64,000 nucleotides of DNA, from positions 1,158 through 65,157 of the forward strand of contig JBJDZI010000030.1 in the NCBI GenBank assembly GCA_051867925.1. The letters are read 5' to 3'. The position numbers and the translations under genes were made by a program. The stretch is from Eubacteriales bacterium (lineage in GTDB: Bacteria > Bacillota > Clostridia > Oscillospirales > CAG-272). This document shows positions 1-64,000 of the stretch, one piece after another; position 1 is the first letter of the stretch; the number at the start of each line of letters is the position of its first letter. Below the pieces are notes generated by a model. It was not told where the DNA came from and searched no databases. It saw nothing but the letters and a program-made list of their open reading frames with translations.

Positions 1-398
1 CTTCCGTCAGAGGAAACTTTATCCAGTACCTCGGCAGGAAACAGCGTGGAGATCAAATCCATCGGCGTAGAGTCATCACAAACCAGAACCTGACCTTGGT
101 CATCGGTAATGACGGTGAACATCTCGCCCGAATAGCGGGTAATAGCAGTCAGACTGCGCTGGATCGACTCGTGATCGTCCTGAATGTACTCCGCAAAACC
201 TTCGTATTCTCCGTCATCGTACTCGGTTTGCAAATAGGTTTTCACCGAGATCGCCACGCGTTGCAGTTCTTCCTGCTTCTGATTGTTGCTGTAATTCTGT
301 ACCAAGGAGGTGATGATCAACGCCAGAATCAGAAAACTCAGCAGGATGATCATCATAAACGCCACCATATAGCGGGCAAACACGCTTTTGAAAAGCAT
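1..398 (-). CDS. 5' part of a probable membrane sensor histidine kinase (runs off the window)
   Basis: Read manually: GGAG RBS, ATG at 398, MLFKSVFARYMVAFMMIILLSFLILALIITSLV (TM helix) then an extracellular-type segment, open to the window edge. Kinase domains are not visible, so the product is inferred from the N-terminal style and the nearby response regulator. Confidence 0.55.
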   Translation of the reverse strand, partial: MLFKSVFARYMVAFMMIILLSFLILALIITSLVQNYSNNQKQEELQRVAISVKTYLQTEYDDGEYEGFAEYIQDDHESIQRSLTAITRYSGEMFTVITDDQGQVLVCDDSTPMDLISTLFPAEVLDKVSSDG

Positions 399-449
399 AA
401 TATCTCCTTTATCTGTCAATCGACGGTAGCGGTGACTGGCGCGCGGTCA

Positions 450-1544
450 TCAAACATTGAAACGGAAGAGGACGACATCGCCGTCTTTCATCACATATTC
501 TTTTCCCTCAGAGCGATAAAGTCCCTTCTCTTTCGCGGCGCTAACAGAACCGCACTCCTTCAGATCGTCGAATGCGACCACCTCTGCACGGATGAATCCG
601 CGTTCGAAATCGGTATGAATTTTTCCTGCGGCTTGGGGTGCTTTGGTGCCGCGGCGGATAGTCCATGCACGTACTTCGGTAACACCTGCGGTCAGGAAAC
701 TGATGAGTCCCAACAGACTGTAGCTTGCTTTGATGAGCTTGTCCAGACCGCTCTCGGTAATGCCCAGATCAGCGATGAACATGGCTTTTTCTTCTTCATC
801 CAGTTCGGCGATCTCCGCCTCGATCCCTGCGCAGATCGGTACCACCTCTGCGCCTTCCTTGGCGGCATACGCGGCAAGCGCTTGATAGTGGGGATTGTTC
901 TCGTAACTGCCGTCAACCTCATCCTCGCCGATATTGGCGGCGTAGATGACCGATTTGTCAGAAAGCAGACCCATAGAAGTCATAAGTTTCTGCTCGTCCT
1001 CGGTATAAGTCAAAGAGCGGGCGGACCGACCTTCGGAAAGTGCAATGTAGACCTTCTCCATCAGTTCCAGTTCGGGAACAAGAGATTTGTCGTTCTTCGC
1101 CAGTTTGCGCAGACGGTCCAGACGGCGTTCCACCTGCTCCAGATCGGAAAGCACCAGTTCCATATTGATGGTTTCCACATCGCGGAGCGGATCAACCGAG
1201 CCGTCTACATGGACGATGTTTGCATTTTCAAAGCAACGGACGACATGAACGATGGCGTCAACCTCGCGGATGTGACCCAAGAACTTGTTGCCCAGTCCTT
1301 CGCCTTTGGACGCACCCTTAACCAGTCCTGCGATGTCAACGAACTCGATGACGGCGGGGGTGTATTTCTCTGCGTGATACAGATCGTTAAGCCAGTCCAG
1401 ACGCTTGTCCGGCACGGCCACGACGCCTACATTCGGCTCAATGGTGCAGAACGGATAGTTGGCAGACTCTGCGCCTACATTAGTGATTGCGTTAAACAGT
1501 GTGCTCTTCCCGACATTGGGAAGACCTACGATACCCAGTTTCAT
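450..1544 (-). CDS. ychF: Redox-regulated ATPase YchF (Obg family)
   Basis: GIVGLPNVGKSTLFN, NYPFCTIEPN, DIAGLVKGASKGEGLGNKFL, C-terminal TGS ending FRFNV. Confidence 0.97.
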   Translation of the reverse strand: MKLGIVGLPNVGKSTLFNAITNVGAESANYPFCTIEPNVGVVAVPDKRLDWLNDLYHAEKYTPAVIEFVDIAGLVKGASKGEGLGNKFLGHIREVDAIVHVVRCFENANIVHVDGSVDPLRDVETINMELVLSDLEQVERRLDRLRKLAKNDKSLVPELELMEKVYIALSEGRSARSLTYTEDEQKLMTSMGLLSDKSVIYAANIGEDEVDGSYENNPHYQALAAYAAKEGAEVVPICAGIEAEIAELDEEEKAMFIADLGITESGLDKLIKASYSLLGLISFLTAGVTEVRAWTIRRGTKAPQAAGKIHTDFERGFIRAEVVAFDDLKECGSVSAAKEKGLYRSEGKEYVMKDGDVVLFRFNV

Positions 1545-1584
1545 GGATGGAACCTCATTTCAGTAATTCTTTTCAGATGCCTTC

Positions 1585-1613
1585 ATTATACTATATCTCC
1601 CCACAAAATGCAA
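1585..1613 (-). promoter_or_regulatory. sigma-A-like promoter of ychF
   Basis: Minus strand TTGCAT-N17-TATAAT about 40 nt upstream of the ychF ATG. Confidence 0.65.
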
Positions 1614-1785
1614 GTTATTTTCAAAATTTCCCCGAAAGTTTGCAAGATGTCACATAACGTTCACAATTATTTCATTTGTACGCCACAACTGGATGCTATA
1701 ATTCAATTGTGAACATTGATACAAAATTAACTATGTTAACAATTTAACAGAGTTACAAATATATATATGCTATGGAGGAAGTAAA

Positions 1786-2475
1786 ATGGCTGTAAAATTA
1801 TTGATTGTGGACGACGAGCCCAGCATTTGTGAATCCCTTCGTCTGTATCTGGAAAACGAAGGCTACGAGGTCAAGATCGCAAACGATGGCGTAGAAGGCG
1901 TCAGTGCTTTCAAAATGTACGAACCCGACATCGTTCTGCTGGATATTATGATGCCCCGCAAAGACGGCTGGCAGGTCTGCCGCGAAATTCGTGAGGTCTC
2001 TTCCCGCCCCATTATTATGCTCACCGCAAAGGGTGAGATCTTCGACAAGGTTTTGGGGCTGGAACTGGGCGCGGATGATTTCGTCGTGAAGCCTTTCGAT
2101 ATGAAGGAACTGTCCGCTCGTATCAAGGCAGTGCTTCGTCGTTACAGCAGTCATGACAGTGCCGGCGATGACGAGGTCGTCAAGTTTGACAACATTGAGG
2201 TCAGCCGTCAGAAGTACGAACTGAAGATCTGCGGCAAGAGCGTGGACATCCCCCCCAAGGAACTGGAACTGCTCTATTTTCTGGCGTCCAATTACAACCG
2301 CGTCTTTACCCGCGACCAGCTTCTCGATAAGGTCTGGGGCTTCGACTATCTGGGCGATTCCCGCACCGTGGACGTACACGTGAAGCGTCTGCGTGAAAAG
2401 CTGGAGGGCGTTTCGGATAAGTGGGTGCTGAAAACCGTTTGGGGTATCGGCTACAAATTCGAACTTTTACAGTAA
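1786..2475 (+). CDS. OmpR/PhoB-family response regulator
   Basis: LIVDDE, LLDIMMP, GADDFVVKPF receiver plus winged helix (SRTVDVHVKRLREKL, TVWGIGYKF); GGAGG RBS. Confidence 0.95.
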   Translation: MAVKLLIVDDEPSICESLRLYLENEGYEVKIANDGVEGVSAFKMYEPDIVLLDIMMPRKDGWQVCREIREVSSRPIIMLTAKGEIFDKVLGLELGADDFVVKPFDMKELSARIKAVLRRYSSHDSAGDDEVVKFDNIEVSRQKYELKICGKSVDIPPKELELLYFLASNYNRVFTRDQLLDKVWGFDYLGDSRTVDVHVKRLREKLEGVSDKWVLKTVWGIGYKFELLQ

Positions 2476-2487
2476 TTCCCTATAATC

Positions 2488-2524
2488 AATAAAGGAACCG
2501 CAGCCTGCGGTTCCTTTATTTTTG
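2488..2524. terminator. Bidirectional intrinsic terminator
   Basis: AATAAAGGAACCGCAG/CTGCGGTTCCTTTATT inverted repeat followed by T run, between convergent genes. Confidence 0.85.
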
Positions 2525-2525
2525 C

Positions 2526-2774
2526 TCATTGAGTTGAACGGTCTGTGTCGACACCTGACAGTCCCTCCTCTGTCTTTGTACGAAACAGCTCGTCGATGGT
2601 CACGCCGTACAGATCGGCGATAGCGGGCAAAAGCGCGATGTCCGGGAGATTTCTCCCCGTCTCCCATTTGGACACTGCCTGCACCGTGAGCGAGAGTGAT
2701 TTTGCGACCTCGCCCTGCGTCAGCCCTTTTCGGCATCGCAGCAACCGAAGCCGCGCGGCAAAATGATTGTTCAA
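2526..2774 (-). CDS. Small XRE-family helix-turn-helix regulator
   Basis: LTQGEVAKSLSLTVQAVSKWETGRNLPDIALLPAIADLYGVTIDELF; TTG start after GGAAGGAG. Confidence 0.85.
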   Translation of the reverse strand: MNNHFAARLRLLRCRKGLTQGEVAKSLSLTVQAVSKWETGRNLPDIALLPAIADLYGVTIDELFRTKTEEGLSGVDTDRSTQ

Positions 2775-2848
2775 GCAATACTCCTTCCAAGGGATGCAGA
2801 TGATACCACCTGCATCCCCCGCTCCGGTCTTTCGACCTTAGGTGGATA

Positions 2849-2890
2849 TTACTCGCCTGTCGGGGCGAGCAACATTGTCTTCATCAACAT
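2849..2890 (-). CDS. Candidate 13-aa leader peptide MLMKTMLLAPTGE
   Basis: GGAGGAGG RBS 7 nt before the ATG, TAA stop, followed by hairpins and then the XRE gene. Confidence 0.5.
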   Translation of the reverse strand: MLMKTMLLAPTGE

Positions 2891-3139
2891 TCGATCGCCT
2901 CCTCCATTTCAGATTTCGCATTCCTGCGATGATATCATTATAACAGGTTTTTCCTGAAAATCAATAACGCAATGGTTGAATTTTGGATAAATTTGCGGGT
3001 TTATAGGAAATTCGGTGTAATTCTATACTTCAATAGAACATAAAAGCTGTCGCAATAAGCACCATGTGATCATGCAACTGATATTCCGCGCCCCAAGGTG
3101 CACCGATAGAGTGTTTCTTTATGCAAATTCTTCGTTTTT

Positions 3140-3232
3140 AGGGAAGGGCGAAACCATCTCAGACGCCGAAGTATTCGTCCTCCCCTTCGCAGCCGCCGCA
3201 TAGCGGCGTCTGCTACCCCACTTCCTTGGCAC
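3140..3232 (+). repeat. Degenerate copy of the MITE internal module
   Basis: GGAAGGGCGAAACCATCTCAGACGCCGAAGT...ACCCCACTTCCTTGGC resembles the interiors of 43247-43409 and (reverse) 49880-50018; no clear TIRs. Confidence 0.6.
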
Positions 3233-3253
3233 TTGGCTCTGCGGAAACAAGTC

Positions 3254-3325
3254 GGGCGGCAATGACTTGCCGCCCTGTTCCGAAAGTTCTTGGAGGTTCG
3301 GAACCTTCTTAGGGGAAGGTTCCGA
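3254..3325 (-). repeat. REP-like multi-hairpin repeat downstream of rpoC
   Basis: GGAACCTT/AAGGTTCC hairpin, CCTCCAAGAACTT linker, GGGCGGCAA/TTGCCGCCC hairpin; same modules at 49831, 55218, 55351, 57343. Confidence 0.8.
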
Positions 3326-3342
3326 GATAGTATCCATACAGA

Positions 3343-6300
3343 TTATTCTTCGTCGAAGGTTTCGTCTTCCGACTCAATCATCTCATCGCCAAGAGCCTCT
3401 GCTTCATCTTCGTCCATGAAGAGATCGTCATCTTCATCCACTTCATCTTCGTCGTCCGGCGCAGGCTCAGACTTCTTCTCGACATGAGGGATGCGGTGCG
3501 CCTCCAGCTCAGCCAGAGGATCTGCACCTACGCGATCCACTTCGATGTTGCGGTAGCGTTCCATACCGGTACCGGCAGGAATCAGTTTACCGATCAGTAC
3601 GTTCTCCTTCAGACCCAGCAGGTGATCCTTCTTACCGCTGATAGCGGCTTCGGTCAGCACCTTGGTGGTCTCCTGGAAGGATGCTGCGGACAGGAAGGAT
3701 TCGGTCATCAGAGCTGCCTTGGTGATACCCAGCAGAACGGGAGAACTCTTGGCAAGGCAGAGATCGCGCTCGCCTGCATCGATGCGAGCCTGAATAATCT
3801 CATTCTCACGGCGGAACTCGTTGACGTCTACCAGAGAACCGATCAGCAGATTGGTATCTCCGCCGTCTTCGATTCTGCACTTGCGAGTCATCTGCCGGGC
3901 GATTACTTCGACGTGCTTGTCATTGATCTCAACCGACTGGATACGGTAGGTCTTCTGAATTTCCTTGATGATATAGTCGTAAGCGGCGTCCAGACCGTTG
4001 ATCCGGGTAATGTCAGCCAGAGACATATGACCTTCGGTGATGGCATCGCCGCGGCTGACATAGTCGCCTTCGCTTACAACGATATGCGTGCCGAAAGGAA
4101 TGGGGTAAACTGTGGTTTCCTTAGTGCCTTCGTTGGTAACGGTTACGTTGCGGGCACGCTTGGTGTCTGCAATGGAAATCACACCGGACTGCTCTGCAAT
4201 CACGGCAGTCTTCTTGGGACGGCGAGCCTCGAAGATTTCTTCGACACGGGGCAGACCTTGGGTAATATCGTTACCTGCAACGCCACCGGTGTGGAAATTT
4301 CTCATGGTCAGCTGCGTACCGGGCTCACCGATGGACTGTGCGGCAATGATACCGACAGCCTCGCCTACATTGACCTTCTTGGTGGTGGCAAGGTCCATAC
4401 CGTAACAGTGAGAGCAGATACCGTATCGGCATTCACACTCCAGAACGGTGCGGATGTTTACTTCCTTGATGCCTGCGTCGACGATCTTCTTGACCTCTGC
4501 CTCGCTCAGCATGGTGTCATCCTTAGCCAGAACGTCGCCCTTAGCAATATGCTTTTCGGGAACATCGTTCGGTGCAATAACATCGCCAATGACATATCTG
4601 CCCAGCAGACGGTCGGAGAGTTTCTCCAGAACGTCATTGCCTTCTCTGATCTCCCGCACCAGCATACCGTGACGGGTTCCGCAGTTCTCTTCTCTGATAA
4701 TGACCTCCTGAGAGACATCTACCAGACGACGGGTCAGATAACCGGAGTCAGCGGTCTTCAGAGCGGTATCGGACAGAGACTTACGCGCACCACGGGCGGC
4801 GATGAAGTATTCCAAAATGTTCAGACCTTCACGGAAGTTGGACTTAACGGGCAGCTCCATAGTCTTACCGTTTGCAGCGAACATCAGACCACGCATACCT
4901 GCCAGCTGACGCATCTGCGTCATGTTACCACGGGCGCCGGAGTCTGCCATCATCTTGATAGGATTGTAGCGGTCAAAGCCTGCCTGCAGTGCGGCAACGA
5001 CGTCTTTGGTTGCTTTTTCCCAAATTGCGATAACGGAGGTGTAGCGTTCTTCGTCGGTAAGTTCACCGCGCAGGAAGTGCTTGTGGATCACTTCAACGTC
5101 CTTCTCTGCCTGTCTGACGATCTCGTACTTGGCTTCGGGAACGTCTACGTCGGAGACGGAAATGGAAATGGATGCGATGGTGGAGTATTTATAGCCCATG
5201 GACTTGATGGCGTCCAGAACTTCAGCTGTCTTTTCAGGGCCGTGGATCTTGATGGTACGGTCAACAATCTCACCCAGCTGCTTCTTACCGCAGGTAAAGT
5301 GGATTTCCAGATCCAGCAGATGCTCGGGATTGGTACGGTCAACATAGCCCAGATCCTGAGGGATCGCCTGGTTGAAGATCAGACGACCGTAGGTCGCGTC
5401 GATAATGGCACTGTGCACCTCGCCGTCGATCTCCTTGGTCACGCGAACCTTGATGGGGGTGTGCATCTCAATGATGCCGTTCTCGTAAGCCATGGTGGCT
5501 TCGTTGAAGTCGCGGAAGATTTTGCCTTCGCCTTTCTCACCTTCGCGGTCGATGGTCAGATAGTAGGAACCCAGTACCATATCCTGAGAAGGAACGGCTA
5601 CGGCTTTACCGTCGGCGGGCTTCAGCAGGTTGTTGGCGGACAGCATCAGGAAGCGTGCCTCAGCCTGTGCCTCTGCGGACAGCGGAACGTGTACAGGCAT
5701 CTGGTCGCCGTCGAAGTCGGCGTTGAACGCAGTACAAACCAGAGGATGGAGCTTAATGGCTCTGCCTTCAACCAGAATTGGCTCGAATGCCTGGATGGAC
5801 AGTCTGTGCAAAGTAGGAGCACGGTTCAGAAGGACGGGATGCTCTTTGATCACGTTCTCCAGTGCGTCCCAAACATCGTCGTTGACCTTTTCAACCTTCT
5901 TCTTTGCGTCCTTGATGTTGGTGGCTTTCTGAGTCTCCACCAGCCGCTTCATCACGAAGGGCTTGAAGAGTTCCAGTGCCATTTCTTTAGGCAGACCGCA
6001 CTGATAGATTTTCAGTTCGGGGCCAACGACGATAACCGAACGACCTGAGTAGTCAACACGCTTACCCAGCAGATTCTGACGGAAACGGCCCTGCTTACCG
6101 CGGAGCATTTCGGACAGAGACTTGAAGGGACGGTTAGAAGGACCGGTGATGGGCTTGCCGCGGCGACCGTTGTCGATCAGCGCGTCCACAGCCTCCTGGA
6201 GCATTCTGCGCTCGTTACGGATGATGATCTCGGGCGAGCGAAGCTCCATCAGTCTCTTCAGACGGTTGTTACGGTTGATGACTCTGCGGTACAGATCGTT

Positions 6301-7059
6301 CAGGTCGGAGGATGCAAAGCGTCCGCCGTCCAGCTGTACCATGGAGCGGATATCGGGGGGAATTACGGGAAGTACATCCAGAATCATCCATTCGGGCTTG
6401 TTACCGCTCTTGCGGAATGCTTCGACGACTTCCAGTCGCTTGATGAGGCGAGCCTTCTTCTGACCGGATGCGGTCAGAAGCTCAGCCTTCAGTTTTTCGG
6501 AAAGTTCGGGGATGTTCAGCTCTGCCAGCAATTCCTTGATGGCACCTGCGCCCATGCCGACCCTGAAGTCGTCCTCGTAGGTTTCCTTGTATTTTTTGTA
6601 TTCAGTCTCAGACAGAAGCTGATACTTGGACAGAGGGGTGTCACCGGGATCGATAACAATATACTCTGCGTAGTATAGCACCTTCTCCAGCATTCTGGGG
6701 GAGATGTCCAGCAGGGTTCCCATACGGGAGGGGATGGCACGGAAGTACCAGATGTGAGATACGGGGCAGGCCAGTTCGATGTGACCCATGCGTTCCCGGC
6801 GCACCTTTTTGGTGGTAACCTCCACGCCGCACTTTTCGCAGACTTTGCCTTTATAGCGAACTCTCTTATATTTGCCGCAGGCGCACTCCCAGTCCTTGGT
6901 CGGACCAAAGATACGCTCGCAGAACAGACCGTCCCGCTCTGCTTTGAGGGTACGGTAGTTGATGGTTTCGGGCTTCTTAACCTCGCCGAAAGACCAACTG
7001 CGGATCATTTCGGGGGACGCAAGACCAATTTCAATTGAATCAAATACGCGTTCTTCCAT
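3343..7059 (-). CDS. rpoC: RNA polymerase beta' subunit
   Basis: [10 protein letters not shown], Zn-finger cysteines, catalytic NADFDGDQM, acidic C-terminal tail. Confidence 0.99.
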
Positions 7060-7079
7060 TATTCTGCATCTCCTTTCAA

Positions 7080-10000
7080 TTAAAACTCGTCATCGGAATC
7101 GACGTCATCAACGTCATCCATCATTTCGGTAAACAGTTCGTCTTCGCCGTATTCGTCTACGCCGTCGCCGTTGTCAGAATGTCCGGTGAAGGTCTCTTCA
7201 AAGAAGCCTTCGCCCATTTCTTTGGTCACAATATTGGAGCCGATCTCTTCTTCGGTAAAGGTGGGAGCAGACAGCTCGTCTTCATCGTCCAGCGTTGCCA
7301 GATCGATCTCGTCGCCGTTCTTGTTCAGCACCTTGACATTCAGCGCCAGCGACTGCAGTTCCTTCACCAGCACCTTGAATGCCGCGGGCACGCCGGGAGT
7401 GGGGATGTTCTCGCCCTTGACGATCGCCTCGTATGCCTTCACACGACCGGTCACATCGTCGGACTTGATGGTCAGAATTTCCTGCAGAGTGTATGCGGCA
7501 CCGTATGCTTCCAGTGCCCAAACTTCCATCTCACCGAAACGCTGACCGCCGAACTGCGCTTTACCGCCCAAAGGCTGCTGCGTAACCAGCGAGTAAGGAC
7601 CGGTAGAACGAGCGTGGATCTTATCATCAACCAGATGGTGGAGTTTGAGGTAGTACATGATACCCACGGTGACGGGGTTATCGAAGCGGCGACCGGTTCT
7701 GCCATCGTACAGGATGGACTTGCCGTCGATGATTTTGAGCTTATGCTCTTCCATCATCTCCAGCAGCTCTGCTCTGGTATACTTGGAAACATCGAACTCG
7801 GGATAAGTCTTTTCGCCGGTCTCTTCGTTGACCTCTTCCAGATAGATAGTCTTGCCGTCCAGTTTGTCGGAAGGAAGTACATCACGGTACATTCCTGCCA
7901 TCTTCATGCACTCAGCGATGTCTTTCTCGTTGGCACCGTCGAATACGGGAGTCATGACCTTCCAGCCCAACTTGCGAGCCGCAATGCCGAGGTGAACCTC
8001 CAGCACCTGACCGATGTTCATTCGGGAAGGCACGCCCAGAGGGTTCAGCACGATATCCAGAGGAGTACCGTCTGCCAGGAAAGGCATATCTTCGGGAGGC
8101 AGAATACGGGATACGACACCCTTGTTACCATGGCGGCCTGCCATCTTGTCGCCCACGGAAATCTTTCTCTTCTGGGCGATGTATACGCGGACCACTTTAT
8201 TCACGCCGGGACCCAGTTCATCGCTGTTCTCGCGGGAGAATACTTTGACGTCAACAACGATACCCGACTCACCGTGGGGCAAACGCATGGAAGTGTCACG
8301 CACTTCTCTTGCCTTCTCGCCGAAGATCGCGCGGAGCAGACGCTCCTCTGCGGTCAGTTCAGTCTCTCCCTTGGGAGTGACCTTACCAACCAGAATGTCG
8401 CCGGAGCGAACCTCGGTACCCTTGCGGATGATACCCTCTGCGTTCAGATCCTTCAGCGCGTCTTCGCCGACGTTGGGAATCTCGCGGGTAATTTCTTCCG
8501 GTCCCAGTTTGGTATCGCGGGCTTCATGGGTATATTCTTCGATGTGGATGGAGGTGTACACATCGTCACGAACCAGACGCTCGTTCAGCAGAACGGCGTC
8601 CTCGTAGTTGTAACCTTCCCAAGTCATGAAGCCGATCAGAGGGTTCTTACCCAAGGAGATCTCGCCGTGGTCGGTCGCAGGGCCGTCTGCGATAACCCGA
8701 CCGGCGTCGATATATTCGCCCTCGTTGATGATGGGGCGCTGGTTTACGCAGGTGCCCTGGTTGGAGCGCTTGAACTTCAGAAGGTGATAGGTGTCCTTCG
8801 TACCTGCATCGGTGCGAATGACGATCTCATCAGCGGTTACGCGCTCTGCAACGCCGGAATTCTTGGCGCAGATGACGACGCCGGAGTCAATTGCCGCCTT
8901 GTACTCCATGCCGGTACCGACGATAGGAGCCTGGCTGACCATCAGCGGCACTGCCTGCTTCTGCATGTTGGAACCCATCAGCGCACGGGAGTTGTCATCG
9001 TTTTCCAGGAAGGGGATGAAGGAGGTGGCAACCGAAACGACCATCTTGGGCGATACGTCCATGTAGTCTGCTTCGGAAGCGTTTACTTCCAGAATCTCGG
9101 AGCGGCGACGAACGGAAACCTTCTGATTGACGAAACGGAAGTTTTCGTCCAGAGGCTCGTTTGCCTGCGCTACGGTATAGTTATCTTCTACGTCAGCGGT
9201 CATGTAGTCCACTTCGTTGGTAACGATGGACTCAACGTACTTGCCGTTTTCATCGTAGATCTTCTTGATCTTACGGTAGGGTGCTTCGATGAAGCCGTAT
9301 TCGTTGACCTTTGCGTAGGTGGAAAGGTAAGAGATCAGACCGATGTTAGGACCTTCGGGAGTCTCGATAGGACACATACGACCGTAGTGGGTGTAGTGTA
9401 CGTCACGGACATCGAAGGAGGCACGGTCACGGGACAGACCGCCGGGGCCCAGTGCGGACAGACGGCGCTTGTGGGTGACTTCTGCCAGAGGGTTATTCTG
9501 GTCCATGAACTGGGACAGAGGAGAAGAGCCGAAGAAGTCGCGGATCGCCGTCACGATGGGACGGATGTTGATCAGCGTTTCGGGAGTCAGGCTCTCGCTG
9601 TCCTGCACGGTCATTCTCTCCTTGACGATCTTATCCATACGGGAGAAACCGATGCGGAACTGGTTCTGCAACAGTTCACCGACGCTTCTCAGACGGCGGT
9701 TGCCCAGATGGTCGATATCGTCCACTGTGCCGCAATCGTGGGACAGGCAGATCAGATAGTTGACCGATGCGAAAATGTCAGCCTTGGTGATGTGCTTGGG
9801 ACAAAGAAGTGCATTGCGCTCGCGGCAAGCCTTGATGAAGGTAGCGCGATCCTGGATGCCAACCTCTTCGATCAGATCGGAGAGTGCCTTAAAATCCACC
9901 TTCTCCTTGATTCCTGCTTCACGCAGATCAAAGCCCAATACAGCCTCAGGGTAAACAGTACCGTTGGAAATGACCTTGATCTCGGTCGCAGCAGCATCGT

Positions 10001-11018
10001 CGGGGTGACGAACGTAAACTTCGTTCACGCCTGCCATTTCCAACGCATTGGCGATCTCAGCGGTCAGATAGGTTCCCTCGTCGTACAAGAACTCACCGGT
10101 GATGGGAGAGATGGCGGGACGGGTCAGAATGCGACCTTCCACGCGCTTGCCGATGGCAACCTTCTTATTGTACTTGTAACGACCTACGGGAGCCAGATCG
10201 TAACGCTTGGGATCGAAGAACATATTGTTGATCAGAACCTGTGCGCTGTCAACCAGAGGAGGCTCGCCGGGACGGAGCTTGCGATAGATTTCCTTCAGCG
10301 ATTCTTCTTCGGCGGTAGTGCCGTTTTTCTGCGCCTCTGCGTTCATGCCATCCTTTTCGATGGTCGCCATGATCTTGACGTCCTCACCGAATACGGCGGT
10401 AATGTCGCTGTCATTGCAAAGCCCCAGTGCGCGGAGCAGAACGGTCACGGGAATCTTACGGTTTTTGTCGATTCGGACAGAGAAAACGTCGTTGGCATCG
10501 GTCTCGTACTCCAGCCATGCGCCGCGATAAGGGATGATCTGTGAGGTGTAGACCTTCTTGCCGGACTTGTCGATCTGGCTGTCGTAGTACATACCGGGGG
10601 AGCGGACGATCTGAGAAACGATGACGCGCTCTGCACCGTTGATGATGAAAGTGCCGTTGTCGGTCATCAGAGGGAAATCGCCCACATAAATGACACGGTC
10701 AATGACCTCTTCGGTATTCTTATTGTAGAGACGAACCTTTACACGCAGGGGTGCGGCAAAGTTGACGTCGCGATCCTTGCACTCCTCTTCGGGGTACTTG
10801 GGCGTGTCGTCCAAGGTATAGTCGATGAATTCGATGTAAATGTTGCCCGAGTAGTCAACGATCGGGGATACATCGCGCAGAACCTCCTGCAGGCCCTCGT
10901 CCAAAAACCACTGATAAGATTTCTTCTGGACTTCCAGCAGATTGGGCATTTCCAGAACTTCGTCAATTTTGGAGAAGCTCATCCGCTCGGTGGTGCCGAG
11001 CATTTGGGATTTGACCAT
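7080..11018 (-). CDS. rpoB: RNA polymerase beta subunit
   Basis: [58 protein letters not shown] favours ATG at 11018. Confidence 0.99.
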
Positions 11019-11282
11019 ATACAATCCTCCGTTTCAAAATAAATAGACCATACTTTATCATCCGTTTTTTCGTTCACAAAAAATTTAATCATTTTACCCC
11101 TGCGGCATTCTGGTTAAAGCCGAATCTTAAGCCAAACGATAAAGTTCAGTGAGCGAAAGCGTGAAAATAAGGCATGACCTCATTTTTTACCTCAATATTT
11201 GTCGACTTTTGTCGTTTTTTTGACCAAAGTCATTCCACACGGTTATTTAAACGCATTCTAACCGATTTTATTGGATGCTAAC

Positions 11283-11311
11283 ATAATACCACATTTGCTG
11301 GTATTTGTCAA
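11283..11311 (-). promoter_or_regulatory. sigma-A-like promoter of rpoBC
   Basis: Minus strand TTGACA-N17-TATTAT, implying a leader of about 255 nt. Confidence 0.7.
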
Positions 11312-11352
11312 GATATTTTTTCAAAAAAATGAAAAAATTTTTCAAAAAGGGC

Positions 11353-11381
11353 TTGCTTTTTTCGAAAATATGTGCTATGAT
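11353..11381 (+). promoter_or_regulatory. sigma-A-like promoter of rpsT
   Basis: TTGCTT-N17-TATGAT with TG extension. Confidence 0.6.
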
Positions 11382-11477
11382 ACTGGAGTAATGGTTTGAG
11401 CCGACCGGCTCAACGAGAATTCATCGATTTCTGACCCTCACACCGGGCAGAAAAATCGCTACGAGGAGGTGTACCCC

Positions 11478-11744
11478 ATGCCGAATATCAAATCCGCTAA
11501 AAAGCGCGTGCTTGTCACCGAAACCAAGACCCTGCAGAACAAAATGTTCAAGTCCTCTTATAAGACCGCTGTCAAGAAGTACGAAAGTGCTGTTGAAGCA
11601 GGCGATAAGGAGGCTGCAATCGCTCTCTACAAGGCTGTTGTCAAGAAGGTTGACCAGGCTGCTGCTCGTGGAATCATCCACGCTAACGCTGCTGCAAGAA
11701 AGAAGAGCCAGTTCACTCTGATGCTCAACAAAATCGGCGCGTAA
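11478..11744 (+). CDS. rpsT: 30S ribosomal protein S20
   Basis: MPNIKSAKKRV...GIIHANAAARKKS; AGGAGGT RBS. Confidence 0.97.
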   Translation: MPNIKSAKKRVLVTETKTLQNKMFKSSYKTAVKKYESAVEAGDKEAAIALYKAVVKKVDQAAARGIIHANAAARKKSQFTLMLNKIGA

Positions 11745-11750
11745 GTCATT

Positions 11751-11808
11751 CCGGAATGTCAGGATCTGCAATGCAAGTCCCAAGCATTCCGGTTTGTTTT
11801 TTTGTTTT
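11751..11808 (+). terminator. Probable intrinsic terminator of rpsT
   Basis: CCGGAATG...CATTCCGG stem followed by a long T tract; second hairpin CTCCCCTGCAATA/TATTGCAGGGGAG at about 11815-11850. Confidence 0.6.
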
Positions 11809-11888
11809 TGGACGCTCCCCTGCAATATTCCGCAGAGTATTGCAGGGGAGATTTTTTCGGTGACTGACGGAATTTCTTGCCGATGAAA

Positions 11889-12494
11889 CTATTCCTCGTT
11901 ACTGATAAACTCCCGCACCCGAAGGGTGACACCGCACTCTGCGGCGATCTCACGGCAACGCTCGATCTCCTCGGGCGAAATGGTGGTGTCCACCACGGAG
12001 AGGACTACCTTGGGAACATAGCGGACGGCGGCTTTGGCAAAGTCCAGCAAACCCTCGTATGCCGCCTCGCCAAAGCGGCTGTGGCAAATCTTCTGATAAG
12101 AAGCCGCGTCGGCAGTATTCAGCGAAACCGACAGCACGTCAATGAGTCCTGCCAGTTTGGGGGTAATATCGTAGCCTGCAATCAGACTTCCCTGCCCGTT
12201 GGTATTGATGCGAATGGGAAGCATCGTGCGCTCCTTCACTCTGCGGGCAACCTCCAAAATATCGTCTATGCGTTCGGTGGGTTCACCAAAGCCGCAGAAG
12301 ACCAGTTCGGTGTATTTGGTCAGATCCCGGGCAAAGATGCTTTCGCAGATCTCGTCCACGGTAGGTTCGCGCTTCAGCCACAGATCGCCGTAATAGGATT
12401 CCACGGTGGAGCGGACGCAAAATTCACAGGCATTGGAGCAACGGTTGGTGGAGTTGACGTAAAGTCCGCTGCCGACCTCATAAGTGACGGTCAT
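11889..12494 (-). CDS. TatD-associated radical SAM protein
   Basis: LYVNSTNRCSNACEFCVR (CxxxCxxC), VFCGFGEP, RINTNG; directly downstream of tatD. Confidence 0.88.
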   Translation of the reverse strand: MTVTYEVGSGLYVNSTNRCSNACEFCVRSTVESYYGDLWLKREPTVDEICESIFARDLTKYTELVFCGFGEPTERIDDILEVARRVKERTMLPIRINTNGQGSLIAGYDITPKLAGLIDVLSVSLNTADAASYQKICHSRFGEAAYEGLLDFAKAAVRYVPKVVLSVVDTTISPEEIERCREIAAECGVTLRVREFISNEE

Positions 12495-13290
12495 ATTCAT
12501 CCTCGATTCCAAATAGTTTGCAGGCGTTGGCGTGGGTCTGCCGCACGAAGGCTTCCACGTCCTCGCCGCGCAGTTCTGCCGCTTTTGCGGCGGTATAGCA
12601 GAGATTGCCCGAATGGTTGGTCTTGCCGCGCATAGGGACGGGCGAAAGGTAAGGGCAATCGGTCTCGATAAGAATCTGCTCTGCGGGAACGATCTTCACC
12701 GCTTCGGGCGCCCGCGCCGCGTTTTTATAGGTGATCACCCCCGAAAAAGAGATGTACCAGCCGCGCCTTGCCAGTTGGCTCACCATTTCGGGGGAGCAGG
12801 AGCAGGAGTGGAGTACGCCGCGGACATTCGGATGAGCCGTCAGCGCGTCGAACACGTCGCCGTGGGCTTCCCTGTCGTGGATCACCACGGGATAGCCGGT
12901 CTCCTCCGCCAGCGTCAGCTGGGCATGGAGCCACTCCTTTTGCATTTCGCGGGGCGGATTTTCCTCCCAGTAATAATCCAGCCCGATCTCGCCGATTGCA
13001 ACGACCTTGGGATGCTCCAGCATCTTGCGCAGGATTTCCATCGTGTCGGAAAGATCGCCTTCCTGAAGCTGATCATAGATGTTGCCGGGATGGATGCCCA
13101 CGGCGGCATAGTAATGCGAATAGTGCTCGCAAAGAGCGATATGTTCCCGGGCATCTGCTGTGGTGGTCGCCGCACCGACGATACAGGTGACGTCCTCGGC
13201 AAACAGGCGATCCAGCAGCTGATCCCGCTGACCGTCAAAGCGACGGTCGTTGTAGTGGGAGTGGGTATCAAAATAACGTAGTTTTTCCAT
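12478..13290 (-). CDS. tatD: TatD-family hydrolase
   Basis: FDTHSH, VGIHP, AIGEIGLDYY, VIHDREA, ETDCPYL. Confidence 0.93.
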   Translation of the reverse strand: MEKLRYFDTHSHYNDRRFDGQRDQLLDRLFAEDVTCIVGAATTTADAREHIALCEHYSHYYAAVGIHPGNIYDQLQEGDLSDTMEILRKMLEHPKVVAIGEIGLDYYWEENPPREMQKEWLHAQLTLAEETGYPVVIHDREAHGDVFDALTAHPNVRGVLHSCSCSPEMVSQLARRGWYISFSGVITYKNAARAPEAVKIVPAEQILIETDCPYLSPVPMRGKTNHSGNLCYTAAKAAELRGEDVEAFVRQTHANACKLFGIEDEYDRHL

Positions 13291-13309
13291 AATTTTTTGT
13301 GCCGCAGTT

Positions 13310-14242
13310 TTAACCGCCGCGTGCTTCCAGTTTTTGCAGAAGCGCGGTAAAATAGTCGGGCAGATCACTTTCAAAGAACATTTCTTTGCCCGTAATTGGG
13401 TGGATAAAGCCTATGGTGCGGGCGTGGAGGCATTGTCCTGCCATCATCGATGCCATTTGCTTCTCCAGCGGCGAGTTTCCTCCTCCGTAGACGGGATCGC
13501 AAAAGAGCGGATGTCCGATGGAAGACAGGTGAACGCGGATCTGGTGGGTGCGCCCGGTTTCCAGCACGCATTTCACATGGGTGTAACCTGCATACTGCCG
13601 TAATACCGACCAATGGGTGACAGCGTCTCTGCCGTCCGGGACGATCGCCATTTTTTTGCGATCAGTGGGATGTCTTCCGATGGACGCGTGGACGGTTCCT
13701 TTCTCCTCCCGAAAACGTCCCACCGCTATGGCTTCGTAGGAGCGCAGAAAGCTGTGGGTGCTGATCTGTTCTGCCAGCGAGAGATGGGCTTTGTCGTTTT
13801 TGGCGACGATCAGCAGTCCGCTGGTGTCCTTGTCGATGCGATGGACGATTCCGGGGCGGATCACGCCGTTGATGCCCGACAGCGAGTCGCCGCAATGATA
13901 GAGGAGCGCATTGACCAGCGTTCCCGTATAATTGCCGGGAGCGGGATGCACCACCATGCCCTTGGGCTTGTTGACCACCAGCAGATCGCCGTCCTCGTAA
14001 ACGATCTCGATGGGGATGTTTTCGGGCAGGGCTTCGGTGGGTTCGGGGTCGGGGATGGTGATCTCAATCAGATCTTCCGCCTTCAGTTTCTCGTTTTTGA
14101 CCGCAATTTTCCCGCAACGCAGGACATTGCCGTCCTCACAGAGTTTTTGAACGGCGGAGCGGGTCAATTCGCAGGCATCGGACAGGTACTGATCCAGCCG
14201 ACGACCCGCATCCTCAGGAGAGACGGTGATCGTTCGTGTCAT
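13310..14242 (-). CDS. rluD: RluA/RluD-family pseudouridine synthase
   Basis: S4-like N-terminus, NKPKGMVVHP, HRIDKDTSG, LETGRTHQIRVH. Confidence 0.9.
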   Translation of the reverse strand: MTRTITVSPEDAGRRLDQYLSDACELTRSAVQKLCEDGNVLRCGKIAVKNEKLKAEDLIEITIPDPEPTEALPENIPIEIVYEDGDLLVVNKPKGMVVHPAPGNYTGTLVNALLYHCGDSLSGINGVIRPGIVHRIDKDTSGLLIVAKNDKAHLSLAEQISTHSFLRSYEAIAVGRFREEKGTVHASIGRHPTDRKKMAIVPDGRDAVTHWSVLRQYAGYTHVKCVLETGRTHQIRVHLSSIGHPLFCDPVYGGGNSPLEKQMASMMAGQCLHARTIGFIHPITGKEMFFESDLPDYFTALLQKLEARGG

Positions 14243-14873
14243 GGTTTTCATCCTCGGATGGGGGAACATCCGTCTCGGGGGCGGAGGTTTGGGAAGGGGC
14301 GATCTCAGGCGCGGATGCCGGCTCCCCTTGGGATGCGGCGGGTGCGACTTGCACCGCTTTTTTACGGCGGGCTTCCTTCACCTCATCGATGATTACCGCA
14401 AGGACGATGAGTCCTGCGCCAACACAGACTGCCGCATCGGCTATGTTGAAGATCCACGACCACAGATTCGGAAAGGCGCAGAAATCAATGAAATCAATCA
14501 CCGCGCCGTCACCGAAGGTCTCTCCGTTCCAGAGACGGTCGATCATATTACCCACACCGCCGCCTACCACCATCGCCAGCGCGATGCCGTAGAGGGTGCC
14601 GATCTTTTTGGAGCGCAGCACCAGACAGGTGCCGATTCCCAAAACGGCAACGGTGGAGAGGACGATAAAGATCCAGCGATGATCGGAAAGCATACCGAAT
14701 GCCGCACCTTCGTTCAGGATATAGGTGAAGTGCAACACACCCTCGATGAGAGGCTTGCTTTCCTTCAGCGCAAAATTGTTTACGATAAGCAGTTTGGTAA
14801 TCTGATCCAGTAAAACCACCAGAAGCAGCACCCCGATATAGAGTGCTGCTTTTCTGACGTTTACTGCAATCAC
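14214..14873 (-). CDS. lspA: Lipoprotein signal peptidase II
   Basis: DQITK, NEGAAFG, GNMIDR, VIDFI, FNIAD; start uncertain (GTG at 14873 chosen). Confidence 0.92.
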   Translation of the reverse strand: MIAVNVRKAALYIGVLLLVVLLDQITKLLIVNNFALKESKPLIEGVLHFTYILNEGAAFGMLSDHRWIFIVLSTVAVLGIGTCLVLRSKKIGTLYGIALAMVVGGGVGNMIDRLWNGETFGDGAVIDFIDFCAFPNLWSWIFNIADAAVCVGAGLIVLAVIIDEVKEARRKKAVQVAPAASQGEPASAPEIAPSQTSAPETDVPPSEDENHDTNDHRLS

Positions 14874-14884
14874 AGACTCGTCTT

Positions 14885-17677
14885 TTACAGACCGAGAATG
14901 GTTTTGCATCTCTTGCATAAGAATCCTTCCCCGTCGCTGATCCCCTCGGTGGAGTAAGACCAGCAACGGTCACATTTTTGTCCGTCGGCAGTTTCAACCA
15001 GTACCGCCAGCGTTCCTTCTTCATTCTGATATGCGCCATCCGGTGCAGGGGCATCGGTGACGATAACGCCGGACACGATGAAGATCGAGGGAAGTTCATC
15101 CCCAAAGCTGTCCAGCAGAGCCTTGACATTTCCCTGTGCGTAGATAGTCAGTTTTGCGTCCAGCGACTTACCGATGGTCTTCTCGGCACGCGCCAGCTCC
15201 AGCGCCTTCATCACGCTGTCGCGGAGATCGAATAGTGCGTTGTACTTCTCTTCCAGATCGGCAAACGCCAGCGCCTCGTCGTAGGCGGGCATAGCGTTGA
15301 GCATGACGTGAGTCGCATCCTCGTCTGCGGTGTGAGGCATTGCCTCCCACAGTTCGTTGGTGGTAAAGCTGAGGATGGGTGCCATCAGGCGGGTCATTGC
15401 GCTCAGCACAATGAACATGGCAGACTGTGCGGAACGGCGCGCCCGGGAGGTCTTGTTTTCCACGTACACGCGATCCTTGGTGATGTCAACGTACAGCTTG
15501 GACAGATCGTTGGTGCAGAAATTGTTCAGCGCCTGGCAGATCACATGGAACTCGTACCGATCGTAGGACTCGCGCACCTGCTTGGTGAAGCGGTTCAGAC
15601 GGGCGAGAATCCAGCGATCGATGTCCTGCATCTCGGAAACGGGAACGAGGTCGGTCTTGGGATCGAAATCGTCTCCCAAATTCGCCAGCAGGATACGGGC
15701 GGTATTACGGAATTTGCGGTAAGACTCGGACAGCTGTTTGAAAATTGCATCAGAGCAACGAACGTCTACGCGATAATCGGAAGAGGCTACCCACAGACGA
15801 ACCAGTTCTGCGCCGTACTTTTTGATCATATCCTCGGGGTATACCGAGTTGCCCTTGGATTTGTGCATTGCCTCGCCCTTGCCGTCTACTACCCAGCCGT
15901 GGGTGAGAATCTGGCGATAGGGCGCGCCCTCGCCCTTGGCACCGACGGCGCAAAGGAGTGAAGACTGGAACCAGCCGCGATATTGGTCAGCACCCTCCAG
16001 ATAGAGGTCTGCAGGCCACTTCATTTCGGGATTATTCTCCAGCACCGCAAAGTGAGAGGAGCCGGAATCGAACCAACCATCCAGCGTGTTGGTCTCTTTG
16101 GTGAACTCGGACTTGCCGCAAGAGGGGCAGGTAAAGCCTTCGGGAAGCAGTTCCTTTGCTTCATGTAAAAACCATGCGTTGGAGCCTTCCTTGGCGAAAA
16201 TCTCGGAAACGCGGTCGATAGTCTCGTGGGTGCAGATTTCCTTGCCGCAGTCGGCACAGTAGAACACAGGAATGGGCAGACCCCAATGACGCTGACGGGA
16301 AATACACCAGTCTGCACGATCCCGGATCATCTGGGCGATCCGATCACCGCCCCATGCGGGGAGCCAGTCTACATCCTTGCAGGCTTCCACGGCAGCATCC
16401 TTGAAGGCGTCTACCGAGCAGAACCACTGGGGAGTTGCACGGAAGATGATGGGATGCTTGCAACGCCAACAGTGAGGATACTGGTGCACGATCTCCTCGG
16501 AAGCGAAGAGTGCGCCGGTTTCCTTCAGATCTTCCAGAATGGCGTCGGAAGAGACATCGTAACGCATTCCTGCGAACTTGCCCGCGTCAGCGGTCTGGAA
16601 GCCGCGATCGTCTACGGGAACGATGACGTCGATGTTGTAACGGCGGGAGGTAACGTAGTCGTCTGCACCGAAGCCGCCTGCGGTGTGAACGCATCCCGTA
16701 CCGCTGTCCATGGTAACGTAATCGGCGTTCGCCACCAGAGAGGTTCTGTCCAAGAAGGGATGCTTGGCGGTCATGTATTCAAAGGTCTTGCCGGGGAAGG
16801 TGGCAACCACCTCAAAGGTCTCGATGCCTGCTTTTGCCAGCGCATTCGGAGCCAATGCGTGTGCCATGATGTAAAACTCTTCCCCTGCTTTGATCACGTC
16901 GTAATCCTCAACGGGGTTCAGGGCGATTGCCTGGTTGCCGGGCAGAGTCCATGCAGTGGTAGTCCAGATGACGAAATAGGTCTTGGACAGATCGCAAATA
17001 TCCTTCAGAATGCCCTTATCGTCTGCTACGGCGAACTTGACGAAGATAGAGGTACACTTGTCCTCCTGATACTCGATCTCAGCCTCTGCCAGCGCAGTTT
17101 CGTCAGTGGGGCACCAATAAACGGGTTTCATGCCCTTGTAGATATAGCCCTTGGTGAACATTTCGCCGAAGACCTTGACCTCGCGCGCCTCGAAGGAGGG
17201 AGCCATGGTGGTATAGGGATGTTCCCAATCTGCCAGCACGCCCAAACGCTTGAAGGACTCCATCTGAATGTGAACGTATTTATCGGCAAACGCCTCGCAG
17301 GCTGAGCGGAATTCGGGAATGGACATCTTCTTGCGATCCAGCTTGTTCTGCTTGATGATGGCAGATTCAATGGGCATACCGTGGTTATCCCAACCGGGAA
17401 TGATCGGTACGCGATAGCCGCTCATCATCTTACTGCGGTTGATAAAATCCTTGACGATCTTATTCAGAGCAGTTCCCATGTGGATGTTGCCGTTGGAGAA
17501 AGGAGGACCGTCGTGCAGGACGAAAGTGGGATGTCCCTCATTCTTTTTGTTGATGGTGCGGTAGAGATCAATCTTCTTCCAGCTCTCCAGCATCTTGGGT
17601 TCTCTTTCGGGAAGCCCTGCCCGCATGGGGAAATCGGTTTTGGGCAGGTTCAGGGTTTGGGTGTAGTCTTTTGCCAT
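14885..17677 (-). CDS. ileS: Isoleucine--tRNA ligase (type 1)
   Basis: TLNLPKTDFPM, LHDGPP, WTTTAWTLP, DWCISRQR, C-terminal CDRCW/CKRC zinc site. Confidence 0.97.
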   Translation of the reverse strand: MAKDYTQTLNLPKTDFPMRAGLPEREPKMLESWKKIDLYRTINKKNEGHPTFVLHDGPPFSNGNIHMGTALNKIVKDFINRSKMMSGYRVPIIPGWDNHGMPIESAIIKQNKLDRKKMSIPEFRSACEAFADKYVHIQMESFKRLGVLADWEHPYTTMAPSFEAREVKVFGEMFTKGYIYKGMKPVYWCPTDETALAEAEIEYQEDKCTSIFVKFAVADDKGILKDICDLSKTYFVIWTTTAWTLPGNQAIALNPVEDYDVIKAGEEFYIMAHALAPNALAKAGIETFEVVATFPGKTFEYMTAKHPFLDRTSLVANADYVTMDSGTGCVHTAGGFGADDYVTSRRYNIDVIVPVDDRGFQTADAGKFAGMRYDVSSDAILEDLKETGALFASEEIVHQYPHCWRCKHPIIFRATPQWFCSVDAFKDAAVEACKDVDWLPAWGGDRIAQMIRDRADWCISRQRHWGLPIPVFYCADCGKEICTHETIDRVSEIFAKEGSNAWFLHEAKELLPEGFTCPSCGKSEFTKETNTLDGWFDSGSSHFAVLENNPEMKWPADLYLEGADQYRGWFQSSLLCAVGAKGEGAPYRQILTHGWVVDGKGEAMHKSKGNSVYPEDMIKKYGAELVRLWVASSDYRVDVRCSDAIFKQLSESYRKFRNTARILLANLGDDFDPKTDLVPVSEMQDIDRWILARLNRFTKQVRESYDRYEFHVICQALNNFCTNDLSKLYVDITKDRVYVENKTSRARRSAQSAMFIVLSAMTRLMAPILSFTTNELWEAMPHTADEDATHVMLNAMPAYDEALAFADLEEKYNALFDLRDSVMKALELARAEKTIGKSLDAKLTIYAQGNVKALLDSFGDELPSIFIVSGVIVTDAPAPDGAYQNEEGTLAVLVETADGQKCDRCWSYSTEGISDGEGFLCKRCKTILGL

Positions 17678-17720
17678 TTTAGCCTCCAGTGGTTTCACTA
17701 TCTATATTGATCTGATTTTT

Positions 17721-18551
17721 TCACGAGTTGGGTCTGCGGAACACGACGGTGTTTTCGCTGTCCGCTTCTACGGACAGGCTCGGATCGTCCCGTTTGGCGC
17801 TTGCGCGTTTGATGTCGGACAGATTGACCGAGCGGGTGTCTGCAAAGGTTGCCGACGGATCGGCAGAGGGTCTTGGCTTGTCCGCGCTTCCGGGCTTTGC
17901 GATCTTGACGTCGCTGTCGGGATCGTCGTTTTTGCCCGCAGACATCAGACTTTCCAGCGTTTCGTCGTCTATCTTGATCTTGGGCGTGTCAACGATCCCC
18001 TCGGAGGGAGACGCTTCTTCTGCGGCATCCACATCCAGCACCACCTGTCCGATGACGTTGGATACGTATTCCTCGGGAGCCAGCTGCCATTCACCCCCGT
18101 CCTCGCCCTCGGGCGAGATCGCCTCCAGAAACTCGATATGCTTCTGATAAAGGTTGAACATCCGCGATTTGAACTCGAACACCTGAGTTTTCAATGCCTG
18201 CAGCGTGTCCTGCTTCTGCTGGATTTCGGCTTCAAAGTCGGCAAGCATCTGCTTGCAGTTGTCTTTGGTGCTTTCGAGGATCAGCTGGGATCTGTCGCCT
18301 GCCTCCCGCATGATGCGGGTGCCTGCGTTTTGTGCGTTGACCAGTGCCCGGCGGATAGCGTCCTCGTTTTTGCGGTAACGCTCCAGCTCCGCCTCCGAAG
18401 AAGCAAGCCGCCGCTCCAGATCGTTGTACGCACGGTATAACTCGGTGTATTGATTGATCACGAACTCAAGATGCTCGTCCACCTCGCTAATGTTATAGCC
18501 CTTGAGCGCCGTTTTGAAGGGTTTATTTTGGAGTTCGTAGGGAGGAAGCAT
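17721..18551 (-). CDS. divIVA: DivIVA-domain cell division protein
   Basis: ELQNKPFKTALKGYNISEVDEHL, coiled coil, position between ylmH and ileS. Confidence 0.85.
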   Translation of the reverse strand: MLPPYELQNKPFKTALKGYNISEVDEHLEFVINQYTELYRAYNDLERRLASSEAELERYRKNEDAIRRALVNAQNAGTRIMREAGDRSQLILESTKDNCKQMLADFEAEIQQKQDTLQALKTQVFEFKSRMFNLYQKHIEFLEAISPEGEDGGEWQLAPEEYVSNVIGQVVLDVDAAEEASPSEGIVDTPKIKIDDETLESLMSAGKNDDPDSDVKIAKPGSADKPRPSADPSATFADTRSVNLSDIKRASAKRDDPSLSVEADSENTVVFRRPNS

Positions 18552-18579
18552 TGCATCCTCTCCTTTCTGTATATTCTCA

Positions 18580-18783
18580 TAGGCGATTATAAAACTACGT
18601 TTTACAATCGAACCGCGCAGAGCGCGGTAAGCACGCGCTTATCGCCGCTTGCCAAAATCTGCGATTTTGGCAGCTCCCCTCGGCGCGTGGACTCGCTTTG
18701 CTCGTCTTAGAGGAGTTTGTTCATCGGCAAAGCCGTCGAAAAAACGATTGAATTTATAATTTGCCGACTTTTACAATCGGTTA
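18580..18783. mobile_element. MITE-like element with 11-bp target-site duplication
   Basis: Flanking direct repeat GTATATTCTCA (18569-18579 and 18784-18794); 17-bp imperfect TIRs (13/17 match); several internal hairpins; no coding capacity. Confidence 0.7.
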
Positions 18784-18808
18784 GTATATTCTCACGATAC
18801 AGGAGCCG

Positions 18809-19576
18809 TCAGACGTAGCGCTTGGCTTCGATACGGATCCTGTCTTTTTGTGTCGTCCTGAGGGAAACGATGGAAAACTTCCCCGCTCCGCGCACCGAGA
18901 TCACGTCCGACTCGGCAAACGGAGCATCGGGGCGTTTTTCCTCCCGATAATTGTGGGTTACCTGCCCCGACAGGATCAGTGCCTTCGCCTTCTCCCGGGA
19001 AACACGGGCAAAAGAGCTGACGGCGCAATCCAGCCGCGTGGATGCGACCACGTCGGTAAATGGCTCAAAGGCGCGCTGATATGCGGCAATCGCCGGGAGC
19101 ATGGCAGGATAACCCTCCGCGCTGCGCACTTCTACCTTATCCGCTCCCACCCGCTCCAGCGGAGAGGGGGAGGTCAGCAGAAAGTCCGCAATGGCGGGCG
19201 TAACAAAAACCGCCGCACCGAAAGGGAGGGGCAAAATGTCTCCCATCGCGCTGCGGTCGATCCCGAGGGCGGTCAGCGCGCCCAAAAAGGATCGGTGGGA
19301 CAGATCGACGTAGCCGCTGGTAAGGATCGCCACCGGCACGAAATAATCGTCCCAATTTATATAGGATGGTTCCAGATAATCCGGAAGCAGAAGGAGCATC
19401 GTCCGCTCTGCCTCTTCATAGCCGCCGAAAGCGGCGTAGCGGACAGAGACGCGCGAAAGATACTCCTGTGCCTCTGCCCTCTCATCCGGTGAGAGAAAGG
19501 CAGTGGGCGCAGGAATCCCCCGCTCCGCCATCCGTGCAAGATCGGAAAGTCTTGCCTCCAGCCCCTTACCGATCAT
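18809..19576 (-). CDS. ylmH: YlmH/Sll1252-family S4-domain RNA-binding protein
   Basis: TAFLSPDE, FGGYEEAER, HRSFLGALTALGIDR, ASTRLD, DVISVRGAGK. Confidence 0.88.
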   Translation of the reverse strand: MIGKGLEARLSDLARMAERGIPAPTAFLSPDERAEAQEYLSRVSVRYAAFGGYEEAERTMLLLLPDYLEPSYINWDDYFVPVAILTSGYVDLSHRSFLGALTALGIDRSAMGDILPLPFGAAVFVTPAIADFLLTSPSPLERVGADKVEVRSAEGYPAMLPAIAAYQRAFEPFTDVVASTRLDCAVSSFARVSREKAKALILSGQVTHNYREEKRPDAPFAESDVISVRGAGKFSIVSLRTTQKDRIRIEAKRYV

Positions 19577-19854
19577 AGATACACCGTAGGCAGTAACATC
19601 TGAATCACTGACAGCAGGATCACGGCGACGAGAAAGGGGATGTCTATGGGCAGATCCCGGATGGATTCAAACCGATCCAGCAGTTTTCGGATCGGGATGA
19701 TGAGCGGTTCGGTCACGGCATAGAGAAAGTTCATGACAGGACCGTCTTCAGCCATAAACAGCCAGGACAGGATTGCCCGGAACAGAAACAGCAGTTCTTC
19801 GACGGTCAGAAACAGCCGAACGATGACGACGAGCAGGTAGATCAGCAGATCCAA
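19573..19854 (-). CDS. yggT: YggT-family membrane protein
   Basis: RAILSW, LYAVTEPLIIPIR, PIDIPF; cluster context. Confidence 0.9.
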   Translation of the reverse strand: MDLLIYLLVVIVRLFLTVEELLFLFRAILSWLFMAEDGPVMNFLYAVTEPLIIPIRKLLDRFESIRDLPIDIPFLVAVILLSVIQMLLPTVYL

Positions 19855-19871
19855 AATGGGTTCCCCGCGTC

Positions 19872-20369
19872 TTAGAAGTTATCGAAAGAGTCCCGATCGC
19901 CGGGCTTGGATGCCGCCTTTGCACCGGTCAGCATCTCACCGGAAACAGATACGTTATTGGGCGTAATGATGTAGGTGCTGTTGGTGACCGATTTGATCTG
20001 TCCGTCGATGGCGTAAGCAACGCCGTTCAAAAAGTCAACGATGCGCAGAGCGGTGTCCTTGCTGGTGGCTTCCAGATTCAGGACTACGGTGCAGTGATTG
20101 AGCAGGTAATCGGCAATCTGTCCCACGGAATTGAAGCTCTCGGGGCGGACTACCTTCAGTTCGATGGCGTTGGAGCCGGTCTTGGGTGCTGCGGTGCGTG
20201 CGGCTTCTGCTCTGTTTTCGGTGTAAGTCATAGGTTTTTCCTCCGTTTTTATCTCTTTTTTAATCTCTTTTTCTTTTTTCTCAACGAGAACCTCTTCTTC
20301 TTCCTCGAAGCTCTCGTCTTCCTCTTCTTCGGTATTGAAGAGTCCGTTGATGATACCTTTGATAGACAT
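19872..20369 (-). CDS. sepF: Cell division protein SepF
   Basis: VVRPESF, IADYL, VVLNLE, RIVDFLNGVAYAIDG, YIITP. Confidence 0.93.
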   Translation of the reverse strand: MSIKGIINGLFNTEEEEDESFEEEEEVLVEKKEKEIKKEIKTEEKPMTYTENRAEAARTAAPKTGSNAIELKVVRPESFNSVGQIADYLLNHCTVVLNLEATSKDTALRIVDFLNGVAYAIDGQIKSVTNSTYIITPNNVSVSGEMLTGAKAASKPGDRDSFDNF

Positions 20370-20440
20370 TTTATTTCCTCCCAAGATTAGATTTGTTATT
20401 GTAAAATGATACACATTTATTTGAATGGTTTTGCGGCTTT

Positions 20441-21386
20441 TCAGTTTGCAGGCGCGTCAATTGTGCCAAACATATTGATATTGTACATAGACTTTAGCAT
20501 ATTATTAATAGCAATTAATTGTTCAGGAGTGGCATTCTCAATCATAGCCTTATTTAGTGTAAATGCTGGATAAACATCTTGATTTTTAAATGGTATTAAA
20601 TACTGAAAATATTCGGGAAGTTCTTTCATTATTTGATATGATTTGATATGTCATTTTGTATTTTTCCAATCCAAAAGCCTTTAAAACTGCCTCATATTCT
20701 TCTGCGGGAACGAGTAAACTAGATAAAGTTGAATTTTGATTGTTATGTATGATCGAGTCTATGTTGTAATTTAGTCTTATACTATATGCACTTTTTAGTG
20801 TGTCTATATTGTCATTGTAATATGGTGCATTTTCAAATGTCAACCAAGGATGTTCAGGGGTAACATTCTCAAATGGAACCGATATTATGTTTTCTCGATT
20901 CTCGTTTGAAGAATAAATTATTCTTGGTCTAAAACTTATAAATTCTGTTTTAATATTATAAACATCTTTGATAATTCCTCCTGTAAAAAGACTCATGCAG
21001 GCAAGGTCGTATGTAAATTCCTCAATATTCTTTAGAACAGCCTCGGCAGTAATGTTATCTTCCTCAATACTTAAATCAGCAGTAGGCGTGTATGGCGGTA
21101 TTGGTTTTTTTGTCGTCGTCTCTGGTCCGGTTGTTGTCCCTGGATTGTTTGCATCACAGTTTTGCCGGTGGTTGGTTCTTTTACATTTGGGTCGTCTGGG
21201 CCACCAGAAACATAAGTTTCATCCCCATCTACTACTATTATTTGTCCTTGGTCGTCTACATAAGTCTTTAACTTGTACTTAAGTCTTTAACTTGTACTTA
21301 TCTTCGTCGCAACCTGTTAGCATTGTGCCTGCAATAAGTGCTGTTGCTATTCCCATGGCAACCAGTTTGGGAGCTATCGTTTTCAT
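20441..21386 (-). pseudogene. AT-rich lipoprotein pseudogene (three frame disruptions)
   Basis: GGAG RBS, MKTIAPKLVAMGIATALIAGTMLTGC lipobox; 19-bp tandem duplication at 21261-21298, apparent 1-nt loss near 21165, 10-bp tandem duplication at 20631-20650; correcting these joins ORFs 20586..20996 and 20441..20629. Confidence 0.8.
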
Positions 21387-21449
21387 ACGCTTTGTCTCCA
21401 ATCTGTATTGTGTATTGTTAAAAATTTGCACCTTTCTGTACCCCCGCCG

Positions 21450-22139
21450 TCAGGGATAGTTTCTGTGTCCGAAGATGGCACTGCCCAGACGTACCTGCCC
21501 GGAACCGCATCGGATGGCTGTCTCAAAGCTGTCCGACATCCCCATGGACAATAACAGAGGCTCTCTTATATTATGGTGCTTTTTTTGCTGAATGTCAAGG
21601 AAAATTTGAAAACTTTCCGAAAAATATTTTTCGGGACGGTCATTTTCGGCAATTTTCGGCGGGATCACCATGATTCCGGCAAAGCGAATGCCTCCAAGCG
21701 GCAGGATGGCGTCCAAAAATGCATCCAGTTCTTCGGGAAGAATGCCGCCTTTGCTCTCTTCCCTGCCGATATTGACCTCCACCAAGATGTCCATGACCTT
21801 GCCGATCTTCATCGCCCGATTGCTGATCTCCTCTGCCAGCCGCAGGCTGTCTACCGACTCGATCATATCCACCTTATCGACGATATACTTGACCTTGTTG
21901 GTCTGCAAGCGTCCGATAAAATGAATTTCTACATTTTCTTTATGCAGGGCGTCGTATTTCGACAGCAGCTCCTGCACACGGTTTTCCCCGATGAGGGTAA
22001 GCCCTAAATGATCAATGGCGTAATTGATCCGCTCCGGGGACACTGTCTTGGTCGCCGCTAATATGCGCACATCTCTGCCGTCGGCGGCATCTGCCACCCG
22101 GCGCGTGACCTCCTGCCAGCGGGCGGTCAGCACTTCCAT
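21450..22139 (-). CDS. yggS: PLP homeostasis protein YggS
   Basis: LAATKT, GENRVQE, HFIGRLQTNKVK, LSMGMSDS, VRLGSAIFG; start approximate. Confidence 0.93.
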   Translation of the reverse strand: MEVLTARWQEVTRRVADAADGRDVRILAATKTVSPERINYAIDHLGLTLIGENRVQELLSKYDALHKENVEIHFIGRLQTNKVKYIVDKVDMIESVDSLRLAEEISNRAMKIGKVMDILVEVNIGREESKGGILPEELDAFLDAILPLGGIRFAGIMVIPPKIAENDRPEKYFSESFQIFLDIQQKKHHNIREPLLLSMGMSDSFETAIRCGSGQVRLGSAIFGHRNYP

Positions 22140-22152
22140 CTCATTTTCATTT

Positions 22153-23394
22153 TCATGGTTGAATGATTTTTCCCACATACAAATCCTTGCCTCTGACAAT
22201 CACCGTATCGTAATACCTGAGCATCTTGCCTTCGCCGGTTGGCTCGGCGTCCGCATCCACCAGCACCGCGCCGTCTGCCAGCAGTACGGGCGAAACTTCA
22301 CGAAATTCCACCACGCTGCCCCGCAAAATGTAAACGCCGGTGATGCCGTCCAAATTGCGGAGCGCGCCAACGGGAATCCGATAGCCGTTTGTCTCCCCCC
22401 ACGCGATGGATATGCTTTGATAGCGGGTGTAGGAGAAATCGGCGGGCATCCTGTCGCAGGAGAAGATGAGGATCGCCGTTTCGCTTCCGTATTCGATGAT
22501 CATGCGATCCAGTCGCATTTCCACCTTCACGTCACCCGCTTCGGCGAAGTTCACCGTGTAGGTGTTCCCCTGCATCAGTTTGCGGGCAGAGACCACGGGA
22601 ATTTCCGTGACGGCGCACCAAGTGTAGTCTGTCACGATCTTCCCCGCGGTAGCATCCACCGCCTCGGGAGTCATCTCCCGATTCAGCAGTGCCCGCAGAT
22701 CCTCCGGGGCGGCTTCGTCCAGCGCGTCGATGCCGAGAAAACTCTCGTAGCCGTCACACGCCGAGAAATAGTAGCCTGCGCGGTCGCTTCTCACGGAAGA
22801 CAGCGCGCCGCCCACTTCCTCCTGCAGCCGGGTAATCTCCTGTTCGATGGCTTCCCGCACGCCCGACAGATCGTTGCCAACCTTTAATTCTCTGATGTAG
22901 AGCATCATCTGCAACGAATCGGAAAGAGCGGACAGCCCTGTGGTTTCGCCTTTGGCGGTGAGGGCGTCGATCTCGCTCTTCAGTCGGGCGATCTCTTTGT
23001 CCACGGTGCCCGAGGAATAGGAGTTTTTCTTGGAGATGGCTTTTTCCAGAAGATTTTGGCGAGCCAGCGCACTCGACAGGCGATCCAGTTTCTCGGACTG
23101 CCCCTCTGTGCCGCTATACACCTCGGCGACCTTGTCGCCCGCACTGACGCGGGTGCCATCGGTAACGGTATGAGTCAGCAAGCCGTCGGAGGTAAATTCT
23201 ATGGGCACCTCGTCCCGCACGATGTAACAGCCTGCGGTGACGCTCAGATCCTCCTGCACCAGTGAGACAGGGAGCGTTTCCACGGAGCTGACGATCGAGC
23301 CGCCCAGCTGATAGGCAATATCCACGATGAGGATCACCGCCGCCAGCGCAAGGGCGATATAGCCTGCGATACGCAGCAGATATTTTTTATCCAT
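22153..23394 (-). CDS. Membrane-anchored protein with HlyD/membrane-fusion-like hybrid motif
   Basis: N-terminal TM, GYIVRDE-like motif, DGTRVSAGDKVA lipoyl-like motif, coiled coil, AGYYFSACDGYE; position upstream of yggS is common in Clostridia. Confidence 0.7.
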   Translation of the reverse strand: MDKKYLLRIAGYIALALAAVILIVDIAYQLGGSIVSSVETLPVSLVQEDLSVTAGCYIVRDEVPIEFTSDGLLTHTVTDGTRVSAGDKVAEVYSGTEGQSEKLDRLSSALARQNLLEKAISKKNSYSSGTVDKEIARLKSEIDALTAKGETTGLSALSDSLQMMLYIRELKVGNDLSGVREAIEQEITRLQEEVGGALSSVRSDRAGYYFSACDGYESFLGIDALDEAAPEDLRALLNREMTPEAVDATAGKIVTDYTWCAVTEIPVVSARKLMQGNTYTVNFAEAGDVKVEMRLDRMIIEYGSETAILIFSCDRMPADFSYTRYQSISIAWGETNGYRIPVGALRNLDGITGVYILRGSVVEFREVSPVLLADGAVLVDADAEPTGEGKMLRYYDTVIVRGKDLYVGKIIQP

Positions 23395-23490
23395 TGACCT
23401 TTCCCGTCCCTTCTCGTAGATTGTTGCAAGTTTTGCGCCCGCAGATCCGCATTTTTTTGCAGCAGATACGGCACGACAGATTATTTTATA

Positions 23491-24411
23491 TTATAACACA
23501 TAATTTGACTTTTCGAACGTTTCTGCCACAAAATTTACAATATTTTCAAAGTTCGGGAAGTCGGATACGTCCAGCATAGTAAACCCTTGTTGATGGGAGA
23601 ACCAAGTGAGTTGCCGTTTGGCATAGCGGCGGCTTGCCATCTGAATCTGTGCAACGGTTTCGTCCAGAGTCTGCTCACCGCGAAGACAAGCCAGCATCTC
23701 CTTGTAGCCGATGGCTTGCCCTGCCGTGGTGGCGGGATCGGGATTTAGCGCGCGGACTTCCTCAAACAGTCCCGCCCTCACCATCTCCACCACGCGTCGG
23801 TCGATGCGGGCGTACAGCGCCTCCCGTGGGGCGGTCAGGCAGAGGAGAAGCGCGTCGGAGCGGTATTCCTCGGAGGGGGTCTTCCGATCCCATTGGCTTT
23901 TGGGGATCCCCGACAGGCGGTAGATCTCCAACGCACGAATGACTCTGCGGCGGTTGTTTGGGTGGATTGCCGCCGCGCTCTCGGGATCACAGAGCGACAG
24001 TTCCCGATAGTTTTCGGCGGGATCCCGCGCTTCCAGCATCGCACGCAGTTCGGGATCGCCGGGAGGGGAGGAGACAGGGGTGTCACAGAGGGCTTGTCTG
24101 AGATAGAGTCCCGTACCGCCGCAGAAAATGGGGGTCTTTCCCCGGGACAGAATCCCATCCACACAGCGGCGGGCATCGGCAGCGTAATCGGCGCAGGAAT
24201 ACTCTTCGGAGGGGTCGCGGATGTCAATCAGATGATGCGCCACCGCCGCGCGCTCGGCGGCGGTGGCTTTGGCGGTACCGATGTCCATTCCGCGATAGAT
24301 CTGCATACTGTCAGCGGAAATTACCTCTCCGTTCAGCCGTTTGGCAAGTGCCAAAGCCAGTGCGCTTTTCCCCACCGCGGTAGGTCCTGCAATCACGATA
24401 ATCTTCTTCAT
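23491..24411 (-). CDS. miaA: tRNA dimethylallyltransferase
   Basis: GPTAVGKS, SADSMQIYRGMDIGTAK, GGTGLY, AIGYKE, YAKRQLTW. Confidence 0.97.
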   Translation of the reverse strand: MKKIIVIAGPTAVGKSALALALAKRLNGEVISADSMQIYRGMDIGTAKATAAERAAVAHHLIDIRDPSEEYSCADYAADARRCVDGILSRGKTPIFCGGTGLYLRQALCDTPVSSPPGDPELRAMLEARDPAENYRELSLCDPESAAAIHPNNRRRVIRALEIYRLSGIPKSQWDRKTPSEEYRSDALLLCLTAPREALYARIDRRVVEMVRAGLFEEVRALNPDPATTAGQAIGYKEMLACLRGEQTLDETVAQIQMASRRYAKRQLTWFSHQQGFTMLDVSDFPNFENIVNFVAETFEKSNYVL

Positions 24412-24547
24412 GCGGCTCCCCCTTTCCCTATCATTTCACAGAATGATTTATTATAACACATCTCTTCTCAAAATTCAAGATTATTCTTGACAATTTCCGA
24501 AAATATGCTACAATTATATATTATATAAACTGCCATGGAGGATCAGG

Positions 24548-25375
24548 ATGAACGAGATCTGCATTTGCCCTGTGTGCCGGCGAAAATACGGGAAACAGGT
24601 GCGTCTGAAGCGAGAGACGAAACGCTACGTCTGCCCGGAGGGGCACAGTTTTGATATTTCCGCAAAGGGATACGTGAATCTGCTCTCGCCCTCTGCAGGC
24701 TCCCATGGAGACAACCGCGACATGGTACGGGCGCGGCGCGATCTGCTGGACGGCGGTATCTATGCGCCCTTCCGAACAGGACTTGCCGAGATGCTGGTTA
24801 CCCTGCCCGTGGGTGCCACCGTCTGGGACAGCGGATGCGGTGAGGGCTATTACACCTGTGCCGCTATTGAATGTGACCGCGGCTTTGCCGTCTACGGCTC
24901 CGATCTGTCCACCGACGCGCTGGCAGAGGCGCACAAACGGTCGCCGAAGCTCTCTCTGATCGCCGCCAGCTCCTATGCACTCCCTGCGGACGACGAGATC
25001 TGCGACGCTCTGCTCTGTCTGTTTGCCCCCGAAGCGACCGAAGAATTTCTTCGGGTGCTGAAGCCGGGCGGTTCGCTGATCCTTGGCGTGCCCGGCAGAC
25101 GGCATCTGTTCGGACTCAAAGAGGTGCTGTACGATACCCCTTACGAAAACGAGCTCCGCGATCCCACCCTGCCCGGGTTTTCGCTGATCGAAAATCGGGA
25201 GATCTACTACACCGTCACGCTGAACGATCCAGCCCTGATCCGCAGTTTGTTTGAGATGACGCCCTACGCCTATCGCACCGGTGCCAAGGGGAAAGAGCGG
25301 CTCTTTGCCGCAGACGCTTTGCAGACCGAACTTCACTTTCATTTGCTTCACTATCAAAAATTACGGAATAATTAA
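24548..25375 (+). CDS. rlmA: RlmA-like rRNA (guanine-N1) methyltransferase
   Basis: CPVC...CPEGHSFDISAKGYVNLL zinc finger, DSGCGEGYY, MTPY. Confidence 0.8.
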   Translation: MNEICICPVCRRKYGKQVRLKRETKRYVCPEGHSFDISAKGYVNLLSPSAGSHGDNRDMVRARRDLLDGGIYAPFRTGLAEMLVTLPVGATVWDSGCGEGYYTCAAIECDRGFAVYGSDLSTDALAEAHKRSPKLSLIAASSYALPADDEICDALLCLFAPEATEEFLRVLKPGGSLILGVPGRRHLFGLKEVLYDTPYENELRDPTLPGFSLIENREIYYTVTLNDPALIRSLFEMTPYAYRTGAKGKERLFAADALQTELHFHLLHYQKLRNN

Positions 25376-25466
25376 AATATTTAACAAATATTTCTGCCCT
25401 GCCGCCGCGAAGCCCCACAGCAGGAAAAAATATTTGCTAAATTTGTGTTAACTTTGAGCAAAAGCC

Positions 25467-25495
25467 TTGACATCGACCCAAAAATCATATATAAT
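25467..25495 (+). promoter_or_regulatory. Consensus sigma-A promoter
   Basis: TTGACA-N17-TATAAT upstream of the binding-protein gene. Confidence 0.85.
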
Positions 25496-25531
25496 GAACA
25501 TACCAAAATTTTTTATTAGGAGTGAATACCT

Positions 25532-27052
25532 ATGAAACGCAAACTCTTGTCTCTGTTGCTTTGCGCCGCTACCGCAATGGGTTCTTTAGCCCTGCTGGCA
25601 AGCTGCGCTGAAAACCCTGCCGAGACCACCAAGAAATCCGATGATAACGGTATTGTTGAAGACGAGCACTTCCTCGCTAAGTTGCCTTCGGATCTGAACT
25701 TCGCAAACGAAGGTCTGGACGAAGAGGATCTGATCCTTTACGTTGCTTATGTGGAAGGTTCTAACGGCTCCTTCACCCAGCGTTCTCTGAAGGCTGACCC
25801 TCTGGACGAGTCCGCCGTTGACCAGAAGACTCTGGAGCGCGACAACCGTATGAAAGATCGCCTCGGTCTCGAACTCGAGATCGAACTGGTCTCCCCCTCC
25901 ATCACCGGTATGGAAAGTGCCATCGGTACTTCTCTGGCTGCCGGTAACCCCGACTACGATATCATTGCCGGCTACCAGTATTTCGGTATCGGTATGGCTA
26001 CCAAGGGTTACCTGCTGAACCTGACTAATCTGGCTCAGGACGATGCGGATTACATCGATCTGGAAGCTGACTACTGGGGCAAGGCATACAATGACAATAT
26101 GTCTTACCAGGGCGCATACTACTGGATCACCGGTGACATCGCTCTCCGTTACATCGGCGGTATGTACTGCACTTTCGTTAACTCCGCTCTCTACAACGAT
26201 TACCTGAGCGACTACGGCTCCATCTACTCCATCGCAAGAGACGGCAAGTGGACCATCGACCTGATGACCGAGATGGCAGGTAAGATCTACGAAGACACCG
26301 GCACAGTTGCTAACGAACCCGACGCAGACGACACCTTCGGTTTCGGCTACGAGACGACCGACATGATCGACGGCATCGCAATCGGTTGCGGCGTACAGTT
26401 CACCTACCGTGATCCTTCCACCGGCGAGATCATGCTGACCTTCAACAACAACCACACCTTCGAGATCTCCGACAAGATCCATGCACTGTCCATTCAGAGC
26501 TCTACCTTCAAGTTTGAAGATGGCGACTCCGCTAACGTTATGCAGGCTTTCGCTAACGGTACCGTTGCATTCACCGTTAACAAGCTGTTCCAAGCTGAGG
26601 CTTACCTCGATGACTTCGATGATTTCTATATCATCCCCGCTCCTAAGTTCGACGAAACTCAGGAAAACTACATCACCGGTCTGCACGATGGTTGCACCAT
26701 CTTCGGTATCACCTACTGCACCGGCAAGATCCGTCAGGCTGCTGCCGCTCTGGAATTCCTGTGCGCTTACAGCTCCAAGGACGTTATGCCTCTGTACTAT
26801 GAGGGTGCTCTGAAGAAGCAGTTCACTCGTGACGCTGAAGCTCCCGAAATGGTTGACCTGATCCACAGCAACATCACCACCGACTTCGCTGTTGCATGGG
26901 GCGCATCCATCGACAACCTGTCTCAGATCTTCAGAAGCTGCGCTAAGATCACCAACTCTACCATCAAGCGTGACGTTTCCAAGTGGGAAGAAGCTCTTGC
27001 TGAGTTGGGCGAGAAGCTCCTCCAGCACAAGGACGGCGGCGCTGAGGCTTAA
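25532..27052 (+). CDS. Extracellular solute-binding lipoprotein (probably carbohydrate, family 1-like)
   Basis: Signal peptide with LASC lipobox; GKWTID, PAPKFDETQENY, AAALEFL, YYE motifs typical of clostridial sugar-binding proteins. Confidence 0.75.
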   Translation: MKRKLLSLLLCAATAMGSLALLASCAENPAETTKKSDDNGIVEDEHFLAKLPSDLNFANEGLDEEDLILYVAYVEGSNGSFTQRSLKADPLDESAVDQKTLERDNRMKDRLGLELEIELVSPSITGMESAIGTSLAAGNPDYDIIAGYQYFGIGMATKGYLLNLTNLAQDDADYIDLEADYWGKAYNDNMSYQGAYYWITGDIALRYIGGMYCTFVNSALYNDYLSDYGSIYSIARDGKWTIDLMTEMAGKIYEDTGTVANEPDADDTFGFGYETTDMIDGIAIGCGVQFTYRDPSTGEIMLTFNNNHTFEISDKIHALSIQSSTFKFEDGDSANVMQAFANGTVAFTVNKLFQAEAYLDDFDDFYIIPAPKFDETQENYITGLHDGCTIFGITYCTGKIRQAAAALEFLCAYSSKDVMPLYYEGALKKQFTRDAEAPEMVDLIHSNITTDFAVAWGASIDNLSQIFRSCAKITNSTIKRDVSKWEEALAELGEKLLQHKDGGAEA

Positions 27053-27086
27053 TCGATTCACAAATCGATCATTACTCATCTAACCA

Positions 27087-27118
27087 AAACCCTCCGATGC
27101 AAATCGGAGGGTTTTCTT
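27087..27118 (+). terminator. Intrinsic terminator
   Basis: AAAACCCTCCGAT/ATCGGAGGGTTTT hairpin. Confidence 0.8.
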
Positions 27119-27224
27119 CGTGGAGCGGAAGACATTGCAATAAAGTGACAGCGGCATGGCGTGGTGAAAACCATTGGACTATAAGAGGTATCTCCTTCCC
27201 TTGCATCTGCAATTTTACACACGA

Positions 27225-27266
27225 AATCCCCAAATTCCCCGGAATACACCGGGAAATTTGGGGATT
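27225..27266 (-). terminator. Probable terminator of the GH2 gene
   Basis: AATCCCCAAATT-CCCGG/CCGGG-AATTTGGGGATT hairpin just past the stop. Confidence 0.65.
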
Positions 27267-27275
27267 AGAAACCAA

Positions 27276-30311
<3,036 letters not shown>

Positions 30312-30350
30312 TTATCTCCTTTCGGATCGCGTAACGTCTGTACGTTACGA

Positions 30351-30995
30351 TTATTTCATCGTTTCCTGCTTGACCTTGTGATCCACCACATGGCGGGATG
30401 CAAGTTCGGCGCGAATGTCGTTGAGCGAAATACCCATTTCCACCATCAGCACCATCACATGATAAGCCAGATCGGCAATCTCATAGACCGTCTCTTCTCT
30501 GCTGTTCTTGGCGCCGATGATCACCTCGGTAGACTCCTCGCCCACCTTTTTCAGAATCTTATCCAGTCCCTTTTCAAACAGATAGGTGGTGTAACTGCCC
30601 TCTTTCTTCTCGGTTTTTCTGCCTTCGATCAAGCGGTAAAGCGCATCCATAGAGAAGGGATTTTGCTTGTCGCTGATGAAGAGGTATTCAGAGAAGCAGG
30701 ACTCTGTGCCGGTATGGCAGGCGGGACCGTCCTTGATTACCTTTACCACAAGGGCGTCTCTGTCACAATCGGCTTCGATGGAAACGATGTGCTGATAGTT
30801 GCCGGAGGTCGCGCCCTTCAGCCACAGTTCCTGACGGGAGCGGGAGAAGAAGCAGGTCAGTTCTTTGTCCACGCTGATCTCCAGACTTTCGCGGCTCATA
30901 TAAGCAAGCGTCAACACTTCGCGGGTATAATAATCCTGCACAACTGCAGGAATCAGTCCTTTTTCGTCAAATTTCAGTTCGTTGATGGAAATCAT
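30351..30995 (-). CDS. hisIE: Phosphoribosyl-AMP cyclohydrolase / phosphoribosyl-ATP pyrophosphatase
   Basis: [30 protein letters not shown]. Confidence 0.95.
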
Positions 30996-31043
30996 CACAG
31001 ACTCCTTACTATTCAATAGATTTGCGTGCAAGATTTTCTTGCA

Positions 31044-31805
31044 TTACAGGCGCATTTCGATGCCTGACGCACGAAGTTGTTCTTTCAGATCTCGGATTGA
31101 GACCTCGCCGAAGTGGAAAATGGAGGCGGCAAGTCCTGCATCCACGCGGGGGAGCGCTCGGAAGAGCGTGGTAAAATGTTCGATACAGCCTGCGCCGCCC
31201 GATGCGATGACGGGGATGGACACGGCATCCGAAATCGCGCGGAGCATCTCCAGATCAAAGCCGCCCTTCACGCCGTCGGTGTCGATGCTGTTGACCACGA
31301 TCTCCCCTGCCCCCCGCTCCTGCCCTTCTCTTGCCCATTCCACGGCTTCACGGAACGTGCGCTCTCTGCCGCCCTTGGAGTAGACGGCAAACCGTCCGTC
31401 TGGATCGCGCTTGACATCCATGGAGAGAACGACACATTGGTCGCCGTACTTCTTGGCGGCAAGACCGATGAGGTCTGGATTGCGGAGCGCGCCCGAATTG
31501 ACGCTGACCTTGTCCGCGCCCGCGTTCAGCACGCGGTCGAAATCCTCCACGGTGTTGATGCCGCCCCCGACGGTAAGCGGAACGAAGATGCGGGAAGCCA
31601 CCTGCATCAAAATGTCGGTAAACAGTTTTCTTCCTTCGAAGGAAGCGGTAATGTCGTAGAAGACCAGTTCGTCTGCGCCTGCATCGCTGTACATTGCCGC
31701 CAGTTCCACGGGATCGCAGACTTCGCGCACACCTTCAAAATTGGTTCCCTTTACAACCTTGCTGTCCCGAATGTCCAAACAAGGAATGATTCGTTTCGTG
31801 GTCAC
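31044..31805 (-). CDS. hisF: Imidazole glycerol phosphate synthase cyclase subunit
   Basis: KRIIPCLD, GADELVFYDITAS, VGGGI, ASGGAG. Confidence 0.96.
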   Translation of the reverse strand: MTTKRIIPCLDIRDSKVVKGTNFEGVREVCDPVELAAMYSDAGADELVFYDITASFEGRKLFTDILMQVASRIFVPLTVGGGINTVEDFDRVLNAGADKVSVNSGALRNPDLIGLAAKKYGDQCVVLSMDVKRDPDGRFAVYSKGGRERTFREAVEWAREGQERGAGEIVVNSIDTDGVKGGFDLEMLRAISDAVSIPVIASGGAGCIEHFTTLFRALPRVDAGLAASIFHFGEVSIRDLKEQLRASGIEMRL

Positions 31806-32527
31806 AGGATTTCCCCTCTTTCTCCGATAGCGATGGCACGGGACAGATCCAGTTTTCCCATATAGAGTGCTTTGCCGAGGATCGCACCGTGGAGATTCAT
31901 CTCACGAAGCGTAGCGATCTCATGCTCAAAGGTAATGCCGCCCGATGCGATGATCGTCAGTCCTTCGATGGCGGACAGTTTGCGATAGATCTCCAGATTG
32001 GTACCCGAAAGGGTGCCGTCTTTGGAAATATCGGTATAAATCACGGTAGAAACGCCGCTTTTTGCCAGTTTTGCGCAGAAATCCAGCGAATCCACGTCGG
32101 TCACGGTTTTCCAGCCGTGGATGGCGACCTTTCCGTCGGACGCGTCCACGCCGACCGCGATGGCATAGCCGTATTTTTCAGCCATTTCGGCGGCAAAACC
32201 GGGATTTTCAATGGCAGCAGAGCCGAGGATCACGCGCTTCACGCCCGCATCCAGATAAGCCTTGATCCGCATCTCGTCACGGATACCGCCGCCCACTTCC
32301 ACGAACAGATCCTCCGCGGCGAGCTTGGAAATGATCTCGTAATTGCAGAGTTTTCCGTCCTTGGCACCGTCCAGATCGACGACGTGCAGATGGGTGGCTC
32401 CCGCTTTGCGGAAACTGCGGGCAATCTCGGTGGGATCGGAAGAGTAGACCTCCATCCGATCGTAATCGCCTTTGGTGAGTCGGACGACTTTTCCGTCTTT
32501 GAGATCAATTGCAGGATAGATGTACAT
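31802..32527 (-). CDS. hisA: ProFAR isomerase
   Basis: PAIDLKDGKVVRL, HVVDLDGA, TDISKDG. Confidence 0.96.
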   Translation of the reverse strand: MYIYPAIDLKDGKVVRLTKGDYDRMEVYSSDPTEIARSFRKAGATHLHVVDLDGAKDGKLCNYEIISKLAAEDLFVEVGGGIRDEMRIKAYLDAGVKRVILGSAAIENPGFAAEMAEKYGYAIAVGVDASDGKVAIHGWKTVTDVDSLDFCAKLAKSGVSTVIYTDISKDGTLSGTNLEIYRKLSAIEGLTIIASGGITFEHEIATLREMNLHGAILGKALYMGKLDLSRAIAIGERGEIL

Positions 32528-32539
32528 CGGTAGCCCTCC

Positions 32540-33148
32540 TTACAGCTCTGCAAAGGCGGCGAGAATGGAAAGTCCCACTTTGCCGCTTTTCTCGGGATGG
32601 AATTGGGTGCCGTAGATCTTGCCTTTTCCCACTGCGCCCGTAACGGTCACCCCATACTCGGAGGTGGCGATGGTGTCCGCCGCGCAATCCTTTGCGTAAA
32701 AGGAGTGAACGTAGTAAACAAAGTCACCCTCCTTCACATAGCAAAACAGAGGATCGGGGCGGGCGAGGTGAAGCGCATTCCAGCCCATGTGGGGGACTTT
32801 CAGCGGCTCTTTCAGGTCTGCGGTAATGGGAGCAACGGTGCCGTGGATCAGCCCCAGCCCTTCGTGAGTGCCGTATTCCAGACTCTTGTCGAAGAGCAGT
32901 TGCATCCCAAGACATATACCCAACAGAGGCTTCCCCGCCTCGGCTTCGAACTTGATCAGCGGGATCAGCCCGGTCGCCTCCAATTTTTCTTTGGCATCGG
33001 CAAATGCGCCCACGCCGGGAAGGATGATGCGGTCTGCCGCTTGGATTTCTTTGGGATCGGCGGTCACGACGGCATCCAGTCCAAGATAGGCGAGGGAACT
33101 TTTCAGTGAAAACAGATTGCCCACGCCGTAGTTGATAATTGCGATCAT
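32540..33148 (-). CDS. hisH: Imidazole glycerol phosphate synthase glutaminase subunit
   Basis: LPGVGAF, GICLGMQ, PHMGWN, QFHPEKS. Confidence 0.96.
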   Translation of the reverse strand: MIAIINYGVGNLFSLKSSLAYLGLDAVVTADPKEIQAADRIILPGVGAFADAKEKLEATGLIPLIKFEAEAGKPLLGICLGMQLLFDKSLEYGTHEGLGLIHGTVAPITADLKEPLKVPHMGWNALHLARPDPLFCYVKEGDFVYYVHSFYAKDCAADTIATSEYGVTVTGAVGKGKIYGTQFHPEKSGKVGLSILAAFAEL

Positions 33149-33163
33149 AACGACTCCAAACTC

Positions 33164-33751
33164 TTACAAACTGCCTTTGGTGGATGGGATCTGATCGGCG
33201 TTCTGCGCATCAATGGCAACCGCCGCTTTCAGACTGCGGGCGAAGGATTTGAAGGTTCCTTCGATGATGTGATGGGTATTTTTGCCCGCCATCTGCTTAA
33301 TGTGCAGAGTCATCTCAGCCGAGCGGGTGAGAGCAGCGAAAAACTCCTCCACCAGTTCGGTGTCAAAGGTACCGACCTTTTGTGCGGGCAATTCCAGTTC
33401 ACAGCAGAGGGTGGAGCGTCCCGACAGATCGAGAGAGGTGAGGATCAGCGCTTCATCCATGGGAAGGATGTAAAAGCCGTAGCGATGGATGCCGCGCTTG
33501 TCGCCGAGGGCGGCAGTCAGCGCTTTGCCAAGGCAGATGCCGATGTCCTCTACGGTGTGATGATCGTCCACATAGGTGTCCCCCTTGCAGGTGAGGGACA
33601 GGTCAAAGCCGCCGTGCTTGGCAAAAAGGGTGAGCATATGATCCAAAAAACCGCATCCGCTGGCAACGGAAGCGGTGCCGCTTCCGTCAAGATTCAAGGT
33701 CAGCGAAATATCGGTTTCGGCTGTTTTTCTGGTAACGGTGGTCTGTCTCAT
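33164..33751 (-). CDS. hisB: Imidazoleglycerol-phosphate dehydratase
   Basis: FLDHML, DDHHTVED, PMDEAL, NTHHIIE. Confidence 0.96.
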   Translation of the reverse strand: MRQTTVTRKTAETDISLTLNLDGSGTASVASGCGFLDHMLTLFAKHGGFDLSLTCKGDTYVDDHHTVEDIGICLGKALTAALGDKRGIHRYGFYILPMDEALILTSLDLSGRSTLCCELELPAQKVGTFDTELVEEFFAALTRSAEMTLHIKQMAGKNTHHIIEGTFKSFARSLKAAVAIDAQNADQIPSTKGSL

Positions 33752-34812
33752 GTCAGATCCTCCAGTATTTCTTGGATTTTTTGAAGCATTGTTTCCATTT
33801 GCTTCCGAGTGCCGATGGTGATCCGGATTGAGTCGGCGATGCGTGCATCGCTGAGATGGCGAACCAGCACTCCCTTGGCTTTCAGCCGCTCATACAGCTT
33901 TCTGCCGCTCATCCGGTCGGTATGCGCCAGCAGGAAGTTCGACATGGATGCAGGATAGGTGAAGCCCAGCTTCGTGAGGGCATCGGCAGTAAACGAACGC
34001 GTCTCTGCTACCTTGCGGGTACACTCGGTAAAATAGGCTTCGTCCTGCATGGCTTCCACTGCCGCCGCCATGGAAAGGCGATTGACATTGTAAGGATTGA
34101 AGGAATACTTCACGCGGTTGAGGTCAGCGATCAAATCGGCGCATCCGACAGCAAAGCCCACTCTGGCTCCCGCTAAATTGCGGGATTTGGAGAAGGTCTG
34201 CACCACCAAAAGATTGTCGTAGCAATCGGTGAGGGAAATCGCCGTCTCGCCGCCGAAGTCAATATAAGCTTCGTCTACGATGACCACGCGGTCGCAGTTT
34301 TGCCTTACCAGTTCCTCGATCTTGGAGAGCGGCAGATAGGTGCCGGTCTGGGCGTTGGGATTGGCAATGACCACAGTAGAGTCGATGTCCTTATAATCCT
34401 CCACACGAATAGTGAAGGTATCATCCAGCGGAACGGTGGTATAGGGGATGCCGAACAGATTGGCAAACACGGGGTAGAAGCCGTAGGTCACGTCGGGGAA
34501 GACGAGGCTCTTACCGTTTCCGAAGGCATCAAACGCGAACGCCAGCACCTCGTCGGAGCCGTTGGATGCGATGACACGGTCTGCGGTGATGCCGTAATGT
34601 GCGGCGATCGCCTCGTGGAGCGCATGGCAGGTGGGATCGCTATATAGATTCAGTTTGGATGCTTCCCCACTCTCGATCACCGAAATCACTTTCGGAGAAG
34701 GAGGATAGGGAGATTCATTGGTATTCAGTTTAATGTACTGCATATCCCGCGGCTGTTCACCGGGGGTGTACGGTTCCAGTGCCGACAGTTTTTCAGAGAA
34801 GAATCTGCTCAT
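33748..34812 (-). CDS. hisC: Histidinol-phosphate aminotransferase
   Basis: KLNTNESPY, NGSDE, DEAYIDF, TFSKSRNLAGAR. Confidence 0.95.
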   Translation of the reverse strand: MSRFFSEKLSALEPYTPGEQPRDMQYIKLNTNESPYPPSPKVISVIESGEASKLNLYSDPTCHALHEAIAAHYGITADRVIASNGSDEVLAFAFDAFGNGKSLVFPDVTYGFYPVFANLFGIPYTTVPLDDTFTIRVEDYKDIDSTVVIANPNAQTGTYLPLSKIEELVRQNCDRVVIVDEAYIDFGGETAISLTDCYDNLLVVQTFSKSRNLAGARVGFAVGCADLIADLNRVKYSFNPYNVNRLSMAAAVEAMQDEAYFTECTRKVAETRSFTADALTKLGFTYPASMSNFLLAHTDRMSGRKLYERLKAKGVLVRHLSDARIADSIRITIGTRKQMETMLQKIQEILEDLT

Positions 34813-36095
34813 TGGTCGCCCTCTCCTTCAAAGCGGACTTCCATCGCCCGTGCATGTGCATCCAGCCCTTCGCTTCTTGCAAATGCCGCAACATCCTTGT
34901 AGATGGCATTCAGCTGATCCTCGGGATAGTAGATATACTGGGTCTTTTTGACGAAATCGTCTACCGAAAGGGGTGAGGAGAAACGGGCAGAACCGCCTGT
35001 GGGGAGAGTGTGATTGGGCCCTGCAAAGTAATCGCCCAGCGGCTCGGGAGCGTATCTGCCCATGAAGATCGAGCCTGCGTTTTGCACTTTATCCAGCCAC
35101 TTGAAGGGATCGGCAACCGCCAACTCCAGATGCTCGGGAGCGATAAGGTTCGCTGTTTCGATGGCCTCTTCCAGCGAATCTACCAGAATGATCTTGCCGT
35201 TGGCATCCAGCGATGCACCTGCAATCTCGCTTCTGGGCAACTTTGCAAGCTGCTCTGCAAGTTCCGTCTGCACACCCTCGGCAAGAGACAGACTATCGGT
35301 GACCAGCACCGCTGACGCCAGTCGGTCGTGTTCTGCCTGAGAAAGCAGATCTGCCGCCACGTGGGAGGGAGATGCGCTGTCATCGGCAACCACCAAAATC
35401 TCGGAAGGACCCGCGATCATCTCGATGCCCACCATACCGAAGACCTCTTTCTTGGCAAGGGCAACGAAGATATTGCCGGGGCCTGTGATTTTGTCCACCT
35501 TCGGTACGCTCTCAGTACCGTTTGCCAGCGCTGCGATGGCTTGCGCGCCGCCGGATTTGACGACGGTTTTGACTCCGCACAGGCTTGCCGCCACCAGCAT
35601 TTCCGCCTTGATCTTGCCGTTTTTGGCAGGCGGAGTTGCCATCACGATCTGCTTGACTCCTGCGATCTTGGCGGGAATGGCGTTCATCAGAACGGTGGAG
35701 GTGAGGGGCGCCGTGCCGCCGGGGACGTAAAGTCCCGCCTTTTCGATGGGTGTGACCTTCTGCCCCAGCACGATGCCGTTTTCTTTTTTGATCACAAAGC
35801 CATCGCGCTTTTGCCTCTCGTGGAAGGCGATGATATTGTCTCTCGCCTGTTCGAGGATGGCGATGTATTCGGGGGAGACCTGTTGAAAGGCTTCTTCAAA
35901 TTCCGCTTCGGTAACCAGAAGCTCATCCAGCACTACACCGTCGAACTGCTTGGCGTAATCGCGGAGTGCCTCGTCTCCTCTTGCCTCCACATCGGCGATG
36001 ATGGCTCTCACCTTCTGCTCGTATTCGGGATAAGCGACGATGGCGCGGTTCAAAATCTCGCTTTGCTCAATCTCGCTCAGTTTGAGTATTTTCAT
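34809..36095 (-). CDS. hisD: Histidinol dehydrogenase
   Basis: GLYVPGG, GGAQAIAALA, AGPSE, QAEHD, APEHLE, GPNHTLPT. Confidence 0.97.
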   Translation of the reverse strand: MKILKLSEIEQSEILNRAIVAYPEYEQKVRAIIADVEARGDEALRDYAKQFDGVVLDELLVTEAEFEEAFQQVSPEYIAILEQARDNIIAFHERQKRDGFVIKKENGIVLGQKVTPIEKAGLYVPGGTAPLTSTVLMNAIPAKIAGVKQIVMATPPAKNGKIKAEMLVAASLCGVKTVVKSGGAQAIAALANGTESVPKVDKITGPGNIFVALAKKEVFGMVGIEMIAGPSEILVVADDSASPSHVAADLLSQAEHDRLASAVLVTDSLSLAEGVQTELAEQLAKLPRSEIAGASLDANGKIILVDSLEEAIETANLIAPEHLELAVADPFKWLDKVQNAGSIFMGRYAPEPLGDYFAGPNHTLPTGGSARFSSPLSVDDFVKKTQYIYYPEDQLNAIYKDVAAFARSEGLDAHARAMEVRFEGEGDQ

Positions 36096-36714
36096 CGGAT
36101 TTACCTTCTTTCAGCTTGGCAACGATTTGCCCGATCTCTTCCGCTTTGAACTTGGAGGAGGCTTTATTGGCGATCAGTCGGGCGCTGATGGGGACGATTT
36201 CTTCCCACACCCGCAGATTGTTCTCGCGCAGGGTCGTTCCCGTCTCCACGATGTCCACGATCACGTCGGAAAGCCCCACCAGCGGAGCAATCTCGATGGA
36301 GCCGCTGAGTTTGATAATTTCGATCTCGCGGTTCGTGGATTCGTAGTAGCGGCGGGCGATATGAACGAACTTGGTCGCCACCTTCACGGGGCGATCGGGA
36401 TCTTCTCTGTAATCGTTGGGGGCCGCCACGCACATCCGACATTTTCCAAATCTCAGATCCAGCAGTTCGTACAGTTCCGGCTCCTGCTCCAGCAGAATGT
36501 CCTTTCCGACCACGCCGATGTCAGCGGCTCCCTTCTCCACGTAAATCGCCACGTCGGAAGGTTTCACCAGAAAATAGCGAACGCCGTTTTCGGCATTCTC
36601 GAAGATCAGTTTGCGGTTATCTTCAAGGATTTCGGGGCATTCGTAGCCGATAGCCGCCAGCATATCGTAGACCTTCATGCCCAGTCTGCCTTTCGGCAAT
36701 GCAACATTCAACAT
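36067..36714 (-). CDS. hisG: ATP phosphoribosyltransferase, short form
   Basis: ALPKGRL, DIGVVGKD, VATKF, GSIEIAP, DIVETG. Confidence 0.96.
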   Translation of the reverse strand: MLNVALPKGRLGMKVYDMLAAIGYECPEILEDNRKLIFENAENGVRYFLVKPSDVAIYVEKGAADIGVVGKDILLEQEPELYELLDLRFGKCRMCVAAPNDYREDPDRPVKVATKFVHIARRYYESTNREIEIIKLSGSIEIAPLVGLSDVIVDIVETGTTLRENNLRVWEEIVPISARLIANKASSKFKAEEIGQIVAKLKEGKSDENTQTERD

Positions 36715-36717
36715 CAC

Positions 36718-37824
36718 TCAGCCCTCCTCTCTCAGATCGATCACCGTTTTAGCGGTAAATTCGCGGGGCGCGGCGGTAGCAAGCCGCACGCGCTTTCCCT
36801 CTGCCCGCAGGGATGCTGCCCTGGAAAGAACCTGTTTCACATCCGTCTCGGGGGAGTACAGAAGCAGAACGTCCGCATCGCAGTCGGGACGGTTGGGATA
36901 GCAGGAGTTCAAATCGCCCAGCGACAGCGCAAAGCCGACTGCCGAAAGATTTTTACGGAATTTGGTCAGCAGGCGGTCGTATCTGCCGCCGGTCAGCAGG
37001 ATTCCGGGGTATTTTTCCACATATCCCTGCATCAGCACGCCGTTATAGTAAGAAAGATCGTTCTGCATGGTGAAATCCAGCCGAACGCCCTCTGCCATAT
37101 CCAGTGCCGCAAGGGTATTGCCGATGACTTCCAGTTCATCCAGTGCTTCGGTCATGGATTCGTTCACGGCGATCTTGCGGGCAAGGGACAGGGTTTCGGC
37201 AAAGGATCCCTGAGATGCCAGCACAGCGGACAGTCCCTCCATCCATTCCGCGGAGGGAACGGAGTCTCCCAGCAGATCCCGCAGATCGTGGGTGTTCTGG
37301 GAAGCGATGCAGGACAGCACGCGGACTCTGACATCGGCGGACGTGACTTGACAAGCACTCAGCAATCCCTCCACAAAGCCCATATGGGAAAGGCAAAGGA
37401 TGGAGTGTTCGTCGATGAGCGCAAGGCTCTCCTTTGCCATCTGAATGATTTCCAGCGTAGCCGGCGTATCCACCTGCCCGATCAATTCCACGCCCGCTTG
37501 GGGAATTTCGCGGAACTCCTTGGTATGGCGATCCATACGGTAGACGTTTTCGCGGTAGAACACTTTATCGGTGTTGCCCACATCGGCGCGGGTGTTCTTG
37601 ACGATGGACAGCGTGACATCGGGGCGAAGCGCCATCAGTTTGCCGTCGGGAGAGTGAAACGTCAGCACATATTCGCTGGTCAGAAAGGATTTGTACTCTT
37701 CGTACAGTGAATACTGCTCAAATTTGCGCATTTTGAATTTGCGAAAGCCGTAGGACTCAAACAGTCCTTCCAGCGAAAGATAGACCTGCTCGTCTTTGGT
37801 CAGAGTCTTGGGAACTGCGTTCAT
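36718..37824 (-). CDS. hisZ: ATP phosphoribosyltransferase regulatory subunit
   Basis: ALRPDVT, QAGVELIG, YYNG, GGRYD; adjacent to short hisG. Confidence 0.92.
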   Translation of the reverse strand: MNAVPKTLTKDEQVYLSLEGLFESYGFRKFKMRKFEQYSLYEEYKSFLTSEYVLTFHSPDGKLMALRPDVTLSIVKNTRADVGNTDKVFYRENVYRMDRHTKEFREIPQAGVELIGQVDTPATLEIIQMAKESLALIDEHSILCLSHMGFVEGLLSACQVTSADVRVRVLSCIASQNTHDLRDLLGDSVPSAEWMEGLSAVLASQGSFAETLSLARKIAVNESMTEALDELEVIGNTLAALDMAEGVRLDFTMQNDLSYYNGVLMQGYVEKYPGILLTGGRYDRLLTKFRKNLSAVGFALSLGDLNSCYPNRPDCDADVLLLYSPETDVKQVLSRAASLRAEGKRVRLATAAPREFTAKTVIDLREEG

Positions 37825-38126
37825 TGATTATCTTCCTTCGTTGATTGAATGTAGTCGCGGAGCAGACGGCTATACCCCTCTCCGTGCTGCAGGGCGCGGG
37901 ACACCCGACTGAGCGTAACGGTTGAAATCCCCGTTTCCTCGCACACCTGCGTATAAGTTTTTCCTTCCATCAGAAGTACCGCACTTCGGATACGCTGATC
38001 CATCTGTTCGATCTCCTTGACAGTGCAGAGATCCTCCAGCAGGAGGGCGATCTCTGCGGGATTCTGCAAACTGGCAAGCATATTGCACAGTAATTCGTGT
38101 TTTTGATGTTCATCGTGAGCAGTCAT
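37821..38126 (-). CDS. hisR: YerC/TrpR-like regulator (HisR)
   Basis: EDLCTVKE, GKTY...TGISTVTLSRVSRAL..GEGY; first gene of the his operon. Confidence 0.85.
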   Translation of the reverse strand: MTAHDEHQKHELLCNMLASLQNPAEIALLLEDLCTVKEIEQMDQRIRSAVLLMEGKTYTQVCEETGISTVTLSRVSRALQHGEGYSRLLRDYIQSTKEDNQ

Positions 38127-38155
38127 AGACTTGCCTCCCATTTTTTGATGCTTCT

Positions 38156-38189
38156 ATTATACACCATCACTTTAGTTTTGTAAAGTGAT
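38156..38189 (-). promoter_or_regulatory. his operon promoter with HisR-type operator
   Basis: Perfect ATCACTTTA-N6-TAAAGTGAT palindrome (38166-38189) overlapping the -35 of TTTACA-N17-TATAAT. Confidence 0.85.
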
Positions 38190-38263
38190 TTGATCAAAAT
38201 TTCTTCCGACAATATTCCAAAAGATTTGCTCTGATTTTTGTGCAATTTGACAGATGAATATGA

Positions 38264-38300
38264 AAAAGCCCAAGACGCCGATTGGCTCCTTGGGCTCTTG
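38264..38300 (-). terminator. Probable terminator of pcp
   Basis: AGCCCAAG...CTTGGGCT stem with minus-strand T run. Confidence 0.6.
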
Positions 38301-38305
38301 AACTT

Positions 38306-38929
38306 TTATTTCGCGCAGTCCGTTGATTCGATCAGGGTGCGCAAACAGATTTCGATACCGCGGGCAATATCCGAAGTCACCATGGCAAACATCGGAAGAG
38401 ATTTGCTCCTCACTTGTTCCACCGAATATGGGACGTGAATGAATCCGCCTTTGACCGACGGATATGCGGTATGAATCTGATGGAGCAACTGATACATCAG
38501 ACAGTTGCAGACATATGTTCCCGCGCTATACGAGACGAAGCCGGGCAGTCCTTCTTTCCGGAGGGCAGAAACCATCTGCCGCACGGGCAGATTGGTAAAA
38601 TAGGCGGCAGGGCCGTCGGCGATCACGGGCTGATCAGCATAGCAGACACCGGAATTATCCGGCATCGCACCGTGCTTTAAGTTGATGGCAACATATTCGG
38701 GCGTAATTGCCGTTCTTCCCCCTGCCTGTCCGACGCATACCACCGCATCGGGGCGGTAATGATCGACCATCCAAGTCAGCAAAGACGGACTCGCATCGTA
38801 ACTGACCGGCATCTCCCGCTTGATCAGTTGATGCCCGTCTAAATAATCGGGGAGTAGTTTGATCGCCTCGTAGGACGGATTGATTGGCTCTCCGCCAAAG
38901 GGCGCAAAGCCGGTAAGCAGGATTTTCAT
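38306..38929 (-). CDS. pcp: Pyroglutamyl-peptidase I
   Basis: LLTGFAPFGGEPINPS, GQAGGR, SAGTYVCN, GFIHVP. Confidence 0.95.
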   Translation of the reverse strand: MKILLTGFAPFGGEPINPSYEAIKLLPDYLDGHQLIKREMPVSYDASPSLLTWMVDHYRPDAVVCVGQAGGRTAITPEYVAINLKHGAMPDNSGVCYADQPVIADGPAAYFTNLPVRQMVSALRKEGLPGFVSYSAGTYVCNCLMYQLLHQIHTAYPSVKGGFIHVPYSVEQVRSKSLPMFAMVTSDIARGIEICLRTLIESTDCAK

Positions 38930-39022
38930 ATAGCCTCCTATGGAGCAGGGCAATTCTCCGCTTAGACATCTGAGATAGGCTGGCTCCCATATTGGTCAGT
39001 CGCCGGGAGAATGCAGGGATCG

Positions 39023-40201
39023 TTATTTGCAGGCAAGGCGATAGATCGCCTCGGCGTCTGCTTCCTTCAGATGGACGAAACCGCCTGTCTCGCCGCCGCA
39101 AAGCCCCAGCGTCTTGACAAAATAGGGGATGTCTTCTTCCTTCGCGCCCAATTCCGCCATAGTGGTGGGCATACCGATGGAACGGAGGAAACTGCGGAAC
39201 GCTTCGATGCCTGCCATTGCCGTAGCGCGGGGATTGGCAAAATCCATAGGACAGCCCCAAACGCGGGTCGCCACCTGCGCAAAGCGCATCACGTCGTGAT
39301 CAACCACATACTCCATCCAAGCGGGCATGATCACCGCAAGTCCTGCACCGTGGGCACAGTCGTTGACCGCCGAGATCTCATGCTCCAGCCAATGGGAGTT
39401 CCAGTCCTGCTCACGACCGACGCCGCAGATATCGTTGTGCGCAACCATTCCCGCCCACATGATGTTGGCGCGGGCTTCGTAATCGTTGGGCTCTGCAATG
39501 ACTTTGGGAACCTCGTGGATCATTGCCATCAGCACCGCTTCGCAAAGGCGGTCGGTGGTCTCGACGTGTGTGGTGTTAGTGAAATAACGCTCGAACACGT
39601 GCGCCATAATATCGGTGGCACCGCTGGCGGTCTGATATGGAGGAAGCGTCTGTGTCAGAGCGGGATTCAAAATGGAGAATTTGGGGCGCAGGCAATCACC
39701 GCCGGTGGCGCGCTTGAGCATTCCCTCTTCCTTGGTGATGACGCTGTCTCCGCTTCCCTCACTGCCTGCAGCGGCGATGGTCAGCACTACGCCCACAGGG
39801 AGCGCGGTCGCAGATGCGGTGCGGGTGCGGTCTTCGTAGAAGTCCCAGAAGTCGCCGTCATAACAGCTGCCAAGCGCGATGGCTTTGGAGGAGTCGATGA
39901 CCGATCCGCCACCCACTGCCAGAATGAAGTCCACTTTTTCCTGCTTGCACAGTTTGATGCCTTCATAAACCAGTCCACTGCGGGGATTGGGCATTACGCC
40001 GCCCAGCTTTACAAAGGAGATTCCTGCATCGGTCAGAGACTGTTCCACGCGGGCAAGCAAACCGGAGCGGACAACGCTTCCGCCGCCGTAGTGGATCAGA
40101 ACGCGGCTTCCGCCGAATTTGCGGACATAGTCGCCCGCTTGGCACTCGGTATCTTTACCAAACACGAAGTATGTGGGAGAATAAAACGTAAAATTCAGCA
40201 T
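39023..40201 (-). CDS. Iron-containing alcohol dehydrogenase (BdhA/YqhD-like)
   Basis: AVGGGSVIDSSKA, TIAAAGSE, DIMAHVFERY, HWLEH, HGAGLA. Confidence 0.9.
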   Translation of the reverse strand: MLNFTFYSPTYFVFGKDTECQAGDYVRKFGGSRVLIHYGGGSVVRSGLLARVEQSLTDAGISFVKLGGVMPNPRSGLVYEGIKLCKQEKVDFILAVGGGSVIDSSKAIALGSCYDGDFWDFYEDRTRTASATALPVGVVLTIAAAGSEGSGDSVITKEEGMLKRATGGDCLRPKFSILNPALTQTLPPYQTASGATDIMAHVFERYFTNTTHVETTDRLCEAVLMAMIHEVPKVIAEPNDYEARANIMWAGMVAHNDICGVGREQDWNSHWLEHEISAVNDCAHGAGLAVIMPAWMEYVVDHDVMRFAQVATRVWGCPMDFANPRATAMAGIEAFRSFLRSIGMPTTMAELGAKEEDIPYFVKTLGLCGGETGGFVHLKEADAEAIYRLACK

Positions 40202-40374
40202 AACTGTTTCCTTTTCTGTTGAGATAAATTACGATTTCATTATATCATAACTTCTCGTAAATTGCAACCGTCCCGTCCAATTTTACTCCAGAATTTTACG
40301 CGTTTTCTTTTGCAATCTTGCATTTTGCGAAAATGTGCGCTATAATAACGATAAACTTTGATTGGGGGTCTATT

Positions 40375-43170
40375 ATGAAACGCACAAAACCATTGGCATT
40401 CTTATTATCCGCTCTGCTTCTCGTCTCCTGCACCCACACCGAAGGGGCAGGGGTGGCTGAATCATCCTCCGTCACCACTGATGGGACAAGCACGCCCACT
40501 GTCTCGGACGAGGATATTCCTTCCACCACGCCGATCGGAGAGGAGCGCGATGCCGTTGCCAATCTGTTGGGCACCATCCATGACGGAAACGGTCTGCTCT
40601 GGTATCAGTTTGAGGAAAAAGCGGGCGCGACCAAGCTCTACTCTTCCCTGTCTCAAGCCAGAGACAGCATCGAGGTGAAGGCAACGCTTTCGCCCGATGA
40701 GGGCGTTGAGGGCGGAGCCATCTCTTTTGATGGTATCGACGATCGCGTGAAACTCAACAATGACTTTGCAAACGTCAGTCAGATCACCTCCGGCACCTTC
40801 CTGCATCCCTCCTTCACTACCCTTTCGATAGCCTTCTACTTTATGCCCGAACGGCTGGAGGGCGATCAGCTTCTGTACGAACAGGGCGATGAGGGCGCAG
40901 GGCTTGCCATCGGCATCGTGGGAGGGAAACTGACCGCCGCAGTCAGTGCAGGCAGATCTGCCACCGCCACCGGCAAAGCCAAAGTCGTGGGCGAATATGC
41001 TCTGCGTGCAGACGACCTGCAACAATGGATCCACGTTGCCGTCACCTTTGACGGAAACGAAAACGGCGGTACCGCTCGCCTGTTCGTCAACGGTGAGATG
41101 GTTGCCCAGCGGAGCACGCTGGGAGCAGTCATTCCCCAAACATTGGATGCTGCCGGGCTGGGCGCTGCCTACTACGGCACCAACGCGCTGGGACTTGCCG
41201 ATTCATATTTTGCAGGAAAGATGGACGATCTGCGGATCTACTCCACCGCCATCCAGCCAATGGGCAAACTGGAGGAGAATGTGGTCTATCTCCAGTCTGC
41301 CGCCGCCAAGAACGCTTATCTGAAGGGTTCTTTCGCGTCTCTGACCTGTGATTACAGCGTGGAGCCTGCTTTGCGGGGTTGGATCATTACCGACGGACTG
41401 GCGGGATCGGGCGTTTCTCTGCGGCTGACCGGCACCGATCAATACATCGTCGCGGAGAACGGCGGGCTGTCGGTACGAAAAATTTCCACCGATGCGGACA
41501 AAGCCGCCGCTACCTTTACGGCACACGAACCACTGGCAGTTCCCTCCTGGGGCGAGGCTACCCGCTCGGACTTCGTTTCTTTTCAGTCCGCTGACGGCAA
41601 ATACATCGCCGCCGTAGACGGTAAGGTATCGCTACTGGAGGCGGACATCGCGCCTTTGTCTGCCACCTTCAAGCAAACCGACGATCAAACCTCCGTCATC
41701 GACGGGCTGAAGGGTGCGGTCTACTATCCCTCCTACGCGCTGAACGCGCCGCAGTTCTGGAAATGGTACGATCATCAGCTGATCGATATGGAGATGGGCT
41801 ACGCCGAGCGGCTTGGCATCAACGCCTTCCGCATTTGGGTCAGCTACGAATATTGGCTGGAGGATCCCGATCACCTTGAAGCAGGATTCAAGGACTTTTT
41901 GGAACTTGCGGATGCCCACGGCATCAAGATCATGGTCTCTCTGTTCGAGGGATGCGGAGACGCTTACGATTACGACAGCGTGCATACTTGGAGCCGCGTA
42001 TACACCGGTAACTCCTGCGGCTGGGCGATTACTTCCCCCTGTGCCGCTATCTACAACAACAAATCCCGCTGGGACGAGCCGAAAGCCTTCGTCACGCGAT
42101 TCCTTCAGCTGTTCGGTGACGATGACAGACTGATGTCCATCGAACTGTACAACGAGCCTTGGGGCAACAACCGTGCCTCGCTGGCGAAGTATCTGTGCGA
42201 GTACGCAGTCACGATTCAAGGAAGCGTTCCGCTGATCGCAGGCACCGCCCCCGCCGATGCGTTCAATCTCAGAGACACCGTGAAACTGGGCATGGATCAG
42301 CTTCAGTATCACGATAACTTCCCCGGCAGTACTGCCGCATTCAAGAACAACGCAAACGGCAAGATTGAGCAAGCGCGGCTTGCCAATCTTCCCGTCTACT
42401 GCACGGAAGTACAATGGGTGGGCGGTCCTTCGGGCATCAACTATCCCGTCTATTCCAATCTTGCCCCTACCTGCAACGAGCTGATGGAGAGCGGAAAATG
42501 GGCACCCTTCTACTGGACGCTGATGGTTCACCCCTGCTATCTCAATTCTTACCGCAACAACTTCCAAATGTACAACGGTCTGGTCAACGAGGACGGAACG
42601 GTCAATTCTTTGGCGAGTGCAAAGGCATGGGCAAACGGTGTGATGGATTTTACCGAAAGCGCGGTTTCGCCTTATAGCAAGGGACACTATACCTATACCG
42701 TGGGCTTCTCCGAATCCTTTATGCAGGATAATCTTTATAAATGGAGCGCACTCTCGGGCACTTGGTCAACCACTGACGAGGTGCTGAACGGTGCAGGCGT
42801 GATCCTTGCCAATGACACGGAGTTTGGCTCTTTCACCGCCACCTTTGACGTGATTCTTAGTGGCGGCATTGGCGGTCTGGTGATAGGTTACGACGGCGGC
42901 TCTTATCTGGTCGCCCGCCTGTCCGACGAGAGCAATGTGATCGAACTGGTCTCGGTGGACGGCAGTCAAACTGCCGTCCTTGCAAGCGCGCCTTGTGTCA
43001 TTGACGCAGGCGGTCTGCAAAGCGTGACGGTGACGGCGAAGAACGGAAAACTGTCCCTTTCCTGCAATTGCACCGAGGTCAGCGTAGAGGTCGGTCTAAC
43101 GGTAGGACAGATCGGCTTTACTGCCGAGGGGAGCGCAAAGTTTGATAATCTGCGCGTGAATGCCCGGTAG
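40375..43170 (+). CDS. Multidomain lipoprotein: LamG-like + beta-trefoil-like + clan GH-A (GH5-like) catalytic domain
   Basis: LVSC lipobox; WIHVAVTFDG..LFVNG..FAGKMDDLRIY (LamG); GINAFRIW, LYNEP, YHDN, YCTE; C-terminal G.IGF..AKFDNL sandwich. Confidence 0.7.
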   Translation: MKRTKPLAFLLSALLLVSCTHTEGAGVAESSSVTTDGTSTPTVSDEDIPSTTPIGEERDAVANLLGTIHDGNGLLWYQFEEKAGATKLYSSLSQARDSIEVKATLSPDEGVEGGAISFDGIDDRVKLNNDFANVSQITSGTFLHPSFTTLSIAFYFMPERLEGDQLLYEQGDEGAGLAIGIVGGKLTAAVSAGRSATATGKAKVVGEYALRADDLQQWIHVAVTFDGNENGGTARLFVNGEMVAQRSTLGAVIPQTLDAAGLGAAYYGTNALGLADSYFAGKMDDLRIYSTAIQPMGKLEENVVYLQSAAAKNAYLKGSFASLTCDYSVEPALRGWIITDGLAGSGVSLRLTGTDQYIVAENGGLSVRKISTDADKAAATFTAHEPLAVPSWGEATRSDFVSFQSADGKYIAAVDGKVSLLEADIAPLSATFKQTDDQTSVIDGLKGAVYYPSYALNAPQFWKWYDHQLIDMEMGYAERLGINAFRIWVSYEYWLEDPDHLEAGFKDFLELADAHGIKIMVSLFEGCGDAYDYDSVHTWSRVYTGNSCGWAITSPCAAIYNNKSRWDEPKAFVTRFLQLFGDDDRLMSIELYNEPWGNNRASLAKYLCEYAVTIQGSVPLIAGTAPADAFNLRDTVKLGMDQLQYHDNFPGSTAAFKNNANGKIEQARLANLPVYCTEVQWVGGPSGINYPVYSNLAPTCNELMESGKWAPFYWTLMVHPCYLNSYRNNFQMYNGLVNEDGTVNSLASAKAWANGVMDFTESAVSPYSKGHYTYTVGFSESFMQDNLYKWSALSGTWSTTDEVLNGAGVILANDTEFGSFTATFDVILSGGIGGLVIGYDGGSYLVARLSDESNVIELVSVDGSQTAVLASAPCVIDAGGLQSVTVTAKNGKLSLSCNCTEVSVEVGLTVGQIGFTAEGSAKFDNLRVNAR

Positions 43171-43246
43171 TTAATCCAGCATCACTCTCAGTGAGTCTAT
43201 GCAAAAAATAAGCCTACAATCATCGCCCCGCTTCAGCGGGGCGATT

Positions 43247-43409
43247 CAGTTTGTCGAAAAAGCCCCATACCATACCGAGGGTAGGAGAAAACCATCGGAG
43301 TGCCGAAGTTTTCGTAGCAACCGCAACGCGGTTGCTACACTCCTCATCGAGCTCTCTACCCACTTCCTTGGCCGGCGGCACTCGAAATTTATAGTTTATC
43401 GACAGTCTG
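43247..43409. mobile_element. MITE-like element flanked by a duplicated 26-bp hairpin
   Basis: Ends CAGTTTGTCGAAAAA...TTTATCGACAGTCTG; direct repeats 43221-43246 and 43410-43435 (25/26 identical). Confidence 0.8.
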
Positions 43410-43473
43410 CATCGCCCCGCTTCGGCGGGGCGATTCCTTGTCTTCAACATTTGCGATTTTTTCGGCAAATCTC

Positions 43474-43502
43474 TTGCAATATGCTCGGAAATATGGTATA
43501 AT
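43474..43502 (+). promoter_or_regulatory. sigma-A-like promoter
   Basis: TTGCAA-N17-TATAAT upstream of the TetM-like gene. Confidence 0.7.
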
Positions 43503-43529
43503 ATTGATGATTATGGATCGGAGGTCGCT

Positions 43530-45456
43530 ATGGAGCCGCACAAGATTTTGAATCTCGCCGTTCTCGCTCACGTGGATGCGGGCAAAACTACCCTCACCGA
43601 GCAGTTTCTCTATCATAGCGGCTCTATCCGCCGCGCAGGGAGCGTGGACGATGGCTCTGCCCAGACCGACCGTGCGGATCAATCTGATCGACACGCCCGG
43701 TCACAGCGATTTTGCAGGAGAGGTGGAGCGGGCTCTGCTGGCTCCTGATGCGGCACTACTGATCGTCTCGGCGGTAGAGGGAGTGCAATCCCACACCGAG
43801 CGGCTGTGGAACGCTCTGCGAAAACTGCACATCCCCACCGTAATTTTCCTGAACAAAATCGACCGCGCAGGCAGTCGAACGAGGGACATCCTTGCCGAAC
43901 TGCCCGAGCGTCTATCCATGGGGGGCGTAACCCTTCTGCCGATGGTGGAGGCGATCCACGAGGGGCTGGACGGCTTTGCGATAGAGCCGCCCGCCGATCT
44001 TGTCGATCGGACGGTGGAAGCGGCGGCAGAACTTTCAGACGATATCGCACTCGCCTATCTGGAAGGGGAGCGCATCGATCCCGCTCTGCTGGAATCAACC
44101 CTTCGCCGTGGGGTTCGGGATCAAAAAATCGTTCCCGTCTACTGCGGCGCGGCGCAAAAAGGGCTGGGCGTTGCGGAGGTGCTGGGCGGATTGCTGCGCT
44201 TTCTGCCCCGCGCCTCCGAGCGAGTTACCGACGATCTGTCGGGGCTGGTATTTGCCATCGAGCATGACAAAACCATGGGCAAGATCGCCCATGTTCGTCT
44301 GTTCGGCGGAACGCTCGCCTCCCGCGATGGGCTGGCACTTGACGGCGGTGTGCTGAATCTGTCGGAGAACGGCGAGAAGATCTCCCAAATCCGCATGGCA
44401 GAAGGGGCGCGCTTTCGGGACAGCGGCATGGCAGGTGCAGGTGAGATCGCCGCGCTTTGCGGGCTGTCCACGGCAAAGGTCTATCAGACCATCGGCTCCT
44501 ATCGGCTTCCCGATCGGCTGAAACTGGCACTTCCCTATTTGCAGGTCAAGGCTACCCCCGAAACAGAAGAGCAGTTGCCCGCGCTGTTGAAGGCACTGAA
44601 CCAGCTCTCCGACGAAGACCCGCTCCTTGCCTGCCGTTTTTCCAAAGCGGAGCGCGAGATTTTGCTTTCCATCACAGGTAAGATTCAGCTGGAAGTGCTG
44701 ACCTCCCTGCTATGGGAACGGTATCGGCTTCGGGCAAACTTCTCCGCGCCCACCATCATTTACAAAGAAACGCCTACGAAGTCCGGTTACGGATTCGATG
44801 CCTATACTATGCCAAAGCCCTGCTGGGCGGTGGTGAAATTCCTCATCGAACCGCTTCCCAGGGGAAGCGGCGTGGTCTACAATAGTGGAAACGTGCCGAA
44901 CAACAAGCTGTTCTACCGCTACCAGTCCCACATCGAACAGTCGGTAAAGGCATCCCTCTCCCAAGGAATGCTGGGCTGGGAGGTTACCGATCTCAAGATC
45001 ACTCTGGCAGACGGCGAGCATCACACCATCCATACCCATCCGCTGGACTTTTTCGTCGCCACTCCCATGGCGCTGATGGACGGTCTGCGCAACACGGGAA
45101 CTACCCTGCTGGAGCCGATCCTTCGGGTCAAAATTCGCGCAGGCGAGGAGTTTTTGGGAAAGATTCTGGGCGACATTACCCGAATGCGCGGGGAATTCGA
45201 CAGTCCCGTGATTTCGGGCAGTGCCTTTACCTTGGAAGCCCTGATTCCCGCGGCAACCTCGCTGGAATATCCCCTCCGGCTGGCTTCTCTCACTCACGGA
45301 ACCGCGCTCTATTCCTCCGATCTGTCATACTACAAGCCCTGCCCCTTGGAACTGGGCGCGACGACGCCGAGACGCGGACCCAACCCTTTGGATCGCTCCA
45401 AGTGGATTCTCTATGCACGGGGCGCGATGACCGACGAAAACTATCAGTTGATGTAA
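43530..45456 (+). pseudogene. TetM/TetB(P)-like ribosomal-protection/EF-G-family GTPase, frameshifted
   Basis: [11 protein letters not shown]1 in the 43530 frame; DTPGH, NKIDR and LLEP in another frame from 43672; switch I segment missing at 43670-43672. Confidence 0.85.
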
Positions 45457-45534
45457 ACATTGCAAATACTATTCTTGGAAAGCAAAATGCAAGATCGCGG
45501 CTGGTCAATCTGCTTCGATCAACGGGAGATTCAT

Positions 45535-46494
45535 ATGGCAAATTCCAATTCATTTTTATTCAAAGAACTTGACGAGGCGGTACTGGCAGGGCTGATCCGT
45601 GACTATACAGGCTCCGACCTTGCACAGTACGCTCTGCAATCCGGCGGTCTGTTCAACACCACCTACAAGCTGACTCTGACCGACGGACGGAAGATGATCC
45701 TGCGGGTGGGACCCATCCATCCCGAACTGCTAATGTACTACGAAAAGGACATGATGGCGGCAGAAGCCTTTCTCTTTGGGGCATTTGAGGAGGCAGGAAT
45801 TCCCTGCTCCCACGTGGTTGCCGTGGGCAAGGTGGAGGAGCGGGATTTTATGCTGGTAGACTACATTGACTCTCTCCCTCTGTCCGCAGTATCTCTCTCA
45901 GAGGAAGATCACAAGCGGGTTATGACCGAGGTCACGGATGCCCTCTCCCGAATGCATCAGATGACCGGTCCTGCTTACGGACGGGTCTCTGAAGTCCTCT
46001 GCGGGCACGGACACCCCGACTGGTACAGTCATATCGAACACGAAGTCAAGACCATCACGGATCAGGGACGGGCGTGCGGCTCTTTCACCGCCGCCGAGTC
46101 GGAGCATATTCTCGCCGCCATCCGCCACTCCAGGGACGCGCTGTCCGAGATCGACCGACCAACCCTCTGCCACGGCGATCTGTGGGGCGGCAACATTCTG
46201 GTGAAAGAAGCCGAAGACGGCTGGCATCTTGCCGCCATCATCGACCTCGACCGTGCAGTCTGGGGCGATATCGACTTTGACCTACGCTGTATATGGTTCA
46301 TTTGCGAAGACAATTTCATCAAGCCCCGGAACAATCGGGCGCGCGCCATCCGAAGTGCCGTTTATGCAATGCTTTACTTCATCTACGAGGCGCACGTCTG
46401 GTATCTGCAATACAACAACAAAACTCACGCCGACAACACCCGTAGAATCGTTTTGCAAAAAGCCACCGAGATTTTGCGGGATGAAATCCAGTAA
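45535..46494 (+). CDS. Aminoglycoside phosphotransferase / choline kinase-like protein
   Basis: GGLFNTTY, ILRVGP, HGDLWGGNIL, IIDLD; substrate unknown. Confidence 0.8.
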   Translation: MANSNSFLFKELDEAVLAGLIRDYTGSDLAQYALQSGGLFNTTYKLTLTDGRKMILRVGPIHPELLMYYEKDMMAAEAFLFGAFEEAGIPCSHVVAVGKVEERDFMLVDYIDSLPLSAVSLSEEDHKRVMTEVTDALSRMHQMTGPAYGRVSEVLCGHGHPDWYSHIEHEVKTITDQGRACGSFTAAESEHILAAIRHSRDALSEIDRPTLCHGDLWGGNILVKEAEDGWHLAAIIDLDRAVWGDIDFDLRCIWFICEDNFIKPRNNRARAIRSAVYAMLYFIYEAHVWYLQYNNKTHADNTRRIVLQKATEILRDEIQ

Positions 46495-46512
46495 ACGAAA
46501 GGAATCAATCCT

Positions 46513-46818
46513 ATGATCAGACATGTTGTCATGTTCAAATTCAAAGAAGAAGCCGAGGGGCGCACCAAGGCGGAAAACCTTGCCATCACCAAGCAGATGC
46601 TGGAGGCACTCCCTGCAAAGATCAACCGGATCCGCGCATCTGCCGTCCATCTCAACTCTCCCGATGCGGATCAGACCAACTACGATCTCTGCCTGATCTG
46701 CGATTTTGACACATGGGAGGATCTTGCCGCCTATATCGTTCACCCCGATCACAAGGCTGTGGGAGTTTTTATGCGCCCGGTGAGACTTGATCGCGCTTGC
46801 GTGGACTACGAAATCTGA
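46513..46818 (+). CDS. Dabb-family stress-responsive A/B barrel protein
   Basis: MIRHVVMFKF, YIVHPDH, CVDYE. Confidence 0.9.
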   Translation: MIRHVVMFKFKEEAEGRTKAENLAITKQMLEALPAKINRIRASAVHLNSPDADQTNYDLCLICDFDTWEDLAAYIVHPDHKAVGVFMRPVRLDRACVDYEI

Positions 46819-47032
46819 TCCCGCGCCGAAACCGCGAAAGATGCAGGGGCTTCGCGCCTATATCCTGCTGACAAAGGTAATCGCACTGTCGTTTTCACCA
46901 ATACACCAAGTACATTCATGCACTTCATGCATTGACCTTTCTTCAAAAGGCGGCGCGGATGGGCGCAGGCTGAGGACTTCGCCCATATGTGATTTATTAA
47001 AAATATTTGATATAAACGAAGGAGAAATCACT

Positions 47033-48169
47033 ATGCAGTACAGAAAAATGGGGAAACTGGGGATTGATGTATCCGCATTCGGTATCGGATGTATGCGTTT
47101 CCCGATGAAAGAAGATGCCGACGGCAAGCGCGTCGTTGATCAGGAGCTTGCCAACAAGATCATTCATACCGCCATCGAGAACGGCGTAAACTACATTGAT
47201 ACCGCTTACGTTTATTCCGAGAAACAGGCGGAAAAGGTGCTTGGCAAGGCACTGGCAGGCGGCTGGCGTGAAAAGGTCTACGTTGCCACCAAGCTCCCCA
47301 TCTGGGATTGCCACACTCCCGAGGATCTGCCCCGCCTTTACGAGGAACAGCGCACCAATCTGGGAGTCGATTGCATCGACTTCTATCTGGTTCACGCCCT
47401 CAACCGCGATGCTTGGCACAAGATGCGCGATCTGGGCGTGCGGGAGTTTCTCACCGATCTGAAGGCACAGGGCAAGATCAAATACGCTTGCTTCTCCTTC
47501 CACGATAACTATGATGCGTTCGAGGAGATTCTCAACGATTACGACTGGGATATGTGCCAGATCCAGTTCAATTACATGGACGTGAACAATCAGGCGACCA
47601 TCAAGGGCGTTGAACTGGCAGGACAGAAGAACATCCCCATCGTGATCATGGAAGGTCTGCTGGGCGGCAGACTGGCAAGCGTGCCCGACACCGTGCAGGC
47701 GGTGTTTGACAGCTATCCCGAACAGCGTTCCGCTGTGGAATGGGCGTTCCGTTGGCTCTGCAATTTCCCGCAGGTGGCGACCGTTCTGTCAGGTGTGACC
47801 AATATGGAGCAGACCATGGACAATCTCGCCATCTTCGACCGTACCGGCGTAGGCATCATGTCCGACGAGGAGCTTGCCATCGTGGATCGGGCGCGGGAAG
47901 AATATCTGCGCCGCACCAAGGTGGGTTGCACCGGTTGCCGTTACTGTATGCCCTGCCCCTGCAATGTGGATATCCCCGCCATCTTCAGTACTTGGAACGA
48001 AGCGTTCAAGTACAACACCGACATTTCGAAAAATGGTCGCTACCGCCGTATGGTCAGCGAAGGCAAGGGAGCCGATCAGTGCGTGGAATGCGGTGCTTGC
48101 ATGGAAAAATGTCCCCAGAGCCTGCACATTCCCGAACTGCTGAAAGTCGCTTCCGCTGAACTGAACTAA
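47033..48169 (+). CDS. Aldo/keto reductase with C-terminal 4Fe-4S dicluster domain
   Basis: GIGCMRFP, NYIDTAYVY, ATKLP, CTGCRYCMPCP, CVECGACMEKCP. Confidence 0.9.
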   Translation: MQYRKMGKLGIDVSAFGIGCMRFPMKEDADGKRVVDQELANKIIHTAIENGVNYIDTAYVYSEKQAEKVLGKALAGGWREKVYVATKLPIWDCHTPEDLPRLYEEQRTNLGVDCIDFYLVHALNRDAWHKMRDLGVREFLTDLKAQGKIKYACFSFHDNYDAFEEILNDYDWDMCQIQFNYMDVNNQATIKGVELAGQKNIPIVIMEGLLGGRLASVPDTVQAVFDSYPEQRSAVEWAFRWLCNFPQVATVLSGVTNMEQTMDNLAIFDRTGVGIMSDEELAIVDRAREEYLRRTKVGCTGCRYCMPCPCNVDIPAIFSTWNEAFKYNTDISKNGRYRRMVSEGKGADQCVECGACMEKCPQSLHIPELLKVASAELN

Positions 48170-48789
48170 TGAAAACACACTATCAAGCCGATCTGGATGC
48201 GCTCCTTCCAACGCTTGAGGGGAAGCCGCGGCTCCTGCTCCACTCCTGTTGCGGTCCCTGCTCCACTTATGTGCTGGAATATCTGTCACAGTATTTTAAC
48301 ATCACGCTCTTCTACTACAATCCCAACATCTATCCCAATGAGGAGTATCAGCACCGACTGGAAACCCAAAAAGAAGTGTTGGAGCGCACGGGTTGGGCAA
48401 GGCTGGAAGAAGGTTCGTATCTCCATGCCGACTTCCTTTCTGCGGTTCGTGGCTATGAGTCCGAGCCGGAGGGAGGTGCTCGGTGCGAGTTCTGCTTACG
48501 CCTTCGAATGGAAAAGGCGGCAAAGCTGGCGCAGAAGGGCGGCTACGATTATTTTGCCACAACGCTGTCTGTATCCCCGCATAAAGATGCGGCTTTGCTG
48601 GGCAGGATCGGCGAAGAATTGGAAGCGCGCTACGGTGTAAAGCACCTTCCCTCTGATTTCAAGAAGCGGGAGGGCTACAAGCGTTCGGTGGCACTTTCCA
48701 ATGCGTTCGGACTGTACAGACAAGACTACTGCGGATGCGAGTTTTCGCTCCGCGACTCCAAAAATCCAAATCAAAAGGAATTTCCATGA
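48169..48789 (+). CDS. queH: Epoxyqueuosine reductase QueH
   Basis: LLLHSCCGPCS, YNPNIYP, RCEFC, SVSPHK, YRQDYCGCEFS. Confidence 0.92.
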   Translation: MKTHYQADLDALLPTLEGKPRLLLHSCCGPCSTYVLEYLSQYFNITLFYYNPNIYPNEEYQHRLETQKEVLERTGWARLEEGSYLHADFLSAVRGYESEPEGGARCEFCLRLRMEKAAKLAQKGGYDYFATTLSVSPHKDAALLGRIGEELEARYGVKHLPSDFKKREGYKRSVALSNAFGLYRQDYCGCEFSLRDSKNPNQKEFP

Positions 48790-49823
48790 AACACATCAAA
48801 GCAGGTTATGTATATCACTACGAACTGAAGAATTTTACCGCCGAGGACGCAAACCGTCTGGACGTGATCAACATCGCTTTCGGACTGGTCAAGGACGGCG
48901 CGGTCTGCTTTCCTCATCCCGATGCGCTCTGCGAGCTTCCCCGCATTCGGGAGGCGAATTCCGCTCTGCGGATCGTCATTTCGGTAGGCGGATGGGGTGC
49001 GGGCGGATTCTCTCCCGCCGCCGCTACGAAGGAGGGACGGATGAAATTCGCCGACTCCTGTCTGGCTCTTGCCGAGGAGTGGAAGCTGGACGGCATCGAC
49101 ATCGATTGGGAGTATCCCGGTCTGGACTGGGCAGGGATCGAAGCATCCCCCGATGATAAGGCGAACTACACCGCTCTCTTGCAGGCGGTGCGCGACGCCT
49201 TCGACCGCGCAGGTCACACCGATTGGATGCTTACCGTTGCGGTTGGCTGTGACCGCTATTTCATTGAGCACACCGAGATGGACAAGGTCGCGGGGATCCT
49301 CGATTACGTTTCGCTGATGACCTACGATATGCGGGGTTGCGGCGAACCCTTTACCGGACATCACACCAATCTCCTGCCCTACACCGACTGCGATCAAAAT
49401 CCCCGGGGGCAGCGGTCTGTTCTGCACACCGTCCGGATCTTTGAGGAAGCGGGCGTTCCCCGCCAGAAGCTGGTGATCGGCATCGCCTTCTACTCCCGTA
49501 TGTGGAAGGATGTAGAAGAGGCGGGTTCCGGACACGGTCTGCGCGCCAAGGCGGGACCCGGAGATTACGGTCCCGGCTACAGCGACATTCTGCGCGACTA
49601 CATGGGAAAAGGCAAGTTCGTGGAATACTGGGATGACGATTGCAAAGCTCCCTACCTCAGCGACGGCAAAACCTTTCTTTCCTACGATAACGTGCGCTCC
49701 ATCGGCGAAAAGTGCAGATTCGTGAAGGAAAACGGTCTGCTGGGTCTGATGTATTGGGAGCATTCCTGCGACGCTACCAGAACGCTCCTCAAGGCGCTGG
49801 ATGACGGTATGAAGGAAGAATAA
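48786..49823 (+). CDS. GH18 chitinase-like hydrolase, no signal peptide
   Basis: SVGGW, DGIDIDWEYP (DxDxE), LMTYD, SYDN, GLMYWE. Confidence 0.9.
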   Translation: MKHIKAGYVYHYELKNFTAEDANRLDVINIAFGLVKDGAVCFPHPDALCELPRIREANSALRIVISVGGWGAGGFSPAAATKEGRMKFADSCLALAEEWKLDGIDIDWEYPGLDWAGIEASPDDKANYTALLQAVRDAFDRAGHTDWMLTVAVGCDRYFIEHTEMDKVAGILDYVSLMTYDMRGCGEPFTGHHTNLLPYTDCDQNPRGQRSVLHTVRIFEEAGVPRQKLVIGIAFYSRMWKDVEEAGSGHGLRAKAGPGDYGPGYSDILRDYMGKGKFVEYWDDDCKAPYLSDGKTFLSYDNVRSIGEKCRFVKENGLLGLMYWEHSCDATRTLLKALDDGMKEE

Positions 49824-49830
49824 AATTAAT

Positions 49831-50088
49831 GGGGCTCTGCCCCAACCCCCGGCAGGAACCTTCTTGAAAGAAGGTTCCTCAGTCTGTCGATAAACTATAA
49901 ATTTAGAGTGTCGCCAGCCAAGGAATGGGTTGGAGGTCTGGAGGAAGGGGAAAAACTTCGGCGTATGAGATGGTTTTCCCCTTCCTCCAGTATTCTCGTT
50001 AACTTTTTCGACACTCTGAGGAACCTTCTCGAAAAAAGTTCCTGCACCTCCAAGAACTTCTGTAAAGGGCGGCAAATGCTTGCCGTCC
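49831..50088 (+). repeat. REP-like multi-hairpin repeat interrupted by a MITE
   Basis: GGGGC/GCCCC, GGAACCTT/AAGGTTCC, CCTCCAAGAACTT and GGGCGGCAA/TTGCCG modules. Confidence 0.8.
49880..50018. mobile_element. MITE-like element flanked by a duplicated ~26-bp hairpin
   Basis: Ends CAGTCTGTCGATAAA...TTTTTCGACACTCTG; imperfect direct repeats 49854-49879 and 50019-50043; interior matches 43247-43409 in reverse. Confidence 0.8.
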
Positions 50089-50097
50089 TGCTTTATC

Positions 50098-50141
50098 AAA
50101 AAACTGCCGCAGATGATCTTCTCACTTGCGGCAGTCCTTTT
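50098..50141. terminator. Bidirectional terminator
   Basis: ACTGCCGCA...TGCGGCAGT stem with A and T runs between convergent genes. Confidence 0.7.
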
Positions 50142-50152
50142 CTATACAATGC

Positions 50153-51196
50153 TTATCCGATATACCCGATCAGCACCTTCAGCGTGTTCAGCACGCCGTC
50201 GCGGTGGGAGCGCTCGTAGCCGTGGGAGGCGTACACGCCCGCACCGATGAGTCCGTGTCTGATGTCCCAGCCGGCGCGAAGGGTGGCTTCCACGTCAGAG
50301 CCGTAGTAGGGGTAGATATCCACCGCAAAGTCGGCTTCCATCTTCTCTGCCGCACTGATGAGTCCGCTGACCACTTCGTAGTTGTAAGGGCCCCCGCTGT
50401 CCTTTGCGCAGATGGAGACCTGCCGCTCGGTGCAGGAGAGCGATCCACCCACACAACCCATATCCACCGACAGACCTTCGGTAACGCCTGCGGGTACCGA
50501 AGCCGAGCCGCCGTGTCCGATCTCCTCGTAAACGGTAATATGACCGTATACGCGGCGGTCGGGAGCAATGCCCTCGTCCTTCAGATACTTGGCGTAGCCC
50601 AACAGGATGGCAACCGAGAGTTTATCGTCCAAAAAGCGGCTCTTGATATAGCCCGAATCGGTGATCTTCAGTCGAGGCTCCACACAAACGATATCGCCTA
50701 CGCGGATGCCCAATTTAGCGACATCCGATGCCGAGTTCACGTCCTCATCCAGAACGACCTCCACGGAATCAAAGGTACGGGAAGTGGAGTTGTAACTGCC
50801 GTTGACATGAACCGATGCGTTGGCAAGCTGAACGGTTCCCTCCACGATTTTCCCGCTGCGGGTGACGATGCGAACATCCTCGGTTTCGATGTTGTTGGCG
50901 GATAGTCCGCCCAGGGGAGTCATCTTCAGTCTGCCGTTGCCCTTGACCTCGGAAACCATTGCGCCCAGGGTATCAAGATGCGTTTCCACCAAAATGCCGT
51001 TTTCGGGTTTGCCGCCCAGATCGACGATCACACCGCCCTTGACGGTGCGGGTGGGCGCATAGCCGAGGCGAGTCAGTTCTTCCACCACGGTAGCCGCCGC
51101 CCGTTCGGTATAGCCTGTGGGCGAGTCGACCGCGATAATGGCGCGCAGTTGATCGAGTATGTAATCAACATAAGTATTCAGTTTGGTATTGTCCAT
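50153..51196 (-). CDS. M42-family aminopeptidase
   Basis: SPTGY, HLDTLG, SRFLDDK, EEIG, VDMG, ASHGYER. Confidence 0.9.
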   Translation of the reverse strand: MDNTKLNTYVDYILDQLRAIIAVDSPTGYTERAAATVVEELTRLGYAPTRTVKGGVIVDLGGKPENGILVETHLDTLGAMVSEVKGNGRLKMTPLGGLSANNIETEDVRIVTRSGKIVEGTVQLANASVHVNGSYNSTSRTFDSVEVVLDEDVNSASDVAKLGIRVGDIVCVEPRLKITDSGYIKSRFLDDKLSVAILLGYAKYLKDEGIAPDRRVYGHITVYEEIGHGGSASVPAGVTEGLSVDMGCVGGSLSCTERQVSICAKDSGGPYNYEVVSGLISAAEKMEADFAVDIYPYYGSDVEATLRAGWDIRHGLIGAGVYASHGYERSHRDGVLNTLKVLIGYIG

Positions 51197-51437
51197 TTTG
51201 TTCTCCTTGAGGGTGTTTTTTTCATTGTAGCACAGTTCTCGGGAAAATGCAAGTGATTTTGCAAGGTTGCGCAGTTTATTCTCTCGGTTGCCTGCAATTT
51301 GTGAGTTGGCGTATGCGGCGCTCTGACTCTCTTTCGGAGCTGTACTTTATTTGTGCAAAGATCCCGTTGCCCCTTGCCTTTTTGCATTTTTTGTGATATA
51401 ATCGTAGATACTACAAAGAAAAAAGGAATTTTATAGT

Positions 51438-52376
51438 ATGGTTAATCCGCTGATCCTCTTTCAAAGCGTACTGCTCCTCTTTTTGATGATGATTCCAGGC
51501 TTTTTGCTCCGCAAATCCAAAATTGCAGGAGACAGTCTGCCGAAAGATCTGTCCAATCTGATCCTATACGTTGCACAACCCGCTATGATCATTGATGCTT
51601 TCGTCCGCGACTTCGACAAAGAGGTGGCGTTCAATGCGGCAGGTGTGCTGGTCTTCTCTTTCGTGGCACACGCGCTCTTCTATCTGATCGCTAAATTTTT
51701 GTTCCGCTCCGCGCCCCACGGCATCGCCAAGATCTACCGCTTCGGTGTGATCTTCTCTAATGCAGGCTACATGGGCATCCCTCTCATCAAGGCGATTTTT
51801 GACGATTCTGCCGCCATTTACGCCTCGGTTTATATCATCGCCTTCAATTTCTTTACCTGGTCGCTGGGTTGTCTGATTTACAGCGAAGACAAATCCTACA
51901 TTTCTCCGCGGAAAATGTTCGTCAATCCTGCCACCATCCCGATTTATATCGGCATTCTGATCTTCCTGCTCCCCATCAATCAGTATATCCCCACCGTGGT
52001 CTGCGACGCGTTGAGCAAATTCAGCGGCGTGGTTGCGCCCCTCTCGATGATGCTCATCGGTATGCTGCTGGCTGATGTGAAACTGAAGGGTGCCTTCTCC
52101 GATCGCTGGCTTTGGGAAGCACTGGCAGTTCGTCTGTTGGTCTTCCCCGCGCTGATCTGGGGTGTCGTGCGTCTGTTCTCGCTGACAGGCTTGTATCACA
52201 GCGACATTGCAACGGCGGTCACGCTGATCTGCGCCGCTACCCCCTCTGCAGCGGCTACGGGAATGTTTGCTACCAAATTCGGATGCGATACCCAAACTGC
52301 CAGCAAATTCGTTTCGGTCAGCACCATCTTCTCCGTTCTGACTATGCCCGTGATTGCATTGCTTTTGAAAATCTAA
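51438..52376 (+). CDS. AEC (auxin efflux carrier) family transporter
   Basis: About 10 TM helices, FSNAGYMGIP, PLSMMLIG, ATPSA, ST.FS..TMP. Confidence 0.9.
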   Translation: MVNPLILFQSVLLLFLMMIPGFLLRKSKIAGDSLPKDLSNLILYVAQPAMIIDAFVRDFDKEVAFNAAGVLVFSFVAHALFYLIAKFLFRSAPHGIAKIYRFGVIFSNAGYMGIPLIKAIFDDSAAIYASVYIIAFNFFTWSLGCLIYSEDKSYISPRKMFVNPATIPIYIGILIFLLPINQYIPTVVCDALSKFSGVVAPLSMMLIGMLLADVKLKGAFSDRWLWEALAVRLLVFPALIWGVVRLFSLTGLYHSDIATAVTLICAATPSAAATGMFATKFGCDTQTASKFVSVSTIFSVLTMPVIALLLKI

Positions 52377-52412
52377 CCGTTTTACCGAGGATCCGACCGT
52401 TTGGAGGTTATT

Positions 52413-53276
52413 ATGAAAAGATTTCTTCTTCTTTTCTTTGCCCTATTGGTACTGCTGACTGCCGCGCCTCTTCCTTCCTTTGCCGCCGAAGACACCGTTT
52501 TTGTGGAGACAGGTGCCACTTGGGCGTATTTTGTGACCGACGATCAGGGATTTGACACCATCGACTCAGATTGGAATACCCTCGACTTTGCAGAGGCTTG
52601 GGCTGTGGGCAGTGCGCCCTTCGGCGATCGGATTCAGCCCGGGCAAGCACAGCAATACGGCTGGACAGGCGATATGGATGCGATCTTTTTGCGTACTACC
52701 TTCAAACTCCGCTCGGCTACCGTACTGTCCGGTCTGCATTTCTACCTTCGCGCATATTACGATAACTCGGTTCACGTCTATCTCAACGGAACCGAGATCT
52801 TTGCGCACGATAACGGAGGTAGCAGCGACTGGACAGACGGTTACGTCCTCGTCGAGCTGGACGGCATTCCCGATCTGCTCCGCAAAGGTTCCAATCTGCT
52901 GGCGGTCAGCGTGCACGACAACGCCGGTGGGCGAGAATTTGATCTCTCCTTTTTCGCCACTGTGAATCCCATTGATGAGTCCTCTATCCCCTCTGAGCCG
53001 AATGAGCCGAACGTGACCGACAAGCCCATCGAGTCTATGAGCCCGGAAGATTTCGGCAGTTCGATCCCCTTCGTCCAAGCGACCGAGCAAACCGTGCCAC
53101 CCCTCGTGACGGTCTATGTGACCTCCGATCCCGCGGCAGCGGCGACCGTGACTGCTCCGCCGTCCTATGCCGTATCCATCGCTCTGGTGGGATGCGCGGC
53201 GGGGATCGCAATCTTGCTGGTTGTGGTAGCCTATCTGATCAGCCGCAGATCCGAAAGGTCGGGTGAGGGCAAATGA
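52413..53276 (+). CDS. Secreted protein with galactose-binding-like domain, S/T/P-rich stalk and C-terminal TM anchor
   Basis: Signal peptide; GATWAY..W..GSAPFG, YDNSVHVYLNG, GSNLLAVSVH; C-terminal hydrophobic helix plus basic tail. Confidence 0.6.
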   Translation: MKRFLLLFFALLVLLTAAPLPSFAAEDTVFVETGATWAYFVTDDQGFDTIDSDWNTLDFAEAWAVGSAPFGDRIQPGQAQQYGWTGDMDAIFLRTTFKLRSATVLSGLHFYLRAYYDNSVHVYLNGTEIFAHDNGGSSDWTDGYVLVELDGIPDLLRKGSNLLAVSVHDNAGGREFDLSFFATVNPIDESSIPSEPNEPNVTDKPIESMSPEDFGSSIPFVQATEQTVPPLVTVYVTSDPAAAATVTAPPSYAVSIALVGCAAGIAILLVVVAYLISRRSERSGEGK

Positions 53277-55213
53277 CCCGCCGACTGCTGTCGACTTTGC
53301 TTCTGGTCTCGCTGTTTTTGCCCCTGCTCTCTCCTCTGCGCGCGCTGGCTTCTGACGGCTCGGTCTCCGAGAGGGCGGTGATCGACACCGGTCTGCCCGT
53401 TCTGTATCTAATGCTGGATGACAATGGGATCATTACCGACCGCGAAACATGGAAGGACGGTGTTCTGCGGATCCGCAACACCGACGAGTATTCGGCTTGT
53501 ACCAATCTTTATACGGAGGTAGGCAGTAAGATCCGACTGAAAGGGCGCGGAAACTCCACTTGGTGGCAGTTTCAGACGCAGAAACGTTCGTATTCGCTGA
53601 AACTGGAGGAAAAAACTGCCCTGTTCGGGATGGAAGCCTCCAAGAATTGGACACTTCTTGCAAACTTCATGGATCGCTCCAATCTTCGCAATCTCTTTGC
53701 GTATAATCTATCCGGCAGACTGGGGATGGAATACTGCGCTTCATCCTTTGTAAATCTCTATCTGAACGGCACCTATCAAGGCGTTTATCAGCTCTGCCAG
53801 AAGCCCTCTGCCCCCATTGACGAGTGGGAGGATCTGGGTGAAACGCTTGCCAAAGCCATCAGTTATCGGAACGGTCTCAGCCAGCAGATGACACAAGATC
53901 TGCTGACTGCGGCGGTCACCGATCTTTCCTGGATGACCGAGAAGGTCTGGCATGGCTACACCGTTGCCGACTATATCGACCTGTCTGATCGCTATCTTTA
54001 CGGAAATTATCTCATCGAATACGATTACTATTTCGATGAGCCCAGCAAATTTCAAACCAAACACGGTGTTCCGCTGAACATTCGCTCCCCCGAGAATCTT
54101 TATACCAGTTCCAAGGCGATGAACGCGCTGGAGAATCATATCCAACAGTTTGAGAACGCCCTCTACTCCCACACTTTCATGAACGCACACGGGTATCACT
54201 ATTCTGCGTACGTGGATATGGATTCGCTGGTGGATTATTATCTCGTCAACGCGCTGATCAAGAATGTTGAATTCGGTTACAAGTCCATGTACCTGTATTT
54301 GGACGGAGACGGGATCATCCATTTGGGGCCTTGCTGGGACTACGATTGGTCGTCGGGTAATCACTTTCTGGGTGCCGCGCAAAGTCCCGAAGTCTGGTAT
54401 GACGATTGGCGCGCAACCACCAACATCTGGTACCTGCATCTGTACGGCGATTCCTATTTCGTCTCGCTGGTGCAGGAGCGGTGGTTCGAGATTCTGCCTG
54501 TAATCGAGGAAGAAATTGCGCTACTGTCAGAGTGGGAAAATTATCTCACCGCCGCATCCGATCTGGAGCGGGAAGTCTACCTTGCGCTGGATGGCGAGGG
54601 GGATTACCGCCGACAGTCCGGGAACTATTCCTTTGCCGACGAGGTGGAAGCGTTCCGACAGTTTCTTGAAAAGCGCGTTGCGTGGATGAATCGGCAATTT
54701 TGCAAAGCCGATCCCGACATTGAGGGCAAGGGCGCGGGCGCAAATTCCGATCTGGGGTTGACGCTTTTCGATGCCAACGGTGAACTGACAAAGCCCGATA
54801 CTACCGACTTCCCCATTGACTATATTACCGACGGTGTGTCCGATCTTATGGCAGTTGCCGATACTGCCGTAACGATGATTCTCAACGGCAATCCCCTTGC
54901 ATACGGTGAAAGCAATTGTATCATCACACCGGAATATCTTCGTGCAGGTGTGAATATTCTGATTGCCTACGGCAAGGATGGAAAGCAACAGACTCTGCGC
55001 TTCGTCACCCCTTCCGATGAGGCTACCTTCACGAATGTGAGACGGGACACGGTAACCAAAGAGATTTCGCAAACCGTAATCTATCTGGAACAGCCGTCAA
55101 CCGTTACCGCCATCGCCTCTCCGCCTACTGTTGCGGTGATCACATCGGTCTGCATCCTGTTGGCAGACGGCGTTGTGAGCGCATGGCTGATTTTAAGGAA
55201 AAAATTTCATTAA
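53273..55213 (+). CDS. CotH-family kinase-like protein, secreted and membrane-anchored
   Basis: LKGRGNSTW, KRSYSLKL, WTLLANFMDRSNLRN, LYLNGTYQGVY, GPCWDYD; signal peptide and C-terminal TM. Confidence 0.85.
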   Translation: MTRRLLSTLLLVSLFLPLLSPLRALASDGSVSERAVIDTGLPVLYLMLDDNGIITDRETWKDGVLRIRNTDEYSACTNLYTEVGSKIRLKGRGNSTWWQFQTQKRSYSLKLEEKTALFGMEASKNWTLLANFMDRSNLRNLFAYNLSGRLGMEYCASSFVNLYLNGTYQGVYQLCQKPSAPIDEWEDLGETLAKAISYRNGLSQQMTQDLLTAAVTDLSWMTEKVWHGYTVADYIDLSDRYLYGNYLIEYDYYFDEPSKFQTKHGVPLNIRSPENLYTSSKAMNALENHIQQFENALYSHTFMNAHGYHYSAYVDMDSLVDYYLVNALIKNVEFGYKSMYLYLDGDGIIHLGPCWDYDWSSGNHFLGAAQSPEVWYDDWRATTNIWYLHLYGDSYFVSLVQERWFEILPVIEEEIALLSEWENYLTAASDLEREVYLALDGEGDYRRQSGNYSFADEVEAFRQFLEKRVAWMNRQFCKADPDIEGKGAGANSDLGLTLFDANGELTKPDTTDFPIDYITDGVSDLMAVADTAVTMILNGNPLAYGESNCIITPEYLRAGVNILIAYGKDGKQQTLRFVTPSDEATFTNVRRDTVTKEISQTVIYLEQPSTVTAIASPPTVAVITSVCILLADGVVSAWLILRKKFH

Positions 55214-55217
55214 AATT

Positions 55218-55445
55218 GGGGCGTTGCCCCAAATCCTAACCGCTTTCCCCCAAGAAAGCAGGGCCAAGAACTTCTATAAAGGGCGGCAAATACTTGCCGC
55301 CCGAATGATTTGTACCGCTTTGACGAAGCGGCAATTCAGATACAAATTGTGGGCGGCAAATTTTTGCCGCCCATTTATAAAAGTTCTTGGAGGTGTCGGA
55401 ACCTTCTTTCGAGAAGGTTCCGACTGAAGTTTGGGGCGAAGCCCC
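55218..55445. repeat. Two convergent REP-like repeat copies (BIME-like) between the cotH-like gene and pepT
   Basis: Plus copy 55218-55302 and minus copy 55351-55445 separated by a central hairpin. Confidence 0.85.
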
Positions 55446-55453
55446 AATTTCAT

Positions 55454-56674
55454 TCAATTCATCCGAAATTCTTCGACGATTTCCAAAAGGATGTGGGTGG
55501 CGTTTTCCAGTCCCTCTACGGTGATATGTTCGTAGGGACCGTGAAAAGCGTAGCCGCCGGTGCCGAGGTTGGGACAAGGCAATCCCATGAAGGACAGGCG
55601 CGCACCGTCCGTGCCGCCGCGGATGGGAGGCTCCACGGGCGTAAGTCCCACGCGACGGATGGCATTCTTGGCGTAGTCGATGACAAATTCGCAGGGCAGG
55701 ATCTTCTCTTTCATATTGCGGTAGGAGTCGGTGACAGTCAGTTTCACCGTTCCCTCTCCGTAGCGTTCGTTCAGAATCTTTGCCGCCTGCACCATCGTCT
55801 CCTTGCGGGAGTCAAAGCGAGCAGCGAAGTGATCGCGGATGATGTAGACCAGTTTCGCCTTTTCCACGCCGCCCTCGATGTTGCAGAGATGGAAAAATCC
55901 CTCGTATCCCTCGGTATGGCGGGGCGTTTCCGCCGCGGGGAGCATAGCGGCAAACTCGGTCGCCACCAATGCGGCATTGATCATCGTGTTCTTGGCAGAA
56001 CCGGGATGGACGTTGAAACCCTCGATCTCAACCACAGCCGCCGCGGCGTTGAAGTTTTCCCACTCAATATCGCCTGCCTCGCCGCCGTCAACGGTGTAGG
56101 CATAGTCTGCACCAAAGCCCCCCACATCAAAGTAATCGGCTCCGTGACCTACCTCCTCGTCAGGAGTAAAGCCAATGCAAATCTTGCCGTGCGGTCTTCT
56201 CTCTTTGATCAGCGTCTCCACGAGGGTCATGATCTCGGCAACGCCTGCTTTATCGTCCGCGCCAAGGAGCGTGTTACCGTCGGTGGTGATGAGGGTGCGC
56301 CCTGCCAGCGCGGGCAGGTGGGGAAAATCCGCTACGCGAAGCACGCGCCCGCTATTGCCCAACGGAACGTCTGCGCCGTCATAGTTTTCAATCATTTGCG
56401 GATCAACGCCTTCCCCGCAAAAGTCTGGGGAGGTGTCCATATGGGCAATGAATCCCAGAGCGGGCACCTTCTCTGCGCCCGGAGTTGCCGGGAGCATGGC
56501 GTAAACGTAGCCCTTGTCGGAAAGTCGCACATCGGATGCACCGAGAGCGGTCAACTCATCTACAAGAACGCGGGCAAGATCCCATTGGCAAGCAGAGGAA
56601 GGTGTAGTAGCGGAATCTTCGTCGGATCGGGTGTGGATTTGAATATAAGATAAAAATCGTTCGGTTACGGTCAT
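55454..56674 (-). CDS. pepT: Peptidase T (tripeptidase)
   Basis: FIAHMDTSP, LLGADDKAG, FTPDEEVG, HPGSAK, PIRGGTDG. Confidence 0.96.
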   Translation of the reverse strand: MTVTERFLSYIQIHTRSDEDSATTPSSACQWDLARVLVDELTALGASDVRLSDKGYVYAMLPATPGAEKVPALGFIAHMDTSPDFCGEGVDPQMIENYDGADVPLGNSGRVLRVADFPHLPALAGRTLITTDGNTLLGADDKAGVAEIMTLVETLIKERRPHGKICIGFTPDEEVGHGADYFDVGGFGADYAYTVDGGEAGDIEWENFNAAAAVVEIEGFNVHPGSAKNTMINAALVATEFAAMLPAAETPRHTEGYEGFFHLCNIEGGVEKAKLVYIIRDHFAARFDSRKETMVQAAKILNERYGEGTVKLTVTDSYRNMKEKILPCEFVIDYAKNAIRRVGLTPVEPPIRGGTDGARLSFMGLPCPNLGTGGYAFHGPYEHITVEGLENATHILLEIVEEFRMN

Positions 56675-56766
56675 GGGAGTTTCCTTTCTGTTTTTCTATT
56701 CTTTTCAAAAACAGCCTGTTTTTCACATAAACGGTACAAATCGGTGCATTGGGAGAGAGATTTGCG

Positions 56767-57303
56767 TTACCTTTCTTGCAGGTCGATCCAATAGCGTTTC
56801 AGGCTGATGCCTTCCGACTCGCAGTAAACGGTACATTCGTACACGCCGCCGTTTGCCACGATGGTCTTTTCACTACCGAGATTATCGGGCTCGCAGGTGA
56901 TCAACACTTTGGTAAGCCCCAACTCACGGCAGAGCGGAAGAGCCATTCGCAGTTGCGCTTTGGCATACCCCTTTCTGCGCTGAGAGGGGCGGACAGAATA
57001 GCCGACGTGCCCTCCGTATTTTCGCAGAAAATCGTTAAAATAATGTCTGATCTGGATCATTCCGACGACTTTGCCGTCGGACACCCGCACGCACACAAGT
57101 TGCGTCGCTGTCACGCGACCGGGCTTCAGCGTCTCGGGATGGAGATCCGCCTCCACGCTCTCTATGTATGCCTCGGCGGTATCGCAGGTGCGGAGCGCGC
57201 CGCATCCATCCATAGATGAGCCGCACGCCAAGCATTCCCGCCGATATGCCATGATTTCATCTGCGTATGCGAGAGTAGGTTTGACTAACATCAGATGGTT
57301 CAT
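56767..57303 (-). CDS. GNAT-family acetyltransferase
   Basis: GGHVGYSVRPSQRRKGYA, VLITC..DN.GS..TI.ANGG. Confidence 0.88.
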   Translation of the reverse strand: MNHLMLVKPTLAYADEIMAYRRECLACGSSMDGCGALRTCDTAEAYIESVEADLHPETLKPGRVTATQLVCVRVSDGKVVGMIQIRHYFNDFLRKYGGHVGYSVRPSQRRKGYAKAQLRMALPLCRELGLTKVLITCEPDNLGSEKTIVANGGVYECTVYCESEGISLKRYWIDLQER

Positions 57304-57342
57304 ACAAATTCCTGAGCCCCGCAAGTGTGCGGGCTTTTTTGA

Positions 57343-57407
57343 TAGTTTTCGGAGTTCTAAGAACCTTTTTTCCAAACGGTTCTTGGCGAAGTTTGAGGCA
57401 AAGCCTC
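57343..57407 (-). repeat. REP-like repeat copy downstream of dut
   Basis: GAGGC/GCCTC and AAGAACC/GGTTCTT hairpins, compensatory variants of the family. Confidence 0.7.
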
Positions 57408-57414
57408 GATTACA

Positions 57415-57852
57415 TTACTTAGTCCCCGTGGAGCCGAAGCCGCCTGTGCCGCGGGCGGTATCGGACAGTTCGTCGGCTTCGATGAAGGAGGCAGTGATAT
57501 AGGGGGTGATCACCAGTTGCGCGATGCGCTCACCGCCTGTGACGGTTTGCGCCACGGTGCCGTGATTGTGGAGCGCGACCATCACTTCCCCGCGGTAATC
57601 GCAGTCAATGACTCCCACTTTATTGGCGGGAGCAAGCCCCTTCTTGGAGGCAAGACCGCTGCGAGCGTAGATCAGACCTGCGTAGCCGATGGGAAGTTCC
57701 AGCGCGATGCCTGTGTGGATCAGCACGGTCTGCCCCGGCTCAATGGTCACGTCTGTATCAGAAAGGGCGTAAAGATCCGCACCTGCGGCGTAAGCGGAGC
57801 CGTAAGTGGGCAGGATGGCGGTATCGTTCAACTTTTTGATTTTGATTTCCAT
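57415..57852 (-). CDS. dut: dUTPase (trimeric)
   Basis: AGADL, ARSGLA, GVIDCDYRGE, ERIAQL, RGTGGFGSTG. Confidence 0.97.
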   Translation of the reverse strand: MEIKIKKLNDTAILPTYGSAYAAGADLYALSDTDVTIEPGQTVLIHTGIALELPIGYAGLIYARSGLASKKGLAPANKVGVIDCDYRGEVMVALHNHGTVAQTVTGGERIAQLVITPYITASFIEADELSDTARGTGGFGSTGTK

Positions 57853-57870
57853 AGTGATTTCCTCGTTTGC

Positions 57871-58425
57871 TTATTTATCCCATTCCCGCTTCCCGCGCGG
57901 GACGGTATCGTCCCACAGAACGACAGTGTCCTGCCGAAGTGATTCCGGGACATTGATGATCCGTTGGTTGGCAGAGCCTTTGAAACGGAGCTTCAGATCC
58001 TTCAGAGCTTCCACAAACTCGCCGTCCACCAGCACGTCGATGAGTCGGATCAGCCGATCGGTGATCTCGGGATCGCCCAGCTTGCCTGCAAGGATGTGCC
58101 GCTCGAAATCGTAGCCGGTATAGCACCAGATGGTCTTGTCAGGATAGGTCTCTTTGACCCGTCGGCAAAGTCGGAGAAGCGCGGGCTGATTCTGCGGCTC
58201 GAAGGGTTCACCGCCCAGCAGAGACAATCCTTTGATGTAGGAAGGCTCTAAAGCGCGCAGAATCTGACTTTCCGTTTCGGGGGTGTAAGGGGTACCGTAA
58301 TTGAAATCCCACGCCTCGGCGTTAAAACAGCCTTTACAGTGGTGTGTACAACCGCTGACGAAGAGAGACACGCGCACGCCGGTTCCGTTTGCCACGTCGT
58401 GGGTCTTGATGGTCGCGTAGTTCAT
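57871..58425 (-). CDS. nrdG: Anaerobic ribonucleotide reductase activating protein
   Basis: GVRVSLFVSGCTHHCKGCFN, LLGGEP, DVLVDG, GSANQR. Confidence 0.96.
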   Translation of the reverse strand: MNYATIKTHDVANGTGVRVSLFVSGCTHHCKGCFNAEAWDFNYGTPYTPETESQILRALEPSYIKGLSLLGGEPFEPQNQPALLRLCRRVKETYPDKTIWCYTGYDFERHILAGKLGDPEITDRLIRLIDVLVDGEFVEALKDLKLRFKGSANQRIINVPESLRQDTVVLWDDTVPRGKREWDK

Positions 58426-58520
58426 GGAATGATTCTCCTTTGCGCATCGATGAGATTACAATAGAGACTTGCCCCGCAATGATTTGCGGGGCTTGTCAGT
58501 TGTATTTGAGCGTGCGCCTC

Positions 58521-60650
58521 TTACAGGTGCAATACTCTGGATTTGATTTCCTTGGTCTTGCCCACGTTCCAGAAGTTTTCGCCCAGATAGCCACAGGTAC
58601 GGCGGGTAACATTCATCTTCCGCCGATCTTTGTTGTGACAGCAGGGGCATTCCCATTCGTTGTCGTCGTTGATCAGAATCTCTCCGTCGTAGCCGCATTC
58701 GTGGCAGTAATCGGACTTGGTATTGAATTCCGCGTACTGAATGTTATCGTAAATGAAGCGGACAACATCCTCCAGTGCCTCCAGATTGTGGCGCATATTG
58801 GGCACCTCAACGTAGGAGATGCAACCGCCGGTGGAGATCTTCTGGAACTGGCTCTCAAAGGTGAACTTGGCGAAGGCATCAATATTCTCGCGGACATCAA
58901 CATGGTAGGAATTGGTGTAGTAACCCTTGTCGGTGACGTCCTCGATGGTACCGAAACGCTCCTTGTCAATGCGGGCGAAACGGTAGCAGAGCGACTCGGC
59001 GGGCGTGCCGTAGAGTGCAAAGCCGATGTTGGTCTCGCGCTTCCAACGGTCGGTGGTGTCCCGCAGATGCTGCATCACCTTTACCGCAAACTCCTCGCCT
59101 GCGGGCTGCGTGTGGGATTCGCCGGTCATCAGTTTGGTCACTTCATAAAGACCGATGTAACCCAGCGAAATGCTGGAGTAACCGCCGAAGAGGTAACGGT
59201 CAATGGTCTCACCCTTGCCAAGCCGTGCGATGGCGCCGTATTGCCAATGCACGGGGGAAACGTCGGATCTCACGCCCATCAGCGCGTTGTGACGGCACAT
59301 CAGCGCTTCCTTGCAGAGTTCAAGGCGTTCATCAAATTCCTTCCAGAAGACGTCCATATTGCCCTTGGCAACGATGCCGATCTGCGGAAGATTGATGGAG
59401 ACAACGCCCTGATTGAAACGCCCCTCGAACTTGTAATTTCCGTTTTCGTCCTTCCAGGGAGAAAGGAAGGAGCGGCATCCCATGGGGGAGAAAACATTGC
59501 CTTCGTAATTCTCGCGCATTTTCTTTGCGGAGATATAGTCGGGGTACATCCGCTTGGCGGAGCATTTGACTGCCATCTTGGTCAGGTAGTCATACTCGCC
59601 GCCCTTGAGGCAGTTGTACTCGTCCAGCACGTAGACCAGTTTGGGGAAGGCAGGCGTGACATAGACGCCCTTCTCATTCTTGATGCCCTCGTAGCGTTGG
59701 CGCAGAACCTCCTCGATGATCATGGCGTTTTCCTTGACATACTCGTCATCAGCGGAGCGCAGATTGAGGAAGAGGGTTACGAAGGGAGACTGACCGTTGG
59801 TGGTCATCAGCGTATTGATCTGATACTGAATGGTCTGTACGCCGCTTCTCAGTTCGTCCCGCAAACGGTCGGAGACGATCTGCTCGATCTGCTGTTCGGT
59901 CAGAGAATCGCCGTGCTTTGCAATCAGATTGCTCTTGAACTTTTCGTAAGATTTACGCAGATATTTGCCCAGATGGCTGATATCCACCGACTGTCCGCCG
60001 TACTGGTTGGAGGCTACGCAGGCGATGATCTGCGTCACAATGGTGCAGGCGACCTGGAAGGATTTTGGGGACTCGATGAGTTTGCCGTTCATCACCGTGC
60101 CGTTCTCCAGCATATCCCCAATGTTGATCAGACAGCAGTTGAAAATGGGCTGTACAAAATAATCCGCATCGTGGAAGTGCAATACGCCGTCGTCGTGTGC
60201 CTTGGAAATATGTTCGGGCAGGAGCATACGGCGGGTCAGATCGCGGCTGACTTCGCCTGCGATGTAATCGCGCTGGGTTGCGGCAATGACGGTGTTCTTA
60301 TTGCTGTTCTCTTCCGCCAGTTCCTTATTGGTATTGCGCAGCAGGCTGAGGATGGATTCGTCGGTGGTATTGGCTTTGCGCACCAGCGCGCGATTATAGC
60401 GGTAGATGATATAAGCCTTTGCCAGCGTAAACTTTTCCGCTTCCATCAGTTTTTCTTCAACGATATCCTGAATATCTTCTACCAAAAAACGCTTGCGCTT
60501 TTTGGATTCAATGTAAGAAACGATCTCTTCGATCCCTTCTTCCGAGATGCGATCCTCCGGTTCAACGGCATCGTTGGCCTTGCGGATGGCGATCACGATC
60601 TTACTGCGGTCAAAATCAACGGTGGAGCCGTCGCGCTTGATAACTTTCAT
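58521..60650 (-). CDS. nrdD: Class III anaerobic ribonucleoside-triphosphate reductase
   Basis: ATP cone VIKRDG, FNCCL, MGCRSFL, TPAESL, CHECG/CPCC, RRTCGY glycyl site. Confidence 0.97.
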   Translation of the reverse strand: MKVIKRDGSTVDFDRSKIVIAIRKANDAVEPEDRISEEGIEEIVSYIESKKRKRFLVEDIQDIVEEKLMEAEKFTLAKAYIIYRYNRALVRKANTTDESILSLLRNTNKELAEENSNKNTVIAATQRDYIAGEVSRDLTRRMLLPEHISKAHDDGVLHFHDADYFVQPIFNCCLINIGDMLENGTVMNGKLIESPKSFQVACTIVTQIIACVASNQYGGQSVDISHLGKYLRKSYEKFKSNLIAKHGDSLTEQQIEQIVSDRLRDELRSGVQTIQYQINTLMTTNGQSPFVTLFLNLRSADDEYVKENAMIIEEVLRQRYEGIKNEKGVYVTPAFPKLVYVLDEYNCLKGGEYDYLTKMAVKCSAKRMYPDYISAKKMRENYEGNVFSPMGCRSFLSPWKDENGNYKFEGRFNQGVVSINLPQIGIVAKGNMDVFWKEFDERLELCKEALMCRHNALMGVRSDVSPVHWQYGAIARLGKGETIDRYLFGGYSSISLGYIGLYEVTKLMTGESHTQPAGEEFAVKVMQHLRDTTDRWKRETNIGFALYGTPAESLCYRFARIDKERFGTIEDVTDKGYYTNSYHVDVRENIDAFAKFTFESQFQKISTGGCISYVEVPNMRHNLEALEDVVRFIYDNIQYAEFNTKSDYCHECGYDGEILINDDNEWECPCCHNKDRRKMNVTRRTCGYLGENFWNVGKTKEIKSRVLHL

Positions 60651-60810
60651 GTTCGTCCTCTTTCTTTCATTCTCGTCCTATGGTTGTGGATGGATTTATC
60701 GGTAAATCAGTGCGCCATTTGGTTTTTTTGTATAAAAAATCAATTTTTGGAAATCAACCAAATGCGTGAGAAACCTCCCGCCTTGGCGGGAGGAGAAACG
60801 CTGTGTAGTT

Positions 60811-60865
60811 ATCATACCACAATATATTGTGCTTGTCAATGGGCAAATACCACAATATATTGTGT
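60811..60865 (-). promoter_or_regulatory. nrdD promoter with tandem NrdR boxes
   Basis: TTGACA-N17-TATGAT (60839 to 60811); CACAATATATTGTG palindromes in boxes 60817-60832 (within the spacer) and 60850-60865. Confidence 0.9.
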
Positions 60866-60906
60866 TCGTTTTTGTATACAACGATGAAGTCGCTCTTTTT
60901 GGCGTC

Positions 60907-60933
60907 AAAAATCCCCGCCGAAGCGGGGATTTT
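60907..60933 (-). terminator. Probable terminator of the GH43 gene
   Basis: AAAATCCCCGC-CGAA-GCGGGGATTTT hairpin. Confidence 0.7.
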
Positions 60934-60966
60934 ACGATAAACTACTCCAAAAGCAGTACCTAAATT

Positions 60967-61013
60967 CCACAATATGTTGTATCGTTTTTTCTGCCCGATA
61001 CAATATGTTGTGG
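60967..61013. promoter_or_regulatory. Second pair of NrdR-like boxes
   Basis: CCACAATATGTTGTAT (60967-60982) and ATACAATATGTTGTGG (60998-61013), 31 bp apart. Confidence 0.75.
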
Positions 61014-61025
61014 TCAGTCAGTGGG

Positions 61026-62495
61026 TCATTCCTCTACCACTTCGCCCAGCGTGAGAGAAAGATAGGGCAATTTGACCTTGAGTTTGGTAGAACCGATATA
61101 AGGAAGTCCGTCCTTCCATTCCACAGGCTGGATCCTAACGCTTCTGCCGCTCCATCCCGAGCCGGAAACGATATTGGCGTGGTAGATCACCCACAGAGAG
61201 CCGTCTTCAGCGGTGGTGAAGGAACAGTGACCGGGACCGTATGCCTTGGGACCCTTGGTCAGCAGAGGCTTATCCAGCTTCTCCCATCCCTTACTCTTCA
61301 TCAGCAAGTCGCCTTTACAGTAAACCGCCGACAGACTGTAATTGTCCGCCCAGCTGCCGTTGCAGGAATAGACCACGATGACCGTGTCCCCGTTGACCAA
61401 AACCGCAGGGCCTTCGTTGACCGACGGGCTGGTATCGTACCGCTCGTAAGACTTGGTGGGGCTGGAGATCAGCACGCGCTCGCTGTCGATGGTCCAGGGA
61501 TTGCTCATATGGGCAAGATAAAGATTCTGCTGACCGTCGGTGTCTCCTGCCCAACCGGACCAAACGGTGTACAGTTCGCCGTTATACTTGAACACGGTGC
61601 CGTCGATCGCCCATTTGTCGGTGGGATCGGTGACCTTACCCACCACTTTGAAGGGATCGGTAGGATCCTGAGAGGTTCCCTTCAGACAGTACATTCTGTG
61701 CGCGGCATTGTCATCGGTTCCCTTGCACATGGCAACATAGATGTACCAGTTGCCGTCGATATAGTGCAGTTCGGGTGCCCATACGTTTCGATAATCGCCG
61801 TTTGAGGCATTGAACACCTGCTTGCCGTTATCCTTGACGATCTTATCCAGACCGTCGATCTTGGCAACCTTCACGCCGCCGGAACTCCAGCAGTAATAGT
61901 AGGAGCCTTCGTGTTCCACCACATAAGGGTCGTCTCCCTCGATGTCCTCTGTGTTGGAAACTTCCTTATACAGATAACCGATGGAGCCTTGGATCCGAAC
62001 CGAAAGATCGGACGAAACCACCAATTTCTGCTCCTCGGTAACGTATCGGTTCAGAAACTCTTTCGCCGCCAGAATAAATCCGCCCTCGAAATTGGAGACG
62101 ATGGACACCTGTTCGTCAATGACGTAAAAACCTACTTGGTCGGTTTCCAGCTTATCGTAAGCCGCCTGAGACTGGGCGCGGTTAGTCCGTCCCAACAGGA
62201 TCTCTTTGGCACCTTCCGCAGGAGCAACGTCCGCATCGGACTTCAGATCCATAAACACATACAGTTTCTCTCTCAAGAGAGAGTTGAACTCGCGGTATTC
62301 GCTCATCTCGGATGCGGTGGCATTTTCCGGATAGATCAGCGTGTATTCCGACTTTTGATCGGAAACGATAGTCAAATCCTTGACCTCTTGCGACGGATCG
62401 TCTGAAATATCGGTCTCTCCTCCGCAAGCCGACAGGATCGGCAGAAGCATGGTGGCTACGAGCCCGATGCAAAGCAGTTTTCGAAGCGATTTCAT
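61026..62495 (-). CDS. GH43 lipoprotein (arabinofuranosidase-like)
   Basis: LSAC lipobox; DPYV, WAPELH, WAIDG, VNEGP, GPGHCSF. Confidence 0.9.
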   Translation of the reverse strand: MKSLRKLLCIGLVATMLLPILSACGGETDISDDPSQEVKDLTIVSDQKSEYTLIYPENATASEMSEYREFNSLLREKLYVFMDLKSDADVAPAEGAKEILLGRTNRAQSQAAYDKLETDQVGFYVIDEQVSIVSNFEGGFILAAKEFLNRYVTEEQKLVVSSDLSVRIQGSIGYLYKEVSNTEDIEGDDPYVVEHEGSYYYCWSSGGVKVAKIDGLDKIVKDNGKQVFNASNGDYRNVWAPELHYIDGNWYIYVAMCKGTDDNAAHRMYCLKGTSQDPTDPFKVVGKVTDPTDKWAIDGTVFKYNGELYTVWSGWAGDTDGQQNLYLAHMSNPWTIDSERVLISSPTKSYERYDTSPSVNEGPAVLVNGDTVIVVYSCNGSWADNYSLSAVYCKGDLLMKSKGWEKLDKPLLTKGPKAYGPGHCSFTTAEDGSLWVIYHANIVSGSGWSGRSVRIQPVEWKDGLPYIGSTKLKVKLPYLSLTLGEVVEE

Positions 62496-62569
62496 TGGTT
62501 TCTCCTATGCAATTATAATTTTTTCTCATTATAACAGATTTTCTCTGTTCTGTCAAGTCCTGAAAAGGT

Positions 62570-62800
62570 CTAATGATGATAATCCGCCATTTTGCGGGTA
62601 TACTCTTCCCCCAACGAACGCCAGTACCGGTAGTCTTTTTCCGAAAGCACTCCCGCCAAGTAGAGTTCCTCCGTGCGGGCGATCAGACGCTGGCGTTCTT
62701 TATGGGCAGGCTCTTTGTAATTATTGGAGAGGTATTGCTGAAGCTCGTGCAAGATCTGTTTCAGCTCCTTTTGGGCGCGCATACCGTCAAACAGCTTCAT
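62570..62800 (-). CDS. Small hypothetical protein
   Basis: 76-aa ORF overlapping the stop of the upstream kinase gene, with GGAGG RBS. Confidence 0.7.
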   Translation of the reverse strand: MKLFDGMRAQKELKQILHELQQYLSNNYKEPAHKERQRLIARTEELYLAGVLSEKDYRYWRSLGEEYTRKMADYHH

Positions 62801-63876
62801 TTACAAAGTCCCTCCAGAATATCCGCCACGATCCGCTTCATCTCAGGGGTCTTTTCTTCTATCTCGGCAACCAGTTTCAGTTGAGTGCGACAGCGATCCA
62901 GGTTCTGTCCGGGGCGGGAGGTCTTGAAATAGGTGTCTCCCGACAGGTAATCGGTGAGAAAGCGCATTCCGCATTCCATGGTGATCAGTTTCACCGAGAA
63001 TGGCAACAGAGCCGCTTCCGATGCGGTGAGACGGTCGCCCAGTTCTTCCAAAAATCCCTTGGTGAAGGTTTCAAAGAGTGTCAGATCAAAGTGTACCAGC
63101 GAAAGATCACGCTCATCCTCTGCGGCGGTAGAAGCGCCGAAGCGCAGGGCGTCGCCGTAATCGTAAAGCAGAGATCCGGGCATGACCGTGTCCAGATCAA
63201 TGACGCAGACCGCAGTGCCCGTCTTCTCGTCCATCATTACGTTGTTGAGTTTGGTATCGTTATGGGTGACTCTCAGCGGAATCTTCCCTTCTGCGATGGC
63301 GGTTACGATCACGTCTGTATCTGCCTCGCGGGCGAAGCAGAAGTCAATCTCCTCACGCGCCACGGCGGCACGGGCGAAAGTATCCGCATTTACTGCGGCG
63401 CGTAAAGCCTCAAATCTGGAGCGGGTATTGTGGAAATCGGGAATGGTCTCTTTCAGCCGATCCGCAGGAAATCCCGAGAGCATTTTCTGAAATCTTCCGA
63501 ATCCCTTTGCCGCCTGATAGAGCAGTTCCGGGGTTGCGCTGTCGTAGGAAACGGCGCCTTGAATGGTCTTATAGACTCTGTAACACTCTCCATCGTCGGT
63601 ACGGACGAGCCAGGAGCCGTCCTTGGCGGGGATGAGGGTCAGCGTCTCTCGCTCCGGATCGCCTCCGTTTGCGGACAGCCAGTTCTTCAGATAGCCCGTG
63701 ATCAAGACCACGTTGTTGGTCAGCCCCATCGGGTCGTTGAACACCGATGTGTTGATCCGCTGGAGGATGTACGCCCGATCCGCGGTAATGTATGTATCGT
63801 TGATGTGACCGTTGCCGAAGGGAATCAGTTCGGAGTCAATGCCGAACCGTCTGAGGATTTCGCGTTTATCGTTCAT
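62797..63876 (-). CDS. nahK: N-acetylhexosamine 1-kinase-like phosphotransferase (APH fold)
   Basis: GNGHINDTY, YILQRIN, ETIPDFH, LRVTHNDTKLNN, IDLDTVMPG, ECGMRFL closely recall bifidobacterial NahK; start may be 63885. Confidence 0.75.
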   Translation of the reverse strand: MNDKREILRRFGIDSELIPFGNGHINDTYITADRAYILQRINTSVFNDPMGLTNNVVLITGYLKNWLSANGGDPERETLTLIPAKDGSWLVRTDDGECYRVYKTIQGAVSYDSATPELLYQAAKGFGRFQKMLSGFPADRLKETIPDFHNTRSRFEALRAAVNADTFARAAVAREEIDFCFAREADTDVIVTAIAEGKIPLRVTHNDTKLNNVMMDEKTGTAVCVIDLDTVMPGSLLYDYGDALRFGASTAAEDERDLSLVHFDLTLFETFTKGFLEELGDRLTASEAALLPFSVKLITMECGMRFLTDYLSGDTYFKTSRPGQNLDRCRTQLKLVAEIEEKTPEMKRIVADILEGLCK

Positions 63877-64000
63877 TTGAATCATGATCCTTTCATGGGA
63901 AAGTATTTCAGTATTTCTATTATAACTGCTGTTTGCGGATTTGTCAAATACTTTCAACAATTTTTTAGAATATTGTTGACTTTATTTGCACGATGTGTTA

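Follow-up and report, generated by a model that had tools for sequence, protein, structure and literature searches.

Insertion at hairpins: described systems

YPAL/RU-2 of Yersinia are miniature elements that make long duplications at terminator-like targets. Their length is given as ~168 bp in the accessible text of two papers (PMC3184786, PMC2267715). IS1630 of Mycoplasma fermentans, a member of the IS30 family (Calcutt et al. 1999), is described in excerpts of PMC2853133 and PMC3317919 as duplicating inverted repeats of 19-26 bp. Within the IS1182 family, palindrome-targeting members are attributed to Siguier et al. 2015, as cited in PMC4923244 and PMC5678879, and available sections of the same two papers report that IS1272 and TnSha1 of staphylococci use hairpins or terminators with little sequence conservation as targets. 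In Fig. 13 of PMC5678879, pathway b proposes a cruciform whose attack at the 5' feet would duplicate the whole stem-loop; by its own account, in the part available, that paper gives the principle without detailed data for IS1182. IS1182-like ends are also carried by MITEPye1 of Paracoccus yeei, an intergenic element which, according to the accessible part of PMC11578231, is presumed to be mobilised in trans, has 4-bp repeats and is present in 1-3 copies per chromosome.

Two element copies in the window

The window, the whole 64,000-nucleotide stretch analysed here, contains two copies of a short element flanked by hairpins. The features of copy 1 are as follows:

43247..43409, + strand, MITE copy 1, 163 bp; missing in other strains
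43247..43262, + strand, left 16-bp terminal inverted repeat of copy 1; fits the IS1182 left-end consensus CAGnnTGTCGAAAAAG
43394..43409, - strand, right 16-bp terminal inverted repeat of copy 1; fits the IS1182 right-end consensus CAGnCTGTCGAnAAAC
43275..43373 (approximate limits), + strand, hairpin-rich core of copy 1; common to resident copies without terminal repeats and unlike IS1182 interiors
43221..43246, no strand, left target-site duplication of copy 1; hairpin with a 10-bp stem
43410..43435, no strand, right target-site duplication of copy 1; terminator-like hairpin 3' of the gene ending at 43170

A sequence-only reading of the window had described this 163-bp element with imperfect terminal inverted repeats between hairpin direct repeats, and its coordinates, ends and repeats all proved to be as claimed. 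In the window sequence the termini are CAGTTTGTCGAAAAA and CAGACTGTCGATAAA. The flanking repeats are 26 bp each with one mismatch between them, and both form 10-bp hairpins (DNA z = -6.2 and -5.7; 0 of 200 shuffles as good). Run X1 carries copy 1 with two identical flanking repeats; it is near-identical to the window and may be the window's source data. Directly behind copy 1, at 43529-45456 (+), lies a gene for an EF-G/Tet(M)-like GTPase (434 bits against NF012153, whose cut-off is 775), with a good sigma-70-type promoter ahead of it at 43474-43502. The GTPase copy in the window looks frameshifted near 43670; this is probably an assembly slip, as the contigs of five runs (X1, X5, X14, X15 and X18) are ~65 bases longer than the window there.

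Copy 2 lies within a repeat that is itself hairpin-rich, and a further hairpin that has the core of target 1 is found at higher coordinates:

49880..50018, - strand, MITE copy 2, 139 bp; missing in four of four runs compared
49854..49879, no strand, left duplication of copy 2; hairpin with an 11-bp stem
50019..50043, no strand, right diverged duplication of copy 2; 25 bp
49830..50090 (approximate limits), no strand, resident modular hairpin repeat; its middle hairpin is copy 2's target and its terminal hairpin GGGCGGCAA..TTGCCG is the commonest target
60908..60933, no strand, unoccupied terminator-like hairpin; has target 1's 16-bp core and lies outside the element

The second family member had been said to be flanked by a duplicated hairpin of similar length. 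The duplication is present, and the left flank is a 26-bp hairpin (z -4.3), but the 25-bp right repeat has diverged from it by two substitutions and one deletion and now folds poorly (z -1.2). The 16-bp core of target 1 is found unoccupied at 60913-60928, as had been noted, but this adds little: the 16-mer occurs exactly twice in the genome, here at the centre of a terminator-like hairpin of 11 bp, which is a possible free target. Around this hairpin, repeated ACAATATATTGTG / ACAATATGTTGT motifs are seen at 60815-60870 and 60965-61012, upstream of nrdD (58521-60650); we take these to resemble NrdR boxes.

Empty sites in other strains

Empty sites were compared in eight of the 19 listed runs. 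Copy 1 is missing in X5 and X19 through a 189-base skip (163+26); in X5 a single contig reads 41500-43220 and then directly 43410-43673. Copy 2 is missing through a 165-base skip (139+26) in X5, X14, X17 and X6, that is, in all four runs compared, from three studies. X14 and X15 are also without copy 1 and have a different 208-base replacement, and were therefore excluded from the precise empty sites for that copy. Since the skipped length is in both cases that of the element and one of its flanking repeats, only one hairpin stood at the site before insertion. A site with two hairpins already in place would have spoken against duplication; the empty alleles at both window sites have one.

Family size and distribution

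The genome containing the window (G000; 2.17 Mb, 132 contigs, 85% complete) has 280 matches to the end motif, against 13-16 in three shuffled genomes. With 42 unclassified matches left out of the counts, 238 were classified (116 left, 122 right), and 45 end pairs delimit elements of 128-165 bp with 16-bp imperfect terminal inverted repeats, 22 of them 140 bp long. The element explains why many contigs of this assembly end where they do: 123 of 264 contig ends break within it, and most unpaired ends run off contigs; it also marks strain differences. Within the genus, nine of 19 other genomes contain the family; outside the genus, none of 21 does. Its nature as a MITE is confirmed: it is short, gene-less and intergenic, has terminal inverted repeats and a high copy number (~120), duplicates its target and has empty orthologous sites. 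At four G000 positions (C85:3084, C76:7626, C70:14209 and C131:8616) eroded or variant ends are seen, some with hairpin repeats; these copies may date from an earlier wave of the element.

Target duplications and hairpin targeting

Duplications were counted in 44 complete copies with both flanks, one of the 45 having been dropped for a flank that was too short. The sequence-only reading rested on two copies; direct repeats of 19-41 bp occur in 36 of the 44 (15 perfect; 17 of 24 bp) and no long direct repeat is found in eight. Repeat centre and palindrome axis coincide exactly in 31 of 36 cases, and in the other five they are no more than half a base apart. In 27 of the 36 MITE repeats the 5' end falls 0-1 nt beyond the stem. 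Where a palindrome extends into A/T tails, the repeat stops within the extension (7/36 MITE and 10/14 IS cases), so that the "entire palindrome" said to be duplicated means the G+C-rich stem. Repeat length and hairpin length show a moderate correlation (rho 0.53, n = 36, many related targets).

A hairpin adjoins 223 of 237 element ends against 21 of 1000 random positions, a lenient control since random positions are mostly coding. Insertion sites lie within a long stop-free frame in 6/36 cases compared with 264/300 for random positions, leaving 30/36 outside, and a T-rich tail is present at 29 of the 36. One palindrome family, GGCAA-n-TTGCC, adjoins 150 of the 237 ends, the other 87 adjoining unrelated sequences; this family has 197 long-stem copies, 123 of them beside an element end. 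The base just outside the end is T at 155/225 MITE ends and at 44/50 and 43/50 IS ends. It had been proposed that the transposase reads hairpin structure rather than sequence. Structure does appear to be the main determinant, but the claim was overstated, because one family takes so many of the ends and T is favoured outside them; targeting looks mainly structural, yet with a sequence component. The commonest target is used in both orientations (on the tail side, the right end 44 times and the left end 29; on the opposite side, the right end 34 times and the left end 43), and eight back-to-back element pairs share a single hairpin. Loop inversion between the two repeats was considered as a repair signature and rejected, being found in only 2/21 mismatched pairs. 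In each of these two pairs, C32:3878 and C87:17126 of G000, the loops of the two flanking repeats are reverse complements of each other, as in hairpin micro-inversion.

IS1182 ends and a candidate parent

No transposase was found in the G000 assembly (85% complete and broken at repeats) with PF05598, PF13751 and PF01797 profiles or by tblastn with two IS1182 proteins (best E 0.061). Across the bacterial family, PF05598 matched in 39 of the 150 further genomes, and among 30 such loci examined, matching or related ends occur in L013, L019, L014 and L009. The first three score above the NF033551 IS1182 cut-off (408-431 vs 270 bits) and retain invariant D145, D293 and E420 plus conserved cysteines; we assign these three acidic residues as the presumed DDE triad. 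The ends of L013 match those of the MITE at 18/18 positions, and its transposase shares 45.8% identity with a protein annotated as ISEfa7-like.

A larger IS set was drawn from the best 79 of 551 confirmed metagenome stretches plus five genome loci, giving 58 paired elements, 50 of them with both flanks. MITE and IS1182 ends agree over 16 bp, left with left and right with right (52-element consensus), and position 16, G vs C, separates the left from the right end in both. Full-length IS1182 elements have palindromic repeats of 21-30 bp in 14/50 cases. Most of the 36 without a long repeat still have a hairpin beside them (33/36 left, 30/36 right), and the left flank of one element is the right flank of another; such flanks fit chimeric assembly across a 1.6-kb repeat, or recombination. 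The IS1182 targets have no evident common sequence. On finished Bacillaceae plasmids, perfect hairpin repeats of 30 and 19 bp flank two of three elements (Sutcliffiella, Bacillus sp. S3); no paired ends were found for the ISEfa7 plasmid copy.

Searching the genus with L013 gave matches in four of 19 other genomes, and the full-length IS1182 copies there end in CAGACTGAAGACAAA, unlike the MITE. MITE copy C84:4187 of G000 carries this genus-type IS1182 end on its left, so that two IS1182 groups contributed ends. An exact 28-base pattern, too strict for the parent, gave one match over the genome contigs (L039, a copy with a hairpin repeat). A search of the viral contigs gave no match. Transposase-bearing elements with the same terminal inverted repeats thus do exist as full-length IS1182 elements. 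The suggested IS1182 parentage is upheld as regards the ends and the hairpin duplication, both common to IS1182 of the same bacterial family, but the exact mobilising element was not found in the genome and genus searched. An IS1182-family transposase probably mobilises the MITE.

The interior and a resident repeat

The similarity between MITE and IS stops near base 16-18, and a comparison of 45 interiors with the 58 IS elements gave no BLAST hits (E <= 0.05), a set outside which the true parent may lie. An internal-deletion derivative of IS1182 was accordingly rejected, its interior having no homology to any of the 58. The ~100-bp core also occurs on its own, one example lying in the window:

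3090..3325 (approximate limits), + strand, resident repeat copy lacking terminal repeats; made up of the core and an unoccupied GGGCGGCAA..TTGCCGCCC hairpin

This modular resident hairpin repeat, ~290 bp long with interchangeable small hairpin modules, is seen here and at ~50 other places in G000 and has no Rfam match. At the gathering score Rfam gave nothing in the window, hairpin matches being sub-threshold only. Consensus folding of the core alignment yielded no structure for either strand, probably because the alignment is gappy and mosaic.

Away from contig ends the core is found 54 times without ends, 42 times with both and 19 times with one (in a stricter set, 41, 42 and 16, respectively). 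End-less cores are more diverged (mean identity 0.73 vs 0.81; nearest neighbour 0.88 vs 0.98), and a long repeat flanks 2/41 of them compared with 35/42 two-ended copies. The two classes are intermixed on a weak tree (109 columns, 83 rows, mosaic copies), which indicates mixing, not direction. The GGCAA hairpin, the commonest target, directly continues 26 of the 54 end-less copies. What is new here, as far as such comparisons can tell, is an interior that appears not to be IS-derived and that is common to ~40-54 more diverged end-less copies of a resident repeat, the very repeat that supplies the commonest target.

Several end-less copies show eroded end-like sequence, 30/54 have a conserved upstream motif resembling the first bases of the end, and the copies in genome G013 (72% complete; 17 matches to the resident repeat, no exact end motif) resemble the right subterminal stretch of the MITE. 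These three observations count against simple capture. Capture of the resident repeat is nevertheless rather probable and decay of older MITE waves quite possible; both may have happened. In related genomes the MITE ends enclose hardly any sequence or, it appears, different hairpin modules. Locus L128 (G005:C91:10404-10461) is a 58-bp near-perfect palindrome formed by two ends and a short hairpin, a minimal element between two different hairpins; at L139 and L142 (G010) the end motif stands beside unrelated REP-like hairpin modules with unrelated interiors, which suggests that the ends carry varied cargo. A fuller proposal, which we put forward tentatively, is that IS1182 ends captured a resident structured-repeat core (possibly a small-RNA gene family) more than once and now spread it into hairpins of the same family. 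Since each jump duplicates the target, such a system would amplify itself, would now be the main chromosomal repeat, and its ends would serve as a general carrier.

Mechanism and alternative explanations

Insertion, the copying of one hairpin to two, cuts that are symmetric about the palindrome axis, a variable repeat length and ends common to IS1182 with the same behaviour are shown by the data above. Very probably, an IS1182-type MITE inserts at hairpins and the whole hairpin is copied to both sides. A DDE transposase supplied in trans would join the 3' ends of the element to the 5' feet of both cruciform arms, as in pathway b of PMC5678879. The two cut sites would lie diagonally across the four-way junction, at a fixed spatial distance, with repeat length following arm length, and gap filling would then copy the stem-loop. 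Every insertion would double the target, so that further copies could land on the same hairpin, and back-to-back arrays would thereby be explained. Less surely, the interior would come from the resident hairpin repeat, and recombination via the common core would swap ends and modules. Counting against this account are the negative transposase searches of the 85%-complete G000, the different ends of the full-length IS1182 copies in the genus, the eight MITEs and 36 IS elements lacking a long repeat, the only moderate correlation of repeat with hairpin length, and the ISEfa7 copy in which no paired ends were found.

The transposase might instead recognise palindromes through the symmetry of their double-stranded sequence, or as hairpins that single strands form during replication or transcription, with no cruciform involved. 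The dominance of one palindrome family at 150/237 ends, the T preference outside MITE and IS ends and the frequent cuts within A/T stem extensions all agree with this; however, 87/237 ends lie at unrelated sequences, no common sequence is evident among the IS targets, the favoured family is just a numerous one, and a fixed duplex footprint would hardly yield symmetric cuts 19-41 bp apart, which together make this reading improbable. That the element spreads when resident repeats undergo homologous recombination or gene conversion, or through a REP-type nuclease, with the IS-like ends as passengers, is very unlikely. It would account for the interior in 41-54 end-less copies, for the 16-19 single-ended copies and for the transposase searches of G000 that found nothing, but it is largely refuted by the empty alleles, which are precise and lie at a hairpin that is unique (43221). 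The confinement of long repeats mostly to two-ended copies (35/42 vs 2/41) also stands against it, as does the lack of PF01797 (Y1/RAYT) matches in the incomplete genome G000; recombination accounts for the mosaics, not for the insertions. That a collapsed repeat gave rise to the duplications during assembly is scarcely credible, even with 123/264 contig ends breaking inside the element and chimeric joins likely among the repeat-less copies: mis-joining deletes matching repeats and does not create them, the empty alleles have exactly the expected length, and the same duplication is found on finished plasmids. Replacement of the stem-loop, as in IS1272, was also rejected, empty alleles having one hairpin and filled alleles two.

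Comparison with known systems

Beyond PMC5678879, the accessible parts of the literature searched hold no direct statement of whole-hairpin duplication by IS1182, and those of PMC10969869, PMC3184786, PMC2267715 and PMC3196728 offer nothing further on the novelty of hairpin duplication. No description of this MITE family was found in the literature searched, the key reviews and ISfinder being outside that search. The nearest system is the IS1182 clade around ISEfa7, which has the same 16-bp ends, palindromic targets and whole-hairpin duplication; its members are ~1.57 kb long, whereas the MITE is 128-165 bp, has no transposase and has an unrelated interior. IS1272 and TnSha1 likewise target hairpins and terminators, but IS1272, in the sections available, deletes or replaces the hairpin without duplication, while the MITE duplicates it. 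IS1630 differs in being autonomous and in its transposase family. MITEPye1 is also an intergenic MITE with IS1182-like ends, presumed to be mobilised in trans, but it has 4-bp repeats and 1-3 copies per chromosome, and hairpin duplication is undescribed in the accessible part of PMC11578231.

The family suggests a transposase whose insertions fall between genes, with a copy of the terminator left on each side. Its ~120 natural insertions in a single genome, together with empty alleles that are precise and a matched transposase clade, make the cruciform-foot model directly testable. Whole-hairpin duplication is already published, going by the excerpts on IS1630 (1999) and the cruciform model of PMC5678879, and this MITE is a clean new example of it, not a new principle.
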